Source: a virus. From it: DNA of 64,000 nucleotides. Within the stretch, counting starts at the first letter, position 1. Each line of letters opens with the position of its first letter. The stretch lies in the IMG/VR virus record IMGVR_UViG_3300050139_000358, positions 7,459 to 71,458 of that record; one strand, given 5' to 3'. This document shows, one piece after another, positions 1 to 64,000 of this stretch. The translations under genes were made by a program, and so were the position numbers. The notes under the pieces were generated by a model. That model worked only from the letters and a program-made list of their open reading frames with translations. It made no database searches and had not been told where the DNA came from.

Positions 1-305
1 AGCGTTACGTTGCTGCTGATCGTCAGGCCGTCCAGCTTCTTGCCACTGTCCGCAGCAAACAATCTCAGACTTTCCTGCACGTTTTTCAGCGCACCGGCTA
101 CCAGCTTGATCGTGCCGTTCCACTTTGACTGTCCGTGCGAGTCCTTTGTGATCGTTCCTTCGTATGGCTGTCCAACACCTGAAAATCTTCCGGCCATCGC
201 TTCTGCATAGCAATTTCTGCATCCGTCGGATACGCGCGAACATCCGCGCAACGGATTCCATGTTTCGGTACACCAAGCGATACCCCCGTTGCGTTGGTCA
301 GCCAT
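1..305 (-). CDS. Partial phage Gp37/Gp68 (DUF5131)-family protein, N-terminus, possibly disrupted
   Basis: Manual translation from ATG 305: [41 protein letters not shown], with the WNP..GC...S.GC.NCYA motif. Runs off the window edge. Confidence 0.65.
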
Positions 306-687
306 TTGTATCTCCATTTAGGTACTCGAACTCAATTCGAGTAATGATCGTTTCAGGCGTGCAGCCCTTATGGCTTGCGCAGAACATCGAAACGAATTCT
401 GACGGCCAACAATAGGACGGATGATCTGCAAATCCTTCGAGCGCACATTCGGCGAATCCGTAATCTGTATCGTCTGTCATCTTGCATAGCGGTTCTCGCC
501 GAATTCCGATCACGCGAATTGGCCCGCGTAGTGGCTCAATCTTTTCACCTGGCTTGAGCCCCATGCACTTGCGCACGGGACGCAACATGTCGCCAGGTTT
601 AAGATTCAGCCAGCCGAGGCGGCGAGTGACCGTTTTTGATTCATCCATGATCTGGGTTGTTGTCATGGAAAAACTCATGTTTCTCAT
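298..687 (-). CDS. ASCH-like domain protein
   Basis: MSFSMT..QI....[14 protein letters not shown] motif. Overlaps neighbours in the operon. Confidence 0.65.
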
Positions 688-1274
688 GCTGTACCCTCAA
701 TGCATTCGCGCATCATCGCGTAGGTCTGTTTTGCGCTTCCATTGCCATCGCGCCAGTCAGGACATTCAGAATCCATCGTTCCGCATATCTCATCCCATCG
801 GCTTACCAGCCTTGTCCATTCAGGGCTAACAGCAGCCATTTCCAAGATACGCGGAGAGAATTCTGGAACTTGCTCAAGCAATAACCGGCAGCGCTTCAGA
901 TCATCTGGATCATGCGGATAGGATAGACGGCCGTTTTTCATTTTCTGCCCAGACAGCGTAAAGAAAATTGTTTCGCTAGATGATCCTCTCTCGCCATCCA
1001 GCAGCCAGCGCGCGGCATGTGCAGATAACCCAATACTGGATGCTTCGCGTGCCTGCTCTTTCAGCTCATCGCATGCAGGCAGGTTAAGCAGCTTCTTCGT
1101 ATCCTCTGGCATCCCGGCTACTATCGCTGCGCCAAGGTGTTTCGCCGCACGTACATCTATCACCGCGCCATCCGGCAGCATTTTTAAGAGCGCGCCCATA
1201 TCACTAAGAGGAACGGGGCCGGTAATGACTTTGCAACCGCCTATTGTTTTTACTGTGTATCCAGGGGAGTTCAT
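684..1274 (-). CDS. Hypothetical phage protein
   Basis: 196-aa ORF with 4-nt overlaps on both sides. Confidence 0.75.
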   Translation of the reverse strand: MNSPGYTVKTIGGCKVITGPVPLSDMGALLKMLPDGAVIDVRAAKHLGAAIVAGMPEDTKKLLNLPACDELKEQAREASSIGLSAHAARWLLDGERGSSSETIFFTLSGQKMKNGRLSYPHDPDDLKRCRLLLEQVPEFSPRILEMAAVSPEWTRLVSRWDEICGTMDSECPDWRDGNGSAKQTYAMMRECIEGTA

Positions 1275-1741
1275 ACCGCCAACTCCATCTGTCGAGCGCG
1301 GATGCTGATTTTTGTATCTTCGCCAAGCATTTCAGCAATCGTTGCAATCTCTGACCCGTGCGGCTTGAACGATGCGCTCAAGGTGACACGCACGCGCTGG
1401 AAGTCGGTAAATTCTTCGTTGTCTGAGCCGCGCGGGTCGATGTACGGCTCAATCTCAAACTTGGAAAGTCGCGCGTCAATGAACGTAAACCCGCAAAGCT
1501 CGATCTCCATGTTGACGTGCTCTCCGCTCCACTTGACCGCTCCCATTGCTGGAAAGCGAACCGAATCCTTGTCGAACAGGAAGCTGCGTAGTGTTGGGTC
1601 GAATTGCGGTAGGACTGCAACGGCAACCTCGTCGATTTCCAGCTTAATATCGACGGCCAGTTCCTTATCGTCTTGAGCGCCTTCTTTGCGTGCATTGATG
1701 TGCTTGACCGATGCAACGCTGTTTTCTAATTCAAGTGCCAT
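1271..1741 (-). CDS. Hypothetical phage protein
   Basis: 156-aa ORF with GAGG RBS, in the leftward operon. Confidence 0.75.
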   Translation of the reverse strand: MALELENSVASVKHINARKEGAQDDKELAVDIKLEIDEVAVAVLPQFDPTLRSFLFDKDSVRFPAMGAVKWSGEHVNMEIELCGFTFIDARLSKFEIEPYIDPRGSDNEEFTDFQRVRVTLSASFKPHGSEIATIAEMLGEDTKISIRARQMELAV

Positions 1742-1766
1742 GATTGATTTCCTCGTTGGTTAAAGT

Positions 1767-4700
1767 TCAAGCCTGCTTGCGTTTGGTTTCTTTGATGGCT
1801 GCCATGTTTGCAAGGTTCGCGCGCACCAGCGCGGTCGCAAGCGGCGGGCATACCGAGTTGCCGCACATGCGCACCTGTGCGCTCTTGGTCAGCTTCAATC
1901 CTTGCTCTGGCTTGTCGCCGATGATGTAATTCTCTGGGAAGCCTTGAGCACGGAATAATTCGCGAGGTGCCAACATGCGCAGGCCGATGTCGGTGATCGC
2001 ATATTCTTCACCGTGAACTGTGACGAGCCCGAATCGATCTTTAGCGGTGACGGTGTGATTTGGTTCGTGGAGAGATACGCCGTCTTGCTCATTGCCGTAA
2101 TACTTGACTAGGAAAGCGCGCACCTCGGCGAAATGCGTCCCTTGAGCGCTGAGCGTATGTAATGGTTCATCGTCAGGTTGCCCGATGTTGTCGCCACGCA
2201 TCTTGACCAAGTTGCTGGTAACGATGCCGTGGATATTGCCTGTGCTATCTCTGGCAGGGTTGCCGCCGGCGGTAATCGTGTGGATAGGGTCGCTTAGTTC
2301 GCTACCAACCGAACCAGACCTGAACTTTGTTAGATGCGCAGATACCAGCGAATTGTGATCGGTGCTGGTGACGGTATGTAATGGCTCGTCATGCAGATCG
2401 TGACCAACTACGCCGCCATAGTGCTTTGCCATGAAGGCAGATACCAATGCGTGCCGATTCTCTGTGGTTTGTGTCTGCAACGGCTCATCCATGCGGATAC
2501 CGCGCACGTCTCCTGGGTATTTATCCCCGTAATAGGTGGAGATTATGGGAGCAACAAGGGCATGTTTTGCGCCGCCGGCAACTACAGTCCCGAGTGGTTT
2601 ATCCAAGCCTGGTGCGCGCGGAGATTGCCCGGCACGTTCTCCGTACCCAGTCTGAATCAGGGTTGGTGCAATCAATGCGAAGTGACCACCTTTGACCTGT
2701 GCGCATTGAGTACGAAGCGGCTCATCTGCGGCCATATTTCGCTGGTTGGAACCATTAGCATGTTCGGTGATGAATGGAGTTACCAATCCATATCCGCCGC
2801 TTGCCGTGATCGTTGGCAAAGGTTCCGCCATGCTCCGGTGTCCTTTACCCCAGCGTTGCGCGGCTCCCGGCTTGCCTTCTCCATGCGCGGCGGTAACGAT
2901 AAATGGTTCCGCTGCGTTCACTACATAGCGCATGATTCCCTTTGCTACGCGGCGCAATGTGTTATCTGCGAGAGGGCGAATAACGCCGAGTGCGCGAGCC
3001 TCTTCCTTGCTCAGAAAGATAGATGGACATGGAATTGACCAGTCAATGCACTCTGCGGCAGTACGCCAAGGCTTGAGCTTCCCATTCTTTACGTTATCCT
3101 TCTTTGGGTCGCCATGTGTCGGCGTCGGCCAGACGATTGGCTGTCCGTCGCGACGTGCGATCAGGAATAAGCGCTTTCTGATGGTTGGAGCACCAAAGTC
3201 GCAGGCGCGTAGTTCTTTATGCTCAACTGTGTAGCCTTGGCGTTGAAGCGCATTGCGGAACGCATTGAACTCGCGCCCCTTGTTCTTTGGGCAAGGGCGC
3301 ATATTTCCATCAGCGTCTTCGACCAGCGGCCCACAGGTTACAAACTCTTCGACATTTTCAAGCATGATGACGCGAGGTTTGCGAACCGCTGCCCAGCGCA
3401 GCGCCACCCAAGCCAGCCCGCGAATCTTCTTTTCGACCGGCTTGCCGCCCTTGGCTTTTGAAAAATGCTTGCAGTTGTGAACAATGATGCCTTCAACCAC
3501 GTAGCTTTCATCTTCTTCAACGCCGATATTGAATACCTCTGCCGATTCGCCAACGTCCGACTGTTCTCGCACCGGACACCATTCGATTCCATTCTCAATG
3601 TACGTTTGTGCGTGTTCAGCGTGCACGTTATGCCGCCAGCGAACTTTGAACAGGTCGCGCGCATTGACCTCACGTCCCTCAATAACGCTAGAATTAGGGC
3701 GGCAATAAACTGCGACCGTCTTACCCAGGCTATTGGCAAGTGCCTTTAGGCCGAATGCCAGAGATTTAGATACCGTGTGCGCTTCGACGAAATCCTCGAA
3801 CTTGTGTCCGTCTGCGCTGAGATAGCCTTCCAGCAGCGCCTCACGGGCACTTACCGAAAGACCAAGCGCCCAAGCCGGGACACCCTTTGCCTCAGCGCGA
3901 TGACCAAAATGCTCCCGAAGCCATTCAACCAGTCCGCGATGACTTGTGGTGAACTGGTACGCGGTGCGAGTTTGACGCTCGTGCCATGCAAGTTCATTTC
4001 CAACCGATCTGTCGCCGACTCGCGGCCAACGATTCAGCAAGTCTCGCAGGCGATCAACTTCATGCATTCCGCAGGTGATTACCAACTCGGCGCGCGTATC
4101 GGTCAGGCGTGTCCATCCGTCCCCAAGGTAACGCCCAGCAAGCCAAAGAAATTCATCGGTCAAGTCAATACCGCGACCCGCGACACTTGGTGCGACCGAT
4201 GCCGGAAACGAATGCGGTGCTGCCCAATATGTTCCCTTATCTACTGCTGAGGCCGGAGTCCAAGTTTCAGGATGCAAGAAATGGTCGTAGGTTCGGCGAT
4301 CATTGTTCCATACACGAAATTGTTCGCGCGTGTAGAACGGATGTTCCTGACTGACTCGCAAGCCAGGGTGCCCATGACCGCGAATCTCGATCAGAGGCCG
4401 AACAGTCGAAGAGCATTCTGTAACTGCACGCCACCGGAGTTTGTGAGTCAATACCATGTCTCCGACGCGGATGCGCTCGATTGGCCTATAACCTTTGTCG
4501 GTCATAACCAGCGTGCCGGATGGAAAGCAATCTGGCGACAACCATAGCAAGCCAATTTTACGGCCCGGCTCAACATCGCGCGGGTTGACCTCCCACACAG
4601 ATTCGCAGTAATGGCGCGTCTGTGGGTGATTCGCTGAGTGCATCGCGACCGCTTCCGGGTCGTGGTTGATCGCCACGTCAACATGACGCCCAAGTGCAAT

Positions 4701-4790
4701 TTCAATCCCGGTTGACGCTCCGCCACCGCCGGCGAAGTTGTCGATGATGATTTCTTCGTTGATGTCGAGGATGAGTTGTGGCGTTATCAT
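1767..4790 (-). CDS. DNA cytosine-5 methyltransferase containing an intein
   Basis: Motif I DNFAGGGG, motif IV SPD/C split by the intein, motif VI ENV, RKRLF, C-terminal GNSV. Confidence 0.92.
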   Translation of the reverse strand: MITPQLILDINEEIIIDNFAGGGGASTGIEIALGRHVDVAINHDPEAVAMHSANHPQTRHYCESVWEVNPRDVEPGRKIGLLWLSPDCFPSGTLVMTDKGYRPIERIRVGDMVLTHKLRWRAVTECSSTVRPLIEIRGHGHPGLRVSQEHPFYTREQFRVWNNDRRTYDHFLHPETWTPASAVDKGTYWAAPHSFPASVAPSVAGRGIDLTDEFLWLAGRYLGDGWTRLTDTRAELVITCGMHEVDRLRDLLNRWPRVGDRSVGNELAWHERQTRTAYQFTTSHRGLVEWLREHFGHRAEAKGVPAWALGLSVSAREALLEGYLSADGHKFEDFVEAHTVSKSLAFGLKALANSLGKTVAVYCRPNSSVIEGREVNARDLFKVRWRHNVHAEHAQTYIENGIEWCPVREQSDVGESAEVFNIGVEEDESYVVEGIIVHNCKHFSKAKGGKPVEKKIRGLAWVALRWAAVRKPRVIMLENVEEFVTCGPLVEDADGNMRPCPKNKGREFNAFRNALQRQGYTVEHKELRACDFGAPTIRKRLFLIARRDGQPIVWPTPTHGDPKKDNVKNGKLKPWRTAAECIDWSIPCPSIFLSKEEARALGVIRPLADNTLRRVAKGIMRYVVNAAEPFIVTAAHGEGKPGAAQRWGKGHRSMAEPLPTITASGGYGLVTPFITEHANGSNQRNMAADEPLRTQCAQVKGGHFALIAPTLIQTGYGERAGQSPRAPGLDKPLGTVVAGGAKHALVAPIISTYYGDKYPGDVRGIRMDEPLQTQTTENRHALVSAFMAKHYGGVVGHDLHDEPLHTVTSTDHNSLVSAHLTKFRSGSVGSELSDPIHTITAGGNPARDSTGNIHGIVTSNLVKMRGDNIGQPDDEPLHTLSAQGTHFAEVRAFLVKYYGNEQDGVSLHEPNHTVTAKDRFGLVTVHGEEYAITDIGLRMLAPRELFRAQGFPENYIIGDKPEQGLKLTKSAQVRMCGNSVCPPLATALVRANLANMAAIKETKRKQA
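3474..4529 (-). mobile_element. Intein (352 aa) with LAGLIDADG-type homing endonuclease
   Basis: Starts CFPSGTLV and ends IIVHN before Cys+1. Internal WLAGRYLGDG and LLEGYLSADG blocks. Confidence 0.92.
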
Positions 4791-6754
4791 GCTGCCACCA
4801 GCTCTGCTTCTGTTTTGGATGTTGAAGCCAAGAACTGCCCCATTTCATCCATCACTAAAGCAAGTTCATTTATGCCCTTGTACTTCAGCATGAAGTGGAC
4901 GCATTCTTCCTGCGCCTGCGCTAGCAGCATTTGATTTTGATTTTTAGCATGAACAGGGAAGGGCCACGTTGTTGATGGTCGAATAGTTGTCGGCTTATCC
5001 TCTTCGGACTCTGTTTCAATGTGCGCGGCCTGAATAACAGCAGCATCACCCTGCAAAGATTTTTCATGCTCACGTTGAAGAGCCTCGGATTCAGCCTTTT
5101 GTTCAAGCCCCTGATGAAATAATTTCCCTACGGGACTCTTTCCTTCGTCGGTTTTAGCTTTTGTTTGAGCTGCTTCCACTTCAGCCTTTGCAGCCTCTTC
5201 AAACATCTTTTTAGTGGCAGCTTCTTCCTGCGCTTTTTGCTTGGCTTGTTCTTCCATCTGGGCTTTCACGCCTGCGGCAACCTTGTCGCGCTCTTCCGCT
5301 TCCATTTTGGCGCGCTCGGCCACAAGGATTGCCTCCGCTTCAGCTTCGGCCTTTGCTTTAGCTTTGGAATCGGCTTCGGCCTGCATAGCGACACGTAGCG
5401 CTTCAACCTTGGCGGCCTCTGCTTCTTTGTAATCCTTGACGCGGGAAGTAACGGTGAGCTGGAAGTCTTCCATCGGCTTGACGATGATTGCCTGCATGTC
5501 TTTAAACAAAAATCCGAACTCGGAGAATTTGTCCTTGCACCACGCGAGCTTGTCGCTCACGTCTTTGCAAAGCTCAGTCGATTCCATTTCGGCGCGCGCC
5601 ATCATGTCGTCAATGGCGCCCTGCATGGATGCGTATTTGCTCTTTCCTTTGATCGCAATGGCGAAGTCTGGCTTGGTCACATTGAGCCTAGTTGGCTTGA
5701 CCGTTTCTTCGAGTGCGGCGAAAAATTCGTTGAACTTGTTTTTCGCCTCATTAACCATGGCGGCCTTCTTGGCCAAGTCTTCGCGCTTCACGTCCGTTTC
5801 GAGTTGCAGGGCGGTGACGCGCAAGTCTTCGTGCCATGCGTCGATCATCAATGCCGCTTCGCCGATAGTGGTGGTCTGAGCAAGCATGGCTTCTTTTGTT
5901 GCCATGAGTTTGACGCATTGCTCGCGGAATTTCTTGGCCGCTTCTTTGGCATTCGAGAAGTCTTGATCGCTGACCAGCGCGATGCTCCGCACCTCGGCCA
6001 AGCGTGTTGCCAGCGCGGCGCCATAGGCAATCATGTTGCTCTCGGTAATCTCGCCTTGCGCATGAATAAACAGGGCAGGGAGGTCAATTACAACTTCTGC
6101 CTGTGGCCGCTCAACGATATGGCGCGGCTCATAATCTTCACGGTCTTTATGGAATTGAACCCAGCCGTTGATGATTCTGTTAAACCATACGGCATCAGGG
6201 AAGACTTCCATGCTGTGCGTGTTTTCTTCGGTACCGTCTGATACCGAGAAAATTAGTTTCTCCGCCCCGGATACCAGCAATAACTGGTAGCACTGAGGGG
6301 CATGCTCTTCAGGCAAGATGTTGTTCTTTACTTGCTCGACAATGGCTGCGTTTGGCTGCTTGTTTTCCCATACGATAGCGCCAGACATCACGGCACCATC
6401 GCATGATGCCGACATACGACCGCGAGACAGCACTATAGGGTAGAGCTTGCTTCCGATAAGCTTCTCGATGATCGGGCGAGCCAGCGCTTCAACCTTGTGC
6501 CCATAGTCGAGTACGTTTTTCTGTACCCATGCGCTGAATTCCTTCTTCATGCCGAAGCACTTCATATTCAACATTTCTGTGCGCGATGTATTCTTCGACA
6601 AGGCGAGCATTGCTGCCGCCTCGCTTGATCCATCGTGCTCGTCGCGGAACGCATGCCATTCAGGTGACCCTTGTGGAAGATCGTGCTCTACGAGCGGGTT
6701 TTCTTGTAGCCATTTCTGTACGTTTTGCATGATTAGCTCCCTTCCTTTTCCCAA
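4787..6754 (-). CDS. YqaJ-like viral recombinase exonuclease with long coiled-coil C-terminus
   Basis: QGSPEWHAFR, GSSEAAAML, GHKVEALAR, ASCDG...WENK motifs. Adjacent to recT. Confidence 0.85.
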   Translation of the reverse strand: MGKGRELIMQNVQKWLQENPLVEHDLPQGSPEWHAFRDEHDGSSEAAAMLALSKNTSRTEMLNMKCFGMKKEFSAWVQKNVLDYGHKVEALARPIIEKLIGSKLYPIVLSRGRMSASCDGAVMSGAIVWENKQPNAAIVEQVKNNILPEEHAPQCYQLLLVSGAEKLIFSVSDGTEENTHSMEVFPDAVWFNRIINGWVQFHKDREDYEPRHIVERPQAEVVIDLPALFIHAQGEITESNMIAYGAALATRLAEVRSIALVSDQDFSNAKEAAKKFREQCVKLMATKEAMLAQTTTIGEAALMIDAWHEDLRVTALQLETDVKREDLAKKAAMVNEAKNKFNEFFAALEETVKPTRLNVTKPDFAIAIKGKSKYASMQGAIDDMMARAEMESTELCKDVSDKLAWCKDKFSEFGFLFKDMQAIIVKPMEDFQLTVTSRVKDYKEAEAAKVEALRVAMQAEADSKAKAKAEAEAEAILVAERAKMEAEERDKVAAGVKAQMEEQAKQKAQEEAATKKMFEEAAKAEVEAAQTKAKTDEGKSPVGKLFHQGLEQKAESEALQREHEKSLQGDAAVIQAAHIETESEEDKPTTIRPSTTWPFPVHAKNQNQMLLAQAQEECVHFMLKYKGINELALVMDEMGQFLASTSKTEAELVAA

Positions 6755-7719
6755 GCGTCGATCTGGAATTGCTGCTCATCCGTCAGTGTCATGGTCGTTT
6801 TTGCAGTGTTGATGATTGACTTGGCTTTCTTCTTCCCCGCGCGCACCAGCGGCTCCCATTCTTTGCTCAGTGCCAAGAATTCTTCTGCGGTGCATACCGG
6901 AAGGCCTTCACCAGCTCCGCCGGTTTGTGCGGATTGCTCTTCCTGATCGACTGCGCCGTCTTTTGTGGTAAAGATGATTTCGCCTTCAATAGTTCTTTCC
7001 AGTTCCACGTTCTTGCCGGTATCGGCGGCGTTGTCGATGATCTGCGCAGCCTGCATTTCAATACTCATAGGCAGGTACTTCCAGCCGCGACGAATAACGG
7101 TCTTGCGGATCATTTCGTCGCGGTCGGTGTCCCATGGCGTTTGCTTGTTGTATTTCTTTGCCGATTGAACCGCCGAGCTGCGCTCCTTGATTTTCATTAC
7201 CTCGTCGATGCTCATCCACTCGAAGTGGTGTCCGCCGTCCTTGAAGTGCGCGACCATATAGGCAATCATTGGATCTCCGCGCTCCCCCTTCAGGGCTGGC
7301 TTATGCGTTACTTTTACGTCAAGGCCTAGGCTTAGGTCGAACACATCATTTGAATAAACGATATGGGCGTTGATACTGGTGATTTCGCCTGACCGTCTGG
7401 CCAGCGAAAGCAGGCCACGATAGCCCGGCATCATCTTGATCTCGCCCTTGAAGGGAACTAGGTAGGCTTGACCAAGTGGGCCGCCGATTTCAAGCCCCAA
7501 ATGGCTTGCCTGAATAATGGCATTCAGGAAACTTTCAGGACTTTCAATCGCGCACTTTGCAAGCGTCGTGTTACCGCGTAATTCATTGAGGGCGATGCGC
7601 GCCATTTTTTCCGGCGTCACGTTGCTGGCGATGACGGACTTGATCTGCTTCATTCGCGATGCCACGAATACTTGTAGATCGCTTATGCTTTTTGGTTGGG
7701 TGGCAACTTGAGTGTTCAT
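6733..7719 (-). CDS. recT: RecT single-strand annealing protein
   Basis: GQAYLVPF, GYRGLLSLARRSG, PW.TD.DEM.RKTVIRR..KYLP.S.E motifs. Confidence 0.92.
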   Translation of the reverse strand: MNTQVATQPKSISDLQVFVASRMKQIKSVIASNVTPEKMARIALNELRGNTTLAKCAIESPESFLNAIIQASHLGLEIGGPLGQAYLVPFKGEIKMMPGYRGLLSLARRSGEITSINAHIVYSNDVFDLSLGLDVKVTHKPALKGERGDPMIAYMVAHFKDGGHHFEWMSIDEVMKIKERSSAVQSAKKYNKQTPWDTDRDEMIRKTVIRRGWKYLPMSIEMQAAQIIDNAADTGKNVELERTIEGEIIFTTKDGAVDQEEQSAQTGGAGEGLPVCTAEEFLALSKEWEPLVRAGKKKAKSIINTAKTTMTLTDEQQFQIDAWEKEGS

Positions 7720-7964
7720 TTTGTGTACTCCGTTTTATATTTCGCGAAGGCCACGGCTACCTTCACCCACCCGTCAATCAGAGCCGGCATGATGCAAAAC
7801 ACCGATCCACGAACTGCCACGATGCTGCCGTGCTCATTAGCTTCAATCGCTACATCCTCAAGGCGCTCATCCAGCTGGCAAGGGCGGAAATATCCGATTG
7901 CTTCTCGATATGCCGTAACTCCCATTTCAGAACGCTTGACGCTCATGTTGTTGACTGCTTGCAT
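7716..7964 (-). CDS. Hypothetical protein
   Basis: ATG 7964 with GAGGGGAG RBS. 4-nt overlap with recT. Confidence 0.55.
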   Translation of the reverse strand: MQAVNNMSVKRSEMGVTAYREAIGYFRPCQLDERLEDVAIEANEHGSIVAVRGSVFCIMPALIDGWVKVAVAFAKYKTEYTK

Positions 7965-8121
7965 GACTATCTCCCCTCTCCGCTTTAGTTGAGCACCGAT
8001 GACATTGGCAGCTTCTAACCCCAACCCATATCAATCCGCACTGATCGCATTTGTTCTGCACGTCTCGCAAATGCCATGGCGGATTTGGCGCACTGCCGTC
8101 GTATCCGTACTGGTTCTGCAT
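7927..8121 (-). CDS. Small Cys-rich hypothetical protein (possible Zn finger)
   Basis: ATG 8121 preceded by GGAGG. CDQC...CHRC. Confidence 0.45.
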   Translation of the reverse strand: MQNQYGYDGSAPNPPWHLRDVQNKCDQCGLIWVGVRSCQCHRCSTKAERGDSHASSQQHERQAF

Positions 8122-8324
8122 AGCCGCCTCCCAAAAGTTAATTGGTGGCCGTCCAAGGCCTGGGCTGGTTTCTTTCGCACTTCCAGCGGTCGCACATCTT
8201 TCCGTGTAGTCAGGCTCCCTTGTCGCATGAGGTTTAATCGCCAGTACCTCGTTCCACTTCACTGCGCTTTACTTCCGTACCTGTTCACCGCGTTGCTTGG
8301 TGTTGCTGGGTGCTGCTCGTTTCG

Positions 8325-8374
8325 ATGGGTGAATATTAGTCCGACTGTTTGAGCGTGTCAATAGTCCGACTGAT
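8325..8374 (-). promoter_or_regulatory. PL-like promoter with two repressor operators
   Basis: Minus strand TTGACA (8361-8356), 17 nt, TAATAT (8338-8333). Operators at 8335-8349 and 8360-8374 with core CAGTCGGACT. Confidence 0.85.
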
Positions 8375-8417
8375 ATTTATTTTTATGAGTTATCGTCGCG
8401 CCATAATTTCAGGCAAC

Positions 8418-8441
8418 AAAAAACCCGCACTAGGCGGGTTT
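8418..8441 (-). terminator. Intrinsic terminator at the end of the cI operon
   Basis: AAACCCGC-actag-GCGGGTTT hairpin. The A-run on its left is a U-tract on the minus strand. Confidence 0.7.
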
Positions 8442-8553
8442 ATGTAGGAACTACTGACTGATTAGATGGCGTTACGCGGACTTCCCTTCTCGGGAGTCTG
8501 TCCTGAAACGCAGGCAGAAATACCGAGATAAAAAACGACGGTTATCATTGTTG

Positions 8554-9381
8554 TTACCTCATTCCGGCATTCATAAGGCCAAGTAGAACCGATCCTTGGT
8601 GCGCGCCGCTCAACTCAAGTACGCGCTGCGCACGATCTTCCTTGATTCCGGCTTTTGCCATGTTCCCGATGAGGCGTTGCCTGAGCATATCTCCGTTGTA
8701 GGCGGGCGCCGGTACGCGCCTTTGTTGGCGCGCATACGCTGCTTCGACGAAGGCTCCGGCCAGCGCGGAAACGGAGCAAGAGGTGGCGCCCGTCTCATTG
8801 ATCTTCTTTTGCTTTGCCAATGCACGCCAGCAAGAGTTTTCCATCGAAAGCATTTCGCCGATCCCGCCAGAGCGATAGGCTTGATACATTTCACCTGCCA
8901 TTTCGGCGGATTTTTCGACGCTCACGCCAGATGCCGCGATTTCTGCCATTTGCTTCTTTTCCTCTGTGGCGGACTTTCGCTCTTCTTCAAGACGTTTTTC
9001 GTCAGCTTCCTTTTTGGCCTTTTCCTGTTGTTCTTCGGCTGCTTTCATTTGCTTGCTGAATTCCACAAACAGTTCACCGGTAATGCGTTCGCACTCCGAT
9101 GCCGGGTATGCGTCCGAAAAATCCTTATGCCTGTAGTTGATAGGAGCTACCGGGCCAAAGTAGCAGGTCTCTTTAACCAGCAGAGAGAGTCCGTCACTTT
9201 TGCCTGCAACAAATCTGAACTCTCTTGCGGCTCTTGCTGCCGTGTCTTCCTCGGCCTTTTCTATGATGCACGCTCTATCGCCCCCGCATTGGCTATCGAT
9301 ACTCTGCTGCATTCCGGCCATGGATAATTGAGTGGTAGATGCAAATGCCACGATAAACGCCAAAAAACGGGTAATTTTCAT
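8554..9381 (-). CDS. Secreted/periplasmic hypothetical protein in the immunity region
   Basis: N-terminal signal peptide MKITRFLAFIVAFAS..., charged coiled-coil middle. Confidence 0.75.
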   Translation of the reverse strand: MKITRFLAFIVAFASTTQLSMAGMQQSIDSQCGGDRACIIEKAEEDTAARAAREFRFVAGKSDGLSLLVKETCYFGPVAPINYRHKDFSDAYPASECERITGELFVEFSKQMKAAEEQQEKAKKEADEKRLEEERKSATEEKKQMAEIAASGVSVEKSAEMAGEMYQAYRSGGIGEMLSMENSCWRALAKQKKINETGATSCSVSALAGAFVEAAYARQQRRVPAPAYNGDMLRQRLIGNMAKAGIKEDRAQRVLELSGAHQGSVLLGLMNAGMR

Positions 9382-9396
9382 GTAACTTCCTTTCCG

Positions 9397-10494
9397 TTAG
9401 ACTACAATCATATCCATCAAAAAATCCCTGGCGTCCGTACAATCAATGAACCCTTGATGGGTTCCTCCGGCACGATCCGGGTGATGCTTCATTACCGCGC
9501 GTGCATAGGCCTTTTTTATAGCTTCCGACATTGCCGGCCATGGTGCCACGCCCAGCAGCTTCAATGCCCAGGAAAGATCGTCTCTTGGCAGCTCAACCAC
9601 TCTTTCAGTAAAAGCCCCGCCTTTGATAAAAAACTTTCTGCACCGCTTTTTCGCCTGCTTCTCGGTGTAAAAGGTACGGCGGTACGTTTTGTGATAAAAA
9701 CACTGCTCATTTTCCATGCTTTCCCGGTCGAGAATGGTTGCATAAACCACCATCGCCCGCCAGCCACTACGCAAATAGCCTTTTCCGCAAAACGGATAGC
9801 GATCGACAAATATATGCTGGTCGGTTGTCTTGATGATGCGGTGGCGCTTCCAGTCAGAACGATAGCTCCCCTCGTTGTAATTGACATAGACAAACTCGAC
9901 ATTCCCGGTAGTGGTGGAGCTGGAAGGGGTGGCGAATTTACGTTGCGCCTCTTTTCGGCGGATGTGGTTCGTTATTTCATGGCTGCCAAAACACATGGAG
10001 AGGGTTCCATCTGCCCAATAACCGATAAACGGGCTTTTGGCGCCGCCATAGGCAACAGCGGCTGTTTGCAGTGCATCCTCGGAATCATGATCTTCAAAGG
10101 CGAATGGCTCAGCCCCGATCATGCAGTCAATCAAGTTGTGCCAAGCTGCCAACGTGTATTTACCCGACTGGCGCTTGATGTATGAAACCACGGGCGCTTT
10201 GGAGTTGGGATTCCTGAAGAATCCAACAAAATCTTTGTTATTTTCGCAACCCAGACGAAAGTCGGCCTTCAGCCCGTATTGGTCAGCAATCCTTTCCACT
10301 TCGCGCTTGGTGTCGGCGAGGCCGGACAGAAGAAGGTCTGACCCGCAAATTCCGCTATAAATTGCCCACAAATACGGCTTTCCGTTGCGAATTGCCGGGC
10401 AGTTTGATGTAAGCGAGCCATCAGTGCCGCCCAGAAGACGCAGCGTGCTTGCCGATTCCGGGTACTCATCAAGCTGGAAAACGGAAATTATCAA
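9397..10494 (-). CDS. Protein with C-terminal DnaJ (J) domain; start uncertain
   Basis: ALKLLGV...IKKAYARAVMKHHPDRAGG..F (HPD motif). TTG start without a clear RBS. Confidence 0.7.
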   Translation of the reverse strand: MIISVFQLDEYPESASTLRLLGGTDGSLTSNCPAIRNGKPYLWAIYSGICGSDLLLSGLADTKREVERIADQYGLKADFRLGCENNKDFVGFFRNPNSKAPVVSYIKRQSGKYTLAAWHNLIDCMIGAEPFAFEDHDSEDALQTAAVAYGGAKSPFIGYWADGTLSMCFGSHEITNHIRRKEAQRKFATPSSSTTTGNVEFVYVNYNEGSYRSDWKRHRIIKTTDQHIFVDRYPFCGKGYLRSGWRAMVVYATILDRESMENEQCFYHKTYRRTFYTEKQAKKRCRKFFIKGGAFTERVVELPRDDLSWALKLLGVAPWPAMSEAIKKAYARAVMKHHPDRAGGTHQGFIDCTDARDFLMDMIVV

Positions 10495-10566
10495 GATTTT
10501 AGATTCGGCTGGATCATATTTATTGCCGCGCCGTTCGACCAGACAAGTCGCAGACTCGCCTTGCTT

Positions 10567-11139
10567 TTAGCCTGTCTTTTTTTCTCCGCCCGATATCCAC
10601 TTATGCGCTTTGTATTGCAGAGCTTCTGCATACGCGCGGGCATCAGAGTCCGCCCAGACTGGCTTTTCTTTCCCATCTTCAAGTAGGAAGTAGTTGATAA
10701 CTTCTTGTGTTTCTCGTGTAGCAACGAGAAATTTATTTGTCACATCTACTCCTGCTTGAATTACCAGGTCGTTAGGGTCAACTTTATTTTGGTGCGCGTG
10801 ACCTTTTTCTCTTCTCTCGGCAAGCTCTTCTTTACTTAGTATCAACGGGTTCATTTTCTCATCTCTTATTTTGCTTGCAAAGGACGCAATTCGGTCGATC
10901 TCACGCTGGAGTGACGGGCTGAACCTGGATACATCGCAATCAAAGCGCTTGGCAAATTTCACTGACACCTCAACATTCAGCGGAATCTTTCCGTTCAGGT
11001 ACTGGCTTACCGCGCTCTGATTGGCAAATCCTAAATCATCAGCAAGCTGTGCCTGTGTTAGCCCGGATTTGCTCTTGAATATCACCATTAGTTTGGCGGA
11101 ATCCTCTTTTTGCTCTTCTGTAAGTGGTTTTGCTGGCAT
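10567..11139 (-). CDS. cI: CI-like repressor (XRE HTH)
   Basis: LTQAQLADDLGFANQSAVSQYLNGKIPLN, lambda-CI-like N-terminus. Divergent from cro. Confidence 0.85.
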   Translation of the reverse strand: MPAKPLTEEQKEDSAKLMVIFKSKSGLTQAQLADDLGFANQSAVSQYLNGKIPLNVEVSVKFAKRFDCDVSRFSPSLQREIDRIASFASKIRDEKMNPLILSKEELAERREKGHAHQNKVDPNDLVIQAGVDVTNKFLVATRETQEVINYFLLEDGKEKPVWADSDARAYAEALQYKAHKWISGGEKKTG

Positions 11140-11173
11140 TTTATCAATTTATTACAAAAGCTAATAATCAAGA

Positions 11174-11223
11174 AACAGTCGGACTGTTGACATGCTTGAA
11201 CAGTCGGACTAATATTCACCCAT
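11174..11223 (+). promoter_or_regulatory. PR-like promoter with two operators; cro mRNA probably leaderless
   Basis: TTGACA 11187-11192, 17 nt, TAATAT 11210-11215. Palindrome AACAGTCGGACTGTT at 11174-11188 and a second copy at 11199-11213. ATG is 6 nt after the -10 box. Confidence 0.88.
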
Positions 11224-11443
11224 GAAAACTAACAACCTAAAATTAATTCGCGAACAGCTCGGCTTATCTCAGGCTGAATTTGCTGCTGCAATTGGGGTAT
11301 CCCAAGGAAATATCAGCCACTACGACTGTCAGCGACAGGAAGTTCCTCCGGATGTCGCTAGGCGAGTGATTTGCGTTGCTCAAGAGCGTGGGATCGAAGT
11401 TTCCTTCGACGATATTTATGGCGCGCAAAGGGCCTCTGCCTGA
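11222..11443 (+). CDS. cro: Cro-like HTH regulator
   Basis: 73-aa XRE HTH (LSQAEFAAAIGVSQGNISHY), divergent from cI. Confidence 0.85.
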   Translation: MKTNNLKLIREQLGLSQAEFAAAIGVSQGNISHYDCQRQEVPPDVARRVICVAQERGIEVSFDDIYGAQRASA

Positions 11444-11499
11444 TGCGATCACGCAAACAAGAATGCTTCCTCCCTGAAGCTGGCTCTCCCCGAGCCTTT

Positions 11500-11527
11500 T
11501 CCGCGCCGGTATGGGCGGATTTTTTAT
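11500..11527 (+). terminator. tR1-like terminator
   Basis: TCCGC...GCGGA stem followed by TTTTTT, after cro. Confidence 0.45.
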
Positions 11528-11647
11528 TCCCGAAAGGCGCGACATGATCCTCGCGCCTAAATTATTCACTGCGTTTCTTTTTTCCATGCTGCGCAGTTTC
11601 TCACCAGCTATTCGATAGCGTAAGACGAAAAAAATAGGGAGTTCGCC

Positions 11648-12109
11648 ATGAGAATTACAAGACCAACAAAACACACGCACCGCGCGCTATTTCTGGCGTT
11701 GCAGGCAGACGCAAAAGAGTTCCCTGGCGGAATCCGCGCCATCGCCGAAGCGATGTGCATGAACGGAAATACCCTGTCGAACGGAATCAACCCGGATCAC
11801 GAAGCGCCACCTCCATCATTCGCAGTCATCCTTGAGATCGTTGTGCTGGCGCAGTCCAAGCGCACTGTGTTTGCGCTGGCTCAGCTCGTCGGACAGGTTC
11901 CAATGGATTTTGAGCTTGAGCAAAGGGCACCCGCTGAATCAGTTCGGATGTTCCTGTCGCTTATTGGAACGGCATCAGACTTGTTGGGCAAGGGATCTGA
12001 AGCGGCCAAGGATGGAAAGTTTGACCCAGATGAACGCCGGATGCTTGAACCGCTGTTGCTGTCTCTGATGAAGGCTACCGGCGAGCTATTGCAGGCAGTC
12101 AGAGGGTGA
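11648..12109 (+). CDS. CII-like phage regulatory protein
   Basis: Position after cro. FPGGIRAIAEAM..N..TL.N.INP and DGKFDPDER motifs. Confidence 0.7.
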   Translation: MRITRPTKHTHRALFLALQADAKEFPGGIRAIAEAMCMNGNTLSNGINPDHEAPPPSFAVILEIVVLAQSKRTVFALAQLVGQVPMDFELEQRAPAESVRMFLSLIGTASDLLGKGSEAAKDGKFDPDERRMLEPLLLSLMKATGELLQAVRG

Positions 12110-12269
12110 TTTGCGGGTTCTTTGAATTGGTTTTGAACAACATTCTCCCCGCCTAATTGTGAGCTAAGCGGATGGGAGCAGAAATAAGAGAAACGCTGTA
12201 TTTCGGGTAGGAGAAATACTGTTGGTGGAAGTGGGTAAGTAGGTAGGTGGCAGCAAAATCAGGGGGGTA

Positions 12270-12473
12270 GTGCAAATGAATAGAAACTCAAAAACAGTCG
12301 ATCAGTCAGGCGGATTACGCGCCGACTTGATCTACTGCGCTCGCGTGTATTTAAGCGAGGCAAAGAGGCGCAGGAACCAGCCAGCATTCCATGCAACGCT
12401 GTTGCGCTGGGCGGCCAATACAAGACAGAAGGCGGCTGCTTGCGTGGCGGCTCAGAGAGAGTTATTCGCATGA
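12270..12473 (+). CDS. Small hypothetical protein
   Basis: 67-aa ORF ending QRELFA, overlapping the next ATG. Confidence 0.55.
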   Translation: MQMNRNSKTVDQSGGLRADLIYCARVYLSEAKRRRNQPAFHATLLRWAANTRQKAAACVAAQRELFA

Positions 12474-12862
12474 CCAAACCATCAACCCTGCGCGATTTCT
12501 CTTTTGGCGTTGTAATGCAGATGAATTTTCGCGCTATCAATAAAATCCCAAAAGTTATTCATCACCGCAGCAATAGAGTTCCTTTTTCTGATTCTTTCAA
12601 GCGCGCAGTAGCTGAAAAATATGGATGCAAAAAAGGACAGTCATTACCAGTCAAATGCCATTACTGCGATGCGGTTGGTCTTATTCGTTGGATTGCAAAA
12701 TCATCTAATCATGTTGGATATGTAACTTTCCCATTGCTTCATCTTGACCACTATATTCCGGCGTCAAAAGGCGGTGAAACTTCCGTGGAAAACATTGTGC
12801 TTGCTTGTCCTGATTGCAACTTAGATAAGTCAGATTCTCTCGCAGAGGACTGGAAGCAATGA
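12470..12862 (+). CDS. HNH endonuclease
   Basis: CHYC...HLDHYIPASKGG....NIVLACPDCNLDK. Confidence 0.88.
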   Translation: MTKPSTLRDFSFGVVMQMNFRAINKIPKVIHHRSNRVPFSDSFKRAVAEKYGCKKGQSLPVKCHYCDAVGLIRWIAKSSNHVGYVTFPLLHLDHYIPASKGGETSVENIVLACPDCNLDKSDSLAEDWKQ

Positions 12863-13629
12863 ACTACTACGAACGCCACCTCGGCGACTTTGTGCGCGAT
12901 ACGGCGCACCTATCAATGATCGAGGAAGGTGCTTATAACCGTCTGCTAGATCGCTACTACGCAACTGAAACAGGAATACCTGCTGATCAGGCGCACCGGG
13001 TTGCAAGGGCGCGAAGCAAAGAAGAGAAGTTGGCCGTCGATGTTGTACTGGGCGAGTTCTTTACGCTAAAGGATGGCGCTTGGGTAAAGGGCCGTGTCGA
13101 AGAAGAGATAGCCAAGGCACAAGTAAAAATAAAAGCTGCTCAAGATAATGGTAAGCGAGGCGGAAGGCCAAAAAAAGAACCCGTTGGTTCTGAAAACGAA
13201 ACCCAGAAGAAACCCACTGGGTTACCACTGGGTTCTGAAAACGAAACCCAGAAGAAAGCTCACCAGACACCAGACACCAATATATCAACCAGTCAACCAA
13301 GCGCGGTGGAGAAGTTTTTGATGCGTACCGACTGGCAACCCTCCGATCACGTTGCCGAACTCGCCAGGCAATCCGGCGCACCGTTGTTGGACAGCGATAT
13401 ACCCGAGTTCATGGCGCACTGGCTTACCAAGCCTGACACAAAGCGCACTCAGGCCGAGTGGGACAAGGCTCTGCTGCAATGCGCCAAGCACCGGAAGCTG
13501 CGCGCCGAATCTGAGCCAGTACGCAGCAAGCAATCCTCATCCGGGAAGCCGACTAAATTCGATCCAGTGGCATTCGTAAATCAAAATTCAACAGGGGGCG
13601 GAAATGAGCGCGTTATCGACATCAACTAA
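12859..13629 (+). CDS. Replication initiator (DUF1376/YdaU N-terminus, DnaT-like C-terminus)
   Basis: MNYYERHLGDF.RDT.HLS..E.GAY.RLLD.YY and NGKRGGRP motifs. Internal repeats. Confidence 0.85.
   Translation: MNYYERHLGDFVRDTAHLSMIEEGAYNRLLDRYYATETGIPADQAHRVARARSKEEKLAVDVVLGEFFTLKDGAWVKGRVEEEIAKAQVKIKAAQDNGKRGGRPKKEPVGSENETQKKPTGLPLGSENETQKKAHQTPDTNISTSQPSAVEKFLMRTDWQPSDHVAELARQSGAPLLDSDIPEFMAHWLTKPDTKRTQAEWDKALLQCAKHRKLRAESEPVRSKQSSSGKPTKFDPVAFVNQNSTGGGNERVIDIN
13178..13257. repeat. Iteron-like repeats, putative replication origin
   Basis: 27-nt exact direct repeat GGTTCTGAAAACGAAACCCAGAAGAAA (13186-13212, 13231-13257) plus AACCCACTGGGTT-type palindromes. Confidence 0.65.
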
Positions 13630-14242
13630 CCGGAATGGCTGGCTGACACCGCATCCTGCGCTTGGGATTTCGCTGATGGATCACCTGTTCAATCGCATGG
13701 ACGGAAGCTACCCGCACAAGTGGCGCAGTGCATTCGCCAATGCGCAGGCGATCCAGAACTGGCGCGAATCATGGGCGGAAGGTTTTACCGAAGAGGGTAT
13801 GACGATGGACGAGATCAAGGCCGGGATTGTGACTTGCCGAAAGCTGTATGACTGGCCGCCGTCGCTCCCTGAGTTTCTGAAAGCCTGTCGTCCCGCCATT
13901 GATTCTGAGCGCGCATTCATTGAGGCCGTAGAGCAGATGCGGTTACGCGACGACGGGAAAGACTGCTGGAGCAGCCCGGTGGTGTATTGGGCGGCAGTAT
14001 CGCTGGGGAATGATCTGCGTAACAACCACTACGGCGCGATCACGAAGCGCTGGGCTGCGGCTCTGGATTTTGCTGGGAAGCGTATCAAGTCTGGCGAACT
14101 CCCTAATGAGGTTCCGCCACGCAGAGAAGCATTACCGGCACCTGGCCGTCAAAGCGTCAGCGCAGAGCAGGCGGCGGACAACATCGCAAAGCTGCATGAA
14201 ATTATAGGGAAGTCGCGCATTGTTGTTGGGGCAGAAGCATGA
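13604..14242 (+). CDS. Replication protein P-like (helicase loader)
   Basis: Follows the initiator. WPPSLPEFLKAC and WSSPVVYWAA motifs. Confidence 0.7.
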   Translation: MSALSTSTNRNGWLTPHPALGISLMDHLFNRMDGSYPHKWRSAFANAQAIQNWRESWAEGFTEEGMTMDEIKAGIVTCRKLYDWPPSLPEFLKACRPAIDSERAFIEAVEQMRLRDDGKDCWSSPVVYWAAVSLGNDLRNNHYGAITKRWAAALDFAGKRIKSGELPNEVPPRREALPAPGRQSVSAEQAADNIAKLHEIIGKSRIVVGAEA

Positions 14243-14559
14243 ACCGGATAGACCGTCATCTTGAGCTGGTTGCGCAGCACCAGCATCAGTTTCGTGGCGA
14301 CTTCACGGAATGGCTGGAAAGCAATGCCCATGTGTTCGCATACTTTGAGGAATGCGCTGTCAAGGTGTGGGAGGCCGGGTTTAAGCACTACAGTGCCCGC
14401 ACCATCGTTGAGGTGATGCGTCACCGTTCAAATGTGCGAGAGATTATTGGTGAATACAAGCTAAACGATCACCGCACGCCGGATATGGCACGGCTACACA
14501 TGCTGCTGCACCCTGAGCATCGCGGGATGTTTGAGTTCCGCGAGAGGAAAGCGGCATGA
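14239..14559 (+). CDS. Hypothetical phage protein
   Basis: Coupled ORF with HYSARTIVEVMR motif. Confidence 0.7.
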   Translation: MNRIDRHLELVAQHQHQFRGDFTEWLESNAHVFAYFEECAVKVWEAGFKHYSARTIVEVMRHRSNVREIIGEYKLNDHRTPDMARLHMLLHPEHRGMFEFRERKAA

Positions 14560-15095
14560 GCAAATTGGTCATTACCCGAACCGATGCGCCGATGCCGACT
14601 GAGCAGGAGCTTGTCGGGATCCGCAAATTTCTGTTTGAGTGCATCCGTGGCACGAACGAAGATGAAGATCGCGCCTGGAAGCGGATATGGAAACGGCTCA
14701 TCAGTCTGGAGGCCGGCGAGATTTCATTCCTCGACTTCATCATCCCGCGCAATCCCAAGTTCCACCGCAAGTTTTTCGCGTTGCTCGACATTGGATACGA
14801 CGCCTGGGAGCCGAACCGCGTGCGCAAGAGCTACAAGGGGCGAGTGATGGAGAAGAATCGCGAGCAATTCCGCGAAGACATCCTGATTCTTGCCGGGTTC
14901 TACGAGCAGACATTCGACCTGAAAGGCCGGATGTGCCTGCGCGCCAAGTCGATCAGCTTTTCCAAGATGGATGATGCAGAGTTCGAGCGCGTGTATCAGT
15001 CCGTGGTGACTGTACTGTTGCGCGAGGTGCTGACGACGTACAAGGATCGCGATGAGCTGGATGCAGTCGTGGAAAGGGTATTGGGTTTCGCATGA
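14556..15095 (+). CDS. DUF1367 / NinB-like protein
   Basis: PRNPKFHRKFFALL...AKSISFSKMD..EFE..Y. Confidence 0.8.
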   Translation: MSKLVITRTDAPMPTEQELVGIRKFLFECIRGTNEDEDRAWKRIWKRLISLEAGEISFLDFIIPRNPKFHRKFFALLDIGYDAWEPNRVRKSYKGRVMEKNREQFREDILILAGFYEQTFDLKGRMCLRAKSISFSKMDDAEFERVYQSVVTVLLREVLTTYKDRDELDAVVERVLGFA

Positions 15096-15406
15096 GCCTA
15101 CTCAAGAAACGCCGCCACGAATCTAAGAAATTGCGCGAATCCGCGCGTGGCCGGGACTGTATGGTGAGGCTACCCGGAATTTGCAACCGCAACCCTGAAA
15201 CAGTGGTGCTCGCCCATCTTAACGGCGGTGGGGCCGGGACGAAGCACAGCGACTTAATGGGGGCATTCACCTGTTCGGCATGCCATGACGAGATCGACCG
15301 CCGCACGATGAAGTGCAAAGCCGATTACGTCAAGCTGGCGCACCTGGAAGGGATTATGCGTACCCAACAGATTTTCTTGGACGAAGGAATGGTGACATTA
15401 GCATGA
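15092..15406 (+). CDS. DUF1364 / YbcO-like putative nuclease
   Basis: LRESARGRDCMVRLPGICN.NPETVVLAH...CSACHDEID. Confidence 0.85.
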   Translation: MSLLKKRRHESKKLRESARGRDCMVRLPGICNRNPETVVLAHLNGGGAGTKHSDLMGAFTCSACHDEIDRRTMKCKADYVKLAHLEGIMRTQQIFLDEGMVTLA

Positions 15407-15774
15407 GAGCAGAAAATATCCAGATGACCAATGTGGCAGAGCGCAAGTTGCGCGAGCTTGAAGAGAGTGGTTGCGAGCGAATCGGCGTGATCTTGGTCAA
15501 GCCGAAGAGCCCCTGCGGACGCCATGACCGCGTAACGGTGGACAACTTCGGAAGAGTGCAGAGCTGGCATGTCAATGGCAGTGGGGTAATGCATAGCAAG
15601 GAAGAGACCAAATTTCCGGTGCTGGACGGACTGCTGACTCAATATCTGGCGCAGGGCGCGATGATAAAGAAGCAGCACGATGAATGGTGCCTGGTTGCGG
15701 TTGACGGTGAATGCCTGGCGCACGGCGAAACGATCAGCATGATGCTGTGCTACTTGATTCTGAGGGATGCATGA
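15403..15774 (+). CDS. Hypothetical protein
   Basis: ATGA-coupled to both neighbours. Confidence 0.6.
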   Translation: MRAENIQMTNVAERKLRELEESGCERIGVILVKPKSPCGRHDRVTVDNFGRVQSWHVNGSGVMHSKEETKFPVLDGLLTQYLAQGAMIKKQHDEWCLVAVDGECLAHGETISMMLCYLILRDA

Positions 15775-16007
15775 TCCAGTGCGATCTTTGCGGGGTGGAC
15801 AACGGGAATTATGACTTCGGTCGTGATTGTTGCCTTGTTCGATTTGTGCTGCACGTACCGACCAAGACGATGCGCGCCGGATATTTGGCGTGGTGGATGC
15901 GGAAATATGGAGCTGATCGCACTGAGAGGGTGAAAGCGCTGGTTGAGAAAGCCTGGGCGGACAAAATAGCCAGTGCGAAGCAACAGGTGATTGGGGGCGG
16001 AAAGTGA
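15771..16007 (+). CDS. Hypothetical protein (Cys motif)
   Basis: ATG 15771 overlaps the previous stop. CDLC...CC. Confidence 0.55.
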   Translation: MIQCDLCGVDNGNYDFGRDCCLVRFVLHVPTKTMRAGYLAWWMRKYGADRTERVKALVEKAWADKIASAKQQVIGGGK

Positions 16008-16318
16008 AGCAGAGCGCACCAGAAGCCATGTTTGCCCTGCATTGCCGGGCGCACAAACTGACCCCGCTGGCTGAGTTCAAGTTTCACCCGGTCAGAAAGT
16101 GGCGTGCTGACTTTGCATTCCCTGCGCACATGATCCTGGTTGAGATCGAAGGGGGGGTCTGGATACAGGGTAGGCATCAGACCGGAAAGGGGTTCAGCGC
16201 GGACTGCGAGAAGTATTCGCATGCTGCATTGTTGGGGTACCGGGTATTCCGCTTCACGCCGGATATGGTGGCAAGTGGCGAAGCAGTTCAAATGATCAGG
16301 GAGGCGGTTAATGGATGA
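16004..16318 (+). CDS. PD-(D/E)XK endonuclease, DUF559/Vsr-like
   Basis: EFKFHPVRKWRADFAFP..ILVEIEGG..H...DCEKY. Confidence 0.8.
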   Translation: MKQSAPEAMFALHCRAHKLTPLAEFKFHPVRKWRADFAFPAHMILVEIEGGVWIQGRHQTGKGFSADCEKYSHAALLGYRVFRFTPDMVASGEAVQMIREAVNG

Positions 16319-16502
16319 GGCTGAATGCGCAGAGAAGTACGAGCAAGATGAACGCGATCGGATGTTAGAGAAGGCGCATGCGGCAGCAGTAGTAGAAATT
16401 CCACTTGAGTACGTTTTCCGGGAGTGCGGTGAGCCAACAACAGGTGGTAGGTGGTGCGGAGCTGGGTGTCGAGATATTTACGTTCGGAGATTCGGGATAT
16501 GA
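16311..16502 (+). CDS. Small hypothetical protein (degenerate Zn finger)
   Basis: ECGEP...RWCGAGCRD. RBS GGAGG. Confidence 0.55.
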   Translation: MDEAECAEKYEQDERDRMLEKAHAAAVVEIPLEYVFRECGEPTTGGRWCGAGCRDIYVRRFGI

Positions 16503-16527
16503 AAACGTCAACAATTGGAGGTGTCAA

Positions 16528-17064
16528 ATGAATGCAGTCGCTGAACAATTAAAATTCACCAGCCTTGATAGCGCGGTCATTTCGGCTTGTGAAATGAATC
16601 CGGCGGATAGCGATGCGGCGGCGGAGTGCCTGTTAGGAATTCTTGCCCAGGATAAGCGGCTATATGACCAGTCCCACAACTACCTGATCGAAATAGCGGT
16701 CAAGGATCTGGTGAGCAGCAAAATAACAGTGCAGCGGCGCGGGCTGTTCCGTGAAGCGCCGGTAAAAAATCAAAGTAATGCCTGCCTGCGCAAACTGTCG
16801 TCAGTCATAGCCGCTCGCGTCGGCCTGCTGAATTACCCGCTCAAGCGCGCTGGCAAGGTGCTGGCTGACGCGACCATTCAAGACCTGAAAGCAGAAGCCG
16901 CCATGCACCGGGCAAAAGCCAAGGGGAATACCAGCAAGGCTGCGTGGCTGGAGTCGATTGTCGAACACATGCAGCGCAAAAATTCCGCAACGGTGGCGGA
17001 TGCGCTTGACCATCAAGACTTGTACGGCCTCGCCATGAAGGCGGGCGTGAGCGACCTGGCTTGA
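16528..17064 (+). CDS. Hypothetical protein immediately upstream of the guide-like array
   Basis: GGAGGT RBS and ATG 16528. Its stop abuts the array. Confidence 0.75.
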   Translation: MNAVAEQLKFTSLDSAVISACEMNPADSDAAAECLLGILAQDKRLYDQSHNYLIEIAVKDLVSSKITVQRRGLFREAPVKNQSNACLRKLSSVIAARVGLLNYPLKRAGKVLADATIQDLKAEAAMHRAKAKGNTSKAAWLESIVEHMQRKNSATVADALDHQDLYGLAMKAGVSDLA

Positions 17065-17072
17065 TGATTTAC

Positions 17073-17483
17073 GAGCGGTGCGGCCGTCCCAGTCATGATG
17101 CCCAGTGTCTGATTGCCGAACTGCTCACCTTTTTGCTTGTTTCGGCCAAACTGCTTATGACGCCCAAAGGCCCGGTGTTGAGACAAGCAACCTTTTTACG
17201 GATGGCGGCCATTGGTTGTCTGATGCCCAAGAGAAGCATGCCGTCATCCACCCGTTTTTACCATAAGGAGATTTCCATATGAGCGCAGTACAAACAGTTT
17301 CGAGAGGGAAGGCCAGTTTGGCACTGATGCCCATTGAATATGTGCCCACCCCCTCTCACCCTATTGGAGTCGTCGGCCATATCGCCATTGATGCCCACGT
17401 TGCAGATGCCGATGACTCCAACCATTTTGACGCGGACGGCCACAACCGTAGTGATGCCCTGGAATCCGCTGCCGCCCGCGTCA
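17073..17483 (+). ncRNA. TIGR-like stem-loop guide RNA array, 6 units with two 9-nt spacers each
   Basis: Units at 17073-17126, 17133-17190, 17200-17249, 17302-17357, 17364-17421, 17428-17483. Core GGCCA-N9-TGAYGCCCA-N9-TG, closed by unit-specific stems with G-U pairs. Confidence 0.85.
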
Positions 17484-18364
17484 CCCTGATCGATGCCATC
17501 CGTGAGCACTACCACCAGTTCAAAGACCTGCAAAGCGCGGAGACGCGCCTGACGTTGCAGATCAAGGCGCTGTGCCGCCGCGCGTGCGGCGAACAGGTGA
17601 AAGAAAATACGGAAGACGAGGAAGACAAGGCCGCCAAGACAAAGGCGGACAATGTGTATGCCGAGGTGGTCAAGTCCATCAAAGACGGGACGGAAGACGC
17701 TTTGAGCGCAGAGGCGCAAGTCGTGTCGCAAGTGGCGATCCCGCTGATGGCGGCGCGGGCCAGCATTCACCGCGCCAGCCTTGGCCCTAAGGGAGAGGGT
17801 GAAAAGCTGTGCAAGCAGTTGACGCACATTGTTCCGTTTGTCGAGTCCATTAAGGGGTTCTCCTATGGCGGGCTGTCGATGATTATCGGAGAGGCGGGCG
17901 ACTTATCCAACTACGCGAATCCGGCAAAGCTGTGGAAGCGCATGGGGCTTGCGCCATTCACCAAGGGCGATAGGGTTCAATGCGGAAAAACATGGCGCAC
18001 CGGGGGCGGGCTGAATGCGGAAGACTGGACAGCCTTCGGATATTCGCCGCGCCGCCGCTCCGTCATGTTTCAGATCGCCGACAGCATGATGAAGCACCAG
18101 ATCAGAACCGATAAGGACGAGGACGGCAAAAAGCTGGAAACATCGATCGCAACTGGGTATTACGGCGAGGTGTATTTGGCTCGCAAGCAGTATTTGATTG
18201 AGCGCAATAAGGGAGAAGGCTTAACTGTGCGACCTGCCGCAAAGATCAACAAAAAGAACGAAGCGACCTCGGTCAGTCTTGGGAAAATTCACCATCAGGC
18301 GAAGCAATTTACTGAAAAGCGTTTGCTGCTTGACCTATGGAAGGCATGGAACCAGCGCCCATAA
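17279..18364 (+). CDS. IS110/Nop-domain RNA-binding protein without nuclease domain (TasA-like)
   Basis: Coiled coil, then FVESIKGFSYGGLSMIIGEAGDLSNYANPAKLWKRMGLAP...GYSPRRRS...YLARKQY...KRLLLDLWKAW (Transposase_20/Nop-like). No DEDD RuvC or HNH seen. AAGGAG RBS. Confidence 0.8.
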   Translation: MSAVQTVSRGKASLALMPIEYVPTPSHPIGVVGHIAIDAHVADADDSNHFDADGHNRSDALESAAARVTLIDAIREHYHQFKDLQSAETRLTLQIKALCRRACGEQVKENTEDEEDKAAKTKADNVYAEVVKSIKDGTEDALSAEAQVVSQVAIPLMAARASIHRASLGPKGEGEKLCKQLTHIVPFVESIKGFSYGGLSMIIGEAGDLSNYANPAKLWKRMGLAPFTKGDRVQCGKTWRTGGGLNAEDWTAFGYSPRRRSVMFQIADSMMKHQIRTDKDEDGKKLETSIATGYYGEVYLARKQYLIERNKGEGLTVRPAAKINKKNEATSVSLGKIHHQAKQFTEKRLLLDLWKAWNQRP

Positions 18365-18442
18365 ATTAAAACGCCCCCATAAAATAATTATGAGAGCGCC
18401 CCCGACAAGGTGAATCTTAGCATAATTTTGAATGGAGGCAGA

Positions 18443-19069
18443 ATGTCGTTAACTTCAAATAGGGTAGATCAGGCCAATGTAGTCAAGAACATTGGTAAAA
18501 GGATGAGGGAGGCGCGCGACCTTTGCAATTTGTCGCAGAGCGTGGCCGCCAAGCGGTTCGGGTACTCAAACCCTTCGAAGCTGTCGAAGGTTGAGGGGGC
18601 GACCGATACCAACTCTGTCCCGTTGTGGCTGATTGTTGAGGCATCACGAATTTATGAAGTCTCGATAGACTACCTGTTTGGAGTTTCGGACGATTGGGAA
18701 ACAGGCGCCCGGATGACGCAAGAGCGCGATGTGTCCCAATGGCTGTTCAATACCTGGGAGAAGATGCGCACGCGCGATATGTCTGTGTTGAAGGAGCTAC
18801 ATAGCGACGTAGAGCTGATGGATAGGGTGACTACCCTGACGCTGGAGCACTTGGAAAACATTGACGCGGCGATGCGGCGTTACATCGAACTGAATCCGCA
18901 GTTTGAGGATATGCGGGGCGGTGTCAGGCTGGAGGCGACTATTGTTGAGGCTCTGGGTTATGCGCGCGAGTCCAGAAAGAAAATGGATCGGTTTCGCGGG
19001 AAGTGCAAAAACAGGGCGGCGGAAAGCAATCAACTGACGCTGTGCCTGGAATCAGAGAAGGAAGCTTGA
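18443..19069 (+). CDS. XRE-family HTH transcriptional regulator
   Basis: IGKRMREAR...LSQSVAAKRFGYSNPSKLSKVE...VSIDYLFG. GGAGG RBS. Confidence 0.8.
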   Translation: MSLTSNRVDQANVVKNIGKRMREARDLCNLSQSVAAKRFGYSNPSKLSKVEGATDTNSVPLWLIVEASRIYEVSIDYLFGVSDDWETGARMTQERDVSQWLFNTWEKMRTRDMSVLKELHSDVELMDRVTTLTLEHLENIDAAMRRYIELNPQFEDMRGGVRLEATIVEALGYARESRKKMDRFRGKCKNRAAESNQLTLCLESEKEA

Positions 19070-19070
19070 C

Positions 19071-19898
19071 ATGGCTGCAAAACCGAAACTTACCGCCGAG
19101 CAGTGGGCGGAAGTCAGAACTCGGTGGGAGACTGATGCGCGCAAAGGGTTTCCGTGGCTTATTGATGAGCTATCACTCCCAGTCAGTGCAGAGGCGATAC
19201 GCCTACGCTCAAAAAGTGAATCATGGGAGAAAGGAAAAGGCTCCAATGGCGCCGGGAAGAAGGCTGCTGCTGGGAAAAAAGCAAAGCCAGTAGCCAAGCT
19301 TGCGGGTAAATCCAAGCTTGGAGGATTGAAAGAATCCAAGCTTGGAGATTCTGAATCGGAAAAGAATGCCGTAGGAAGGCCGACCCTGTATCGCGATGAG
19401 TATGCCGAGCAGGCTAAAGGCGCATGCTTAATGGGGGCGGATGATGCAAAGCTGGCTGAGTTATTCGATGTTACCGAGCAGACCATTAATAACTGGAAGC
19501 ATGACCACCCTGTTTTTTTTGAGTCCTTAAAGGAAGGGAAGGAAGTAGCAGATGCTAATGTTGCATCAGCGCTTTATATGCGTGCGGTTGGCTGTTCTCA
19601 TCCTGATGTCCATGTCAGCAATTTCCAAGGTTCAATAACCGTCACGCCGATCACCAAGCATTACCCGCCTGAGACAGCAGCTGGTATTTTCTGGTTGAAG
19701 AATCGCCAGCCCAAGCTCTGGAAGGATAGGGTCGAGATCAAGGAAGAGATCAATCTGAATGTGTTTCCGCCAAGGGAAGTGCTGCAAGAGCTATATGACG
19801 CATCGCTCAAACGCTCAACCGAGAAGGCGGCAATCCTTGCCGGCCGCCGAGAGCGCCTTGGAATCGTAATTGACCAACAGGATCAAGATGGCGACTAA
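19071..19898 (+). CDS. Terminase small subunit
   Basis: GRPTLY...LAELFDV.EQTINNWK..HP.F...HYPPETAAGIFWLKNRQP..W.D. Precedes terL. Confidence 0.8.
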   Translation: MAAKPKLTAEQWAEVRTRWETDARKGFPWLIDELSLPVSAEAIRLRSKSESWEKGKGSNGAGKKAAAGKKAKPVAKLAGKSKLGGLKESKLGDSESEKNAVGRPTLYRDEYAEQAKGACLMGADDAKLAELFDVTEQTINNWKHDHPVFFESLKEGKEVADANVASALYMRAVGCSHPDVHVSNFQGSITVTPITKHYPPETAAGIFWLKNRQPKLWKDRVEIKEEINLNVFPPREVLQELYDASLKRSTEKAAILAGRRERLGIVIDQQDQDGD

Positions 19899-21408
19899 GC
19901 CTTTATTGTTGCCGGAAGACCCGCGCTGGATTGAGTTCTGCAAGGAATACGCCGAGAGCGCCGAGCGGTTCGCCAGAGAAGTGCAGGGGGTTGACCCGTC
20001 TGAGCAGCAAGTTCACCTGTTCACCCAGGTGTCGGCATCCCGGTCTAGGGTTTCTGTGTCGTCTGGCCATGGCACGGGTAAAACCTTCTCGCTATCCAAT
20101 ATCGTCCTGTGGCATCTGCTGTGCTACCCGATGTCGGTCACGCTATTGACGGCGAACGACATGGATCAGCTCAAGGCTACGCTGTGGAAGGAAATCGGCG
20201 TCGCCCTGGAGCGTATCCGGCGCGGCCCGCATGGCTGGATTGCCGATCACGTTGAGATTCTGGCAAATGCGACATGCCGGATCGTCGGGTTTGAGCAGGT
20301 CTGGTTTGTAGAAAGCAAGACTGCGAACGAGAAAACGGCAAACAAGATGGCCGGCCGCCACGGTGAATGGCTGCTGGTTATCGGCGATGAGGCGTCAACC
20401 CTTCCGGATAACGTGCTTACCACACTGACCGGTGCGCTGACTGAGCAGCACAACCGGATGCTGTTGACCAGCCAGCCCACGCGCAACGCCGGGTTCTTTT
20501 ATCGCACGCACAACGACCTTGCTATTCAAAACGGCGGGGAGTGGATTCCTATGGTGTTCGACTCGTTCGATTCGCCATTTGTGAGCGACGATTCGCTGAT
20601 GGAGCTGTGGAACTCCTACGACGACGACGAGCGAAACGTGCGCCTGCTGGGGAGATTCCCGCAGGACTCGTCAAAGCACATGATGAGCCTGAAGGTTGCT
20701 GAATCACTGTACCAGCGTGGCCGGATTATCAAGGATGGCGAGAATTTCGGCTGGTTTGTCCTGGGCGACATCGCTTCAGGTGAGGGATTACGGGATAAAT
20801 CGTCATGCGTGGTCGCTCGTGTCACCGGCTACGGAGACATGGGGCCGGATGCGCGCCGCGTCGAGGTTGTCGAAGTTCCGATCCTGACCAACAAGATTCG
20901 CTCGAACCTGTTTGCCGGGTCGCTGGCGGATGAAGGCGCAAACCTTGAGAGCGTCACCTACGTGATCGACTCGGGCGGACTGGGCATCAACGTCTGCCAA
21001 GACCTTGAGGATATGGGCAAGGTTGTCCACCGAGTGAATTGGGGGAGTCCTTGCTTCAAGAAGAAGAACAAAGACCGATACCTGAACCTTCGGGCGCAGG
21101 CCATGCACCAGGCGGCGCGCGCGGCGAAGGAGGGGCGGCTGTCTGTGCTGACCCAGAACTACCGGAATGTGCTGCTGAACCAGTCTTCGCGGATCCCCAA
21201 GAACTTCACTGACAAGGGGCGGATTCGTGTTCCTCCGAAAGGGTCGGTCGAGTGGGATGGACTGAGCAGCCCAGACTTATGGGACAGCATCTGTTTTGCT
21301 TTCCTTGAGGACGCAAACTACATGGTGTGCGAGGGCGGCGTGAAGGCGGCGGATGGACTGGTTGAGTCAGCTATGGCGCGGGCAGAGAGTCTGTTTGCGG
21401 ATGTTTAA
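19888..21408 (+). CDS. Terminase large subunit (P1 PacB-like)
   Basis: Walker A SGHGTGKT, Walker B VIGDEAS, C-terminal SPDLWDS. Confidence 0.9.
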   Translation: MATKPLLLPEDPRWIEFCKEYAESAERFAREVQGVDPSEQQVHLFTQVSASRSRVSVSSGHGTGKTFSLSNIVLWHLLCYPMSVTLLTANDMDQLKATLWKEIGVALERIRRGPHGWIADHVEILANATCRIVGFEQVWFVESKTANEKTANKMAGRHGEWLLVIGDEASTLPDNVLTTLTGALTEQHNRMLLTSQPTRNAGFFYRTHNDLAIQNGGEWIPMVFDSFDSPFVSDDSLMELWNSYDDDERNVRLLGRFPQDSSKHMMSLKVAESLYQRGRIIKDGENFGWFVLGDIASGEGLRDKSSCVVARVTGYGDMGPDARRVEVVEVPILTNKIRSNLFAGSLADEGANLESVTYVIDSGGLGINVCQDLEDMGKVVHRVNWGSPCFKKKNKDRYLNLRAQAMHQAARAAKEGRLSVLTQNYRNVLLNQSSRIPKNFTDKGRIRVPPKGSVEWDGLSSPDLWDSICFAFLEDANYMVCEGGVKAADGLVESAMARAESLFADV

Positions 21409-21409
21409 G

Positions 21410-21449
21410 GGAAAACCGCACCAGAAACGCTAATCAGTAGTGCGAACAT
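21410..21449 (+). promoter_or_regulatory. Putative late promoter (GGAAAAC-N27-GAACAT)
   Basis: One of six intergenic copies of the same architecture. Confidence 0.55.
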
Positions 21450-21480
21450 TGCGTGAGTATATTCATAAGGAGTCCGCGCT

Positions 21481-22299
21481 ATGGAAACCCCAGTTATTCG
21501 CTACAACCTCAAAGACCGTGGCCGCAAGCATGTCGGTCAAGAGCGCAATTTCAACATCAGGGCGATTTGCGACGCCATCAACAGCCCGGCGTGCCAGGAG
21601 CGCGTATCGACGCGAGGAATGGCCGGGTACTACGGCCACATGCCGCGCATCCGCTATGGCATGAATCCAGTTGAAGGGGTAATCGACGGCGGCAAGTACG
21701 TTCCGGTCGAGCCAGCCTTTGTGACCACCTACCTGAAGGCGGATTACGACGGCAATGTGGAGCACCGGGCAGAGTTCCTTGATACCACCGCAGGTAGGCT
21801 GGCGGCGAAGCTGTTTGACGGGAAGATGGGCGGGTTTTCAACCGCAATCGACACGTCAAAGCCTGAGTTTTTCGGGCTTGACTACGTTCTGGAGCCCAAT
21901 TTCGTCAAAAACTCCTATCGCGGCATCGCGCTGGATGACATCGGCGGCATGACTTACGATGATGTGTTCTCAGCTGAACAGAATGAGCAGGCGCAAAGCA
22001 TGATTGTGCTGCTGGATAGCGTCAACGCAGAGCGCGAAGCCACCGGAGCCGTCATTGAGCGCCTGCAAGCCGAAAACGAGCAGCTTATTTCGATGCTTGC
22101 CAGCAAGGGGGTCGATGCGGTATCCGTGCTGGATTCCGTTTCTATTATGCCGGTCGCCGTCTCTGTTGATGCAGCTGAGCGCATGAATCGCGATGCCAAG
22201 CTCTTCATGGGAGCCGATTTGCCCGCGTTTATTGAGCCGGTGGAGCCAAAACAGTCCGATCCGCTCTATGACCGGCTGCTTGGCAAGTTCACCCGGTAA
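21481..22299 (+). CDS. Prohead protease / head processing protein (P1 Pro-like)
   Basis: GYYGH..R, H.AEFLDT..G, GGFSTA, FFGLDYVLEPNF motifs. Confidence 0.7.
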   Translation: METPVIRYNLKDRGRKHVGQERNFNIRAICDAINSPACQERVSTRGMAGYYGHMPRIRYGMNPVEGVIDGGKYVPVEPAFVTTYLKADYDGNVEHRAEFLDTTAGRLAAKLFDGKMGGFSTAIDTSKPEFFGLDYVLEPNFVKNSYRGIALDDIGGMTYDDVFSAEQNEQAQSMIVLLDSVNAEREATGAVIERLQAENEQLISMLASKGVDAVSVLDSVSIMPVAVSVDAAERMNRDAKLFMGADLPAFIEPVEPKQSDPLYDRLLGKFTR

Positions 22300-22305
22300 T
22301 CGTCC

Positions 22306-23031
22306 ATGCTTGAACCCGTCAAATCCGCGTTAGGTGACTACATGGGCGGCTTCTACGCTGCCATTGTGCCAACTACCAAGCCGCTTGAGAGCTACGTCAC
22401 GCGCGGCTTGGCAAAAAGCATCGTGTGGGCTCCAGCGCGCATGGTTGATTCAGCTGAGGAAATGCTGGCTTCCTGGCAGCGGAACGATACCGACGGTGCC
22501 GCGACTAAGCCTGCGCACCTCCCAGTCATCATCGTTTCAATGTCCAAGGACTATGTGCCAACTGGGCGGGATTACACGCACCAGGTCGCCGAGTCGGTAA
22601 TGATGATCCTGCCGGGTGACGTGAAAGAGCGCGTGTTCGGTGTGCGTGCCATGGCGGGCGACATCCGGGCGCAGATTGCGATATTTTCCCAGGACGAACC
22701 AACCGCGCGATCGCTGGCGGCTCAATTCATCCTGTTTCTGGATGCAGTCCCAAACCGACGATTCAATGCGCTCTATGCTTTCGCCGGGCAAACTCTTTAC
22801 TGGCCCGTGCAGGTCGAGTCGCCAGATTCTCCGGCCATGTCTATCCAGACAGATGCGAAGAACCTCACTATTCTCGCCATCGACATCACACTGAAGGCTG
22901 AAATACCGCTCTTCGATGCTCCGGCCGTCGGCCAGCCGAATGATGGGAAGGGAACGCCGGGTACCGCCGATCCTGCCGGGTATCCATTGACTGATCAGGT
23001 GAATTACGCCAAGCAAGAGGCGCGCGGATGA
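22306..23031 (+). CDS. Putative tail/neck structural protein
   Basis: 241-aa ORF in the morphogenesis operon. Confidence 0.55.
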   Translation: MLEPVKSALGDYMGGFYAAIVPTTKPLESYVTRGLAKSIVWAPARMVDSAEEMLASWQRNDTDGAATKPAHLPVIIVSMSKDYVPTGRDYTHQVAESVMMILPGDVKERVFGVRAMAGDIRAQIAIFSQDEPTARSLAAQFILFLDAVPNRRFNALYAFAGQTLYWPVQVESPDSPAMSIQTDAKNLTILAIDITLKAEIPLFDAPAVGQPNDGKGTPGTADPAGYPLTDQVNYAKQEARG

Positions 23032-23516
23032 TCCAGATTCAAGCCACCATCACCGGGTACGGCGGGCGAGCATGCAGCCTGTTTTCAGCCTTTGATACCG
23101 ACGCAAAGGTGCTGATCGTTGGTGCCGAGGCAGAATATCGCGCCCAGCGCCGAGAGAATTGCATCGTGCTGACCAATGATCCAGAAATTCAGCGCGATAG
23201 CCTGTTCTCCGATGCAGACCTGCGCAACGCCATTTCCGCATTCTTTTCCCTGAAGTCCGGCGTCGCGGCGGATGGCAAGAGCTCGCGCATTGCATTCTCC
23301 GAGCGCGCCGCGCGCGCCAATCCTGAGCAGTCCATCGAGAAGGACGGTATTGATGCGGGCGGGCCGCGCTTCCGTGTTGCCGAGGGCGTGACCTGTGGGC
23401 AGATTGCTGCGCTGGCGACGTGCTTGCATGCCCTGCGTGCCGATACCGTAGAGCGCACCGTGAAGATGGCGGAGTCGTTCAAATTCCTTGCGCACGGCGG
23501 AATTTTGACGATATGA
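23028..23516 (+). CDS. Hypothetical phage protein
   Basis: Coupled ORF in the late operon. Confidence 0.65.
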   Translation: MIQIQATITGYGGRACSLFSAFDTDAKVLIVGAEAEYRAQRRENCIVLTNDPEIQRDSLFSDADLRNAISAFFSLKSGVAADGKSSRIAFSERAARANPEQSIEKDGIDAGGPRFRVAEGVTCGQIAALATCLHALRADTVERTVKMAESFKFLAHGGILTI

Positions 23517-23526
23517 AAGGCATGCC

Positions 23527-23859
23527 ATGATCGACAAAGACCCGCGCGCAGCAAAGTCGTTTTACCGGGAAGTGCTCAAGTTTTCCGAGACTACCAAGCC
23601 TTGGCAGCCGCATATCTCATACGAAACCAAGCCGGACGAAATGTGGGACTTGTCGCTGGTGTCACAGCGCGTGTATGGAAGGCGCGATGAATTCCTTGCC
23701 ATCATGGCGGCGGCAGAGCTGGACACGGTAGATCAGCCTTTGCCGCAAAAGCGCCTTACCCTTCCAACCGAAGGACAGCTCTATGCAATCAAGCGTCGCA
23801 CCGGGTTTGAGTCCATCGCCGCATATCGCGAAGGATTCGCGCCCACATGGTCGGCGTAA
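23527..23859 (+). CDS. Baseplate protein, P1 gp26/gpX-like
   Basis: PDE.WDLSLVSQRVYG.......AAA.L....Q.L....L.LP pattern. Confidence 0.55.
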   Translation: MIDKDPRAAKSFYREVLKFSETTKPWQPHISYETKPDEMWDLSLVSQRVYGRRDEFLAIMAAAELDTVDQPLPQKRLTLPTEGQLYAIKRRTGFESIAAYREGFAPTWSA

Positions 23860-23868
23860 GGAGCGGAC

Positions 23869-24957
23869 ATGCTAGGAAAGATTAAAGGCCATGTTGGAGA
23901 AGCCAAGGGGCGCTCCGCAACGGATGCACAGCAGCGTATAGATGCTGAGAAGTCGCCGCGCTCAATAATCCTCACTAAGAACGAGGTGCAAGGAGAGTGG
24001 GATGCAAGCCGAGTACTGCATACCACGCTGGGCGGTGGGGGAAACATTACTGCTGACCACTTAGCAGCTTTCCGCCAAAATATACGAATTGCGCAGAATA
24101 AATTCAAAGGTTCAGGCATCACTGCACGGCAGGTTATTGATGCATCCTCTTCACGCCAACTCAAGTATGTGCATGCAAAAGACAATGATGGCGCGCGCAG
24201 CGATTTGGACAAAGCGCGCAGCGAAATTACTATGGCCGTACCGGTGTCGGCCATGAATGGAGATGTCAGGTTCATCACCAATGCGGGCAAGGATTCTAAG
24301 GTTACTCGGCACCATGTGCTGGTGCGCTTCAATGCCTTTGCCGATGCGGTCAACAAGCTCATGGCATCTACTGTTAAAGACCGAAAAGACCCAAAGCAGG
24401 CCGCGAACTGGCTGCGCAAGCAAAAGCTGGCTTTCGATTGTGACTGTGAGCGGCATCGCTACTTCCTGAGATATGTCTCCACCATCGGCGGGTTTAATGC
24501 CGGTAGGCCAGAGCATGGCTATCCGAAAATACGCAATCCAGGATTGAAAGGCGTGGCGTGCAAGCATGTCCTGCGCGTCATGGCGGAGATCGACACGTCT
24601 GGTACGGTATGGAGTTTCCTGACAAAGCACATGGAAAGGCTGCAGGCGTCATCCGATAACACGGCACGGACACAGCTCAAGCAGAAAGAAGCCGAGGAAG
24701 CCGCAGCCAATCAAAAGGGAAGCAAGATTAAAACGGGCAGGCAGCGTGCCGCAGAACGCCGCAAGGCGCAGGAAAAGACCGCGATGCGCGAAGCTGTAAA
24801 AGCTGCCGAAAAAGCGCCTAGAAAGACATCTAGATCGCGTCAGAGTGATGCGGCAATTTCAACAGGAAGCGTGACTAAAATGCAAATCGCCATATGGAAG
24901 AAAGTCGGATTAAGTGATGCTGAAATTTCAGTCATCGTAGCGAGCCGTAAAGGATAA
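23869..24957 (+). CDS. P1 gp25-like protein with SWIM-type Zn motif
   Basis: CDCERHRYFLRY...E.GYPKIRNP.LKGVACKHVL. Confidence 0.6.
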   Translation: MLGKIKGHVGEAKGRSATDAQQRIDAEKSPRSIILTKNEVQGEWDASRVLHTTLGGGGNITADHLAAFRQNIRIAQNKFKGSGITARQVIDASSSRQLKYVHAKDNDGARSDLDKARSEITMAVPVSAMNGDVRFITNAGKDSKVTRHHVLVRFNAFADAVNKLMASTVKDRKDPKQAANWLRKQKLAFDCDCERHRYFLRYVSTIGGFNAGRPEHGYPKIRNPGLKGVACKHVLRVMAEIDTSGTVWSFLTKHMERLQASSDNTARTQLKQKEAEEAAANQKGSKIKTGRQRAAERRKAQEKTAMREAVKAAEKAPRKTSRSRQSDAAISTGSVTKMQIAIWKKVGLSDAEISVIVASRKG

Positions 24958-24962
24958 TCAAC

Positions 24963-25454
24963 ATGCTCACCAATGTACCGGCAGCAGTAAATCGTATGGC
25001 GCGCAACGTCATCATAAATCACCCGAATGCATGGTCTTGCCAAGTATTTAGGAGGTCTGTCACCCGTTCTGGTGCAGTGGTAAGCGGACTTCCGACACTT
25101 GGAGGTCTTGGCGTGATGGATGCTGAAGATGAAGATCAGATTACCTTCGTGCACCTGGGAAACGGGTTTGCATTGGAGGCGGAAGCATTTTCACCATCGC
25201 TGATGATGGATCGGCAGGATGCCAACAACGGCGCAATGAGCGAGTTTAGATTCTTGATCGAGCCAGAGCACCCCACTGGGATGCCGGGAAACTTCGACGT
25301 GCGCAATCGCGACGTGATGATGTTGATATTCTCCGACAGCGTGAGGATTGCCTATGAAATTGTCGGCGTTGAAACCACGCTCAATATCCCGCCGTATGTC
25401 ACGCGCTACATTGCCAACCGCAGCAGCTATCTGGACGTGCTGCCAGTAGTGTAA
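24963..25454 (+). CDS. Putative head-tail/structural protein
   Basis: 163-aa ORF with AAGGA RBS, followed by a terminator. Confidence 0.6.
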   Translation: MLTNVPAAVNRMARNVIINHPNAWSCQVFRRSVTRSGAVVSGLPTLGGLGVMDAEDEDQITFVHLGNGFALEAEAFSPSLMMDRQDANNGAMSEFRFLIEPEHPTGMPGNFDVRNRDVMMLIFSDSVRIAYEIVGVETTLNIPPYVTRYIANRSSYLDVLPVV

Positions 25455-25476
25455 AGCATATAAACAGCATGCCAGC

Positions 25477-25500
25477 GCCGCCTTCGGGCGGTTTTTTATT
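25477..25500 (+). terminator. Intrinsic terminator
   Basis: GCCGCC-TTCG-GGCGGT followed by TTTTTATT. Confidence 0.85.
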
Positions 25501-25525
25501 GGGCGTGGGCATGCTTTGTAAACAC

Positions 25526-25565
25526 GGAAAACCCCCCGTTTCGGATATTTCCTCACTTTCATAAT
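25526..25565 (+). promoter_or_regulatory. Putative late promoter (GGAAAAC-N27-CATAAT)
   Basis: Upstream of the major capsid gene. Confidence 0.6.
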
Positions 25566-25630
25566 GCCACCTGAGTCAGCTACATGGCTGGCGTTTCCAG
25601 TGTTTGAACTTTCCGAAAAGGACAATTGAT

Positions 25631-27295
25631 ATGACCAAGCGCATCCATCAGGATTACTTCAAGCGCGAAACCGCCGAAGTAGCCACTTTCATCGACAACC
25701 TGAAGGACAATGCCGTTAAGGCTGGCACCTTCGATTCTGCCGCTGCCGCCGATTTCATGGCATCAGCAGGAAACCAAAGCACGGGCGTGAAGATTCCCGA
25801 CAATCTTCAGGCTGTTCTGGATGAAGTGAAGGGCGACGGCGCTGCCATCGTTACCCGCGCCATCCTCGACGGCGTTAATGCCTATGAATCGCAACACGGC
25901 AGCGCTGCTCCGGCTGACGTGATCGAACAAGCGTTGCATCTGGCCTACGCGACCACTGACGGTGCGCGTCGCAAGTACAGTCTGGATTCTGCAAACAGCA
26001 ACGCATCTGATGCGATGGGTTTGCAACCGAACCGCGCAGTTGTGGCGATTCTGTCCGCGATGGGTGATGCAATTCCGTTCGCGCACTATCTGCCAGCTGA
26101 CATCGGTTCGAATGAAGCAGTTCTGGCAATCATGAGCCACAACGCCGGTAGCACCTACGGTCGTTATGCTCAAGGCGGCCTGATGGATGGCTCGTTGTCC
26201 GGCGATTCGTATGTGTCGTCTTCGCGCATCAATAAATCGATGCCTGTTGTAACCACCGGCGCTGTTACCGGCGCGCTGACCTCGATTCAGGACACTGACG
26301 AAACCTGCGCAGGCGGTGTAACTGTCAAGCTGTTGCGTGGCCGTTCGCTGGTTTATGTGAATGGCGTAGTTGCAGCCAAGGAAGTTGACACAACCGGATC
26401 CGGCAACTCCACAGTGAGCGGCATGATTACCGTCGCTGGCACCAGCTACAGCATCGGCGGAACGATCAACACCGACACCGGCGTTTACGCGCTGACTACC
26501 ACCCCGGCATTGCCGATCACCGTTCCTGTCGTCGTGGAAGGCTTCATCGACTACGAGCGTTCGCCTGAATTGACCCCATCCATCATCACTGCGGTCAATA
26601 CCTACAAGCTGCATGCGAAACCATGGCGCGTTACCACAAGCCAAACCATCGACAGCCGCACTCAGATGGCGAACGAACTGGGACTCGACCCCTACAGCGA
26701 AAGCGTCATCGCGATTCAGGCGCAGTTTGCCAACGAACGCCATTACGAAGTGCTGGCCAAGGCCCGCCGTCTGGCTGCCAACAACCAGTCCGATTTCGAC
26801 TTCCAGTGGGCAGCCCGTTCCGCACAGTTGAACCGCTCGCAAATCTGGCTGGACTTCGCGTCCGTGCTGGGTGCTGCGTCTCAACAAATGGCGATCGATA
26901 CCATGAACCACGGTATCACTCACCTGTATGTTGGCAAACGACTGGCTGCTCAGCTGATGGGCCTGCCGCGTGAAGTGTTCGAACCGTCCGGTGTTGCAGA
27001 GCGTCCTTGCATCTTCCGTATCGGTCGTTTGTTTGGTCGTTACGAGGTGTACTACACACCAAAGGGCGTTACCGAGACTTCGACTTCCGGCCAGGTGTTG
27101 TGTATCGGTCGTGCAACCGACGTAACACGCAACCCGTTCATCCTGGGCGATGCAGTTCCTCCAACAGTGGTTCCGTTGGCAGTCGGTGCAGACTTGCGTC
27201 AAGGTGCAGGCTTCTATGCCCGCAACTTCACGGCAGTCAACCCGAACGCTCAGTCGTCACTGGGTTGTGCGCTGATCAACGTCATCAACAACTAA
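25631..27295 (+). CDS. Major capsid protein (P1 gp23-like)
   Basis: About 555 aa with apparently highly biased codons. Own promoter, followed by the sheath gene as in the P1 23-22-21 order. Confidence 0.75.
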   Translation: MTKRIHQDYFKRETAEVATFIDNLKDNAVKAGTFDSAAAADFMASAGNQSTGVKIPDNLQAVLDEVKGDGAAIVTRAILDGVNAYESQHGSAAPADVIEQALHLAYATTDGARRKYSLDSANSNASDAMGLQPNRAVVAILSAMGDAIPFAHYLPADIGSNEAVLAIMSHNAGSTYGRYAQGGLMDGSLSGDSYVSSSRINKSMPVVTTGAVTGALTSIQDTDETCAGGVTVKLLRGRSLVYVNGVVAAKEVDTTGSGNSTVSGMITVAGTSYSIGGTINTDTGVYALTTTPALPITVPVVVEGFIDYERSPELTPSIITAVNTYKLHAKPWRVTTSQTIDSRTQMANELGLDPYSESVIAIQAQFANERHYEVLAKARRLAANNQSDFDFQWAARSAQLNRSQIWLDFASVLGAASQQMAIDTMNHGITHLYVGKRLAAQLMGLPREVFEPSGVAERPCIFRIGRLFGRYEVYYTPKGVTETSTSGQVLCIGRATDVTRNPFILGDAVPPTVVPLAVGADLRQGAGFYARNFTAVNPNAQSSLGCALINVINN

Positions 27296-27320
27296 TCGCT
27301 AACCAATAAGGAGCACCAAT

Positions 27321-27677
27321 ATGACTCGTAAAGTCGAATTGGGCGCTCCTTCCCTGACCGGGAAGGACGCCAACGATCTGGTAGCGAAGGAATTCGCCAA
27401 GGTCAAGTATCCGCTGAGTGTTGTGGTTACAAACCACATGCCGCGCGATGTTGTTTTCCCTGAAGTTGAAGGTCTGCATTTGCGTCATACCGCAAGCGCA
27501 GAAGGCAGTCAGGTAACGGTGGAAATCGCCAGCGAAGAGTTGTTCCAGCGCCTGGCATCGAGTGTTGAGCAGATCGCCGAAATGAACGGTTACCTGCTGG
27601 CGCTGACCATTGAAGAAGTTGTTGTAGCGCCTGTTAAGGGCAGTACCACAACTACCGATCCTGTCGCTAAAAAATAA
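27321..27677 (+). CDS. Hypothetical structural protein
   Basis: AAGGAG RBS, between capsid and sheath genes. Confidence 0.65.
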   Translation: MTRKVELGAPSLTGKDANDLVAKEFAKVKYPLSVVVTNHMPRDVVFPEVEGLHLRHTASAEGSQVTVEIASEELFQRLASSVEQIAEMNGYLLALTIEEVVVAPVKGSTTTTDPVAKK

Positions 27678-27688
27678 GGAGGTAGGCC

Positions 27689-29542
27689 ATGAGTACCGCA
27701 TTTGTGAGACAGCTCGGAGCCGAATCCGGGGTGCAGCTGAACCCGCTGCGCGATAACTCCGAGATCCCGACATCCGGCAATTCGGATCAGGTGTTCGGCA
27801 TCATGATGCGCGCCACTCGTGGCCGCATCGACAAGCCGTTCAAGTGTGATCGCGGCAACGTGTTCAAGAAAATCGGCAAGGGTGAGCAGATTCGTGTTTC
27901 CGCCTTGAACGAGGCTTGGGTTCATGTTGTGGAAGCACTGAACAACGGTGCCTATGAGGCTGTCGTACAGCGCCTGACAACGGTGAGTGCCGCTATCAAG
28001 CATGCCGTGGTTAAGGTCGGCTCGGGCGCCGTGTTGACGCCCGTCGTCGCTGCTGGTGTTGTTACCGGCGTCACCGTCACCAATGGCGGCACTGGATACG
28101 GCGTTGCTCCGGCAATTACGTTCACCGGCGTTGGAGCTGGTGCAGTAGCAACCGCGACAGTGGTGAATGGAGTTATCACGGCAATTGTTGTCAGCAATGG
28201 CGGTACCGGTTACACCGTGGCCCCGATTGCAACAGCTGCTCAGACCGTCACGCAAGAAGTGTCCGCCATCGCGCCCGTCGCACCGTACCTGTTCTCGGTC
28301 AAGCATCTTGAATGCTACAACGACGGCATCACGCTCGAATATCGCGCTGATGAAAGCAAGTCCGGCGGCGTAGCGGTATCGAACAACAAGATCACCCTGC
28401 GCATCCGCGACAAGGACGGCGTGCTGCTGTATGAGTTCTACGGATCGCTTGACCCGGTTGCCAAGGACGATTACGGCAATTCTGCTTATTTGCCCGACGT
28501 GGCTATGGCGCTGACTGACGCAGTTGAGATCAGCATCGGTACCGTGGGGGCTGGCGCAACGATTGCCCCTGATTCTCCTGCCTATGGATACGATGCAAAC
28601 GGTCAGGAGAAGTGGGTTAAGTCCGGCGTGCTGGTGTGCTTTGATGAAGGCGATACGGCCTACACCACAGCAGACTACATGGGCGCGCGTCAGAAGCTGC
28701 AATACACCCCGTTCGACTACGCCTACATTTCGTCCGGCGGTACTCAGTCACCGGCGCTGCTCGCACAACTGGCGCAACTGGCCTTCGATACCAACCGGCA
28801 ATTGCGGTTCGACATCCCTGGCAACTTGAGCCCAGACGCAGCGATCACGTTCGTTGAGCAGCTGAACATGGGCGCCAGCCCGACGGCTCACCTGATGCAC
28901 GCTTTCTGGTCGCCGCTCAAGTCCGACGATCCGACCGGAATCAATCCAAAGGGTCATCTGGGCACGGCCACGCTGAATATCGCCTACGCCTGCTTGCGCA
29001 ACGCTCAGACCAATGCCAAGGGATTCGCACCGAAGAACTACGTTATCGCCGGTCGTGAATGGCCGATCCGCCGCACCCGCATGACTCAGGTGTATATGCC
29101 GCGCGATCAGGAGCTGAATGCCCTGGCGCGCGCCAAGATCAATCCGGTGATGTACGAAGTCTATACCGGTGGCGGGCGCTACGTTTTCCGCGACTCTCTG
29201 ACCTGTGCATTGGTCGAGTCGAGCCTGAAGAAGCTGATTTCGGTTGCCGATATGTCAACCAGCATCGACGACGCGGTAACCCGCTTCGGCAAGGACGTGC
29301 TGCAACTGCCGATGCAGATTTCATTGAAGCGGATGCAGGACTTTCTGGCTGAGCTGTTCAGCGGTGCCGAGGCTTCCGGGTGGTTGGTTCCTTCCAGCGC
29401 GCCAGAAATGAACGGCAAGGCATGGAAGTTTGATGTTGCTCCCAATGCGGTACGGCCTTATGACCGCATGGATTGTTCGTACTGGCTGCGTTATGACGGC
29501 ACCGTTCGCCAAATTTTCGTTACCCAGACGCTGACCCGCTAA
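27689..29542 (+). CDS. Tail sheath protein (P1 gp22-like) with inserted beta-repeat domain
   Basis: RATRGRIDKPF near the N-terminus, LARAKINPV, C-terminal ASGWLVP...YDGTVRQI. Confidence 0.75.
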   Translation: MSTAFVRQLGAESGVQLNPLRDNSEIPTSGNSDQVFGIMMRATRGRIDKPFKCDRGNVFKKIGKGEQIRVSALNEAWVHVVEALNNGAYEAVVQRLTTVSAAIKHAVVKVGSGAVLTPVVAAGVVTGVTVTNGGTGYGVAPAITFTGVGAGAVATATVVNGVITAIVVSNGGTGYTVAPIATAAQTVTQEVSAIAPVAPYLFSVKHLECYNDGITLEYRADESKSGGVAVSNNKITLRIRDKDGVLLYEFYGSLDPVAKDDYGNSAYLPDVAMALTDAVEISIGTVGAGATIAPDSPAYGYDANGQEKWVKSGVLVCFDEGDTAYTTADYMGARQKLQYTPFDYAYISSGGTQSPALLAQLAQLAFDTNRQLRFDIPGNLSPDAAITFVEQLNMGASPTAHLMHAFWSPLKSDDPTGINPKGHLGTATLNIAYACLRNAQTNAKGFAPKNYVIAGREWPIRRTRMTQVYMPRDQELNALARAKINPVMYEVYTGGGRYVFRDSLTCALVESSLKKLISVADMSTSIDDAVTRFGKDVLQLPMQISLKRMQDFLAELFSGAEASGWLVPSSAPEMNGKAWKFDVAPNAVRPYDRMDCSYWLRYDGTVRQIFVTQTLTR

Positions 29543-29566
29543 CCCACAAGAGAAGAGGACTGAAAA

Positions 29567-30244
29567 ATGAGCATGACTGAACTGTTGCGCGGGGCGATGA
29601 AGCGCCGCGAACCTAAAAAAACGCTGGATGCAGCCGCTGCTGAAGCTCCCGCCTTGTCCGGCGCCGACGACTACACCATTGCCGACATTTCGCTATCTGC
29701 TGTAGCGGCTGTTCAGCAATGGGCAGAAACCGACGACCTTGACGACGGTGAGAGCTATGCAGACCGCCTCATGGCGCTGATGGTTGGTATTGCCGACGCC
29801 AACAAGGACGGCGAGATCACCGAGGACGAGCAGGGCGTGCTGGATGTGGCGCTCAACGTGGCATGGGACTACCTGGTAAAGCTCGGCGTATCTGAAGAGG
29901 ACGCTGGCAGCTTGCTCAATGACTGGGATGCGGACACTGCTGACCGTGTGCGCGATCTGGTAAGTGCCGCGTTGCCGGAAGGCGAAGAAGAGTCCGCTGC
30001 CGACTTGGATGACTTCGTGTTCGGCAACAACGATCAGGAGCCAGCACTTGATGCTACCTACAAGAAGCGGATTGTTATTCGCGGCGGCAAGAAGGTGCGT
30101 ATCAACAAGCGCGTTTCCGGCACGGTGCGTTTGTCAGCCAAGCAGAAAATCGGCATTCGAAAAATGCGGATGAAGAGCCATTCGGCAGCGGCCATGATGC
30201 ACCGCGCGAAGTCCATGCGCATGCATCGGAGAATGGGGCTGTAA
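29567..30244 (+). CDS. P1 gp21-like virion/prohead-core protein
   Basis: Acidic body with EF-hand-like DANKDGEITEDE and a very basic tail ending RAKSMRMHRRMGL. Confidence 0.55.
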   Translation: MSMTELLRGAMKRREPKKTLDAAAAEAPALSGADDYTIADISLSAVAAVQQWAETDDLDDGESYADRLMALMVGIADANKDGEITEDEQGVLDVALNVAWDYLVKLGVSEEDAGSLLNDWDADTADRVRDLVSAALPEGEEESAADLDDFVFGNNDQEPALDATYKKRIVIRGGKKVRINKRVSGTVRLSAKQKIGIRKMRMKSHSAAAMMHRAKSMRMHRRMGL

Positions 30245-30273
30245 CAAGTTGTTTCTCAATCATCCATAGGGAT

Positions 30274-30305
30274 ATGGCGCTGCTTCACGGTAGCGCCATT
30301 TTTTT
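30274..30305 (+). terminator. Intrinsic terminator
   Basis: ATGGCGCTGC-ttcacg-GTAGCGCCAT followed by a T-run. Confidence 0.75.
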
Positions 30306-30308
30306 ACC

Positions 30309-31097
30309 ATGAAAACTATTGCTCCAAGCCTTGATGCAAACACGCTGTCGTCGCTCTGGGACGGGCTTTCTCCGCACCTGATCGCCAGCTTTTATGAGGT
30401 TGCCAAGGATAAGGATGGAAACTGGGCGCGGACAGAAAAGACCGATCCCAAAACTGTGCTTGCGCCGCTTACTGAGGCAAGCATGGAGATTGCGCTGAAC
30501 TGGCAAAGTCCGTTCGAACAAGCCGGCCCAGAATCCAAAGCGCCGGCGCTGATGGCTATGCTGCAATCCGGAGCCCTGCAGCCGATTGTTGATGCGCTTA
30601 CTGGTAAGTCGAAGGAAGGTGGGGTGCAACAGAAATCGAACGAGTTCTTGAGCCAGTTCGAGGGGCGCACCGGAATCACGAAGCTCAACTCAACCCAGGT
30701 GTTCACCGGGATGCCGCCAGTCAAGATTCAGGTGACTGCGCTGTTCCGTGCCTGGCGCGATCCGGCCAAAGAAGTAGAGGCCCCATTCAACAAGCTGATG
30801 GAGTGGGCGCTCCCGATTGAGCTGTCGAAAGACGGTTCCGTTCTGGCGCGCGCAGCGGAAACGGCAAAAGGAGAAATGGGTTACATCGAGGCGCTGATGC
30901 CGTCCAGATCCCCAACCAGAATCGCCATGAAATACAAAGGCAGGCTGTATTCGCCGTTGGTCATTGAATCCATCGGGCAGCCGATGAATTCTCCCATTGA
31001 CTCAAACGGCCGGTACGTTGAGCTGGCAATACCCATGACACTTTGCACCCTCACGGCGCTCGATCGAACCGACTGGTCGAAGTCAAGCACCCTGTAA
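30309..31097 (+). CDS. Putative tail tube/baseplate-associated protein
   Basis: 262-aa ORF in the tail region. Confidence 0.55.
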   Translation: MKTIAPSLDANTLSSLWDGLSPHLIASFYEVAKDKDGNWARTEKTDPKTVLAPLTEASMEIALNWQSPFEQAGPESKAPALMAMLQSGALQPIVDALTGKSKEGGVQQKSNEFLSQFEGRTGITKLNSTQVFTGMPPVKIQVTALFRAWRDPAKEVEAPFNKLMEWALPIELSKDGSVLARAAETAKGEMGYIEALMPSRSPTRIAMKYKGRLYSPLVIESIGQPMNSPIDSNGRYVELAIPMTLCTLTALDRTDWSKSSTL

Positions 31098-31110
31098 TAG
31101 GAGAACCAAC

Positions 31111-31881
31111 ATGATTAACTTTCCTACCCTCCGCACTCGCCGCCTGACGGTGCAACTGCGCGAGCTTTCAATTGGCGAGTCTATCGCTATTGCCGCCATG
31201 CCAACGCACTTGGAAGAGGCGTCATGCACGGCATTCCTACGCCGTGCCGTAGCGACTGCAAAGGGTATTGAAGACCCTGCACACTGGACAATTCAAGAAC
31301 GCATGCTGGCGGTATGCCACTACCTGGCTTCCGTCTCGGAGGATGGCCCGGACTTCGCGCTGGGTGATGGGCGATATTCGGATTACCTGGACGGCGCTGC
31401 GGATATTTCAACGGCAGTGATTTCCGTTGATGTCGGGGATGTGGGCGACGATGCATGGAAAGTCCGTCACTTGACTGGAGCGATGGCCGAGTCCATAGAA
31501 CGTATGGCCGGTGAGGTTGAGGGAGTTTCGGGCCGCCTGCACTGGCTGCTTGGCGGGATGGCCGCGCAAATGGTCAGGGCTGGCGAGAGCGTACCGGATG
31601 CAACTGATGGAGAAGGCGCTTTTGATGAGTTTCTGATTGGCAGGATGCGCGTCATGGCAGGGTTTCCGGAAAGCGACTTTGCAGACCTCATGAGCCGGTA
31701 TATGGATGGGCGCGAAAAATTGCATCACCTGTTCAAGATCGAATTCGCCCAGGACGGGCTGGTAGCCATGCCGAAAGGGGGCGCAGCAAGTGACTTGCCG
31801 CCCGCACGATTTCCGGTTCGTACCTGTCTCTCAGGAGTGGCGCGCGAACTGGTCGGAAAACCTGATGAATCTGGCATCTAG
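31111..31881 (+). CDS. Putative morphogenetic protein (P1 PmgG-like)
   Basis: WTIQERM...HYL motif and position. Confidence 0.5.
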   Translation: MINFPTLRTRRLTVQLRELSIGESIAIAAMPTHLEEASCTAFLRRAVATAKGIEDPAHWTIQERMLAVCHYLASVSEDGPDFALGDGRYSDYLDGAADISTAVISVDVGDVGDDAWKVRHLTGAMAESIERMAGEVEGVSGRLHWLLGGMAAQMVRAGESVPDATDGEGAFDEFLIGRMRVMAGFPESDFADLMSRYMDGREKLHHLFKIEFAQDGLVAMPKGGAASDLPPARFPVRTCLSGVARELVGKPDESGI

Positions 31882-32089
31882 CCTGAGTCTATATTCTCAC
31901 ACATCATTAAATGACGCGCTGGATTTGCCAGCCAGCGTCGCCAAGAAGTTCTTTGACGGAAAGCCGTTTGAGGAATGGAAAAAGGGAAGGGAATCGGAAT
32001 TGAAAACACAGATTGCTATCGTGAATCGACTCAATGATGTGATCCGCGCGTGCGGGATTGTCGCAAAGACAGTGGCGAAGTCGCGATGA
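31865..32089 (+). CDS. Small hypothetical protein
   Basis: MNLASSLSLYSH..., overlapping both neighbours. Confidence 0.5.
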   Translation: MNLASSLSLYSHTSLNDALDLPASVAKKFFDGKPFEEWKKGRESELKTQIAIVNRLNDVIRACGIVAKTVAKSR

Positions 32090-32514
32090 AATTCCCATCC
32101 CTCACGCTGTATACAGACAATCTTCCGCCCTATGTCGGAGGATGTGCCAATTCCTTTGTGGTACGCATTCACCCAAAGTACCGGAATGACTCCGGGATCC
32201 ATGCTCACGAATATGAGCATGTGCGGCAGTGGTATGTAGGCGTGCTGTTCGGAATTCTGGTAGCGCTGACCATATCGAGCACTACCTCTGCATGGTCGGT
32301 TCTATGGCCGCATGCGCTGATTGCCGGATGTTCTATGCACCCGGTTGCCTATTTGCTGTTTCCACGCTACAGACTGTGGGCCGAAGCGCGCGCATACCGT
32401 ATCCAGGCACGTTGTTACCCCGATGATCGAACCCGCATGTTTTCCAGATTCATCGCAGCAAATTACGAGCTGTCCGTGAGCGTGGACGATGCCGAGGCAG
32501 CAATCCGTGGTTGA
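32086..32514 (+). CDS. Membrane protein with HExxH motif
   Basis: HAHEYEHVRQW, hydrophobic segment, EARAY. Confidence 0.6.
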   Translation: MKFPSLTLYTDNLPPYVGGCANSFVVRIHPKYRNDSGIHAHEYEHVRQWYVGVLFGILVALTISSTTSAWSVLWPHALIAGCSMHPVAYLLFPRYRLWAEARAYRIQARCYPDDRTRMFSRFIAANYELSVSVDDAEAAIRG

Positions 32515-32594
32515 ACTATTTTCAGTGCTGATATTTTCGGCGCCATTTTTAACTGTGGCCTGGGTGCTGCGCAACAACAAGCGAGGATGATGTA

Positions 32595-32966
32595 ATGCAC
32601 GTTGAACTAACTTTTATTGATGCCGTCGGGCTCGTTGTCATGCTGATCGGTGGGGCATGGGCGCTGCTCAAGTCGAATGCTTCCCAGTTCAACAAGGGGC
32701 TTGACCTTAGATTTTCGTCACAAGATGAAAAGCTCAAGCACATCGACATTCTGATGCTCGACATCAAGCGAGTCGAGCTGGAAACGGCGCGTCGGGACAG
32801 CGAATATATAGGGAAATTCTGTACTAAAGATGAGCTACGCGCGATAAATGACCGGTCAGAGCGTGTGTCAAGTCAGATATTCGAGCTGCTGCGCCACATC
32901 GATGACAAGCTGGACACCAAGGTCAACCGGGACGAACTCAACGGATGCAAGGCTGGGCAGCAATGA
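32595..32966 (+). CDS. Single-TM coiled-coil protein (holin/antiholin candidate)
   Basis: N-terminal TM helix, directly before the endolysin. Confidence 0.55.
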   Translation: MHVELTFIDAVGLVVMLIGGAWALLKSNASQFNKGLDLRFSSQDEKLKHIDILMLDIKRVELETARRDSEYIGKFCTKDELRAINDRSERVSSQIFELLRHIDDKLDTKVNRDELNGCKAGQQ

Positions 32967-33574
32967 ACCTGACCGCCAAACAACTCGCCGATGCTGTCGG
33001 ATGCCCGCTGGAACGCGCACAGCGCTGGGCTGATCCGCTTAATGCGGCGATGGAGCGCTACCAGATCAACACGCCAGATCGGAAGGCGCAATTCCTGGCT
33101 CAGATTGGGCATGAATCTGGCGCACTGGCGCGCATGTCTGAGAATCTGAATTATTCCTCAGCTGGATTGCTGGCTAACTTTCGCACGCACTTTACCAAGG
33201 AAGAGGCTGATAAATATCAGCGTCGCCCTATGGCTATTGCCAACCGTGCTTACGCCAGTCGTTATGGCAATGGAGACGAAGCGAGTGGCGACGGGTGGAC
33301 TTATCGCGGCAGAGGGTTGATACAACTGACGTTCAAGGATAACTACCGCGCATGCGGAACGGCGCTGGGTAAAGACCTAGTGGCCAACCCCGACCTATTG
33401 CTGAGTCCTGAGCTCGCTGCGCTGGCGGCGGCATGGTACTGGCAGTCGCACGGTTGTAACGCCATGGCCGATGCAGGCGAGATTCGCGGTATCACCAAGG
33501 CAGTGAACGGCGGGTACAACGGGCTGCCTGAACGTATTGCGCTGCTAAGTCAGGCAAGTTCTGCATTGGCATAG
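32963..33574 (+). CDS. Endolysin, glycoside hydrolase family 19
   Basis: FLAQIGHESG, ENLNYS, YRGRGLIQLT..DNY, ITKAVNGGYNG. Confidence 0.92.
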   Translation: MNLTAKQLADAVGCPLERAQRWADPLNAAMERYQINTPDRKAQFLAQIGHESGALARMSENLNYSSAGLLANFRTHFTKEEADKYQRRPMAIANRAYASRYGNGDEASGDGWTYRGRGLIQLTFKDNYRACGTALGKDLVANPDLLLSPELAALAAAWYWQSHGCNAMADAGEIRGITKAVNGGYNGLPERIALLSQASSALA

Positions 33575-33613
33575 CGGGCGATTTTGATTCTGTAAATAAA
33601 AAGGAAGGTAGTC

Positions 33614-33958
33614 ATGACTGACATTCGCATTGATTCGTTTTTGATGGTACTGGCAATGGCTTACCTTGGCGCATTTGCTCACTGGTTCAAAATGAAGCGC
33701 GCCAAGCGTGTGATGGGGACGTTCTTTGATTACCTGATCGCGGATTATCCTGGGCGCTCGGTGGCTACCGGATTCGCCATTGTCGCAGCGGCCTGGCTGT
33801 CTGCCACGTCCGGCACGGCTGACTTGATTAACCCGCAATTGCTATGGGCATCGCTGGTCGCTGGCGTGCTCAATATTCAGAGCGTAAACGGCGTGATGGT
33901 GGCAATTGCGGTTGGGTATGCGCTGGACAGCGGAATCAACAAAGGAGGTGACCAATGA
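33614..33958 (+). CDS. Putative holin
   Basis: 114 aa with 2-3 TM segments, in the lysis cassette. Confidence 0.55.
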   Translation: MTDIRIDSFLMVLAMAYLGAFAHWFKMKRAKRVMGTFFDYLIADYPGRSVATGFAIVAAAWLSATSGTADLINPQLLWASLVAGVLNIQSVNGVMVAIAVGYALDSGINKGGDQ

Positions 33959-34608
33959 AAATTGCCATCGCCCTTATTTTTGCGCTGTTCGCACAGTTTT
34001 CTTATGCCGACTGCCCGCAATTCTATCCGCTGGGCCGGGTTGTCGCTGTTCCTGATTCGGTTGAGCTCTGCAACAGCTTCTACGCAGTCAAATACGACGC
34101 CGCACGCCATGAGCCGATTATCTCGGTCGAGAAATTCCGCTCCGGTGCTCACCCAGAGCGCCTGAATGACTTTCACCCTGATTTACGACTCGACACAGCG
34201 ACGCGCGCCGAAAAGGCAGACTACTTGCACTCTGGATTTGACCAGGGCCACATGACGCCAGCGGCAGACTCTACCAGCGCAGAAGAAATGCACGACACCT
34301 TCCTATTGTCGAATATGACCCCGCAAGAGCCAACGCTGAACCGCCGGTCATGGCGAATGCTTGAGATCCATGTGCGCCAGATTTCCCCGGACTATGTGGT
34401 GACGGGAGCAATTTATCAGGAATATCCAGCATTCATAGGCGCTCATCATGTTCCGGTTCCGCTCGGGTATTACAAGATGATCTGGAAGGACGGGGTAACG
34501 ACAGCGTGGTATGCGGACAACATACCGAATGCCGATGTTAGGCCGTCAACTGTTGATACGATCGAGCAGCTGTCCGGCCTTAAATTTCCACGATACGAGG
34601 TGAATTGA
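33955..34608 (+). CDS. Secreted DNA/RNA non-specific endonuclease (NucA/EndoG family)
   Basis: Signal peptide, DY..SGFDQGHMTPAAD, TFLLSNMTPQ..LNR..W..LE. Confidence 0.88.
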   Translation: MKIAIALIFALFAQFSYADCPQFYPLGRVVAVPDSVELCNSFYAVKYDAARHEPIISVEKFRSGAHPERLNDFHPDLRLDTATRAEKADYLHSGFDQGHMTPAADSTSAEEMHDTFLLSNMTPQEPTLNRRSWRMLEIHVRQISPDYVVTGAIYQEYPAFIGAHHVPVPLGYYKMIWKDGVTTAWYADNIPNADVRPSTVDTIEQLSGLKFPRYEVN

Positions 34609-35138
34609 TGGGCATCATGGACACGATTAAAGCCTACGCCGCTGCAATTAAGCTGGCGCTCGGCCTGTTGCTCATCGCGGGTGCGGCGTTCGCATGGTGG
34701 CATCACGGCAACCTGCGATATTCCGAAGGGCAGGCAGAAGTGCAGGCGCTTTGGGATGCTGACAAAAAAGCATCAGCCGACACCATCATCGCATCGCTGA
34801 CTGAGAACGAAACCCTTAAATCTAAATTGGAGATAAACAAAAATGAATCTCAGAAACATATTGATGCTCTTGCTGCTGACAATAAGCGCCTCCGGGTGCT
34901 GCTTCCTCAGTTCCAAGTATTGTCCACCGCCGGAGCATCAGGTGGTAAAACTACCGCCCCCGGCGGAGGCGTATCAGGAATTGCCGGTGGATGGGCACTA
35001 CCAAGCCAGGCTGAAAGCCCGCAAGGAGCGCTTGATGAATTCATGGCAGAAAACGACACAGACGCCCTCGGATCAGACACGGTAATCAACTCTTGCCGAG
35101 TTGTATTCGAATGGGCACGAGCACAAGCCCCCAAGTAG
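34605..35138 (+). CDS. i-spanin (Rz-like)
   Basis: N-terminal TM plus coiled coil, in the lysis cassette. Confidence 0.65.
   Translation: MMGIMDTIKAYAAAIKLALGLLLIAGAAFAWWHHGNLRYSEGQAEVQALWDADKKASADTIIASLTENETLKSKLEINKNESQKHIDALAADNKRLRVLLPQFQVLSTAGASGGKTTAPGGGVSGIAGGWALPSQAESPQGALDEFMAENDTDALGSDTVINSCRVVFEWARAQAPK
34843..35085 (+). CDS. o-spanin (Rz1-like lipoprotein) embedded in the i-spanin gene
   Basis: MNLRNILMLLLLTISASG|C lipobox, Pro-rich, GGAG RBS, alternative frame. Confidence 0.7.
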   Translation: MNLRNILMLLLLTISASGCCFLSSKYCPPPEHQVVKLPPPAEAYQELPVDGHYQARLKARKERLMNSWQKTTQTPSDQTR

Positions 35139-35228
35139 GCGGGTACGTGCAGTGTCCGAACCCTGATTGCAGGGTCTGGCAACTATCACACCGCCGCTGT
35201 TTTTGCTGCGGGAAGCCGTTATAGGTTC

Positions 35229-35268
35229 GGAAAACAAACCATTTGTGCCAGCGTCGTTGAAATACAGT
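35229..35268 (+). promoter_or_regulatory. Putative late promoter (GGAAAAC-N27-TACAGT)
   Basis: Intergenic, upstream of 35303. Confidence 0.55.
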
Positions 35269-35302
35269 TCACAGAAGCACACTACTACCGAAAGGGCATG
35301 CC

Positions 35303-35803
35303 ATGACCGTATCAAATGCAGCATACTTGAAAGGCTTTTACGACACGACCAAGGCGCTCGGCGCCAAGGTTATTTCCAGTGATTTCACGATGGAAATCGA
35401 GGGATTCGAGCAGAATTACTTGCTGTGCAAGCAAGCGCCATGGCCTGAGCTGTCCCCGGCTGGTGAAATTGAAGTGACTACGCCGCTCGGCGCGACCATG
35501 TGGCAGGCGCAGCAAGTCAAGGTTGCCCAACAAGGCCAGATTTCACTGATGGAAACCGTTGCTGGAACCATCGACAATATGCTGGTCAGCCTGATCTCCA
35601 AGGGCGGCACTTTCAATGCCAAGATTTACGAAGGTACGCCACAGAAGTTCCTGAGAGCCAAGCGCATTGTCGATTGCTTCATTCAGCTCGACAACCCGGA
35701 TCGCGACTGGGAAAACCGTTCGCAAATCCTGCTGTTCTCCGGCACGATGTTCTTCCATTACTTTGGCGAAATCACACCAGGCAATTCTGGCGATTACCGA
35801 TAA
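35303..35803 (+). CDS. Tail tube/baseplate protein (P1 BplB-like)
   Basis: 166 aa, tube-like beta pattern (EIEV.TP.G...Q, LFSGTMFFHYF). Confidence 0.6.
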   Translation: MTVSNAAYLKGFYDTTKALGAKVISSDFTMEIEGFEQNYLLCKQAPWPELSPAGEIEVTTPLGATMWQAQQVKVAQQGQISLMETVAGTIDNMLVSLISKGGTFNAKIYEGTPQKFLRAKRIVDCFIQLDNPDRDWENRSQILLFSGTMFFHYFGEITPGNSGDYR

Positions 35804-35806
35804 GCC

Positions 35807-36196
35807 ATGGCAACACTGGAAGCGCTTTCTATTCGCTTCGCCACACAGGAGCGCCCGGCAGGTAATCTGCTGGCGGCTCCTGACGTGCTTGCTCAGGCAA
35901 TGGCAGCGGCCAGTTTCTACGCTGGATTCGCTGAGATACGGTCGCGGGTAGTTATTCCGCCAGCTGCCGTACCTGCCTTATCAGGAGCGACCGAAATAAA
36001 CGAATCGGAGTGGGCATTGATGCGCCCTCTGTTCATGCTCTATATTGAGCGCGAGACCGCCTTGCAGCTTGAGGCGTCGCGCGGCCTTGGCATGGATGTT
36101 TTTGGCCGGTCATCAAGTGAGGTTGCCGGGGACATCGTGCAAATTGAAATGGAGCTTCCTCACCGCGCGTTCTGCCGTGAAATTGTGACGGTGTAG
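35807..36196 (+). CDS. Putative head-tail adaptor (P1 PmgC-like)
   Basis: EWALMRPLF.LY.ERE.A..LEASRGLG motif. Confidence 0.5.
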   Translation: MATLEALSIRFATQERPAGNLLAAPDVLAQAMAAASFYAGFAEIRSRVVIPPAAVPALSGATEINESEWALMRPLFMLYIERETALQLEASRGLGMDVFGRSSSEVAGDIVQIEMELPHRAFCREIVTV

Positions 36197-36200
36197 CGCT

Positions 36201-37094
36201 GTGATTCTCTACCTCGCCAATGGCAAGCAGATTCGCGGCGACCTGATTGTTTCTGCCATCCTTCGCTCTGATTTATCCCCGGTTCCGGTAACGCTTGAGG
36301 CTGAAATCCGCGTCGATGACGACTTGGCGAAACAGCTTGCCGAGGGTGGAATTATCACTTCTGGATCCGGCGACGCGCTGCGCATTGTGAAATCTGTTCT
36401 GGCGGTTGATCGTGTAGCGCAGGGCGAGCGCGAAATGGCCGCCGTGCGCATCACTGCCATGCTGGATTCCTGCCATAGCATCGCGTTCGTGCGTAGTCGG
36501 GCCGTCATCAAGGAAAGCGCGGCACTGTCGGCTATCTACCGTGCCGCTGGAGCAACGATCAAGTCGGTCGATGCTGACTTCCCAGTGCCGCGCTTCTGCT
36601 GCCCGGTTGGAGATACGCCGAGCTTTCACATAGCCCGAGTATTGCAGGAAGAAGGCGGCGCGGTACGCTGGAAATCAGGAAGCCTAAAGTTCTTCAGGCT
36701 CGCAGACCTGTTCAAGCAAAAGGCCGTCATGGATCTGCCGAACAATGCGTCGGACGATATCAGCAGCGGGTTTATGGAGCGCCATGAAATACCGTGGTTC
36801 TTTTCGCTGAACGATTCTGGTGGCTTTGTTTTTGGCAACCAGAGCAAGCCGCGCAGCGTGCGCTACTCGCCATTCAAGAACGTCCAGCACCTGCGCAGCA
36901 TGTCGCGTTGCTTGGTGCAGCGCAAAATCTCGAAAATCAACTTTTCAGGCCAGCTTGTGGCTGGCGATCTGATCAATTTCATTGGTAGAAAGCCGCTGTG
37001 CATCATCACGGCAGTTCATGTCTATGAGAGCGGAACAGACGGAAGCGGAAGCAACCAATATACCCGCCTTTGGCTGGGCAGTCTGGAGGAATAA
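36201..37094 (+). CDS. Baseplate hub-like protein (P1 gp6-like)
   Basis: SAILRSDL.PVPVTLE motif. Precedes the spike gene. Confidence 0.55.
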   Translation: MILYLANGKQIRGDLIVSAILRSDLSPVPVTLEAEIRVDDDLAKQLAEGGIITSGSGDALRIVKSVLAVDRVAQGEREMAAVRITAMLDSCHSIAFVRSRAVIKESAALSAIYRAAGATIKSVDADFPVPRFCCPVGDTPSFHIARVLQEEGGAVRWKSGSLKFFRLADLFKQKAVMDLPNNASDDISSGFMERHEIPWFFSLNDSGGFVFGNQSKPRSVRYSPFKNVQHLRSMSRCLVQRKISKINFSGQLVAGDLINFIGRKPLCIITAVHVYESGTDGSGSNQYTRLWLGSLEE

Positions 37095-37702
37095 TGGAAT
37101 ACGGAATCATGCCGGGCCGATACCCTGCAATCGTCAAGTCATACAGCCAGGCCAAGCGTACCTGCAGGGTTGAGATTCCCGGCCTGACGGACGGCGGCGA
37201 TGTGATGCCGGAGGCAGAGATTGAGTACCCGATAGGCGATAAGTCAAAGGCTGGAGCGCATTCGACCGAGATTGAAATTGTTCCAGGCGACACAGTTTGG
37301 GTGGCCTTCATTGGCGGTGACCCGCGCTACCCGATCATCACTGGTTGGAGAAACCCGCAAACTGGAAACTCTACCGACTGGCGGCGCTGGCACCATGCGA
37401 ATATGGAACTGCTGGCTGACACGCTGATGAAGCTGATTGCAGGCGGGAATTTTCTCATCAAGTCCGGTGCAACGATTACGGTTGAAGCTGGCGGAGAACT
37501 TAATGTAACGGCAGTTGGAGCAGTTACGGTCAACACAGATGCAGATGCAACCGTGACAGCCAAAGGAAAGGCAACCATTAAGGCTGCTTCAATAGACCTG
37601 AATGCCGGAGCAATGAAAGGACTTGTACAAGGTGATTGCGCCTGTGCCTTTACCGGATTACCTCATGGGCAGGTATCGGCAACGGTTAAGGGGAGCGTGT
37701 AA
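37094..37702 (+). CDS. Baseplate spike protein (gpV/gp5-like)
   Basis: OB-fold GD.VWVAFIGGDPRYPIITG, beta-helix, C-terminal C.FTGLPH. Confidence 0.8.
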   Translation: MEYGIMPGRYPAIVKSYSQAKRTCRVEIPGLTDGGDVMPEAEIEYPIGDKSKAGAHSTEIEIVPGDTVWVAFIGGDPRYPIITGWRNPQTGNSTDWRRWHHANMELLADTLMKLIAGGNFLIKSGATITVEAGGELNVTAVGAVTVNTDADATVTAKGKATIKAASIDLNAGAMKGLVQGDCACAFTGLPHGQVSATVKGSV

Positions 37703-37927
37703 ATGGCAATGACAGCAGCTGGGATGGTGGCGAAGATCAAGGCTGCAAGGGTAAGCCTTCCTGCCTCAGATGGTTCTGCTGCGCAGGCAGCGGCGCAGGC
37801 GGATGCGATGCTGCTGGCGCTATGCACCGGCATCATCAACGAAATAAAAGCCAATTCAGAGCTTGTTCCGGTCAGTACTGATAGCGGGGCGGCAGGATCT
37901 GGAATTGTTGCCGGGAAGGTGATGTAA
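37703..37927 (+). CDS. Small hypothetical protein
   Basis: 74-aa ORF after the spike gene. Confidence 0.6.
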   Translation: MAMTAAGMVAKIKAARVSLPASDGSAAQAAAQADAMLLALCTGIINEIKANSELVPVSTDSGAAGSGIVAGKVM

Positions 37928-37943
37928 TTTTAGGGGATATGGC

Positions 37944-38438
37944 ATGAGCAAAAATCTGTTATTCAGTTTTGAAGAAATGGGCAGCAAAAGCGATGGAGCG
38001 ACAAAGAAGCTGGTGAGCTACTTCTCGCGCGCCGGGAATAATGTGGTACAGGGCGATGTTTCGCCCAGCGTAAAGCGGTCTTCCGGGATCAGCTACCGGG
38101 AAATGACGCTGACCTTCGCCGACTCGCAGAATGTCATCATGCGCATCAAGCAAAGTGGCGATATCTTCCAGGTGCTGCTGAACGGCAAGACGTTACCGAT
38201 CAAGAACCAGGACGATCACGTCAAGGCAATTGCCGAGGTTGCTCAGGCTATGGATGCCGGGCGCACCAAGTTCCAGAAACTGCTTGCCGCCATTAAGACC
38301 AAGCCGCCGGCAGGAATCCTCACGACTGCACCGAGAATGGAACAGGTATTCACTGAAAAGCGTGATGCGCTGAAGTCCGCCATTGCCGCAGTGCGCGAAG
38401 AAATAGCCCGCCTGGCCGTGTCCACAGCGCCAGCGTAA
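37944..38438 (+). CDS. Hdf / DarA-N-domain protein
   Basis: KRSSG.SYRE..LTFADSQ.V...IK.SGDIFQV.LNGK.LP pattern. Directly upstream of the darA-like gene. Confidence 0.6.
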   Translation: MSKNLLFSFEEMGSKSDGATKKLVSYFSRAGNNVVQGDVSPSVKRSSGISYREMTLTFADSQNVIMRIKQSGDIFQVLLNGKTLPIKNQDDHVKAIAEVAQAMDAGRTKFQKLLAAIKTKPPAGILTTAPRMEQVFTEKRDALKSAIAAVREEIARLAVSTAPA

Positions 38439-38440
38439 GC

Positions 38441-38481
38441 GGAAAACCAAACTAAGCCGGAGGGCATGCGCGGCATACCAT
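38441..38481 (+). promoter_or_regulatory. Putative late promoter (GGAAAAC-N28-TACCAT), leaderless start
   Basis: ATG 38488 lies 6 nt after the -10 box, with no RBS. Confidence 0.55.
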
Positions 38482-38487
38482 GCTGTC

Positions 38488-41400
38488 ATGACCTCCGACG
38501 CCACTTTCCTGCATATCGAAACCGCTGCACACGGCGGCGCATTCGGGCATAACCCAATTCCAGAACCGACCGAGGCGCAATGTCAGGCCGGTAACTACAA
38601 GATGGGCCGTGTCAGTCTGTACGGACTGCCTATCGCTATCGAACAGCCGCGCGGAACCTACCGTACCGGGGTTGATGCCAAGACCGGAAAGCGATGGTCA
38701 AGCCGCATGGCGGCGCACTACGGCTATATTTCCGGCACGAAAGGCAACGACGGTGACGGCGTTGACTGCTTCGTCGGCTTCTACCCACAGTCAGAGATTG
38801 CCTATGTAGTTAATCAGAACGTAGGTGGTCGCTTCGATGAACACAAAATCATCCTGGCCTATCCAGACGAAGAGTCTGCACGCCGAGCCTATCAAGATAG
38901 CTACGAACGCGGCTGGAATGGGCTGGAAAGCATCGTCTCCGCATCAATTTCACAACTTAAATGGTGGCTCAAGCATGGCGACATGCGCCAGCCGCTGCGT
39001 GCTGAAAACCTCCCTCACGAAGGACTTGAAACCATGACCAGAAAAACGCAATGGAACAGCGACGCGCTGCCCTACGATCAAACAATTGACCAGGTGCTTT
39101 ACGACATCCGTCGCGCCGATGCCGGAGAAAGCCTGCTGCTTGATTCGGTGAGCATCAAAGACATCATCGAGGACTCTGAGGGTGCGCTGGCGTTCGATGC
39201 TCTGGTAACTCCCTATGCAAAGCTGGAACGCAAGATGGAAGTGCTCAATGGCGTCATGGAGCGCACCGGTCAGGAGGTCAAGCCTGTTGCCATGCAGATC
39301 ACCGACCCGTTCAGGCAGCGCGGTGTAGCGAACGTGGCGGCGATTTTCGAGCTTTCCGACGGTCAAACCGTTTCGATCTACTTCCACAACCCGGATGTGA
39401 CGCCGAACAAGATGGCCGGCACAGATGAGGTCATTTCGTGGAAATGGCTGCTGAACAAGAAGGATATCACCATCGTTGTTGCTCCTGAGCGCGGCGAAGA
39501 CTTGAACATCCGCGAAGTGGCCAGACGCATCATGAAGCTGGCCGAGAAGAACAGCGCGGCATTCCAGCGCGCGAATGGGAGACGCGCAGAGACCATGCAG
39601 CGCATTGAGAGCCTGAAGGAAGAAACGGCCAGCCTTGAAAAGGAACTGGAGAGCGCCCAGCGCGAGCTGGAGGTAGCGAAGCAACAGGCTGAGGACAGTG
39701 CCGTGGCAAACCACTACTCGCAGGTTATCTTGAACAACCTGGTTGAAAGTTTTGGGTGGGCAGTTGCGAGCCCTGGGCAGTCGGTAAAAAAGGACGTTGG
39801 CGGCGGAGAGACGGGCGGCGAGTTGAATCCAACCGGATCGCGTGAGGTTTATGGATCGTTTGATGCTCCCCGTAATCGCTACTTGGCGCTGCAAGTTGGC
39901 TTCGATGAGATTTTCAGCATTGATTGCCGCGACCGGGACACAAAAGAGGTATCTGAGGAATTTGATTCCCGTGTGCGTGATTGGTCGGTCAGTACGGCCA
40001 AGCCTGTTGCGGATGTTGTTGGAGAGACAGCGCAGCAAGTTCCCGCTGAAATTGACCCGACCGGCCCCGAAGGTTACGCCCAAGTGATGGCCGATGAAGC
40101 ACTGCAATTGAAGTGGCAAGATCGCCTTGACGCATTCTTCCAGGGGCGCATCATCGATGTGCGCAACGCATTGCGTGAGCTTGGCTGGAATGATGACGGA
40201 AGTAAGCCGATGCAATCAGGCGCTCTCAAGAAAGGAGAGTACGAGCTTGCCCCGCTGTTCAAACACGTCGGCGCGGGCCGGAATGTCGTCGGAATCAACT
40301 ATGAGATCACGGGTGTTATCGGGTTCTTCATGAGCGATAGCCTCACGCTCACGGCCAATGAGTTAGCGGAGCGAATCAACATGGGGATCCCGGCTAGTCT
40401 TTCCATTCCCGTGGCCGACCTGACCTACCACGATGACGGAATGTTTACCACCTTCCTACCAAACACCAAGGCGGGCGAAGACGCATGGCACGTCATGGCC
40501 GAGAACGATGGGACTGGCAAAGTGCTGACCATCCATGCCGCTGTCGTTATCAGCCAGTTACGCGACAAAGGCTACACCGTAGCTGATAGGCCGACAACCA
40601 GCATGAGCGACATAGCTGATGATGATTTGCTTGCCGAGTTGGCGCAGAAAACTGACGAGCAGGACAAGATTAGCGGGCCCGGCAGTTCAGGTGTCGTTAA
40701 CTACTACGATGCGTCCGACTATGTTGTCGAGCACTTCCTTGGAAAAAAACAGTCCGATGTCATGATTTTCTCGATGATCGACGGTGGAAAGTTGCTCCAA
40801 GCAAAAGCGGCAAAGGACACGAAGTCTGGAATTCCGCGTATGACCGAACAAATGTCAGCGGAGGCGGCTGCACAAAATCCAGACTCAGACGTGTCTGTTT
40901 CGGTATTCCGTTCCGGTGATAACGAAACAGCTTCAAAACTCCTGAAGGCGAAGGGTTTCACCATCGACTACACGCCGAAGCAGGAGCAGGAAGTGACGGC
41001 CCCGGTTGAAGACAAGTCCGCCATCGAGCAGCCCCTGATCGACGCCTACATCAAAGCATGGGGAACTGAGGCAGAGAAGATTAACGCCGCTGTGGCCGCC
41101 GTGAATTGGGACGGTATCACTGACAACACAAGTGCCAGCGCAGAAGAAATGAAGTTGCGCAGCGCGGTGAGCGCGGCGAAGAACATCATTCCGGCGCGTG
41201 ATGCGCTTGAGTCCGCCGGTATCAAAACATGGGACAGCCGCCTTGCCAATATTCCAGAGACGCCTGAGTTCAAGGCGCACAGCGCGGCGATTGGCGCATA
41301 CCGCGCTGCCCAGGACAAGATGCTGGCAGTTGCCAAAGAAAAACTAAGCGAGGCCGGAATTGCGGAACTCGCCGCGCTGCCGGCCGATGCTCCGCTGGAA

Positions 41401-43170
41401 GATGTTGCCAAAGCCATTTACAGGAAGCACGGCATAGACGTTGGAACTCGCAGTGACTTCGTTGCCAAAGTCGTGACAGCCATTCATGAAAAGCAAGCCG
41501 GAATGCTGCGCGACATCCTCGGGAACACAGGTAATGACGCAAGCCAAGAGATTTTCGAGCGCCACACCGGAATGAAGCTCGCAAAAACAAAGCGCGACCG
41601 GCTTGTGCAGATCGATGAATGGCTTGGCATCACACCCGAACAGCGCGCCGAAAAGGATGCTGCCAAAGATGCAGCATGGCAGGCCAGCAAGCTCGAAGAG
41701 GGCGTAAAGGACTCATGGGGCTGGCTGAAGAGCATGAATGTGCGCGATGGTGCTGGAACTATTGACGGGCAGCAATACCTGTTGCGCCAAGCTGCCGATG
41801 GATACAACGAGGTTGGAACAAGTAAGAAGGGCGCGGCCGTAACTTACGGACTGAAGAAAGATAACGCCCTGCGTTACGTTAAAAACAAGAGCTTCAACGC
41901 CTTCCTGAAAGCCGCTCAGGCATTCGGCGGGCTGAAACAGGCGTTTGATTTGGTGGGTGCTGTTGTTCCTGTAGCCGAACCAAAAACGCCAGTGCAGATT
42001 GTGGATGCGGCCTATCAATTCTCCAGCGCGACAGACGAATTCAAGGAATGGCTGGCCGACTCTGTTGCCAAGGAATCGTATTCGCCATTCGTTTCCGCGA
42101 AGGCAATGGATGAGGCATCCCGGCGCAACGGCGCATCAATCGAATGGGGTCTATTCGGCGGGGCGGCCTTGGATGGCGTGAATGAAGATCAGGAAGACAC
42201 GGATGATGAAGTTGATGAAAGCGAAATCGGCGTAACTTTTGAGGCGGAGGATATTGCGCTGGATTCTGTCACCCTGGATGGGATCGACCAAGACGGCTAT
42301 GTCGGCAAGGTAAGCAAGGGTGGCGATACCGTGGGTCGTGTGGATATTGGCGACGACGGCAAGGTAATGGTGTTTGTTGGCGCAACTGGTGATAAGCGCG
42401 TTGTGTTCGCATCCGGTGTTGAAGCGATGTATTCAGATGGGGACGCAGAAATGATGATCGATGCACTTTTCACGGTTGATGCGAATGCGGCTGAAGCTGC
42501 CCAGGTACAGGATAAAAACGACGCCAAGGATGATGTAGCAAAGGCTATGGAAACGCTTCGCCCGTTCATGTCCGTATCGCAGATGAAGGCCGTTTCGGAC
42601 GCAATGCGCGGAGAGGAAAAACAGTTCTTCATCGACAAGATGGTGGAAATGGCCGGGATCATCAGCGCCATGCCAGAGACCTACGGACAGGATGGCAAGG
42701 GCGATGCTGCCATTGCGTATCTGCACTACTTCATGGGCGGCATGGACTGGTATATCACCGAGAAGGATATGGAAGCCGAGCAGTTGCAGGCATTCGGTCT
42801 GGCTGACCTAGGCCATGGTGGCGAGCTTGGTTATATCAGCATCGTTGAGCTGGTGGGCAGTGGCGCAGAGCTGGATTTCCATTTCCAGCAAAAGACTATC
42901 GGCCAGATTACCGGCAAGGGTAGCGATGATGGCGGACAACAGGAAAAGCAGGAAGCAGCGCCCGCAGAAGATCCGCAAATGACTGTCGACCGCGCGCTGT
43001 TCCAGTCAATCATCGACAACACAGTGCCGGATATCCTGGATGCGTCGTACATCGACCAGCTGGAAGCGGCCTACATGCGCCACATCGGAAATGCCGAAAT
43101 GGAGGCGCTGTTTGTGTCCGCCGTGAATGCCTATACCGCAGCAGAGCTTGCCGCGTCAGCCACTCTTTAA
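38488..43170 (+). CDS. darA: Polyvalent DarA-like protein (InPase-like + DarA-N + DUF2958-like domains)
   Basis: PTEAQ..AGNYK.G...HYGYI.GT.G.DGD.VD...FDEHK; FELSDGQTVSI.FH.PD...W.LNKKDIT..VAPE.G; LHYF.GG.DWYITE...GELGYISI.EL. Confidence 0.7.
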   Translation: MTSDATFLHIETAAHGGAFGHNPIPEPTEAQCQAGNYKMGRVSLYGLPIAIEQPRGTYRTGVDAKTGKRWSSRMAAHYGYISGTKGNDGDGVDCFVGFYPQSEIAYVVNQNVGGRFDEHKIILAYPDEESARRAYQDSYERGWNGLESIVSASISQLKWWLKHGDMRQPLRAENLPHEGLETMTRKTQWNSDALPYDQTIDQVLYDIRRADAGESLLLDSVSIKDIIEDSEGALAFDALVTPYAKLERKMEVLNGVMERTGQEVKPVAMQITDPFRQRGVANVAAIFELSDGQTVSIYFHNPDVTPNKMAGTDEVISWKWLLNKKDITIVVAPERGEDLNIREVARRIMKLAEKNSAAFQRANGRRAETMQRIESLKEETASLEKELESAQRELEVAKQQAEDSAVANHYSQVILNNLVESFGWAVASPGQSVKKDVGGGETGGELNPTGSREVYGSFDAPRNRYLALQVGFDEIFSIDCRDRDTKEVSEEFDSRVRDWSVSTAKPVADVVGETAQQVPAEIDPTGPEGYAQVMADEALQLKWQDRLDAFFQGRIIDVRNALRELGWNDDGSKPMQSGALKKGEYELAPLFKHVGAGRNVVGINYEITGVIGFFMSDSLTLTANELAERINMGIPASLSIPVADLTYHDDGMFTTFLPNTKAGEDAWHVMAENDGTGKVLTIHAAVVISQLRDKGYTVADRPTTSMSDIADDDLLAELAQKTDEQDKISGPGSSGVVNYYDASDYVVEHFLGKKQSDVMIFSMIDGGKLLQAKAAKDTKSGIPRMTEQMSAEAAAQNPDSDVSVSVFRSGDNETASKLLKAKGFTIDYTPKQEQEVTAPVEDKSAIEQPLIDAYIKAWGTEAEKINAAVAAVNWDGITDNTSASAEEMKLRSAVSAAKNIIPARDALESAGIKTWDSRLANIPETPEFKAHSAAIGAYRAAQDKMLAVAKEKLSEAGIAELAALPADAPLEDVAKAIYRKHGIDVGTRSDFVAKVVTAIHEKQAGMLRDILGNTGNDASQEIFERHTGMKLAKTKRDRLVQIDEWLGITPEQRAEKDAAKDAAWQASKLEEGVKDSWGWLKSMNVRDGAGTIDGQQYLLRQAADGYNEVGTSKKGAAVTYGLKKDNALRYVKNKSFNAFLKAAQAFGGLKQAFDLVGAVVPVAEPKTPVQIVDAAYQFSSATDEFKEWLADSVAKESYSPFVSAKAMDEASRRNGASIEWGLFGGAALDGVNEDQEDTDDEVDESEIGVTFEAEDIALDSVTLDGIDQDGYVGKVSKGGDTVGRVDIGDDGKVMVFVGATGDKRVVFASGVEAMYSDGDAEMMIDALFTVDANAAEAAQVQDKNDAKDDVAKAMETLRPFMSVSQMKAVSDAMRGEEKQFFIDKMVEMAGIISAMPETYGQDGKGDAAIAYLHYFMGGMDWYITEKDMEAEQLQAFGLADLGHGGELGYISIVELVGSGAELDFHFQQKTIGQITGKGSDDGGQQEKQEAAPAEDPQMTVDRALFQSIIDNTVPDILDASYIDQLEAAYMRHIGNAEMEALFVSAVNAYTAAELAASATL

Positions 43171-43176
43171 GGGAAT

Positions 43177-46100
43177 TTGAACATGAATGCACGAGTGATT
43201 TTTGACGATGCCAGCGCAATGAACGCCCTGGCAAATATGAAGCTGTTGCGCGAGCTGAAGACGGTTAATTCTGACATCGGAAGCTTGGGCGATGGTGCGC
43301 TGGCCGCAATGAAGCGGCTGAAGTTGGCTGCGCGCGCAAAGCAGATCCGCATTGAGCTGGGAGGCAAGGATAAAGCGCAAACGGAGAGTGAACAGGCTGT
43401 GGAAGAAAGCGCTGATTCTGTCAAAAAATCGGCATCAAAGCGCCAGAAGGACAATGACGCCGCAATCGAAGCGCTGCGTAAAGTCAAATCTGGCGAGGCA
43501 GACAGCAAAGACCCTGCCATTCGTGAAGCGCTGAAGGGATACAGCGGCAGCGGTGGAGGCCTGAAAACGGCACAGGGCACATCGGGTAGCCCGCATGAAT
43601 ACTACACGCCTGAACCAGTCGCCAAGGCGATGTGGGACTTGCTGGATGGCCTAGGCTTCACAGGCGGAAAGGTGCTAGACCCAAGCTCTGGCATGGGCGT
43701 GTTCGCGCGCACCAAGCCTGAGAGCGTGGCGATCGAACAGATTGAACTGGATTCCGTCTCGGGTGAAATAAACGGCCTGCTGAACGACAGCGCTACGGTA
43801 TCGACCCGAGTGGCATCCTTTGAGGAAGTCGCCGCCGGGTCTGATGATGAAACCTTTGATGCGGTTGTCACCAATGTCCCGTTTGGCGACAAAGCCATGC
43901 GCGGCGCCCACTGGCGTAAAGACAAAAAGTACCAGAACGCCAATTTGCAGGAATATTTCATCCTGCGCGGCCTGGAGAAGATTCGACCCGGCGGCTTTGC
44001 GGCTTTCATCGTGCCGCCGTCCGTGGTGGCCGGTAAAGGAGGTAAAGGCATCAAGTTGCGCAACTCGGTATCGATGGCAGCAGAGTTCATTGGCGCGTAC
44101 CGCCTTCCCAATATGGTGTTTGACGAAGCCGGTGCGGATACCATCACCGATATCATCATCCTGCGCAAGCACGGTAAGGACAACAAGCTCAAAATTGACG
44201 AGCTGGCGCAGCAAAACGCCGCCATGCTGACCGAGGCGAACGTGATCTGGCCTGACTTTGTGGACGGGAACTACTTCAAGCTCGAAGGAAAGCGCTTTCA
44301 AATCGGAGAAACTACGACTGGGAAAGGCCGCTTTGGCGAGGTCGAAAAGGTCGCGTTCACCGGCACCATTGGTTCTATTGCCGCGTTACTCAAGCCATTC
44401 CCCAAGTCCAGCAGAATCAATTGGGAGCTGCTGGGAGCCGTGGAAACCGCCCCGATCATCTACTCCGAAGGCGATACCCTGTTTTCAGGCGATGCGATGC
44501 TGCAAATGGTGGACGGCAAGCTGGTTCCGGTGGAAGGCAACCTGCAAAACGACGATGTGGAGGCGATCAATCTGATGGCCCAGTTCACGTCACCACTTGA
44601 TGCTATCAACCAGGGATTGACGCTTGAAAACGCCAACCGTGCGCTGGAAAATGAAGAAACATGCGGTCGTTTGGGAAGTGTGCCGCGCTGGATTGTTTCG
44701 GCCCAGCGCGCCGCGAATGCTGCAGTCAAGAATCAGGGTGAATGGTTTGATGCCATCATGGCAGGAATGGCAGTGCAGGAATTCGCCCAGGCAGGCGACA
44801 AGGAGTCGCGCAACTACGCCGAAGCCTACCCGGAACTGAGCAAGGCATTGGCGCGAGTGCAGGGGTATTCCAATAAGCAGGCCGGTATTGGCGGAGAGCT
44901 GGTAGCTGAGGCGCTGCAAAATATCGCCGTGGCACGCAAAAAAGGCGCATTCACTGCCTGGTGGACTGGAAATATTGCCAAGGACGAGGCCGTGGTGCTG
45001 ACTGTCAGCCAGTCCTATGCAAAGATCAAACTGGATAGTGAAGACGATACCGGTTTTGTGCCGGCAGAAGAAATGCGCAAGGCGTTTGCCGACTTCGACC
45101 CGCTCAACGATGACCAGTGGTGCGTATCGCCGGACGGAACCGGGGTAATGAGCGCCGAAGATTACTATTTCGGCAACTATGCCGAGTTCTTGGCCCGCGC
45201 CGAGCAGGACATGGATGATGCGACCGACCCGGAGATCAAGGAGAAGTTGCTGCGCCAGCACGCCAAGGCCAAAGAGCGCATCACGCTGGTTGACCCGTCG
45301 CGTATGCGGTTTTCACTTGAAACTGCGTTTGTGTCACAGGAAGACAAGGCGGAATTCGTCAAGCAGTATGTGTCGGCAGATATTGTTCTGGCTGACGGGA
45401 ATGACGGTAAAAAGACGTTCAAGTACAACGGATCAAACCCCGGCAGCCGAGATTCTGCCGATGCCGTGCGCAACATCAAGACGCTGCGCCGCTTCGCCAT
45501 TTACCTGAACAACAAAACGATCACTACGGGCACTGGCGATAAGGCCACCGATAACCTTCAGGAAGAGCAAGCCCTGCTAGACTCAATCAAGGGAATGGTG
45601 CAATCATCATCCGCGCAGTTTGATGCATGGTGCAAGTCCAATGATGACGTAGTGGGCAGCATCCGCAACAAGCTCAATGCTCCTGAAAACCTGCGCTTTG
45701 TTGAAACCCCAAACTTCGCCCCGGTGGACATCCCAAACTGGAATCCGGCCTGGGTACCGCATGGCTACCAATTCGCCGCCGTGCGCCGGTTCTCCAAGCG
45801 TTTCTCGGGTATTTTGGGGTTTGATGTTGGCCTGGGTAAAACCTTGTCGGCGCTTGCCACCGTCCAATACGCCCAAAGCATCGGGGCCAAAAAGAAAACC
45901 ATCTTCGTTGTCCCCAGCTCGGTACTGACCAACTGGAAAAAGGAAACCGGCAAAGCCTATAAGGACACCGGAGATTGCTTATTTGTTGGCCTGACGGTGG
46001 ATGAGAGCGGCGATGCCAAGTACAGCTCTGGCTCAGTTGATGCCGATCTGAACGTGATCCGCGAAAACCGCCATTCCAAGATTTTCATGACTTACGAGAC

Positions 46101-49100
46101 CCTGATCCGCATTCCGTTGCGCGAAGACACCTTGCAGGGCTACAAAGACTACCTGCTTTCCAATGATGACTCATTCACCAAGGCGGTTGAAGAGGGAGCC
46201 AACGAGAAGACGCGCGACGTAATTTCAGCAGAGCAGGCAGTTGCGGCCGCTCTGGAGTCCGGCAAGAAGTCTGGCAGCGTGCCGTTCTTTGAAGATATGG
46301 GGGTTGATTCGCTGGTAGTGGACGAATGCCACAGCTTCAAGAACTCAAAATCTTTCAGCAGCGAGTTTAAGTCAACCAAGTTCGTCGCAAACCCGAACAG
46401 CTCGCAGCGCGGCATGGATATGCAGGCCAAGTGCTGGTACATCCGTGGCATTACCGGCAGCAATGACGGCATCATGGCGCTGACGGCCACGCCTGTGACC
46501 AATTCGCCAGTAGAGATTTATTCCATGTTGTCGCTGGCCATCGGCGAGAAAGAGCTGAATTCAATGTGCGGCTGCACTGGCGCCGACTCATTCATGATGA
46601 ACACCTGCGACGTAGAGAACCGGGACGAGGATGATCTGACTGGCGCGCCAAAGAATCAGCGCGTGCTCAAGGGTGTTGCCAATCTGGATATTCTGCGCCG
46701 GGTGCTGGACTCGGCGGCCATGATTGAAACACCGGCCACGGTGGCGGCCAAAGGGATCATCATTGAAGTCCCGGAAGCCGAAGAGGTCATGAGCAAAATC
46801 GAGATGTCGCCTGAAGACACGGCCATCCTGAAGGACATCAAGAACGACTATATGGACGCCGCAGCCAAGAAGAAGGCGAAGGCTGCGCTGTCTCAGCGCG
46901 AGGCCATCATGGCATCTCCGTTCAACGCGATCCGCAACATGACCAAGCTGATCACGGACAAAGAACTGTACCAGGGCAGGTTTGCGTTTGGGTTTGACCC
47001 AAAAGAACGGGCCAAGGCTGAATCTGCCGTTGTTACATTCAACAAGCTCAAAATCACGGAAGAGTGCAAGGAATACGAACTCCCGTTCGGGATAGACACC
47101 ACCAGTATGAAGTCGAAGATGGTGATCGACAAGGAATCCGGCAACGAGGCGATGGTATTTTACGTCCCGGTGATGGCTACCATCGAAGGTGGCAAGATCA
47201 TCCTGCCGGCCGTTGACTACAAGACGCATGATCGGTTCATTGCCATTATCGACAAGGCTGGTATCGGGTTAACTGCGCAGGCCAGCCCAAAGACACAGGC
47301 GTTACTGGTAAACCTGAAAAACGAGAATGCTCACCCGCGCTGGAAGCCAGCTAAGCAGATTGTGTTCTGCGACGAACTGGCGCTGCATCACAAACTGAAG
47401 CTGCTGATTGCACATGAAACCGGCATCGCGTCGTCCAAAATCAGCATCGTGAATGCAAAATCGGTATCCCCCGATGAAATTCAGGGTGTGCAGGATGGGT
47501 TCAACGCGAATGAAGACGAAAACCTGTATCAGATCATTATTGCCAACAAAAAGGCCGAGGTCGGTATCAACTTGCAGCAGGGTACGCAAGCCATCCACCA
47601 CCTGACTATCGGCTGGACACCGGATAGCATTCACCAGCGCAACGGGCGCGGCGTGCGCCAGGGCAATAAGGTAGAAACACCGGTGATGATCTACCACTAT
47701 GAGGCCAACGGCACATTTGACGCCTACAAGCGCCGCCTGGTAAGCGTCAAGGGTGACTGGATCAACAGCTTGATGGACAAGGATTCTGAGCACGTTACTA
47801 TCGAAGGCGACTTATCGGCGGAAGATTACGCCCGCATGACCTCTTTAGTTGGTGACTCAAATGCTATGGCCCAGTTCAACGAAGACATGGCGAAAAAGGC
47901 CAAGGCGCAAGTAGCCGACTCGGCCAAGATCATGCAGGTCAATGCAATCTCTGTGGCTCAGGGCCGGAAGAAGTGGCTGGACAAGTACGATGGCGATCAG
48001 GTCGGGTTCACAAACTGGCTGAGAACAAAAAAATCTGCCATGGCCGCGCTCGATTCGGATGCAGCCAAATTGCAGGAGCGTCTGGATAAAACAGAGTCCG
48101 CCGACATGGCAAAACGCTGCGCGACAAAAATTGCTGAATTGCAGAGAAAGCGCCAGGCGATCGCGGATACCATTGTGGGCATCACTATGCCAAGCTATGG
48201 AACCGTCAGCGCAGATAGCGCGCCAGATTCAGTCGCGGCAATCAACTGGAAGAAGGATGTGTCCATCAACCGCAAGATGCTGGAAGAGGCTCAGGCGGCC
48301 TGCGCCATGCGCGCGACGCAAGGATACAATCAGGAAACCATTGCCAAGCTGGATAGCGGAGACGCCATGATCGTAAACGGCAAGATCCTTGCTGAAGGCG
48401 ATTTTGTCATTGCCGATGGCGTGCCGGGATTGATCAATATCAAGCAGGGCAACTACCGCGAAAGCGCCTCACTTCAATTTATCTACTCCGGCAATGGCGA
48501 AATACAGGCGAAACCGATTGCCGGAATGACAATCAACCTGCACGGAACTATCGGCAGCGATGATCGCAGCGAGATACTAAAAATGCTCGTTGAGTTGGAT
48601 GAAACTAGCATTGCGGCCGGCAAAGAAAATCTGTTTGCAAGGTACTCCGGGGATGTGCGCAAGGCATTGCGCACAGCAATTCCTTCGTTGTGGATTCAGA
48701 CAAGGAAGCAGTTCGGTGCGGATGATGACGGCTGGATTGTCGCGCCAAACTTCCCGCTGGTGATGCCGGATGATGCGGAGGGAGAGTTCGCGGCAGCGAT
48801 TCTCAAGGCGCAGCAAGGTATTATTGAGTTCAAATCGATAAACGGCTGGAACCACTCGTTCCGATTCACAGACTCGCGCTTGCAAGGCGAAAGTGCCGGG
48901 CGCACGCCATGGGGCGCAGTTGCAACATGGATGATCGCCAACGGCAAGACGATGACGGTCACGGAGCTTGATCACCTTTCAGGAGACGGCGAGTTTGTGC
49001 GCGAGTTCTCCGAAGCCTTTGTGGCTGGGATGCCGGGCATGATCGAAAAATCTTCCAACATCACAGAGTTTGATGTGGCGATGACTGGCTGGGCAAAATC

Positions 49101-49956
49101 AACTTATCCGTGGCTGACAGAGCTGGATGACGCAAGCAAAATGGAAGAGTCATTCGGCCTTTCGCAGTATGTCGAAAAGGCCAAGAAAAAACTGGATGAC
49201 GGATCGGTGAAATATGATTTTGTCGTGCCAAGTAAAGAGTTGCTGAGATCGGCTGTTTCCTCCGATATTGGTGCCACCATTGTCAAGGCATTTGCCGACG
49301 GAGCAATGAATGATGAGCTGATAAAATTCGAGGAATCCGGTTACAAGATACGCATTGAAGAAATCGAAAGATACGGCAGAAAGGAACTGGCGGACGCATT
49401 CAAGCAAGTCATTGTCGATGCAGTTGGCGGAAGGCTTGATGGCGAATATGTCGATCTGACCGGCTCTTCATTCGAAGAGGCTGTCCGCAGCGCGGTTGGC
49501 GCCGGGAAGGGGGCCGTCCTGAAAATCAAGCCAGACGACACCATCTACCCAGCGACTGGAATTCATCAAGCCGTGCTGGCCTTCCGCGCGAAGAGGCAGC
49601 AAGAAAGCCTTGGGATTGATGTTGATGGCCTGCTTGCTGCAATTCAGGCGCACGCTGATGTGAATACTGCTGCCGTCTCGATGAAGGACTATGCAAAGCT
49701 GGCAGACCGCTTCACCGGATCGTTCATGTACCACGCCGGGAAATATATTCAGGTGAGCATGCGCTATGGAAGCGACCTGCAGAAGAATATCAGCGATAAG
49801 GTTGTCGGGCTCGATGGCCGCGTCTTCGACAAGACTACAAAAGATTGGCTTGTTAGTCTTGTCCCTGATAAATTCAGCGACGGGAAGCCGGTAGCCGACA
49901 TCGCTGCATTTGCCAAGTTCGTCGGAATCGACGCAAACCAATTCAAGAAGGGGTAG
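43177..49956 (+). CDS. darB: DarB-like N6-methyltransferase plus SNF2 helicase (2259 aa)
   Basis: EYYTP, VLDPSSGMGVF, VTNVPF; GFDVGLGKT, VVDECHSFKN, TATPVTNS, EVGINLQ, QRNGRGVRQGN. Confidence 0.85.
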   Translation: MNMNARVIFDDASAMNALANMKLLRELKTVNSDIGSLGDGALAAMKRLKLAARAKQIRIELGGKDKAQTESEQAVEESADSVKKSASKRQKDNDAAIEALRKVKSGEADSKDPAIREALKGYSGSGGGLKTAQGTSGSPHEYYTPEPVAKAMWDLLDGLGFTGGKVLDPSSGMGVFARTKPESVAIEQIELDSVSGEINGLLNDSATVSTRVASFEEVAAGSDDETFDAVVTNVPFGDKAMRGAHWRKDKKYQNANLQEYFILRGLEKIRPGGFAAFIVPPSVVAGKGGKGIKLRNSVSMAAEFIGAYRLPNMVFDEAGADTITDIIILRKHGKDNKLKIDELAQQNAAMLTEANVIWPDFVDGNYFKLEGKRFQIGETTTGKGRFGEVEKVAFTGTIGSIAALLKPFPKSSRINWELLGAVETAPIIYSEGDTLFSGDAMLQMVDGKLVPVEGNLQNDDVEAINLMAQFTSPLDAINQGLTLENANRALENEETCGRLGSVPRWIVSAQRAANAAVKNQGEWFDAIMAGMAVQEFAQAGDKESRNYAEAYPELSKALARVQGYSNKQAGIGGELVAEALQNIAVARKKGAFTAWWTGNIAKDEAVVLTVSQSYAKIKLDSEDDTGFVPAEEMRKAFADFDPLNDDQWCVSPDGTGVMSAEDYYFGNYAEFLARAEQDMDDATDPEIKEKLLRQHAKAKERITLVDPSRMRFSLETAFVSQEDKAEFVKQYVSADIVLADGNDGKKTFKYNGSNPGSRDSADAVRNIKTLRRFAIYLNNKTITTGTGDKATDNLQEEQALLDSIKGMVQSSSAQFDAWCKSNDDVVGSIRNKLNAPENLRFVETPNFAPVDIPNWNPAWVPHGYQFAAVRRFSKRFSGILGFDVGLGKTLSALATVQYAQSIGAKKKTIFVVPSSVLTNWKKETGKAYKDTGDCLFVGLTVDESGDAKYSSGSVDADLNVIRENRHSKIFMTYETLIRIPLREDTLQGYKDYLLSNDDSFTKAVEEGANEKTRDVISAEQAVAAALESGKKSGSVPFFEDMGVDSLVVDECHSFKNSKSFSSEFKSTKFVANPNSSQRGMDMQAKCWYIRGITGSNDGIMALTATPVTNSPVEIYSMLSLAIGEKELNSMCGCTGADSFMMNTCDVENRDEDDLTGAPKNQRVLKGVANLDILRRVLDSAAMIETPATVAAKGIIIEVPEAEEVMSKIEMSPEDTAILKDIKNDYMDAAAKKKAKAALSQREAIMASPFNAIRNMTKLITDKELYQGRFAFGFDPKERAKAESAVVTFNKLKITEECKEYELPFGIDTTSMKSKMVIDKESGNEAMVFYVPVMATIEGGKIILPAVDYKTHDRFIAIIDKAGIGLTAQASPKTQALLVNLKNENAHPRWKPAKQIVFCDELALHHKLKLLIAHETGIASSKISIVNAKSVSPDEIQGVQDGFNANEDENLYQIIIANKKAEVGINLQQGTQAIHHLTIGWTPDSIHQRNGRGVRQGNKVETPVMIYHYEANGTFDAYKRRLVSVKGDWINSLMDKDSEHVTIEGDLSAEDYARMTSLVGDSNAMAQFNEDMAKKAKAQVADSAKIMQVNAISVAQGRKKWLDKYDGDQVGFTNWLRTKKSAMAALDSDAAKLQERLDKTESADMAKRCATKIAELQRKRQAIADTIVGITMPSYGTVSADSAPDSVAAINWKKDVSINRKMLEEAQAACAMRATQGYNQETIAKLDSGDAMIVNGKILAEGDFVIADGVPGLINIKQGNYRESASLQFIYSGNGEIQAKPIAGMTINLHGTIGSDDRSEILKMLVELDETSIAAGKENLFARYSGDVRKALRTAIPSLWIQTRKQFGADDDGWIVAPNFPLVMPDDAEGEFAAAILKAQQGIIEFKSINGWNHSFRFTDSRLQGESAGRTPWGAVATWMIANGKTMTVTELDHLSGDGEFVREFSEAFVAGMPGMIEKSSNITEFDVAMTGWAKSTYPWLTELDDASKMEESFGLSQYVEKAKKKLDDGSVKYDFVVPSKELLRSAVSSDIGATIVKAFADGAMNDELIKFEESGYKIRIEEIERYGRKELADAFKQVIVDAVGGRLDGEYVDLTGSSFEEAVRSAVGAGKGAVLKIKPDDTIYPATGIHQAVLAFRAKRQQESLGIDVDGLLAAIQAHADVNTAAVSMKDYAKLADRFTGSFMYHAGKYIQVSMRYGSDLQKNISDKVVGLDGRVFDKTTKDWLVSLVPDKFSDGKPVADIAAFAKFVGIDANQFKKG

Positions 49957-49959
49957 GCC

Positions 49960-50343
49960 ATGACAGACGTATTCAAAATACAGCCCGCTTACATGCGGCA
50001 ACGATTTGACGAGGCAGCTGCGCAGCTGGGCGATAAGCCCATGCTGGGAACCTTTGTCGAGTCAATCCGTAAGATCGTGGCGATTCCGGGAAATTACAAA
50101 CGCTTCGGCGTGTACTGGTGGGCAGTCAAGCGCATCCTAAAATCCAACAGGGTTGACCTTGGCAGCGAAGACTGCGACTGGTTGCGTGACGAATACACCA
50201 TCACCACTCAGAAGGGCGCAATCGATCAGGAAAGCACTTTGCTGGCTGCGTGGATATTCGCCGAGGACAATACCGTTGCGCCAGAAACCGAGTTTGAGAT
50301 TGATGGTCAGGTTTGGATAATCGACGATCCAGATATGGCGTAG
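49960..50343 (+). CDS. Ulx-like protein
   Basis: YKRFGVYWWAVKRIL resembles P1 Ulx as I recall it. Directly after darB, as in P1. Confidence 0.6.
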   Translation: MTDVFKIQPAYMRQRFDEAAAQLGDKPMLGTFVESIRKIVAIPGNYKRFGVYWWAVKRILKSNRVDLGSEDCDWLRDEYTITTQKGAIDQESTLLAAWIFAEDNTVAPETEFEIDGQVWIIDDPDMA

Positions 50344-50390
50344 CCAGCGCCAGGACTATAGCGGGAGTGAGTTGGGCGGAAAATTTCCGC

Positions 50391-50987
50391 TCAATTACCC
50401 TGCTTGGAATCCACTTTGCACGTCTCAAAAATCAAATATTCCAGATCGCAAGTCACGATCGCGTTAACGTTGCTGCTTCCTCCCGCGCCTGACGACGATA
50501 AAACGGACACATAGAGGGGTTTGAGACCTTGCTTATTGTATTCATACATGGCGAAGCTGTTTTGCATTGAATCTTCATCGCACGATGAGGTGATTTTCTT
50601 TAACCTTGCTTTCCCAAATAGGCTGAATACGCCGCTTTCTGATGCGTCGGGGCCTTCATTGGAAATGTCTACGTGAACGGAATTCATGCCATTCCGACTG
50701 CCTTCGATGCTGACTTCGGTTGCGCCGATATTCGGATTCTTGTCTTTGCCAACTTTGGTCGATCCTACCATTGTTGAATCATGTGATCCCGATTCGTAGT
50801 ACGGCCAGTTCCATTTAACGCCTTTGATTTTTGTTGCCGCCTCCCAGCCGTTAAAGGTCTGGGCTTTCGATTCGCTTATTCCAAGCGCCGAGATAACTGA
50901 TTCAAATTGAGCAGCAATCGCTGTATTTGCGATGCCAAAGAGCATTAAAAACAATACTGCGCATAGATTTACCTGCCTGCTTTTCAT
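50391..50987 (-). CDS. Secreted hypothetical protein (moron)
   Basis: Signal peptide, opposite strand, GAGG RBS, AT-richer upstream region. Confidence 0.75.
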   Translation of the reverse strand: MKSRQVNLCAVLFLMLFGIANTAIAAQFESVISALGISESKAQTFNGWEAATKIKGVKWNWPYYESGSHDSTMVGSTKVGKDKNPNIGATEVSIEGSRNGMNSVHVDISNEGPDASESGVFSLFGKARLKKITSSCDEDSMQNSFAMYEYNKQGLKPLYVSVLSSSGAGGSSNVNAIVTCDLEYLIFETCKVDSKQGN

Positions 50988-51095
50988 TTTAGAGCCTCGA
51001 TTTGTTAGAAATTGAACGCGGGCAAGAATATATCACTCAACTGCCCGAATGCCTCTGCTTCTGAATTATGAGCCTCTGGGTGATCGGATATTCAG

Positions 51096-51135
51096 GGAAA
51101 ACAGCGCCAATTCAAATTCTGTGCCGCTTTACCAT
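51096..51135 (+). promoter_or_regulatory. Putative late promoter (GGAAAAC-N27-TACCAT)
   Basis: Upstream of the portal gene. Confidence 0.55.
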
Positions 51136-51163
51136 CGTGTCATGTCTATGACCGTGGCGCGAT

Positions 51164-52720
51164 ATGCCTATCTACAACGCACCAATTAAGCAAACATCGG
51201 GCGTTTTTTCCAAGCTGGGCATATCTGCCAAGCGTTGGGTGTCCTCATTTATTACTCCATCCCATCAGATAAAGGAATCTGATGCCTTCACGTATGGGGC
51301 AGGCGGGACTACCATTGCGTCCTTGCTTGGAACGGGAAGACGTGCGGCACGGTCACGCCAGGCCATCTATGACAAGTGGTCAGAAATGGAATCTGACGCA
51401 GTGGTATCCACCGCGCTGCTGTTGCTTGTCACGTCTGCCCTTGGCGGCCACGAAACAAGCGGCGATCTTGTCTTCATCGAGAAGACCGCAAAAACCAAGG
51501 ATGACAAACGGCTTTCTGCCATCACGGATGAGATCGCCGCAGACCTGACTCAGCTTTTCAACCGGGTCGCATTCCAGATGGCCTATACCGGGTCTGTATT
51601 TGGCGATGCCTACGCGCGCATCTACGCTGACGCGCGAGGTGTGATTGACCTGTACGCAGATGAAATGGTTCGGCCTCCGCTGGTGCAGCCTTTCGAGCGC
51701 GGAAGCCGAACAGTTGGCTACGCAGTCTATACCGGGCCGCGCAATTTCGAGCGGCTTGACGTATCTCAGATGGCGCGGATGAAGATGCCACGCACACAAT
51801 GGGTTCCGCAATATGGCGTGATCGAAAAAGCGATGCGCCTGGCAATTACCGAAAACGACATTGATAACCTGCCAATTATGCCCTCTATGGTCGGCGGCTC
51901 GCTTATTTACAATGCCGAGGAATCCTATGACAACTTGACGGCATCGCTCATCGGTCTGGTCGGACAGCGCTGGCTGGATTCGATTGACGAGCAGATGGTT
52001 ACGGTCAATCTCGAAAATATGACGCTTGAGCAGCAGGAGCGATTCGTCGAATCGGTGAAGGGCATGCTCAGCGCGTCCAAGACCCGCGCCGACGCGGCGG
52101 TGAAGAGCGGTCGCCCAATGATGGAGCGCATTCGCCACATCATCCCAATTTTCAACGAAAAGCAACTTGCTACAGTGGGCCCAGCCAATGGCGGTCAGCC
52201 CGGCCGCGCCGGAAGTATCACCATCGATGACATCATGCTGCACGCCAGGATGCTGTCCGGTGCGATCGGCGTCGATCTTTCCATGCTCGGGTTTGCCGAT
52301 CAGCTGTCCGGCGGGCTTGGAGACGGTGGGTTCTTCCGCGTTTCTGCCCAGGCCGCCGAGCGCGCGCGCATCATCCGTGTTGCCCTGTCAGATTTTTTCA
52401 ACCAGGTGATCGACATTCACACCATGCGCCGCTATGGCGTCGTGTTTCATCCAAGCGAGCGTCCTTGGGTAATCAATTTCTACGGTTCAATCTCTGCCCT
52501 TGAGTCAGAGAAGCAGCGCACCCGCTCTGATTCCATGAACGCAGGAATGTTGATGGTGCAGTCCATGCAGATGATGAAGGACATGGGCGCCACCAAAGAG
52601 ATCATGGAAGAGTTTCTGACCAAGACCATGATGCTCGACGAAGATCAGTCCAAATTATTCGCCACAATTGTCGATGCCAAGCCGCCTGAAGGGGCTGGTG
52701 GTGGCGGGTTCGGTGGGTAA
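51164..52720 (+). CDS. Portal protein (P1 Prt-like)
   Basis: R..IY..W.EME.D.VVSTAL, FGDAYARIY, G.D.SMLGFADQLSGGLGDGGFFR.S.QAA.RA. Confidence 0.75.
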   Translation: MPIYNAPIKQTSGVFSKLGISAKRWVSSFITPSHQIKESDAFTYGAGGTTIASLLGTGRRAARSRQAIYDKWSEMESDAVVSTALLLLVTSALGGHETSGDLVFIEKTAKTKDDKRLSAITDEIAADLTQLFNRVAFQMAYTGSVFGDAYARIYADARGVIDLYADEMVRPPLVQPFERGSRTVGYAVYTGPRNFERLDVSQMARMKMPRTQWVPQYGVIEKAMRLAITENDIDNLPIMPSMVGGSLIYNAEESYDNLTASLIGLVGQRWLDSIDEQMVTVNLENMTLEQQERFVESVKGMLSASKTRADAAVKSGRPMMERIRHIIPIFNEKQLATVGPANGGQPGRAGSITIDDIMLHARMLSGAIGVDLSMLGFADQLSGGLGDGGFFRVSAQAAERARIIRVALSDFFNQVIDIHTMRRYGVVFHPSERPWVINFYGSISALESEKQRTRSDSMNAGMLMVQSMQMMKDMGATKEIMEEFLTKTMMLDEDQSKLFATIVDAKPPEGAGGGGFGG

Positions 52721-52722
52721 GC

Positions 52723-53631
52723 TTGAGCCTCTACAATAACATTGCAGAAAGCCTATCCGGTTCTGGATTAACTGGATCCATCAAGTCTGGCGTTGGATCA
52801 GTCACCGGCGGGATTTCATCTGGCGCATCAAAGGCGATGGGCGGCGGTATGCTGGCTACTGCGGTTGCCGGGATCGGCGGAAGCATGGCGACAAACGCAG
52901 CGATGAACCTGGTCAACAAGCACATTCCGATGCAGGCTCAGCGGGCTTTGAATGTTGGCGCTGGCGCGGTTGGCGACATCATGAGTGGTAACTTTGACGG
53001 GGCGGGTTTGCGCATTCTTGACTCTGGCTTGCTCAATGATTTACTGCCCGGCATGAGCGGAGTGGCATCACAGATAAAGTATTGGGGGACACCAACGCCG
53101 CTATTTGGGGGAATCAGCCCAACAGAAGCCAGGCGCATCTACGAAGACATGCGCAACAATCGCCTTTCCAAGAAAAACCTATTCCTGATCGAAATATCCA
53201 GCAAGCTCATGGGAGCCGGGATTTCTCAGCGGTTCAATATGTTCGTCACCGAGGTCGATTATGCACCATTAACCATTTCTGGCGAAAAGCGCAAAGTCGG
53301 TTCGGCGTCGGTGGATAGCGTGCAGTCATCCGAGCCGGTTGAAATGCGCATCACCACAATGGACGACCAGTCCGGATCAATCAAAAGATGGTACGCAGCC
53401 CACCACGGCGCCGCCGCGCAAGAGGGCGGAACGGTTGGAGTGCCCGGAAGTTATGCGATTAAAATCAAGGTAGTTCACTCATTCATTACCCGAGAGAGCA
53501 TCCGTGGCGGATACGAAGACATTGGCTTGTTCAGGCCAGCAAATCTTGAATTCAGTCTATCGCGACGCGAGGACGGATTGCAGGAAGTGCAAATTATGTT
53601 CTCCCAGCTCGACACATTCATGAAGGCATAA
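52723..53631 (+). CDS. Putative tail/baseplate protein (P1 PmgB-like)
   Basis: 302-aa ORF before the tape measure gene. Confidence 0.5.
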   Translation: MSLYNNIAESLSGSGLTGSIKSGVGSVTGGISSGASKAMGGGMLATAVAGIGGSMATNAAMNLVNKHIPMQAQRALNVGAGAVGDIMSGNFDGAGLRILDSGLLNDLLPGMSGVASQIKYWGTPTPLFGGISPTEARRIYEDMRNNRLSKKNLFLIEISSKLMGAGISQRFNMFVTEVDYAPLTISGEKRKVGSASVDSVQSSEPVEMRITTMDDQSGSIKRWYAAHHGAAAQEGGTVGVPGSYAIKIKVVHSFITRESIRGGYEDIGLFRPANLEFSLSRREDGLQEVQIMFSQLDTFMKA

Positions 53632-53634
53632 CGT

Positions 53635-56220
53635 ATGGCACTGAAACATGACGCGCAAGGATTTCTGGCCGGTGACCCTATCGACATAGGACGGGCACTT
53701 GCTGTCTGGGATGACATCAGGGGGGATGTTCGCGCCATACGGCAGGCAATTCTTGGAGTCGAACGAAACCCAGCGGTTAAAGCGTTCCAAGAGGTCGCCC
53801 AGCCGATGGCGCGCGATGCGCTGTCAAAATCACAGCAGAAAAATACTGTTGCTGCATTGCTCCGTCCCAAATCAACGCCACCCGGTCGCGACAACACAAG
53901 CCCATCAGCGAAGGCCCCACAAAATACGGATGCGCACGCCAAACCAATTTCAAAAAAGAAGAGCTCCGATGCTGTTGCGAATCCAGCCGGGCGCGATGGC
54001 CGTGGGCGTTTCGTAAAGAGCAGCGCGCAGCCTGACGGGGGAAAGGGTGATGATCGCGGCGTAACCTCAGACGAGAGCGCTCTGAATGGAATGGCTGACC
54101 GCATTGTCAGCGCCGTTAGTGGTGCTGGAAGCGGGCTGGAAGAGGCCGACCCAGCGGTTAAAGCGTTCCAAGAGGTCGCCCAGCCGATGGCGCGCGGATT
54201 CGGCATGCTGTCCGGAGGAAGTGGCGATAAGCGAAAAGAGGGCTGGTTTCGGCGCATCTATGCCTCACTGACCGGATTCCGCAAGGACGAATCCATTTTT
54301 AACAAGGCTGCGAACAAGAGCCTGAAGGGGATCGAAGAAAAACCAGAAGGCGGCGATGGCGGCAGCGGGATGCTGGGCGGGTTATTTGGTGGGCTTCTAT
54401 CAATGCTCGGGCGCATTCCAGTAATCGGCCCGCTGTTGGTCGGATTGACCGGAGTGGTCGGAAAGCTGCTGTCAAAAATACCTGTTGTCGGATCGTTGTT
54501 CAAGAAGACTCCTGCAGCTGGTGGATCTATTGGAATGGGCGGCGCGTCAGCTGGCGCTGCTGCCGGTGGCGCAGCTGGAGAAGTCGGGGCGGCAGCGAAG
54601 GGTGGGCTGCTCAAACGGGCCGGTGGTTTCGCTGGTAAGTTTGCGAAGAAAATACCGCTTATTGGATCGCTGATCGCCCTTGGCCTTGGTGCAAGCGAAT
54701 CGATTGGGATTGAATCAGACACGACGACGACACGCGACGATAAAAACGCCAAGGAGGGGAAAAACTGGGGCGGGGTTGGCGGTGGGCTGGGCGGGATGGC
54801 GGCAGGAGCTGCCATTGGAACAGTAATTTTCCCAGGCGTCGGAACGGTCATCGGCGGCGTAGTCGGTGCCGTCGTTGGAGATTGGCTTGGAGCGAATGCC
54901 GGTGAGCTCATCGGAAAAAACTTCTCTGGAATTACGCAGTCAATGTCCGATGCGTGGAATGAAATCAAGGTTGACGCGCTTGGTACATGGGATTGGATAA
55001 AAGAGGGATGGGATGCGGTATCTGCCGTTGCTAAGGAGGTGTGGGACGGAATATCCAAACGGTTCGATCCTGTTCTTGAGGGAATAAGCAAGGGATGGGA
55101 GTCCGTAAAGGGCGGGTTTGAGTCTCTCGCTGCCGGAATGGGAGCCGCATGGGACGCTTTTACCGGGTTCCTGAAGGACAAGTTCGGAATTGACATCCCG
55201 GCGTCGGTGAAAAAGGTCGTCAAGGTTGCGGGCGATGTTGCGGATTCTGTCGGAGCTGGGGCGAAAACTGCATGGGAAGGCGCAAAGAATGTTGCCGGAA
55301 GCCTTGTTCCAGAAGGGCTTAAAAACAAGATTGCGGTTCGTCGCGCCATAGAGACCGGTGCCGATTACAAGCGGGGAAATATTGCGGGGCTTGATGACAC
55401 GCATACGCGCGCGCTGGTTGCATCAACGGCGGCAACCGAAAGCGCGGGCGGGAAACTCGGCGTGGTGAATGAGGCTGGTTATATGGGCCGGTATCAGGCG
55501 GGCGCCGGTTGGCTGGCAGACGCCGGGCAGATCAAGGGCGGCGGCGATGCCGTCAAGTCAGCCATGAAGGCGGATGGATTCACCAGCGAGTACAAGTGGG
55601 GGCAGTCCGGAGGAATGACCAAGTTCTTGAAGAACGACAAGAACTGGTCAGGGGATATGAACTACGACAAGTATCTCGCGAGTGCCGACGCTCAGGATGG
55701 CGCTTTCAAGACGAATTCGGACAAGTCATACCAGTCGCTTGTGAAGAAGGGTGTCATCACCAAGGATATGAGCCAGGATGATATTGCTGGCATCCTGAAG
55801 GCGCGCCATATCGGCGGAGAGGGTGGCGCGGCGCAGGCGGCAAACGGCGTTGCTGGAGCGGCTGATGCCAACGGAACGACGGCGCTGAAATACAAAACTG
55901 ATCTTGCCGCTGGAAATGTTTACGCGAATGCTTTTTCATCGCCTGCCACAATTCCCGCTACGCCAGTGGCTATTGCCGCAGCACCAACAGTCGCCCCGGT
56001 AGCTCCGATGACGCCAGTAATCGCAAGCGCGTCAGCGCCGACAATTCCTTCATTTTCATCGCCGCCAGCGATTGCAGAGGCACCGCCAGTAATTAATCCG
56101 CTGGCATCCGGCGGAGAAGGGCGCAAAGCGATTTCAGTCACAATGCCTACGCCCGATGCGGGGCAAGACCTGAAGGATCGACGCATTGCCCATATTGTAA
56201 CGGGTGGATTCAGTGCTTGA
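53635..56220 (+). CDS. Tape measure-like protein with C-terminal lysozyme/transglycosylase-like domain (P1 Sit-like)
   Basis: Gly/Ala-rich TM stretches, W-periodic repeats, TESAGG...GYMGRYQ. Confidence 0.7.
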   Translation: MALKHDAQGFLAGDPIDIGRALAVWDDIRGDVRAIRQAILGVERNPAVKAFQEVAQPMARDALSKSQQKNTVAALLRPKSTPPGRDNTSPSAKAPQNTDAHAKPISKKKSSDAVANPAGRDGRGRFVKSSAQPDGGKGDDRGVTSDESALNGMADRIVSAVSGAGSGLEEADPAVKAFQEVAQPMARGFGMLSGGSGDKRKEGWFRRIYASLTGFRKDESIFNKAANKSLKGIEEKPEGGDGGSGMLGGLFGGLLSMLGRIPVIGPLLVGLTGVVGKLLSKIPVVGSLFKKTPAAGGSIGMGGASAGAAAGGAAGEVGAAAKGGLLKRAGGFAGKFAKKIPLIGSLIALGLGASESIGIESDTTTTRDDKNAKEGKNWGGVGGGLGGMAAGAAIGTVIFPGVGTVIGGVVGAVVGDWLGANAGELIGKNFSGITQSMSDAWNEIKVDALGTWDWIKEGWDAVSAVAKEVWDGISKRFDPVLEGISKGWESVKGGFESLAAGMGAAWDAFTGFLKDKFGIDIPASVKKVVKVAGDVADSVGAGAKTAWEGAKNVAGSLVPEGLKNKIAVRRAIETGADYKRGNIAGLDDTHTRALVASTAATESAGGKLGVVNEAGYMGRYQAGAGWLADAGQIKGGGDAVKSAMKADGFTSEYKWGQSGGMTKFLKNDKNWSGDMNYDKYLASADAQDGAFKTNSDKSYQSLVKKGVITKDMSQDDIAGILKARHIGGEGGAAQAANGVAGAADANGTTALKYKTDLAAGNVYANAFSSPATIPATPVAIAAAPTVAPVAPMTPVIASASAPTIPSFSSPPAIAEAPPVINPLASGGEGRKAISVTMPTPDAGQDLKDRRIAHIVTGGFSA
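53768..54196 (+). repeat. 48-bp exact direct repeat pair
   Basis: 53768-53815 equals 54149-54196. Confidence 0.9.
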
Positions 56221-56224
56221 TGGC

Positions 56225-56264
56225 GGAAAACGGCGCGCATACGCCAGCTCGTGAACTCCACAAT
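56225..56264 (+). promoter_or_regulatory. Putative late promoter (GGAAAAC-N27-CACAAT), leaderless start
   Basis: ATG 56270 lies 5 nt after the -10 box. Confidence 0.55.
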
Positions 56265-56269
56265 GTCGT

Positions 56270-56560
56270 ATGGCTACGATAACGGGCAACGATATTCAAG
56301 GAATGGTTGGGCACTGGTTAAAGTGTCCGGTCGGTGCTTATCTGGGATCCGACTACGGGCAGGATGCAAAGGCGCTTTTGCAGCGCCCGCAGGACGATGG
56401 CGCTGCTGAAGGATTTCTGCAAAAACTACGCTCAGATGTTCCCGTTATTCAAGCCCTACCAGATGGATCGGTAAACCTGTACGGCGTGCAGACTGCCCCT
56501 GATCGACTTGATCTGATGATTGAGGTTGCCGGCCAGACCATTCAGATTCCAGGAGCATGA
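56270..56560 (+). CDS. Baseplate wedge gp25/gpW-like protein (P1 PmgA-like)
   Basis: HWL..P.G.YLGSDYG motif and position. Confidence 0.6.
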   Translation: MATITGNDIQGMVGHWLKCPVGAYLGSDYGQDAKALLQRPQDDGAAEGFLQKLRSDVPVIQALPDGSVNLYGVQTAPDRLDLMIEVAGQTIQIPGA

Positions 56561-56561
56561 C

Positions 56562-58058
56562 ATGCTGACCAAATCAGATTTTCAGCAGGCAATTCGAGAT
56601 TCGATTTCAGCCTACCCGGCAATTGCCCCGCTCTATCAGGCCGGAGACCCACGCATCACGCAGCATCTTGACGCGATTGCGACAATGTTGGCGATGTTTT
56701 CAGCGCAGCTTGAAACCGCCATGGCGGAGCCGTTCGAGAAAACGCGAGACGCTACCATTCTGGCCGATGCGGCAATGCGCGGTATCGTGCGTAAGGCAAC
56801 TTCCGCGCGGGTTCGTATCAAGGCGGCCAATAAAGGAGCCTCAACCTTCCAGGTGGAGTCCGGGCGCGTAGTGCTAGATTCCGCCGGGCTTCCATACCGT
56901 ATTGAAACTTCCGCCTCAGTCATGGCTGGCGCCGAGTCAACATTCGAGGCCGTTCAGCTTCGCGCTGTCACGATCAGGCATATTGTGGCCGGTAGCATTC
57001 CGTTTTACGCCATCGAGATTCCGGTCGCAGAAGATGGCTCTTTCCTTTGCGGTATTGCCGTTCGCGATGCTGATGGAGAATTGGCTCACCGCGATCGGTA
57101 CGTCAACACCCTGGCAGATGAGCGCGTGTTCCATGTGGAGGCGGATGATTGCCAGCGCGTGTATGTGCGATTGGGTTTTGATGGGGTGGTCGGCATACAG
57201 CCAGCCGATGGAAAAGAAATCACCCTGTCGGTGTTCTACACGGCAGGCGCGGTAGGTATCGCATCCGGGAGCCCGTTCTCGTTTGAGTACCTTGGCTCCC
57301 CGGCTGATGCCGCAATCGAATTGACGATGGACGCCTTGCTACTGCCCGGTCAAAACCCGCCTGAAATGTCAGTTCTGCGAGACCTCGCGCGTTACCCATC
57401 GGTCTATGACCATAACGCGGTATTCCTCGGTGAGTTCGATTTTTTGGTTCGCCGAAACTTCCCCACATTACGCTTCCTGTCGGTATGGAATGAATCGGCA
57501 GAAGAGCAAGCGCGCGGCCCCAATTTGGACAATATCAACACCCTGTTCGTTGCCTGCTTGTCCAGTGCCGGAATTGAAAGCGTTCTGACTGAGAGCGACC
57601 CGAGTGTTCCTGTTCAGCCTGCTGTGATTGCGCAAGGATCGCTGACTGCAACACAGCTGGAAATACGTCAGGCAATACTTTCTGCCGACAACAGCTACAA
57701 GGTGCGTTTCGTAACGCCGGTTCGCTCGAAGATTGCAATGACGATCAGTGCCAGGGTTTCAACATCCTATATCGCCTCTGATGTTCAAGCGAAGATCATT
57801 GAGGCTATTCTGTCAGAATTTGGTGAGACAGCGGCGGCATCCAGACGTGGGCGTAGCCGTCCGCTCTATCAGCGCGTGTACGCCGTGTTGCGTGAACGTG
57901 TTGCGGCTCTTTCCTCGGGGAATGCGGATCTGACCGTCAATATCGTAGAGCCTGCATCGCTGCTGAATCGTCCAGAAATGTGGCGCTACGTTGCCGCCGA
58001 CAGCCTGGCTGTAACCATAGAATCGGTCAATATCGTTACTCCGTCCTGGGGTGGGTAG
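56562..58058 (+). CDS. Baseplate J-like protein (P1 BplA-like)
   Basis: About 500 aa, ATILADAAMRG, VYVRLG.DG..G.QP. Confidence 0.65.
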   Translation: MLTKSDFQQAIRDSISAYPAIAPLYQAGDPRITQHLDAIATMLAMFSAQLETAMAEPFEKTRDATILADAAMRGIVRKATSARVRIKAANKGASTFQVESGRVVLDSAGLPYRIETSASVMAGAESTFEAVQLRAVTIRHIVAGSIPFYAIEIPVAEDGSFLCGIAVRDADGELAHRDRYVNTLADERVFHVEADDCQRVYVRLGFDGVVGIQPADGKEITLSVFYTAGAVGIASGSPFSFEYLGSPADAAIELTMDALLLPGQNPPEMSVLRDLARYPSVYDHNAVFLGEFDFLVRRNFPTLRFLSVWNESAEEQARGPNLDNINTLFVACLSSAGIESVLTESDPSVPVQPAVIAQGSLTATQLEIRQAILSADNSYKVRFVTPVRSKIAMTISARVSTSYIASDVQAKIIEAILSEFGETAAASRRGRSRPLYQRVYAVLRERVAALSSGNADLTVNIVEPASLLNRPEMWRYVAADSLAVTIESVNIVTPSWGG

Positions 58059-58063
58059 CAGGC

Positions 58064-59353
58064 ATGGCTCTGGACTTCCAAAATGCCAAGCTCCCGCGAC
58101 TGCTGCCGCTTGAAGCGAGCTATGCAGAAAATGAGGTTGAGGCTGATCTAAAGCGTCTCTTCCTAGACCTGTTCAGCGCAAAACTCTCCGCTGATTCATT
58201 CGACGCAAATGTCCTTGGTGTTGCGCACCTCGGGTCGTTTGATCTGGTGCGCAAGGCCGTCAATATGGATGGCTTGGTTCTGTTGCAAGGAGATCGCGAG
58301 GAAGCGGCCACGCGCTATCTATACCGCGCATGGAATTCGAGAAATGTGCAGGGGCGCGGAATCCACTTTCTGCGCACCTATCTGCAAATGCTGTTCCCTA
58401 ATCTCTGCGAGGTTGAGCAGCTTTGGCAGGACAAGTCGCTTCCTTACCCGCAATCGCTCTGCGCGGTAAAGCCAAGGGTCAGTTACTGGCTATATGGGGT
58501 TGGCGAACCAGGACTGCGCCTCAATGGACTATGGAAAATTGGCGCGAGTAGGCCAATAGCGGATTATGGTGCGGCAGCAAGTCGAGTCCCGGACACGTCC
58601 GGAATGTTCCTTACCGGAAGAATAGACATTGCGCTGGATTTCAGCGTGAACGTGCGATCGATTGCCAGCCTGATGCATATCATCAGGTCGATCATCCCGG
58701 CGCGGCTATTGCCTATGTTCAGGTTCATGCTTAGCTACGAACTGTATGTCAAAGCACTGCTGTCAAGCCAGTTGCTGATGCAGAAAAACGCACGGGTTCG
58801 CTACCCGTGGTGCGGCAGGGTTATCACTGATTCGGATGATGCACGCTGGAAACTTGGCATTGATGGGGCGCCGGCCAAGCTGCCAAAACCATTCGGGTCA
58901 TTCAAGATCGGGAAGCTGCTAGGCGGGAAAACAGAATGGTGGCTGACCAACTGTCGAGCAACCAGCAGTGCCATGATGGAAAGCCATGCGGATGCGTGGG
59001 CATGGCGCACAGAGACTCTTCCGCCAGACGCAGCGCTGGAATATTTCATTGCGCCGCCACCTATGAAGCTGGCGGGAGCGGTGCGCCGCCTGGTATCGCC
59101 TACCGCAATCGGCGCATGGAAACTAGGAGCCGAAAACAAAATTAAAGATTTGTTGCCATTCAAACTGAACGGCAGCCGCGCTCTGCGCGCACGGAAAATG
59201 AGCATTTACCCACGTTTGGGTGGGTTCAAAATCACCGACTATAAACTTCCTGCTCTGTTACCGCCGCGCCCGTCGCGCCTTACGCTATCTGGTAGGTGGA
59301 AACTTGGCGGGGCGAGAAATCCGGGTTTTGAACTCAACGTCTTCAAGGTGTAA
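58064..59353 (+). CDS. Baseplate/tail protein (P1 gp16-like) with repeated GxWK(L/I)G motifs
   Basis: GRGIHFLRTYLQMLFP and position after the baseplate J-like gene. Confidence 0.55.
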   Translation: MALDFQNAKLPRLLPLEASYAENEVEADLKRLFLDLFSAKLSADSFDANVLGVAHLGSFDLVRKAVNMDGLVLLQGDREEAATRYLYRAWNSRNVQGRGIHFLRTYLQMLFPNLCEVEQLWQDKSLPYPQSLCAVKPRVSYWLYGVGEPGLRLNGLWKIGASRPIADYGAAASRVPDTSGMFLTGRIDIALDFSVNVRSIASLMHIIRSIIPARLLPMFRFMLSYELYVKALLSSQLLMQKNARVRYPWCGRVITDSDDARWKLGIDGAPAKLPKPFGSFKIGKLLGGKTEWWLTNCRATSSAMMESHADAWAWRTETLPPDAALEYFIAPPPMKLAGAVRRLVSPTAIGAWKLGAENKIKDLLPFKLNGSRALRARKMSIYPRLGGFKITDYKLPALLPPRPSRLTLSGRWKLGGARNPGFELNVFKV

Positions 59354-59358
59354 TTAGA

Positions 59359-59739
59359 ATGGCCGAAGCAGTCACTGTAAATGCATACCGTCAGCGCATT
59401 GCCACACGCATGGCTGGCGGGGCTACGTTGGCCCCCATCGCATATATGGCATTTGGGGATGGCGGCCACAACCCTGACATGACGCCGAAGCCGCCTTCTC
59501 AGGCTGCGACCGCTCTTTACCATGAGGTGATGCGCAAGCCTCTTGCGTCTATCACCCAGGATGACGTTTTCTCAGTAACCGGCAAGGGGATGGTTGAGGG
59601 GAGCGAAATGATTGGCATATCCGTATCGGAAGCCGCGCTGCTGGATGCGAATGGCAACCTTGTTGGAATTAAGACATTTGCCCCAAAGCACAAAGAATCC
59701 GATGAACGATACGAGATCAGTATCAAGCTGCGTTTCTAA
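59359..59739 (+). CDS. Tail-collar/fibre attachment protein
   Basis: I.YMAFGDGG...SEAALLDANGNLV.IKTF.PK.K. Confidence 0.7.
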   Translation: MAEAVTVNAYRQRIATRMAGGATLAPIAYMAFGDGGHNPDMTPKPPSQAATALYHEVMRKPLASITQDDVFSVTGKGMVEGSEMIGISVSEAALLDANGNLVGIKTFAPKHKESDERYEISIKLRF

Positions 59740-59753
59740 AAAGGAGTTGAAGA

Positions 59754-60746
59754 ATGGCACTGCCGCATACAAGCATTACCCCGATCCCAAGCAATGAGCC
59801 AGACGCCGTTCCTGCGCTGTGGAATACCCGCTACGCTGAAATCGACGCGAACTTTGTTAACCTCGATGGGAGGGCTGTTGCAGCTGAGAATGAAATAGTT
59901 GCTGCCCGTGGCGGTCAGCCCAGTATTGATGCGCGGCTTGACCTTGTTGAGGCAAACGTCTCCGGAACATCGGTTGACATGCAAAACATGGTTGGCGCAA
60001 CTCTGAAGTTTGCGCTCGATCAGGCCGCTCTTGCAAACGCCGGCGTCAAGTCTCTGCACAAAATTAGCCAGCAGCAGGGCGAATTCACGATGTACAACTA
60101 CGGAATCGTGTCTGGTGCGGCTGTATCCAAAAAAGGAACGAGCCGGCTTCTGTCCATTGCAGGCGGTGCATGTTATTTGGAGGGGCGTAAATATTACGTC
60201 CCAGCTCAAGATTCCGCATCCAGCGTGCCGGTTGGTGAGGCAGCCAGTGCGACAGTTTATGCATATCTGGAACTGGTCAGCGGGATCCCGACACTCAAGA
60301 TCACAACTGTCGCAAACCCAACGCCGCCATTTGGTACAGTGACGCTCAATAGCATCACTATCCCAGCGCTTGATTCAGGTGCTGACCTAGCGGCCTGTAC
60401 ATTGTCATCCCGCCTGTGTGCTACCGAATTGGATTACCCAAACTCGGTCGGAACCCCAGTTACCTACACAGTGCCGCTGGAAAACGTGTTGCCGGATACC
60501 AACTACACCATTGAGTTCGAGGTATTGAGCGCAGTGGGTTCGCCGTGCGACGAGCGCAGCCTAAAAGTGACGACGCGCAATACCAACAACTTCATCGTAA
60601 CGCTGTTTTCCGCCGCTGATGATGTGGTGGTGCGCTGGAAACTTTCGCGCCTCAATAGCGTTGGCGAACAGCCCAAGAATGATTGGCGTAGTCGTTTTGC
60701 GGCCAACCCAGCCAACGTGAACTACCCAACTAACCAAGCCTACTAA
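59754..60746 (+). CDS. Putative tail fibre protein
   Basis: N-terminal coiled coil, located between baseplate genes and the DGR target. Confidence 0.55.
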   Translation: MALPHTSITPIPSNEPDAVPALWNTRYAEIDANFVNLDGRAVAAENEIVAARGGQPSIDARLDLVEANVSGTSVDMQNMVGATLKFALDQAALANAGVKSLHKISQQQGEFTMYNYGIVSGAAVSKKGTSRLLSIAGGACYLEGRKYYVPAQDSASSVPVGEAASATVYAYLELVSGIPTLKITTVANPTPPFGTVTLNSITIPALDSGADLAACTLSSRLCATELDYPNSVGTPVTYTVPLENVLPDTNYTIEFEVLSAVGSPCDERSLKVTTRNTNNFIVTLFSAADDVVVRWKLSRLNSVGEQPKNDWRSRFAANPANVNYPTNQAY

Positions 60747-60757
60747 GGAGCTAAATA

Positions 60758-61090
60758 ATGGCACATATTACCCTGCAATCTCCCGGTCAGCCCATTGCTG
60801 ACTTCGCGGTATCTGGTGCAACGATCAGCATCGCTGGAACAGCGATAGATTGCGCAGCGCTGCAAGCGGACAGTCAAGTTCTGGTCAACGTTGCAAAAGA
60901 CAAGTCCGGTGCGGTCAAGCTCAATCCTAAGAATGGAGGCACCTGCCTTGCAATCATTCGTATCCCAGCGAAACAGTATCAGGATATTGAAGGTGAGCCA
61001 GATCCGCAGACCGGAAACCCAACTTTCGTGCGGACTGAAATCCCGCTCGACCCCAATGCCATCGCAGTAGAACTTTGGCCAACCGTTTAA
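60758..61090 (+). CDS. Hypothetical tail-associated protein
   Basis: AAGGAG RBS, upstream of the DGR target. Confidence 0.6.
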   Translation: MAHITLQSPGQPIADFAVSGATISIAGTAIDCAALQADSQVLVNVAKDKSGAVKLNPKNGGTCLAIIRIPAKQYQDIEGEPDPQTGNPTFVRTEIPLDPNAIAVELWPTV

Positions 61091-61109
61091 TCATTAGGAG
61101 ATCGCAGAC

Positions 61110-62175
61110 ATGCCAACAATTTTCATTAAAGACTCATTGCGCGCAAGCGTAGAAGCCGCATCCGGCGGTAAGCAGACCGTGCTGTACACGGGAAGCGGAC
61201 AGCCAACGTACATGAACGTCATTCCGCAATTCAATTTGCAGGATGTTGATGCAGGTGTGGGTAATGGCGTACATCCTGCCTTCATTGTAAATGGCATCAC
61301 CAAATCTGAAATTTTCATCGGCACCTATCAGGGCGTAGTCAAGAACGGCGAGTTGCTGAGTTTGCCAGGCGTTGACCCGACTGCATCCGCCAACTTCGAT
61401 ACATTTGTAGGTTATGCGCGCGCTTGTGGCGCTGGCTTTCACTGCATCACCAATGCGGAATGGGCAGCACTCGCGTTATGGTGCAAGAAAAATGGCTTCA
61501 TGCCGCGCGGCAATACTTACTACGGCCAAGATAATGCACAAACGCATGAGACTGGTCGTCGCCAAGACGGCCTCGCGCCCGGCAATACTTCCGGCACAGC
61601 GCGCACGCTAACCGGTTCCGGCCCAGCTTCGTGGCGTCATGACAATACCCCCAATGGTATTTCTGACCTGAATGGCAATATCTGGGAATGGACACCAGGA
61701 TTGCGAATTGTCCCTGCAGGCGCGGGCTTGGCAGAAATCCAGATCATCGCTAATAACGATGCGGCCCTGAATGCTACCGATCACAGCGCTACATCTGCAT
61801 CGTGGAAAGCGATTGATGGCTCTACCGGTGCACTGGTTACGCCAACATTCACAGGCTCTATCGCTGGTGCTGATTACGCTGCTACGACAGCAAACTCTGT
61901 GAAGATTGGCGCAACTAGCGCAGCCGCTTATACCATCGGTATTGCATCGGGCGCATCCATCGAAAACATGGTGAACAACCATGCTACGCCAGTCGGCGCG
62001 ACCGCATTGCAAGTGCTCAAGGCTCAGGGTGTATTCCCTGTTTCCGGCGCTGGCACCTTGGGCGGTGACGGAATTTGGCACACTCTCACGGGCGAAATGC
62101 TCCCGGTCCGTGGCGGCCATTGGGCGTTCGTACGTCAGCACGACCGTCGGCTCTCGCCCCGCTTTTGTACTCTGA
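61110..62175 (+). pseudogene. DGR target protein (CLec/FGE-sulfatase fold, Mtd-like), frameshifted in the VR as assembled
   Basis: HPAFIVNG, TNAEWAAL, GISDLNGNIWEW, RGGHW. The expected end GSRPAFVL* (TGA 62173-62175) is out of frame because of a 47-nt VR gap. Confidence 0.8.
62099..62163 (+). repeat. DGR variable repeat (VR), internally deleted
   Basis: Aligns to the TR with 6 mismatches, all at TR adenines, plus a 47-nt gap. Confidence 0.92.
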
Positions 62176-62197
62176 AATCTGTAGCGTGTAATCTGAA

Positions 62198-62219
62198 CGG
62201 GTGGGCGATAGCCCATCCG
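62198..62219 (+). other. DGR target-recognition hairpin
   Basis: CGGGTGGGC-GATA-GCCCATCCG just downstream of the VR/IMH. Confidence 0.75.
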
Positions 62220-62231
62220 ATGGAGTGTTGA

Positions 62232-62612
62232 ATGTCTCGTGGCCCGATGCGGAATGAAGAAGTGCCCAGAGTGGGTGATTTACTGATTCGGCAAAAGTGT
62301 GAAGCGATGATCGAGTATGGCCATGTTGCCATCCGGCAGTTCCCTAAAATGGAACGACATGTTCTGGGTGCAGAAATACGCACGACGATGTGGCAGATTC
62401 TTCGCCTGATCGTGGTGTGCAACAAGCGGTACCATAAGAAGACCACGCTACAGGATTTAGATGCCGAGATCGACTTGTTGCGCTCGCAAGTGCGCATGGC
62501 AAAGAATCTCGGTCATTTAGATTTCAAGAAGTACGAAAATTGGGCGCGGCTGAATGATGAAATTGGCCGTATGGTTGGTGGATGGGTAAAGTCGATTGCA
62601 GTAGAAGGGTAG
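62232..62612 (+). CDS. avd: DGR accessory variability determinant
   Basis: FPKMERHVLGAEIR...EIGRMVGGW. Lies between VR and TR. Confidence 0.9.
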   Translation: MSRGPMRNEEVPRVGDLLIRQKCEAMIEYGHVAIRQFPKMERHVLGAEIRTTMWQILRLIVVCNKRYHKKTTLQDLDAEIDLLRSQVRMAKNLGHLDFKKYENWARLNDEIGRMVGGWVKSIAVEG

Positions 62613-62632
62613 TAAGGGTTGTGCGTTAATAG

Positions 62633-62744
62633 GCTCCCGATCCGTGGCGGCAATTGGAACAACGCTGCGCTCGATGGGGTGTTCGCGCTGAACTTGAACA
62701 ATGCGCGTTCGAACGTCAACACGAACATCGGCTCTCGCCCCGCT
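62633..62744 (+). ncRNA. DGR template repeat (TR)
   Basis: 112 nt, AAC-rich (reads LPIRGGNWNNAALDGVFALNLNNARSNVNTNIGSRPA), matches the VR. Confidence 0.93.
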
Positions 62745-62911
62745 CTTGGGGAACGTCAGAAGCGGCAGGCTCATGTAGCCTGACGACAGTACACCCTCAA
62801 AAGGACGTGCAATCCTCGGTCACGGGCAACCCGAAGCCGAAACATTAAACAGGCGGCCCGTTCCAGTAGCCTACCAGCGACCGTTCGCAGCCGCCGCCTA
62901 ATTTTGGTGGT

Positions 62912-64000
62912 ATGGCAAAAACCTACAATAATCTGTACCCGGCAATCTATAGCTTCGAGAGTCTGCACGCTGCCTATCTGCGCGCTAGGAGAGGAAAGCG
63001 CACCCGTGCTGAGGTACAACGCTTCGAACTCGACCTTGAGGGCAATTTAATCCAACTCCATAATGAACTTGTTTTGGGAACATACAAGACTGGCAAGTAT
63101 CGCCAATTCATTGTGCCTGAGCCAAAAGAGCGGATTGTCGCTGCTTTGCCATTCCGTGATCGCGTTGTCCAACATGCTTTGGTATATGTACTTGACCCGA
63201 TCTGGGAGCGGCGATTTATTCCAGAGAGCTACGCTTGCCGTGTCGGTCGCGGCACACACAAAGGCGCTGATAAGGCGCAGGCCATGTTGCGCCAGGTAAA
63301 GCGCGAACATGGAAAAGTCTATGTGTTCAAGGCAGACATCGCCAAGTTTTTCTACAGCATCGATCACGCCGTTCTGAAAATGCTGGTGCGCAAGAGAATT
63401 TACTGCAAGCCAACTTTGGCATTGATAGACGCGATCATAGATTCAACTGTGAAAGCTGATTCCCATGTTGGGCTGCCTATTGGCAATTTGACCAGCCAGC
63501 TATTTGCCAACATCTACCTGCACGAACTGGATGAGTTCGTGAAGCATAGGTTGCGGGAAAAGAATTATTGCAGGTACATGGATGATTTCTGTATTGTCCA
63601 TCACGATAAAGAACACTTGCACTTGTTGCGCGCTAAGGTTGAGCTATTCCTGCGAGATCGCCTGCGCCTGAAAACAAATGCCAAAACGCAGGTATTCCCG
63701 GTTGGGATATTTCACGGCAGGGCGCTTGACTTCCTTGGGTACCGGATATGGACGACGCACCGCAAGCTACGCAAAAGCTCTATCCAGCGCATCACTAGAA
63801 CAATGAAGAAATTTCAGACCCAGTACGCAGCCGGCAAGGTAACGCTTCACCGGGTAAGGCAATCTCTGATCTCATGGCTTGGTCACGCGCAACATGCGGA
63901 AGCGCACGGATTAAAGATGAAGCTGCTAAACAGCTTTGTATTTAAGCGCAATCATGGTGGTGTAGAATGTGAAATGCAGACCACTAAACCCATTCTGTAA
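62912..64000 (+). CDS. DGR reverse transcriptase
   Basis: PFRDRVVQHA, KADIAKFF.SI.H, GLPIGNLTSQLFANIYL, RYMDDF, LDFLGY. Confidence 0.95.
   Translation: MAKTYNNLYPAIYSFESLHAAYLRARRGKRTRAEVQRFELDLEGNLIQLHNELVLGTYKTGKYRQFIVPEPKERIVAALPFRDRVVQHALVYVLDPIWERRFIPESYACRVGRGTHKGADKAQAMLRQVKREHGKVYVFKADIAKFFYSIDHAVLKMLVRKRIYCKPTLALIDAIIDSTVKADSHVGLPIGNLTSQLFANIYLHELDEFVKHRLREKNYCRYMDDFCIVHHDKEHLHLLRAKVELFLRDRLRLKTNAKTQVFPVGIFHGRALDFLGYRIWTTHRKLRKSSIQRITRTMKKFQTQYAAGKVTLHRVRQSLISWLGHAQHAEAHGLKMKLLNSFVFKRNHGGVECEMQTTKPIL

What the first reader, a model, noticed from the sequence alone, without database searches (positions are those of the whole stretch)
17064..17483. The guide array is fully covered by translationally coupled reading frames
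Seen: units 1-3 lie in a 72-aa ORF (17064-17282). Its ATG overlaps the upstream stop (TGATG) and its stop overlaps the effector start (ATGA at 17279). Units 4-6 encode the first ~68 aa of the effector after a strong AAGGAG RBS (e.g. GHIAIDAHVADA, GHNRSDALESAA). Every loop repeat contains TGA, yet none is in frame. Units 1-3 are followed by T-runs and resemble terminators. Inference: ribosome transit may suppress termination, and guide excision would destroy the effector mRNA, giving autoregulation. Spacer changes would also alter the protein N-terminus.
Basis: partly seen in the sequence, partly recalled or inferred. Interest (0 to 1): 0.7.

Follow-up and report, generated by a model that had tools for sequence, protein, structure and literature searches.

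The report
Guide RNA array translated inside tasA
A prophage carries an RNA-guided TIGR-TasA system whose six guide units lie in reading frames, three of them inside the start of the effector gene itself, a layout recently reported for this family.

Summary
Positions 17073-17482 hold six stem-loop tigRNA units: a variable 12-bp stem, GGCC, a 9-nt spacer, UGAUGCCC, a 9-nt spacer, and GCC. The 361-aa gene at 17279-18364 encodes a nuclease-less Tas protein (TasA type).

Units 4-6 lie inside its 5' end. No canonical in-frame start exists between codon 22 and codon 93, which sits in an invariant block, so at least units 5 and 6 must be translated. They encode a predicted disordered tail.

In close relatives the spacer-coded residues are replaced, the rest is kept, and the frame stays open. 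Across 47 non-redundant related loci the tas frame is open over the whole abutting array in 40. Embedded units avoid the phase that puts the loop TGA in frame.

A September 2026 preprint (Xu et al.) already reports tigRNAs embedded in tas coding sequence, so this part is a new member of a known kind.

The 72-aa ORF over units 1-3, with its TGATG and ATGA overlaps, exists. It has no called homologue and is only weakly beyond chance. Family data give suggestive support for such coupled array ORFs (P about 0.02).

Anti-termination and autoregulation were not tested.

The parts
16528..17064 (+). Upstream gene (178 aa, no known family). Its stop TGA at 17062-17064 overlaps the ATG of the 72-aa ORF.
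   Evidence: ORF list. No Pfam, PHROG, NCBIfam or PADLOC match. tblastn finds relatives upstream of tas in 13 other fetched loci, for example L104 at 48% identity.
17064..17282 (+). 72-aa ORF covering units 1-3. Its translation is unproven.
   Evidence: No homologue among called proteins. This frame is open in 84 of 2000 shuffles.
17073..17126 (+). tigRNA unit 1 (stem-loop), followed by ACC and TTTTT at 17130-17134.
   Evidence: R2 match at 43.5 bits; fold; tail.
17135..17188 (+). tigRNA unit 2, with loop variant TGACGCCC, followed by TTTTT at 17193-17197.
   Evidence: R2 match at 40.7 bits; fold z = -3.3.
17198..17251 (+). tigRNA unit 3, followed by TTTTT at 17255-17259.
   Evidence: R2 match at 45.5 bits; fold z = -3.8.
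17264..17270 (+). TAA that closes the tas frame (17264-17266), overlapping the Shine-Dalgarno AAGGAG (17265-17270).
17279..18364 (+). tasA, 361 aa. Residues 1-68 are encoded by units 4-6; the core starts at about residue 69.
17302..17355 (+). tigRNA unit 4, inside tasA (codons 8-26, phase 2).
   Evidence: R2 match at 46.9 bits.
17366..17419 (+). tigRNA unit 5, inside tasA (phase 0; reads GH...DA).
   Evidence: R2 match at 47.2 bits; fold z = -5.0.
17429..17482 (+). tigRNA unit 6, inside tasA (phase 0).
   Evidence: R2 match at 51.9 bits.

Best explanation
This is a stem-loop-type TIGR-TasA locus in a lambdoid-like prophage, lying between the replication/NinB module and the terminase genes.

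The six units are tigRNA genes. Each has a variable 12-bp stem that closes a 30-nt loop holding two 9-nt spacers around the conserved UGAUGCCC. TasA has a coiled coil and a Nop-like RNA-binding domain and no nuclease. By analogy with tested TasA proteins, it would bind these RNAs as a dimer and sit on DNA that matches both spacers, acting as an RNA-guided DNA binder or repressor (inferred).

Units 4-6 are part of the tasA coding sequence. Translation starts at ATG 17279 behind AAGGAG and reads through them, giving a disordered tail of about 56-68 aa whose spacer-coded residues are free to change (shown by sequence comparison and modelling, not by protein data).

Units 1-3 lie in the leader between a conserved upstream gene and tasA, and each is followed by a T-run. 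The 72-aa frame over them may be read by ribosomes arriving from the upstream gene and hand them on at ATGA, but this step is unresolved. I put it at about 0.35-0.4.
For: Units.
- 5 exact motif matches against 0.08 expected.
- Six R2 matches, and only six, in the 64-kb window.
- 90.3% of stem cells are paired against 63.7% in shuffles, and 7 of 12 pairs show compensatory change.
- The same architecture appears in relatives: 578 units were analysed, 568 of them on the tas strand.

Protein.
- A profile of the family hits the TasR chain 9mty_A at E = 2.8e-13 and TasH at E = 5.7e-4.
- The best Foldseek matches are TIGR-TasR and TasH, then IS621.
- NCBIfam TIGR_Tas_endo matches at E = 2.2e-14, below its cut-off.
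- No nuclease domain was found.

Translation of units 4-6.
- AAGGAG lies 8 nt before the ATG, and there is no canonical in-frame start between codons 22 and 93, while I74, R75, E76 and L91-L93 are conserved.
- Residues 1-56 have pLDDT below 50 and the core is confident.
- The close relatives P0003, P0004 and P0005 keep the frame and length but replace the spacer-coded residues.

Family.
- The tas frame is the longest open frame in 43 of 47 loci (P = 1e-16). It is open over the whole array in 40 of 47, against 20 and 5 for the other two frames.
- Phases of embedded units are 80/28/5, against 36/36/40 for units outside the tas frame.
- Unit periods are multiples of 3 in 30 of 39 cases inside, against 15 of 33 outside.
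- A start codon with a Shine-Dalgarno match of at least 5 nt lies upstream of at least one unit in 28 of 33 loci.

Prior report of embedded tigRNAs and of TasA as a repressor: Xu et al., sections 5, 11 and 12.
Against: - There is no RNA or protein data for this locus, so expression, processing and the N-terminus are inferred.
- Units within a locus, and loci among themselves, are related, so the family counts are not independent events.
- Five loci (L010, L081, L099, L106, L113) place a good Shine-Dalgarno and start right at the core with the array outside it, so embedding is not obligatory.
- No target of the spacers was found in the 71-kb provirus at 2 or fewer mismatches in 18 nt.
- For the 72-aa ORF: no homologue among called proteins, although two relatives at about 88% identity exist. 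I saw no Shine-Dalgarno by eye.
- Outside arrays are open as often on the reverse strand (17 of 29) as on the + strand, and their units are not depleted of stop triplets.
Confidence: 0.85

Rival explanations
1. Full coupling chain. Ribosomes pass from the upstream gene (TGATG) through the 72-aa ORF into tasA (ATGA). This traffic melts the unit hairpins, prevents termination or polarity at the T-run hairpins, and competes with tigRNA excision, so guide production and TasA synthesis regulate each other.
For: - Both overlaps exist.
- Among 25 related loci with outside units just upstream of the tas start, the frame that would end in NTGA is open for at least 150 nt in 12, against 4 for the other non-tas frame and 6.9 expected from shuffles (P = 0.018). 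In 9 of these 12 the base after the start codon is A.
- ATGA junctions between an array-spanning ORF and tas occur in L043, L061, L066 and L097, and GTGATG in L052.
- Upstream outside arrays of at least 3 units are fully open in 13 of 19 cases, against 7.0 expected (my sum of the per-array values printed). Downstream arrays are open in only 4 of 10, against 3.3 expected.
- T-runs are frequent after upstream outside units (31 of 61) and rare after embedded units (18 of 113; Fisher P = 1.5e-5).
Against: - The 72-aa ORF has no homologue among called proteins.
- Chance gives this frame open in 4.2% of shuffles and any frame in 12.9%.
- Triples of outside units are open in 13 of 17 cases, against 10.6 expected and 12 of 17 on the reverse strand.
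- A at the base after the start codon is common at tas starts in general (47 of 101). Overlap with an open frame of at least 150 nt is not significantly commoner with arrays (10 of 26) than without (16 of 75; Fisher P = 0.12).
- Outside units are not depleted of stop triplets.
- The simple terminator scan finds none on the + strand, because the 30-nt loops are far outside the usual 3-8 nt.
Confidence: 0.35
2. Units 1-3 are a plain non-coding leader array and the 72-aa ORF is a chance frame. The hairpin plus T-run ends serve 3'-end formation or processing of tigRNAs, and tasA is translated only from its own Shine-Dalgarno.
For: - Strong AAGGAG with an 8-nt gap.
- Each unit is stop-free in 2 of 3 frames on average, so open frames over three units are common.
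- No ORF homologue.
- A second ORF, in the tas frame (17105-17266), also spans units 2-3, which shows how easily frames stay open here.
- Xu et al. report a CUU motif at the stem base as the processing boundary. Units 1 and 2 have CCUUUUU there.
Against: - The two exact stop/start overlaps.
- The family bias of the NTGA frame.
- Long array-spanning ORFs in L068 (9 units, P = 0.04) and L097 (7 units, P = 0.02).
Confidence: 0.5
3. TasA starts downstream of the array at a non-canonical codon (CTG 17486 or ATC 17489/17498), and the open frame over units 4-6 is untranslated.
For: - Many family members are only 240-300 aa and start near residue 69.
- The first 56 residues are predicted disordered.
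Against: - No ATG, GTG or TTG and no Shine-Dalgarno there.
- The strong Shine-Dalgarno sits at 17265.
- The tas frame is kept open over arrays in 40 of 47 loci, with phase bias and periods in multiples of 3.
- The start with the best Shine-Dalgarno lies upstream of units in 28 of 33 loci.
Confidence: 0.04
4. It is an IS110-family transposase with a bridge RNA rather than a TIGR-Tas system.
For: - Weak Pfam Transposase_20 match (E = 0.0019, below the cut-off).
- PHROG 'transposase' match at E = 3.5e-4.
- IS621 and ISCro4 appear among the Foldseek matches.
Against: - No DEDD/RuvC N-terminal domain.
- Six tandem dual-spacer units instead of one bridge RNA.
- TasR and TasH rank above IS110 recombinases in both sequence and fold searches.
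- NCBIfam names TIGR_Tas.
Confidence: 0.02

Closest known systems
Stem-loop TIGR arrays with TasA (Faure et al. 2025, Science, PMC12045711, passages read; PlTasA structure in Guan et al., bioRxiv 10.64898/2026.08.11.744272, passages read)
   Same: Tandem units, each with two short spacers around a conserved central motif, flanked by variable palindromic stems. They lie on the tas strand next to a nuclease-less Nop-domain protein with a coiled coil, in a phage.
   Different: Half of the array lies inside the tasA coding sequence. RNA processing, binding and targets are untested here. Sequence identity to solved Tas proteins is only about 13-15%.
Intragenic tigRNAs in tas coding sequence (Xu et al. 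2026, bioRxiv 10.64898/2026.09.09.750476, sections 5, 11 and 12 and passages read)
   Same: Stem-loop units at the 5' end of tas that do not break the frame and encode a disordered segment. The preprint proposes the same link between tigRNA maturation and Tas translation.
   Different: In the text I read, the preprint does not describe separate array-spanning ORFs joined to tas by stop/start overlaps, the phase bias, the periods in multiples of 3, or the loss of T-runs in embedded units. Its figures and supplements were not seen.
IS110-family recombinases with bridge RNA (IS621)
   Same: A related C-terminal RNA-binding fold, and a structured guide RNA encoded next to the gene, with two target-reading segments.
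   Different: No DEDD catalytic domain, and an array of six units rather than one bridge RNA. This is not a mobile element by itself.
Translationally coupled overlapping genes in phage operons (ATGA and TGATG junctions; general knowledge, recalled)
   Same: The same 4-nt and 1-nt stop/start overlaps on both sides of the 72-aa ORF.
   Different: The middle 'gene' is made of guide RNA units, has no homologue and has no visible Shine-Dalgarno.

Membership tests
TIGR-Tas system, stem-loop type | Tas protein with a coiled coil and a Nop-like C-terminal RNA-binding domain | tested here: met
   The family profile hits TasR 9mty_A at E = 2.8e-13 and TasH at E = 5.7e-4. The top 10 Foldseek matches are all TasR or TasH. 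NCBIfam TIGR_Tas_endo matches at E = 2.2e-14, 54 bits against a cut-off of 100. Long helices and a mixed C-terminal domain are modelled with pLDDT of 80-96.
TIGR-Tas system, stem-loop type | Tandem units with two 8-12-nt variable spacers around a conserved motif, flanked by variable palindromic stems | tested here: met
   Six units with periods of 62-64 nt (104 nt across the tasA start). The 12-bp stem is 90.3% paired against 63.7% in shuffles, and 7 of 12 pairs are compensatory. In 36 units from 26 loci and the window, pairing is 94.4% against 63.1%, but these rows were picked from model hits and so lean towards the structure.
TIGR-Tas system, stem-loop type | Array adjacent to tas and on the same strand | tested here: met
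   All six window units are on the + strand. 568 of the 578 units analysed across loci lie on the tas strand.
TIGR-Tas system, stem-loop type | [quoted passage not shown] | tested here: inconclusive
   The loop UGAUGCCC contains a box-C-like UGAUG, and GGCC/GCC are conserved at the stem base. I did not map box C and box D against the published models.
TIGR-Tas system, stem-loop type | Units are transcribed, processed and bound by Tas, and the two spacers direct DNA binding | not testable with these tools
   No RNA holder was listed. No target was found in the provirus at 2 or fewer mismatches.
TasA subtype (no nuclease) | Absence of RuvC or HNH domains | tested here: met
   Pfam gives only a weak Transposase_20 match. 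Residues 1-56 are disordered and are followed directly by the coiled coil.
Intragenic (CDS-embedded) tigRNAs | Units inside the tas ORF without a stop, encoding a disordered segment | tested here: met
   Units 4-6 span codons 8-68, none of their loop TGA triplets is in frame, and residues 1-56 (codons 8-56 of the units) have pLDDT below 50. In the family, 40 of 47 loci are open over the whole abutting array.
IS110-family transposase with bridge RNA | N-terminal DEDD (RuvC-like) catalytic domain | tested here: not met
   No such Pfam match at E up to 0.1. The N-terminus is disordered and then coiled coil.
Translationally coupled gene pair | Stop/start overlap with an upstream ORF that is itself a conserved, translated gene | tested here: inconclusive
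   The overlaps are present. The ORF has no homologue. Chance probability is 4-13%. The family bias has P = 0.018, but Fisher P = 0.12 against loci without arrays.
Intrinsic (Rho-independent) terminator, units 1-3 | G+C-rich hairpin with a short loop followed by a T-run | tested here: not met
   The stem and TTTTT are present, but the loop is 30 nt. The scan (loops of 3-8 nt) reports no + strand site in 16300-18500.

The most novel reading that the evidence does not exclude
In this clade of phage TIGR-TasA systems, guide arrays upstream of tasA are kept translatable on purpose. Ribosomes are handed from the upstream gene through an array-made ORF into tasA by 1-nt and 4-nt stop/start overlaps. 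This traffic carries expression across a long, hairpin- and T-run-rich array (against termination or polarity) and competes with tigRNA folding and excision. One transcript is therefore partitioned between guides and effector, and every spacer change rewrites a peptide.
Probability: 0.3. Interest if true: 0.7.

Novelty: new member of a known kind. Interest (0 to 1): 0.5.

Why it matters
TIGR-Tas systems are compact RNA-guided DNA binders and cutters that need no PAM, and they are now being developed as tools. How their guides are made is still open, especially for the stem-loop type.

A locus where guide units double as coding sequence limits which spacers can exist: no in-frame stops, and fixed lengths. 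It also ties guide supply to effector synthesis.

The family counts here are simple rules that can improve array and start-codon annotation. They are the phase bias, the periods in multiples of 3, the loss of T-runs inside the gene, and the Shine-Dalgarno upstream of the units. They point to testable regulation.

For this window alone, the result is a well-supported annotation of a prophage TIGR-TasA locus.

Tried and rejected
- **Self-targeting.** Spacer B of unit 5 (with its flanks, 11 nt) is identical to tasA 17552-17562. In the geometry A + rc(B), spacer A matches 6 of 9. A family-wide test gave no excess of that geometry: 9 hits with 3 or fewer mismatches, against 11, 5 and 8 in three control arrangements, over 334 units in 114 loci. 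I treat the match as chance.
- **Targets in the provirus.** No site with 2 or fewer mismatches in 18 nt in the 71,458-base record. I ran no search of large collections, because 18 specified bases would give chance hits there.
- **Open frames over outside arrays.** Triples were not enriched (13 of 17 against 10.6; 24 of 200 shuffles reach it). Arrays of at least 3 units were open in 17 of 29 cases, against 10.4 or 11.9 expected, but equally often (17 of 29) on the reverse strand. Stop triplets are not depleted in outside units.
- **Homologues of the 72-aa ORF.** None.
- **RNA evidence.** No RNA holder was listed.
- **Relatives in sequencing runs.** Contigs from two runs cover 16500-18400 at about 88% identity (204 and 230 other letters). 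The tool printed only 40 of 354 differences and 12 of 30 indels, so I could not tell whether the 72-aa frame is intact in them.
- **Database scans.** Rfam: no match at E up to 1 in 16000-19000. PADLOC: no match.
- **Promoter and terminator scan.** Nothing on the + strand.
  - 5 of the 155 matches were not stored in alignment A6.
  - 12 loci (L108-L111, L114, L117-L120, L122, L125, L128) were judged duplicates by contig range and not searched with R2.
  - L022 is the window's own locus.
  - Of 137 sources with an HSP (136 loci and the window segment), only the 81 whose HSP starts within 8 residues of core residue 1 were used, 70 after removing identical ones.
Full report
**What is there.** Positions 17073-17482 of the + strand hold six repeated units. 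The motif GGCC-N10-TGATGCCC occurs five times exactly, against 0.08 expected, and 0 of 100 shuffles reach five. A sixth copy has TGACGCCC. Aligned without gaps, each unit has four parts:
- a 12-bp stem of variable sequence whose last pairs are GGC/GCC;
- a 30-nt loop made of C/A, a 9-nt variable segment, TGATGCCC(A), a second 9-nt variable segment and T;
- the 3' arm of the stem;
- a short linker.

Each unit folds into this hairpin on its own, with z-scores from -1.9 to -5.0. Over the six copies, 90.3% of stem cells pair, against 63.7% in shuffles and 32-54% when the partner is slid. Seven of 12 pairs show changes on both sides. Start-to-start spacing is 62, 63, 104, 64 and 63 nt. The long gap holds a Shine-Dalgarno and a start codon.

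**The gene.** The ORF at 17279-18364 (361 aa) has only a sub-threshold Pfam Transposase_20 match.
- A profile of it and 19 relatives hits the solved TIGR-TasR chain 9mty_A at E = 2.8e-13 and TasH at E = 5.7e-4.
- NCBIfam TIGR_Tas_endo matches at E = 2.2e-14, below its cut-off.
- An AlphaFold2 model (mean pLDDT 79, pTM 0.72) has residues 1-56 below pLDDT 50, followed by long helices and a confident C-terminal domain.
- The best Foldseek matches of that model are TasR and TasH complexes, followed by IS621 and ISCro4.
- No nuclease domain was found.

This is therefore a TasA-type protein with a stem-loop TIGR array, the architecture described by Faure et al. (PMC12045711, passages read). The neighbours are phage genes: primosomal or replication-initiation protein, P-like helicase loader, NinB, an unknown 178-aa gene, the array with tasA, an HTH protein, and the small and large terminase subunits. 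The record is a provirus of 71,458 bases.

**Are units 4-6 translated?** Three lines of evidence say yes.
- AAGGAG (17265-17270) lies 8 nt before ATG 17279.
- The only in-frame ATG, GTG or TTG codons are at residues 1, 14, 17 and 22, and then 93. Residue 93 lies inside an invariant block (L91, T92, L93), and I74, R75 and E76 are nearly invariant. With canonical initiation, at least units 5 and 6 are therefore coding.
- The three closest relatives (87, 84 and 66% identity) keep the same N-terminal length and an open frame, but differ exactly where the spacers lie. Spacer-coded residues are identical in 2 of 27 and 3 of 27 comparisons. The figures are 40 of 54 for stems, 24 of 27 for GGCC/GCC, 14 of 27 for the loop and 46 of 62 for linkers.

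**Family test.** I fetched 21 genome loci, 80 metagenome loci and 34 viral loci encoding relatives. I built a 54-nt covariance model and found 583 units, of which 578 were stored; 568 of those lie on the tas strand. Seventy non-redundant loci had a reliable core anchor, and 47 of them have units abutting the core.

| Measure | Result |
|---|---|
| tas frame has the longest open stretch upstream | 43 of 47 loci (P = 1e-16 against one third) |
| Frame open over the whole abutting array | 40 of 47 for the tas frame; 20 and 5 for the other two |
| Phase of embedded units (0 / 2 / 1) | 80 / 28 / 5; phase 1 puts the loop TGA in frame |
| Phase of units outside the tas frame (0 / 2 / 1) | 36 / 36 / 40 |
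| Unit periods that are multiples of 3 | 30 of 39 inside; 15 of 33 outside |
| Start with a Shine-Dalgarno of at least 5 nt lies upstream of at least one unit | 28 of 33 loci |
| Shine-Dalgarno and start sit at the core, with the array outside | 5 loci |

The counts are not phylogenetically independent.

**Prior art.** Xu et al. (bioRxiv 10.64898/2026.09.09.750476; sections 5, 11 and 12 and passages read) make four relevant statements:
- the encoded segments are typically disordered;
- embedded tigRNAs of a Bifidobacterium TasA are expressed;

They also show that TasA acts as an RNA-guided repressor. A search for 'tigRNA' together with 'translational coupling' found 0 papers. Only the Xu preprint combines tigRNA with 'intragenic' or 'reading frame'.

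**The 72-aa ORF over units 1-3.** It exists. Its ATG shares the A of the upstream stop (TGATG) and its TGA overlaps the tasA ATG (ATGA). The upstream gene is real, since relatives of it lie upstream of tas in 13 other loci.

Evidence against a function:
- No homologue among 5.8 billion called proteins, although two relatives at about 88% DNA identity exist.
- The frame is open in 84 of 2000 shuffles, and any frame in 257 of 2000.
- Units are stop-free in two of three frames on average.
- The tas frame is also open over units 2-3, and is closed only by the TAA at 17264.
- Outside units show no depletion of stop triplets.
- Reverse-strand frames are open as often as + strand frames.

Evidence for a function:
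- Upstream outside arrays of at least 3 units are fully open in 13 of 19 cases, against 7.0 expected (my sum of the values printed). Downstream arrays are open in 4 of 10, against 3.3 expected.
- Array-spanning ORFs end in ATGA at the tas start in L043, L061, L066 and L097, and in GTGATG in L052.
- Among 25 loci with outside units next to the tas start, the NTGA frame is open for at least 150 nt in 12. The other non-tas frame is open in 4, and 6.9 are expected (P = 0.018).

However, such overlaps are common at tas starts whatever lies upstream: 16 of 75 loci without arrays against 10 of 26 with them (Fisher P = 0.12). I rate real coupled translation at about 0.35-0.4.

**T-runs.** TTTTT follows units 1-3 and does not follow units 4-6. 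In the family, TTT occurs in the 12-nt tail of 31 of 61 upstream outside units, 8 of 27 downstream units and 18 of 113 embedded units (Fisher P = 1.5e-5, inside against outside). This is a real difference between embedded and free units. Whether the hairpin plus T-run terminates transcription is open. The 30-nt loops are far from canonical, and the scan finds no + strand terminator. Xu et al. place a CUU processing motif at the stem base.

**Mechanism.**
- Shown by sequence, covariation and comparison: there are six stem-loop guide units, a TasA gene, and embedded units under frame constraint.
- Inferred from published TasA work: the RNAs are processed and bound by a TasA dimer, which binds DNA matching both spacers and represses or blocks it.
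- Unknown: the targets (none in the provirus), the promoters, whether the same transcript serves as mRNA and as guide precursor, and any autoregulation.

**Verdict.** This is a clear new member of a recently described kind. The coupled array ORF is a suggestive and unreported extra that needs the relatives' DNA or a simple reporter test.

Noticed in passing
window 17397-17407 and 17552-17562: An 11-nt stretch comprising spacer B of unit 5 and its flanks is identical to a stretch of tasA's own coding sequence in the conserved LTLQIK block. In the published targeting geometry, spacer A matches 6 of 9 next to it. A family-wide test showed no excess of such self-matches, so it is probably chance.
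   Followed up: yes
window 16528-17064: The 178-aa gene just upstream of the array has no family in Pfam, PHROGs, NCBIfam or PADLOC. tblastn finds relatives upstream of tas in 13 other fetched loci (L104 at 48% identity). It may be a conserved partner of this TasA clade.
   Followed up: partly
window 17105-17266: In the tas reading frame, units 2 and 3 are also open and sit in the preferred phase 0 (reading GQ...DAQ and GH...DAQ). The frame is cut only by the TAA at 17264-17266 that overlaps the Shine-Dalgarno. The present start may have arisen inside a once longer embedded array.
   Followed up: partly
L068 1883-2401; L097 2327-2920; L052 1484-2749; L043 1840-2349: Long ORFs run through 9, 7, 8 and 7 guide units outside the tas frame. 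Those of L097, L052 and L043 end by overlapping the tas start codon; that of L068 starts 4 nt before the upstream gene's stop.
   Followed up: partly
alignment A4, columns 11/44 (for example L068 3100-3153, L089, L105, L124): The conserved closing pairs covary: GGCC...GCC becomes GACC...GUC in 4 of 36 units.
   Followed up: no
window 16500-18400 in coded runs X2 and X4: Two metagenome runs from other studies hold contigs that cover the whole stretch at about 88% identity. Spacer positions are replaced, for example at 17086-17089. The tool's listing was cut, so the frames could not be checked.
   Followed up: partly
related loci, downstream of tas (for example L097 3770-4799, L132 3975-4441, L135 3706-3924): Many relatives also carry arrays downstream of tas. 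These are not enriched for open frames (4 of 10, against 3.3 expected).
   Followed up: partly
window 18410-19069: A helix-turn-helix protein (PHROG transcriptional regulator or repressor) lies directly downstream of tasA and before the terminase small subunit.
   Followed up: no

What the first reader, a model, noticed from the sequence alone, without database searches (positions are those of the whole stretch)
17073..17483. Hidden array of six dual-spacer guide-RNA-like hairpins (TIGR-type)
Seen: six units share a 36-nt core GGCCA-N9-TGATGCCCA-N9-TGCC, with minor variants in units 1, 2 and 6. Spacer pairs: TCCCAGTCA/GTGTCTGAT, AACTGCTTA/AAGGCCCGG, TTGGTTGTC/AGAGAAGCA, GTTTGGCAC/TTGAATATG, TATCGCCAT/CGTTGCAGA, CAACCGTAG/GGAATCCGC. 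All 12 spacers are exactly 9 nt and all differ. Each unit is closed by its own 10-14 bp stem, different in sequence between units but complementary and often with G-U pairs, which points to selection on RNA structure. Each is followed by ACC. Known: this CCA-N9-TG x2 layout matches TIGR (tandem interspaced guide RNA) arrays, related to box C/D snoRNAs and IS110 bridge-RNA loops, where the two spacers read opposite strands of one DNA target. Inference: the phage encodes six guides. I found no convincing 18-bp self-target in this window by eye, so targets may be in the host or competing elements.
Basis: partly seen in the sequence, partly recalled or inferred. Interest (0 to 1): 0.95.

Follow-up and report, generated by a model that had tools for sequence, protein, structure and literature searches.

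The report
Phage TIGR-TasA guide RNA array
A temperate phage from a peat metagenome carries six hairpin guide RNAs, each with two 9-letter variable segments, beside and inside the gene of a nuclease-free guide-binding protein; this is a genuine example of the TIGR-Tas systems published in 2025-2026, and its DNA targets remain unknown.

Summary
Six units GGCC[A/G]-N9-TGA[T/C]GCCC[A/T]-N9-TG[C/T][C/T] lie at 17082-17473 on the + strand and nowhere else in 64 kb. Each is closed by its own 10-14 bp stem, and the stems covary.

The adjacent 361-aa protein (17279-18364) models as a coiled coil plus a Nop domain. Solved TasR and TasH are its best structural matches (Z 14.5-15.3), ahead of IS110 recombinases (Z 12). 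No nuclease domain was found, so it is a TasA.

Units 4-6 lie inside the 5' end of the gene and encode a disordered tail. A model built from the six units finds 105 more units in 42 of 71 related viral loci, 104 of them on the tas strand.

Close relatives keep the stems but have different spacers. The units meet the published stem-loop TIGR motif rules.

No target was found in the provirus, in three kin phages or in IMG/VR beyond chance.

Verdict: a new member of a known kind. This scan already holds 82 notes on such systems, from at least 60 genomes.

The parts
17073..17126 (+). tigRNA unit 1 (hairpin). Core 17082-17117, spacer A 17087-17095, spacer B 17105-17113; the first box C is the variant CCG.
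17133..17190 (+). tigRNA unit 2. Core 17144-17179, spacers 17149-17157 and 17167-17175; loop TGACGCCCA, end TGTT paired through G-U.
17200..17249 (+). tigRNA unit 3. Core 17207-17242, spacers 17212-17220 and 17230-17238.
17264..17281 (+). In-frame stop TAA (17264-17266), AAGGAG ribosome-binding site (17265-17270) and ATG start of tasA (17279-17281), lying between units 3 and 4.
   Evidence: (read directly)
17302..17357 (+). tigRNA unit 4, inside the tasA reading frame. Core 17311-17346, spacers 17316-17324 and 17334-17342; the stem has an asymmetric internal loop.
17364..17421 (+). tigRNA unit 5, inside the tasA reading frame. Core 17375-17410, spacers 17380-17388 and 17398-17406.
17428..17483 (+). 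tigRNA unit 6, inside the tasA reading frame. Core 17438-17473, spacers 17443-17451 and 17461-17469; the second box C is the variant CCT.
17279..18364 (+). tasA, 361 aa. Residues 1-55 are a disordered tail; units 4-6 encode about residues 8-69. Residues 57-180 form a coiled coil (predicted dimer interface 80-98 and 151-170). Residues 182-358 form the Nop domain. No nuclease domain was found.
16528..17064 (+). 178-aa gene of unknown function that ends 8 nt before unit 1. It is a possible partner: homologues lie directly upstream of the array in the nearest relatives.

Best explanation
This is a stem-loop type TIGR-TasA system carried as an accessory cassette in the early-right (nin) region of a lambdoid temperate phage.

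How it most likely works (inferred, except where a call is cited):
- The + strand transcript, probably read through from the early operon, holds six hairpins.
- Each hairpin is a tigRNA: a unit-specific stem closing a 36-nt core in which two 9-nt spacers are each framed by CCA (box C position) and UG (box D position), separated by the 9-nt loop UGAUGCCCA.
- A dimer of the nuclease-free TasA binds one tigRNA through its two Nop domains.
- Spacer A pairs with one DNA strand and spacer B with the adjoining 9 nt of the other strand. The target should therefore read spacerA + reverse complement of spacerB.
- Having no nuclease, the complex binds and bends the DNA and blocks transcription or replication, rather than cutting it.

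Three guides are written inside the first 70 codons of tasA. Cutting them out would destroy that mRNA, which would couple guide production to TasA synthesis.

Shown here: the anatomy, the fold, the family-wide association, the covariation and the spacer turnover. Inferred from published relatives: processing, binding, repression and the target geometry.
For: Anatomy and chance:
- Six units on one strand only, with stems that covary.

Protein:
- The AF2 model has pLDDT 86.
- Foldseek's ten best chains are TasR 9mty and TasH entries.
- VIA-align gives Z 15.3 to TasR residues 112-302, Z 14.5-15.1 to TasH, Z 12.1-12.6 to IS621/ISCro4, Z 8.0 to Prp31 and Z about 7.7 to Nop56/58.
- NCBIfam TIGR_Tas_endo matches residues 183-357 at E 2.2e-14.
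- No DEDD or HNH family appears in Pfam.
- The homodimer model scores 0.60 against a best control of 0.00. The mark was reached by 20 of 30 proteins solved as pairs and 1 of 23 solved as single chains; the runs share at least 96% of contacts; partner pLDDT is at least 85; the interface lies on the coiled coil. Like complexes are solved, so this pass may reflect likeness to them.

Family association:
- Model R2 gives 189 hits at E<=1 in 80 viral loci that encode relatives, 188 of them on the tas strand.
- At E<=0.01 there are 105 hits in 42 of 71 loci, 45 of them in the open frame 5' of the conserved core.
- There are 0 hits in 90 kb of kin phages without tasA.
- Across those units the box columns carry 1.2-2.0 bits and the spacer columns 0.01-0.2 bits. 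The stem is 96.3% paired and 10 of 11 pairs are compensatory; the alignment was fitted to the model, so it leans that way.

Spacer turnover:
- A contig about 88% identical in run X2 differs at 20 of 36 spacer positions of units 1-2, against 8 of 94 other positions.
- Proteins 88, 83 and 68% identical (alignment A4) match the residues encoded by spacer bases at only 29, 8 and 21%, against 87, 74 and 63% for the other array-encoded residues.

Published rules and biology:
- Stem-loop arrays: Faure 2025, PMC12045711, section 9.
- Box sets CCA/CGA/CTA/CAA and TG/CG, stem of at least 5 bp, 9-nt loop, intragenic units, and TasA as repressor: Xu 2026 preprint, sections 5, 7, 11, 12 and methods passages.
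- PlTasA forms nine base pairs per spacer: Guan 2026 preprint, passages only.
Against: - There is no RNA evidence of any kind for this locus.
- No target was found for any guide.
- The NCBIfam score (54 bits) is below that model's curated cut-off of 100. The model is named for the endonuclease forms.
- The CUU motif reported at processing sites is exact after only 2 of 6 stems; the others read CCCG, CCCUA, CCAU and CCCUG.
- Units 1 and 6 each carry a one-letter box C variant.
- No sigma-70-like promoter or terminator of its own was found on the + strand.
- The target orientation A+rc(B) is my deduction from the 3' overhang stated in Faure 2025 section 7. It is not a printed rule.
Confidence: 0.88

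Rival explanations
1. The system is real, but TasA here is only the targeting module. The conserved upstream 178-aa protein (16528-17064) or the downstream HTH protein supplies the effect, such as interference, guide processing or spacer renewal, so the outcome is more than steric repression.
For: Homologues of the 178-aa protein were found only directly upstream of tasA arrays: 93% and 78% identical proteins on contigs whose lengths (2765 and 12730) equal those listed for the two nearest TasA relatives, 47.5% in L001 ending 2 nt before its first unit, and weak hits in 4 more of 80 loci. Faure 2025 reports another operon partner, TasParB, for some TasA.
Against: Only 5 of 80 related loci have it. 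It matches no family in Pfam or PHROGs; in NCBIfam only a 13-bit hit at E 0.065 to a mycothiol transferase model. It has no structural match (pLDDT 69, best Foldseek E 0.7). The HTH gene is also present at 60% identity next to TerS in kin phages that lack tasA, so it is not specific to the system.
Confidence: 0.12
2. The hairpins act mainly in cis, as attenuators, terminators or RNase entry sites that set the level of tasA and the downstream packaging genes, and the N9 segments are not guides.
For: Units 1-3 are each followed by a run of U (ACCUUUUU, ACCUUUUU, CCCGUUUUU). Units 4-6 lie in the mRNA 5' end. No separate promoter was found.
Against: The terminator scan lists none of them. A purely cis role does not explain two exactly 9-nt windows framed by invariant CCA/TG, their near-zero information content across 105 units in other loci, or the wholesale replacement of just these windows between close relatives. 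Nor does it explain the strict linkage to a Tas-fold protein.
Confidence: 0.04
3. It is a decayed or idle copy: the array and gene are recognisable but no longer work, for example because of the variant boxes or the loss of targets.
For: Units 1, 2 and 6 depart from the consensus. No target was found. Kin phages do without the cassette.
Against: The ORF is intact with a strong ribosome-binding site, and all 11 family-invariant residues are present. All stems pair, with G-U or compensated changes. In the X2 relative the changes at 17119, 17120 and 17122 strengthen the stem of unit 1. In a contig about 88% identical in run X4, 0 of 36 spacer positions of units 1-2 differ, which suggests constraint; the table was cut at 17179.
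Confidence: 0.06
4. It is a remnant of an IS110-type RNA-guided recombinase with bridge-RNA-like loops.
For: Weak Pfam Transposase_20 hit (E 0.0019, below threshold). PHROG 'transposase' hit at E 3.5e-4. VIA-align Z 12.1-12.6 to IS621/ISCro4.
Against: No DEDD/RuvC domain: residues 1-55 are disordered and 57-180 form a coiled coil. Tas structures score higher than IS110. There are six tandem single-hairpin units with two equal 9-nt windows, not one bridge RNA with two different loops. No inverted or direct terminal repeats of an element were noted around the locus.
Confidence: 0.02

Closest known systems
Stem-loop TIGR arrays with TasA: PlTasA from a Peromyscus leucopus gut contig (Faure 2025, PMC12045711, section 9; Guan 2026 preprint 10.64898/2026.08.11.744272, passages)
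   Same: A nuclease-free coiled-coil plus Nop protein. Tandem hairpin units, each with two spacers framed by box C/D nucleotides and closed by variable palindromic stems. Nine base pairs per spacer.
   Different: Here there are 6 units rather than 13. The loop is a conserved 9-nt sequence, the subtype Faure calls intermediate to dual-repeat arrays. Half of the units lie inside the gene. The host is a lambdoid provirus from peat. No experimental data exist for this locus.
Bifidobacterium longum BlTasA locus with intragenic tigRNAs (Xu 2026 preprint 10.64898/2026.09.09.750476, sections 5 and 11)
   Same: Guide units lie upstream of tasA and also embedded in its coding sequence without breaking the frame, in a disordered stretch.
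   Different: In BlTasA the embedded unit maps to the wedge loop. Here three units form the N-terminal tail, ahead of the coiled coil. The CUU boundary motif is exact in only 2 of 6 units.
MbTasA and catalytically dead TasR as RNA-guided transcriptional repressors (Xu 2026, section 12)
   Same: The same protein class, so this is the most likely activity.
   Different: Repression was shown with reprogrammed guides in E. coli. For this phage neither a target nor an activity is known.
Dual-repeat TIGR arrays with TasA/TasR/TasH (Faure 2025; structures 9mty, 9w03 and others)
   Same: A 36-nt core with 9-nt spacers, a 9-nt loop and tandem-spacer targeting. The Nop domain fold matches at Z 14.5-15.3.
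   Different: There are no edge repeats; each unit has its own stem of 10-14 bp. There is no nuclease domain.
IS110-family bridge RNA recombinases (IS621, ISCro4)
   Same: A related RNA-binding domain (Z about 12) and paired guide segments in RNA loops.
   Different: No DEDD domain, an array of six guides instead of one bridge RNA, and no mobile-element ends.

Membership tests
TIGR-Tas, stem-loop type | Associated protein has the Tas coiled-coil plus Nop-domain fold | tested here: met
   VIA-align gives Z 15.3 to TasR 9mty_A (rmsd 2.5, 186 aligned) and Z 14.5-15.1 to TasH. These stand above IS110 (Z 12) and unrelated coiled coils (Z 10 or less). Foldseek's top 10 chains are all TasR or TasH. 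NCBIfam TIGR_Tas_endo matches at E 2.2e-14, which is below its curated cut-off.
TIGR-Tas, stem-loop type | [quoted passage not shown] | tested here: met
   The rule is taken from the methods text of Xu 2026. Ten of the 12 intervals are CCA-N9-TG; the other two are CCG (unit 1) and CCT (unit 6). The gap is 4 nt in all six units.
TIGR-Tas, stem-loop type | Each unit is closed by a palindromic stem of at least 5 bp whose sequence varies between units | tested here: met
   The stems are 10-14 bp. They are 93.9% paired, 6 of 11 pairs are compensatory, and 0 of 500 shuffles reach the score.
TIGR-Tas, stem-loop type | Array on the tas strand, beside or inside the tas gene | tested here: met
   Three units lie upstream and three in codons 8-69. 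In relatives, 188 of 189 hits are on the tas strand.
TIGR-Tas, stem-loop type | Spacers vary while boxes are conserved across loci | tested here: met
   Spacer columns carry 0.01-0.2 bits and box columns 1.2-2.0 bits over 109 units. Close relatives differ mainly at the spacers. In one relative (X4) units 1-2 keep the same spacers.
TIGR-Tas, stem-loop type | Units are transcribed, processed to unit-length RNAs and bound by Tas | not testable with these tools
   No run on record as RNA holds the stretch.
TIGR-Tas, stem-loop type | CUU motif at the base of the stem, at processing boundaries | tested here: inconclusive
   The motif is exact after units 1 and 2 (ACCUUUUU); the other four have C-rich, U-rich variants. 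The family consensus 3' of the stem is CA-CCC/U-UUU.
TIGR-Tas, stem-loop type | RNA-guided binding of a DNA site matched by both spacers on opposite strands | not testable with these tools
   No site better than chance was found. Binding itself needs a bench test.
TasA subclass | No HNH or RuvC nuclease domain | tested here: met
   Pfam lists only a weak Transposase_20 hit. The model has a disordered tail, a coiled coil and a Nop domain, and nothing else. The alignment to TasR begins at its residue 112, after the RuvC domain.
IS110 bridge-RNA recombinase | N-terminal DEDD (RuvC-like) catalytic domain | tested here: not met
   There is no Pfam DEDD_Tnp_IS110 hit. Residues 1-55 are disordered and 57-180 form a coiled coil.
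Box C/D sRNP guide RNA | Canonical C (RUGAUGA) and D (CUGA) boxes at the ends, forming K-turns | tested here: not met
   The ends read GGCCA and UGCC. Only the loop holds UGAUG. The consensus box sequences are recalled, not taken from a call.
CRISPR array | Identical direct repeats of 25-36 nt separating single spacers of similar size | tested here: not met
   The longest shared blocks are 5-9 nt, and the stems differ between units.

The most novel reading that the evidence does not exclude
In phages whose TasA is 83-88% identical, the same orthologous hairpins (same unit-specific stems, same boxes) carry entirely different 9-nt spacer pairs, even where the unit is part of a translated reading frame. 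In another relative two units keep their spacers unchanged. This pattern would mean that spacers are exchanged in place as precise 9-nt cassettes by a dedicated mechanism, rather than by gain or loss of whole units. The 178-aa gene that travels with the array in this subclade would be a candidate for that function or for guide processing.
Probability: 0.15. Interest if true: 0.75.

Novelty: new member of a known kind. Interest (0 to 1): 0.35.

Why it matters
TIGR-Tas systems were described only in 2025, and their natural targets, the way spacers are renewed, and their role in phage biology are still open (Faure 2025 discussion; Xu 2026 discussion passage).

This locus is a clean natural case:
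- It is a small six-guide TasA cassette in the variable nin region of a lambdoid provirus.
- Kin phages have the same packaging genes but lack the cassette.
- Near relatives show spacer replacement inside conserved hairpins.

That makes it a convenient system for asking what a phage gains from a nuclease-free RNA-guided DNA binder. It adds no new principle.

Tried and rejected
Self-targets. I scanned the whole 71-kb provirus for each guide in both orders with gaps of 0-2 and the array masked. The best scores were 13-15 of 18, the same as shuffled spacers (13-16).

Late-promoter idea. Another first-reader note lists six late-promoter motifs, matching the number of guides. No guide matches anywhere at 16 of 18 or better, so there is no support.

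Kin targeting (a lead from earlier notes). Three whole kin records plus three fragments (170 kb) gave 4 sites at 15 of 18, against 3.8 expected from shuffles.

IMG/VR exact 18-mer scans. In the order A+rc(B), guides 1-5 gave 2, 7 (one element seen seven times), 4 (two independent), 4 and 3 hits. The control order for guide 1 gave 5 hits (three independent). Hit contexts have GC 35-59% and no similarity to the provirus. This is chance level.

TasA as the phage's Q-like late regulator. Kin phages with 86% identical TerL and the same HTH-TerS-TerL block have no tasA in 45-53 kb records. Those records are 50-60% complete, so absence is not proven.

Expression. No RNA holder is listed for the stretch.

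Host. No tRNA or obvious host flank was found. The nearest isolate-phage TerL is 36% identical, from a Xanthomonas phage. Only 1 of 50,697 GenBank phage records holds a TasA relative, at 26%. The best match in species-representative genomes is 41%, in a Marmoricola MAG.

Other negatives. Rfam has no family for the region. The PDB sequence search found nothing. The 178-aa neighbour has no family and no structural match.

What I could not see. Supplementary tables of Faure 2025 (table S1, list of tas loci) and the TIGRSafari resource may already list this IMG/VR locus.

Full report
OBSERVATION. A strict pattern for the 36-nt core finds six matches at 17082, 17144, 17207, 17311, 17375 and 17438, all on the + strand. 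It finds none elsewhere in 64 kb on either strand. The twelve N9 segments are all different.

Each unit folds into a hairpin whose outer stem has 10-14 pairs. Z-scores are -2.2 to -4.6 per unit and -4.1 for the whole 441 nt. The stems differ in sequence between units but keep pairing. On the ungapped six-unit alignment, 93.9% of cells pair and 6 of 11 pairs show changes on both sides. No shuffle out of 500 reaches the covariation score, and registers slid by 1-3 columns pair at only 32-56%.

A covariance model built from the six units (R2) was run without filters. It scores them at E 1e-11 to 1e-18, and the next hit in the window has E 0.34. An earlier model, R1, had a miscounted structure line and was not used. 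The window is bases 7459-71458 of a 71,458-base IMG/VR provirus record, and that record holds the same six units and no others.

THE PROTEIN. ORF 17279-18364 begins at the first ATG after an in-frame TAA, 8 nt behind AAGGAG. Units 4-6 therefore lie within codons 8-69.

Pfam gives only a sub-threshold Transposase_20 hit, and the PDB sequence search gives nothing. The word-indexed protein search finds 946 relatives, most sharing only about residues 70-361.

An AlphaFold2 model from a 60-sequence alignment has mean pLDDT 86. Residues 1-55 are disordered, residues 57-179 form three long helices, and residues 182-358 form a compact domain.
- Foldseek's ten best PDB chains are the TasR-tigRNA-DNA complex 9mty and TasH complexes, followed by IS621 and ISCro4.
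- VIA-align gives Z 15.3 to TasR residues 112-302, that is, after its RuvC domain. It gives Z 14.5-15.1 to TasH, Z 12.1-12.6 to IS110 recombinases, Z 8.0 to Prp31 and Z about 7.7 to Nop56/58.
- NCBIfam's TIGR_Tas_endo model matches residues 183-357 at E 2.2e-14, with 54 bits against a cut-off of 100.

No nuclease domain was found, so the protein is a TasA.

A two-copy model pairs the coiled coils (residues 80-98 and 151-170) with a score of 0.60 against a best control of 0.00. The mark was reached by 20 of 30 proteins solved as pairs and 1 of 23 solved as single chains. The runs share at least 96% of contacts, and the partner pLDDT is at least 85. Tas dimers are already solved, so this pass may reflect likeness rather than independent evidence.

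WHAT IS KNOWN. From Faure et al. 2025 (PMC12045711) I read the outline, sections 4, 6, 9, 10, 24 and 44, and passages.
- Besides dual-repeat TIGR arrays, there are stem-loop arrays in which two 8-12-nt spacers framed by box C and D nucleotides sit in a hairpin with a variable palindromic stem.
- One subtype has an intervening sequence of conserved length and sequence.

From Xu et al. 2026 (bioRxiv 10.64898/2026.09.09.750476) I read the outline, sections 5, 7, 11 and 12, and methods passages.
- The search rule is box C from CCA/CGA/CTA/CAA, 9 nt, box D TG/CG, two such intervals within 15 bp, and a stem of at least 5 bp.
- The loop is mostly 9 nt.
- A CUU motif marks processing sites.
- TasA and dead TasR repress transcription in a guide-dependent way.

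From Guan et al. 2026 (bioRxiv 10.64898/2026.08.11.744272) I read passages only. They report PlTasA structures with nine base pairs per spacer.

MEMBERSHIP. The units here fit the rule. Ten of 12 intervals are CCA-N9-TG; the other two are one-letter variants. The gap is 4 nt, which makes the 9-nt loop TGATGCCCA. The stems are 10-14 bp.

My simple re-implementation allows mismatches only and no indels. It passes units 2, 3 and 5 outright. Unit 4 has perfect motifs but an asymmetric internal loop. Units 1 and 6 fall under the published relaxed phase. Random windows give a mean of 0.14 units.

RELATIVES. In 80 IMG/VR loci that encode relatives of the protein, R2 finds 189 hits at E<=1, and 188 are on the tas strand.

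After I dropped 9 loci as duplicates of others (by their identical rows in the tables), 105 hits at E<=0.01 fall in 42 of 71 loci. Their positions are:
- 45 in the open frame 5' of the conserved core;
- 20 further upstream;
- 2 straddling the start of the open frame;
- 23 downstream;
- 9 internal or 3';
- 5 other;
- 1 on the other strand.

Across all 109 aligned units the box columns carry 1.2-2.0 bits and the spacer columns 0.01-0.2 bits. The stem is 96.3% paired and 10 of 11 pairs are compensatory, on an alignment fitted to the model.

The nearest accessible locus, L001 (protein 49-55% identical), has the same layout: a homologue of the upstream gene, one unit, a ribosome-binding site and ATG, then three units in the reading frame. 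Its loop is TGTTACCCA.

Two routes helped.

(i) Contigs of coded runs X2 and X4 lie on 16927-18400 at about 88% identity. The difference table was cut after 17179, so only units 1-2 are covered.
- In X2, 20 of 36 spacer positions differ, plus indels, against 8 of 94 other positions. Several of those eight restore the consensus boxes or strengthen the stem of unit 1.
- In X4, 0 of 36 spacer positions differ, against 5 of 94 others.

(ii) At protein level (alignment A4), I counted identity to P0002, P0003 and P0004 by residue class.

Residue class | P0002 | P0003 | P0004
Codons that touch a spacer | 29% | 8% | 21%
Other array-encoded residues | 87% | 74% | 63%
Rest of the protein | 92% | 90% | 72%

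So orthologous hairpins keep their stems and boxes while their spacers are replaced.

The repeated DNA is also read in different frames: unit 4 is in one frame, and units 5 and 6 in another. The repeat is therefore a nucleic-acid feature, not a protein repeat.

CONTEXT. PHROGs identify a P-like helicase loader (13604), NinB (14556), an HTH regulator (18410), TerS (19071) and TerL (19870).

Five IMG/VR contigs have TerL 85-86% identical.
- They contain no R2 unit.
- Three whole records of 45-53 kb contain no TasA; these records are 50-60% complete.
- They share NinB, the HTH gene (60%) and TerS.
- Between NinB and the HTH gene the kin locus L120 has about 1 kb of small ORFs, where this phage has about 3.3 kb including the cassette.

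The system is therefore an accessory module, not the lineage's late regulator.

No sigma-70-like promoter or terminator of its own was found on the + strand. Read-through from the early operon is the likeliest source of the transcript; this is inference.

TARGETS. Faure 2025 states that cleavage leaves 3' overhangs. From this I deduce that a site reads spacerA followed by the reverse complement of spacerB, with 0-2 bp between. I tested both orders where I could.
- In the provirus the best scores are 13-15 of 18, equal to shuffled spacers.
- In 170 kb of kin phages there are four sites at 15 of 18, against 3.8 expected.
- Exact scans of IMG/VR for guides 1-5 give 1-4 independent hits each, like the control order, in unrelated contexts.

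No natural target is identified. One post-hoc curiosity is listed under Noticed in passing.

VERDICT. The locus is a new member of a published kind, stem-loop TIGR-TasA with intragenic guides. This scan already holds 82 notes on such systems, from at least 60 genomes.

The mechanism given rests on homology to characterised TasA systems. Nothing about RNA, binding or biological role was measured here.

Noticed in passing
window 17552-17562 compared with 17397-17407: Spacer B of unit 5 with one flanking base on each side (11 nt) recurs inside tasA, in the codons of the highly conserved TLQIK motif. With a 2-bp gap the adjoining bases match spacer A at 6 of 9, giving 15 of 18. That is the same 9+6 pattern as the fortuitous E. 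coli site reported for TasR. A score of 15 is common by chance genome-wide. I estimate about 0.03 for such a hit falling inside tasA, judged post hoc. The nearest relative has other residues at the unit 5 spacer positions, so this is probably chance and at best a weak autoregulation lead.
   Followed up: partly
window 16528-17064: A 178-aa gene of unknown function ends 8 nt before unit 1. Homologues were found only directly upstream of tasA arrays: 93% and 78% in the two nearest relatives, 47.5% in L001, and weak hits in L076, L005/L006 and L049. That is 5 of 80 loci. It has no family and no structural match.
   Followed up: partly
window 17061-17282: A 73-aa ORF with a TTG start runs through units 1-3. 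It overlaps the stop of the upstream gene and the ATG of tasA by 4 nt each (another first-reader note). In both relatives laid, position 17061 reads G, giving GTG, which is still a start codon and is synonymous in the upstream gene. L001 has only one upstream unit. Whether the ORF is translated is open.
   Followed up: partly
L120, L124 (records G001, G002), L123, L125 (G004): Kin phages with 86% identical TerL, 60% identical HTH gene and NinB lack tasA and any unit. The cassette sits in a variable slot between the nin genes and the HTH-TerS-TerL block.
   Followed up: yes
L113-L119 (seven IMG/VR contigs of 4.4-8 kb): Guide 2 in the order A+rc(B) with a 1-bp gap matches exactly in one small AT-rich-flanked element that is present, nearly identical, in seven contigs from different records. 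I counted it as one independent hit at chance level. The nature of the element was not examined.
   Followed up: partly
window 17087-17175 in run X4: A contig about 88% identical overall keeps all 36 spacer positions of units 1-2 unchanged, while a second relative (X2) has replaced them. This suggests either constraint on these guides or recent exchange of that part of the array. The table was cut at 17179, so units 3-6 could not be compared.
   Followed up: partly
L001/L127 (record G005:6141-7049): The tasA relative there is reported with one in-frame TGA inside a 406-aa open stretch. This is probably the TGA of a unit upstream of the true start, but I did not resolve it.
   Followed up: no
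window 18410-19069: An XRE-type HTH protein lies directly upstream of TerS and is conserved in kin phages without the TIGR system. It has a weak RstR-family hit in NCBIfam. It is likely a phage regulator independent of TasA.
   Followed up: partly
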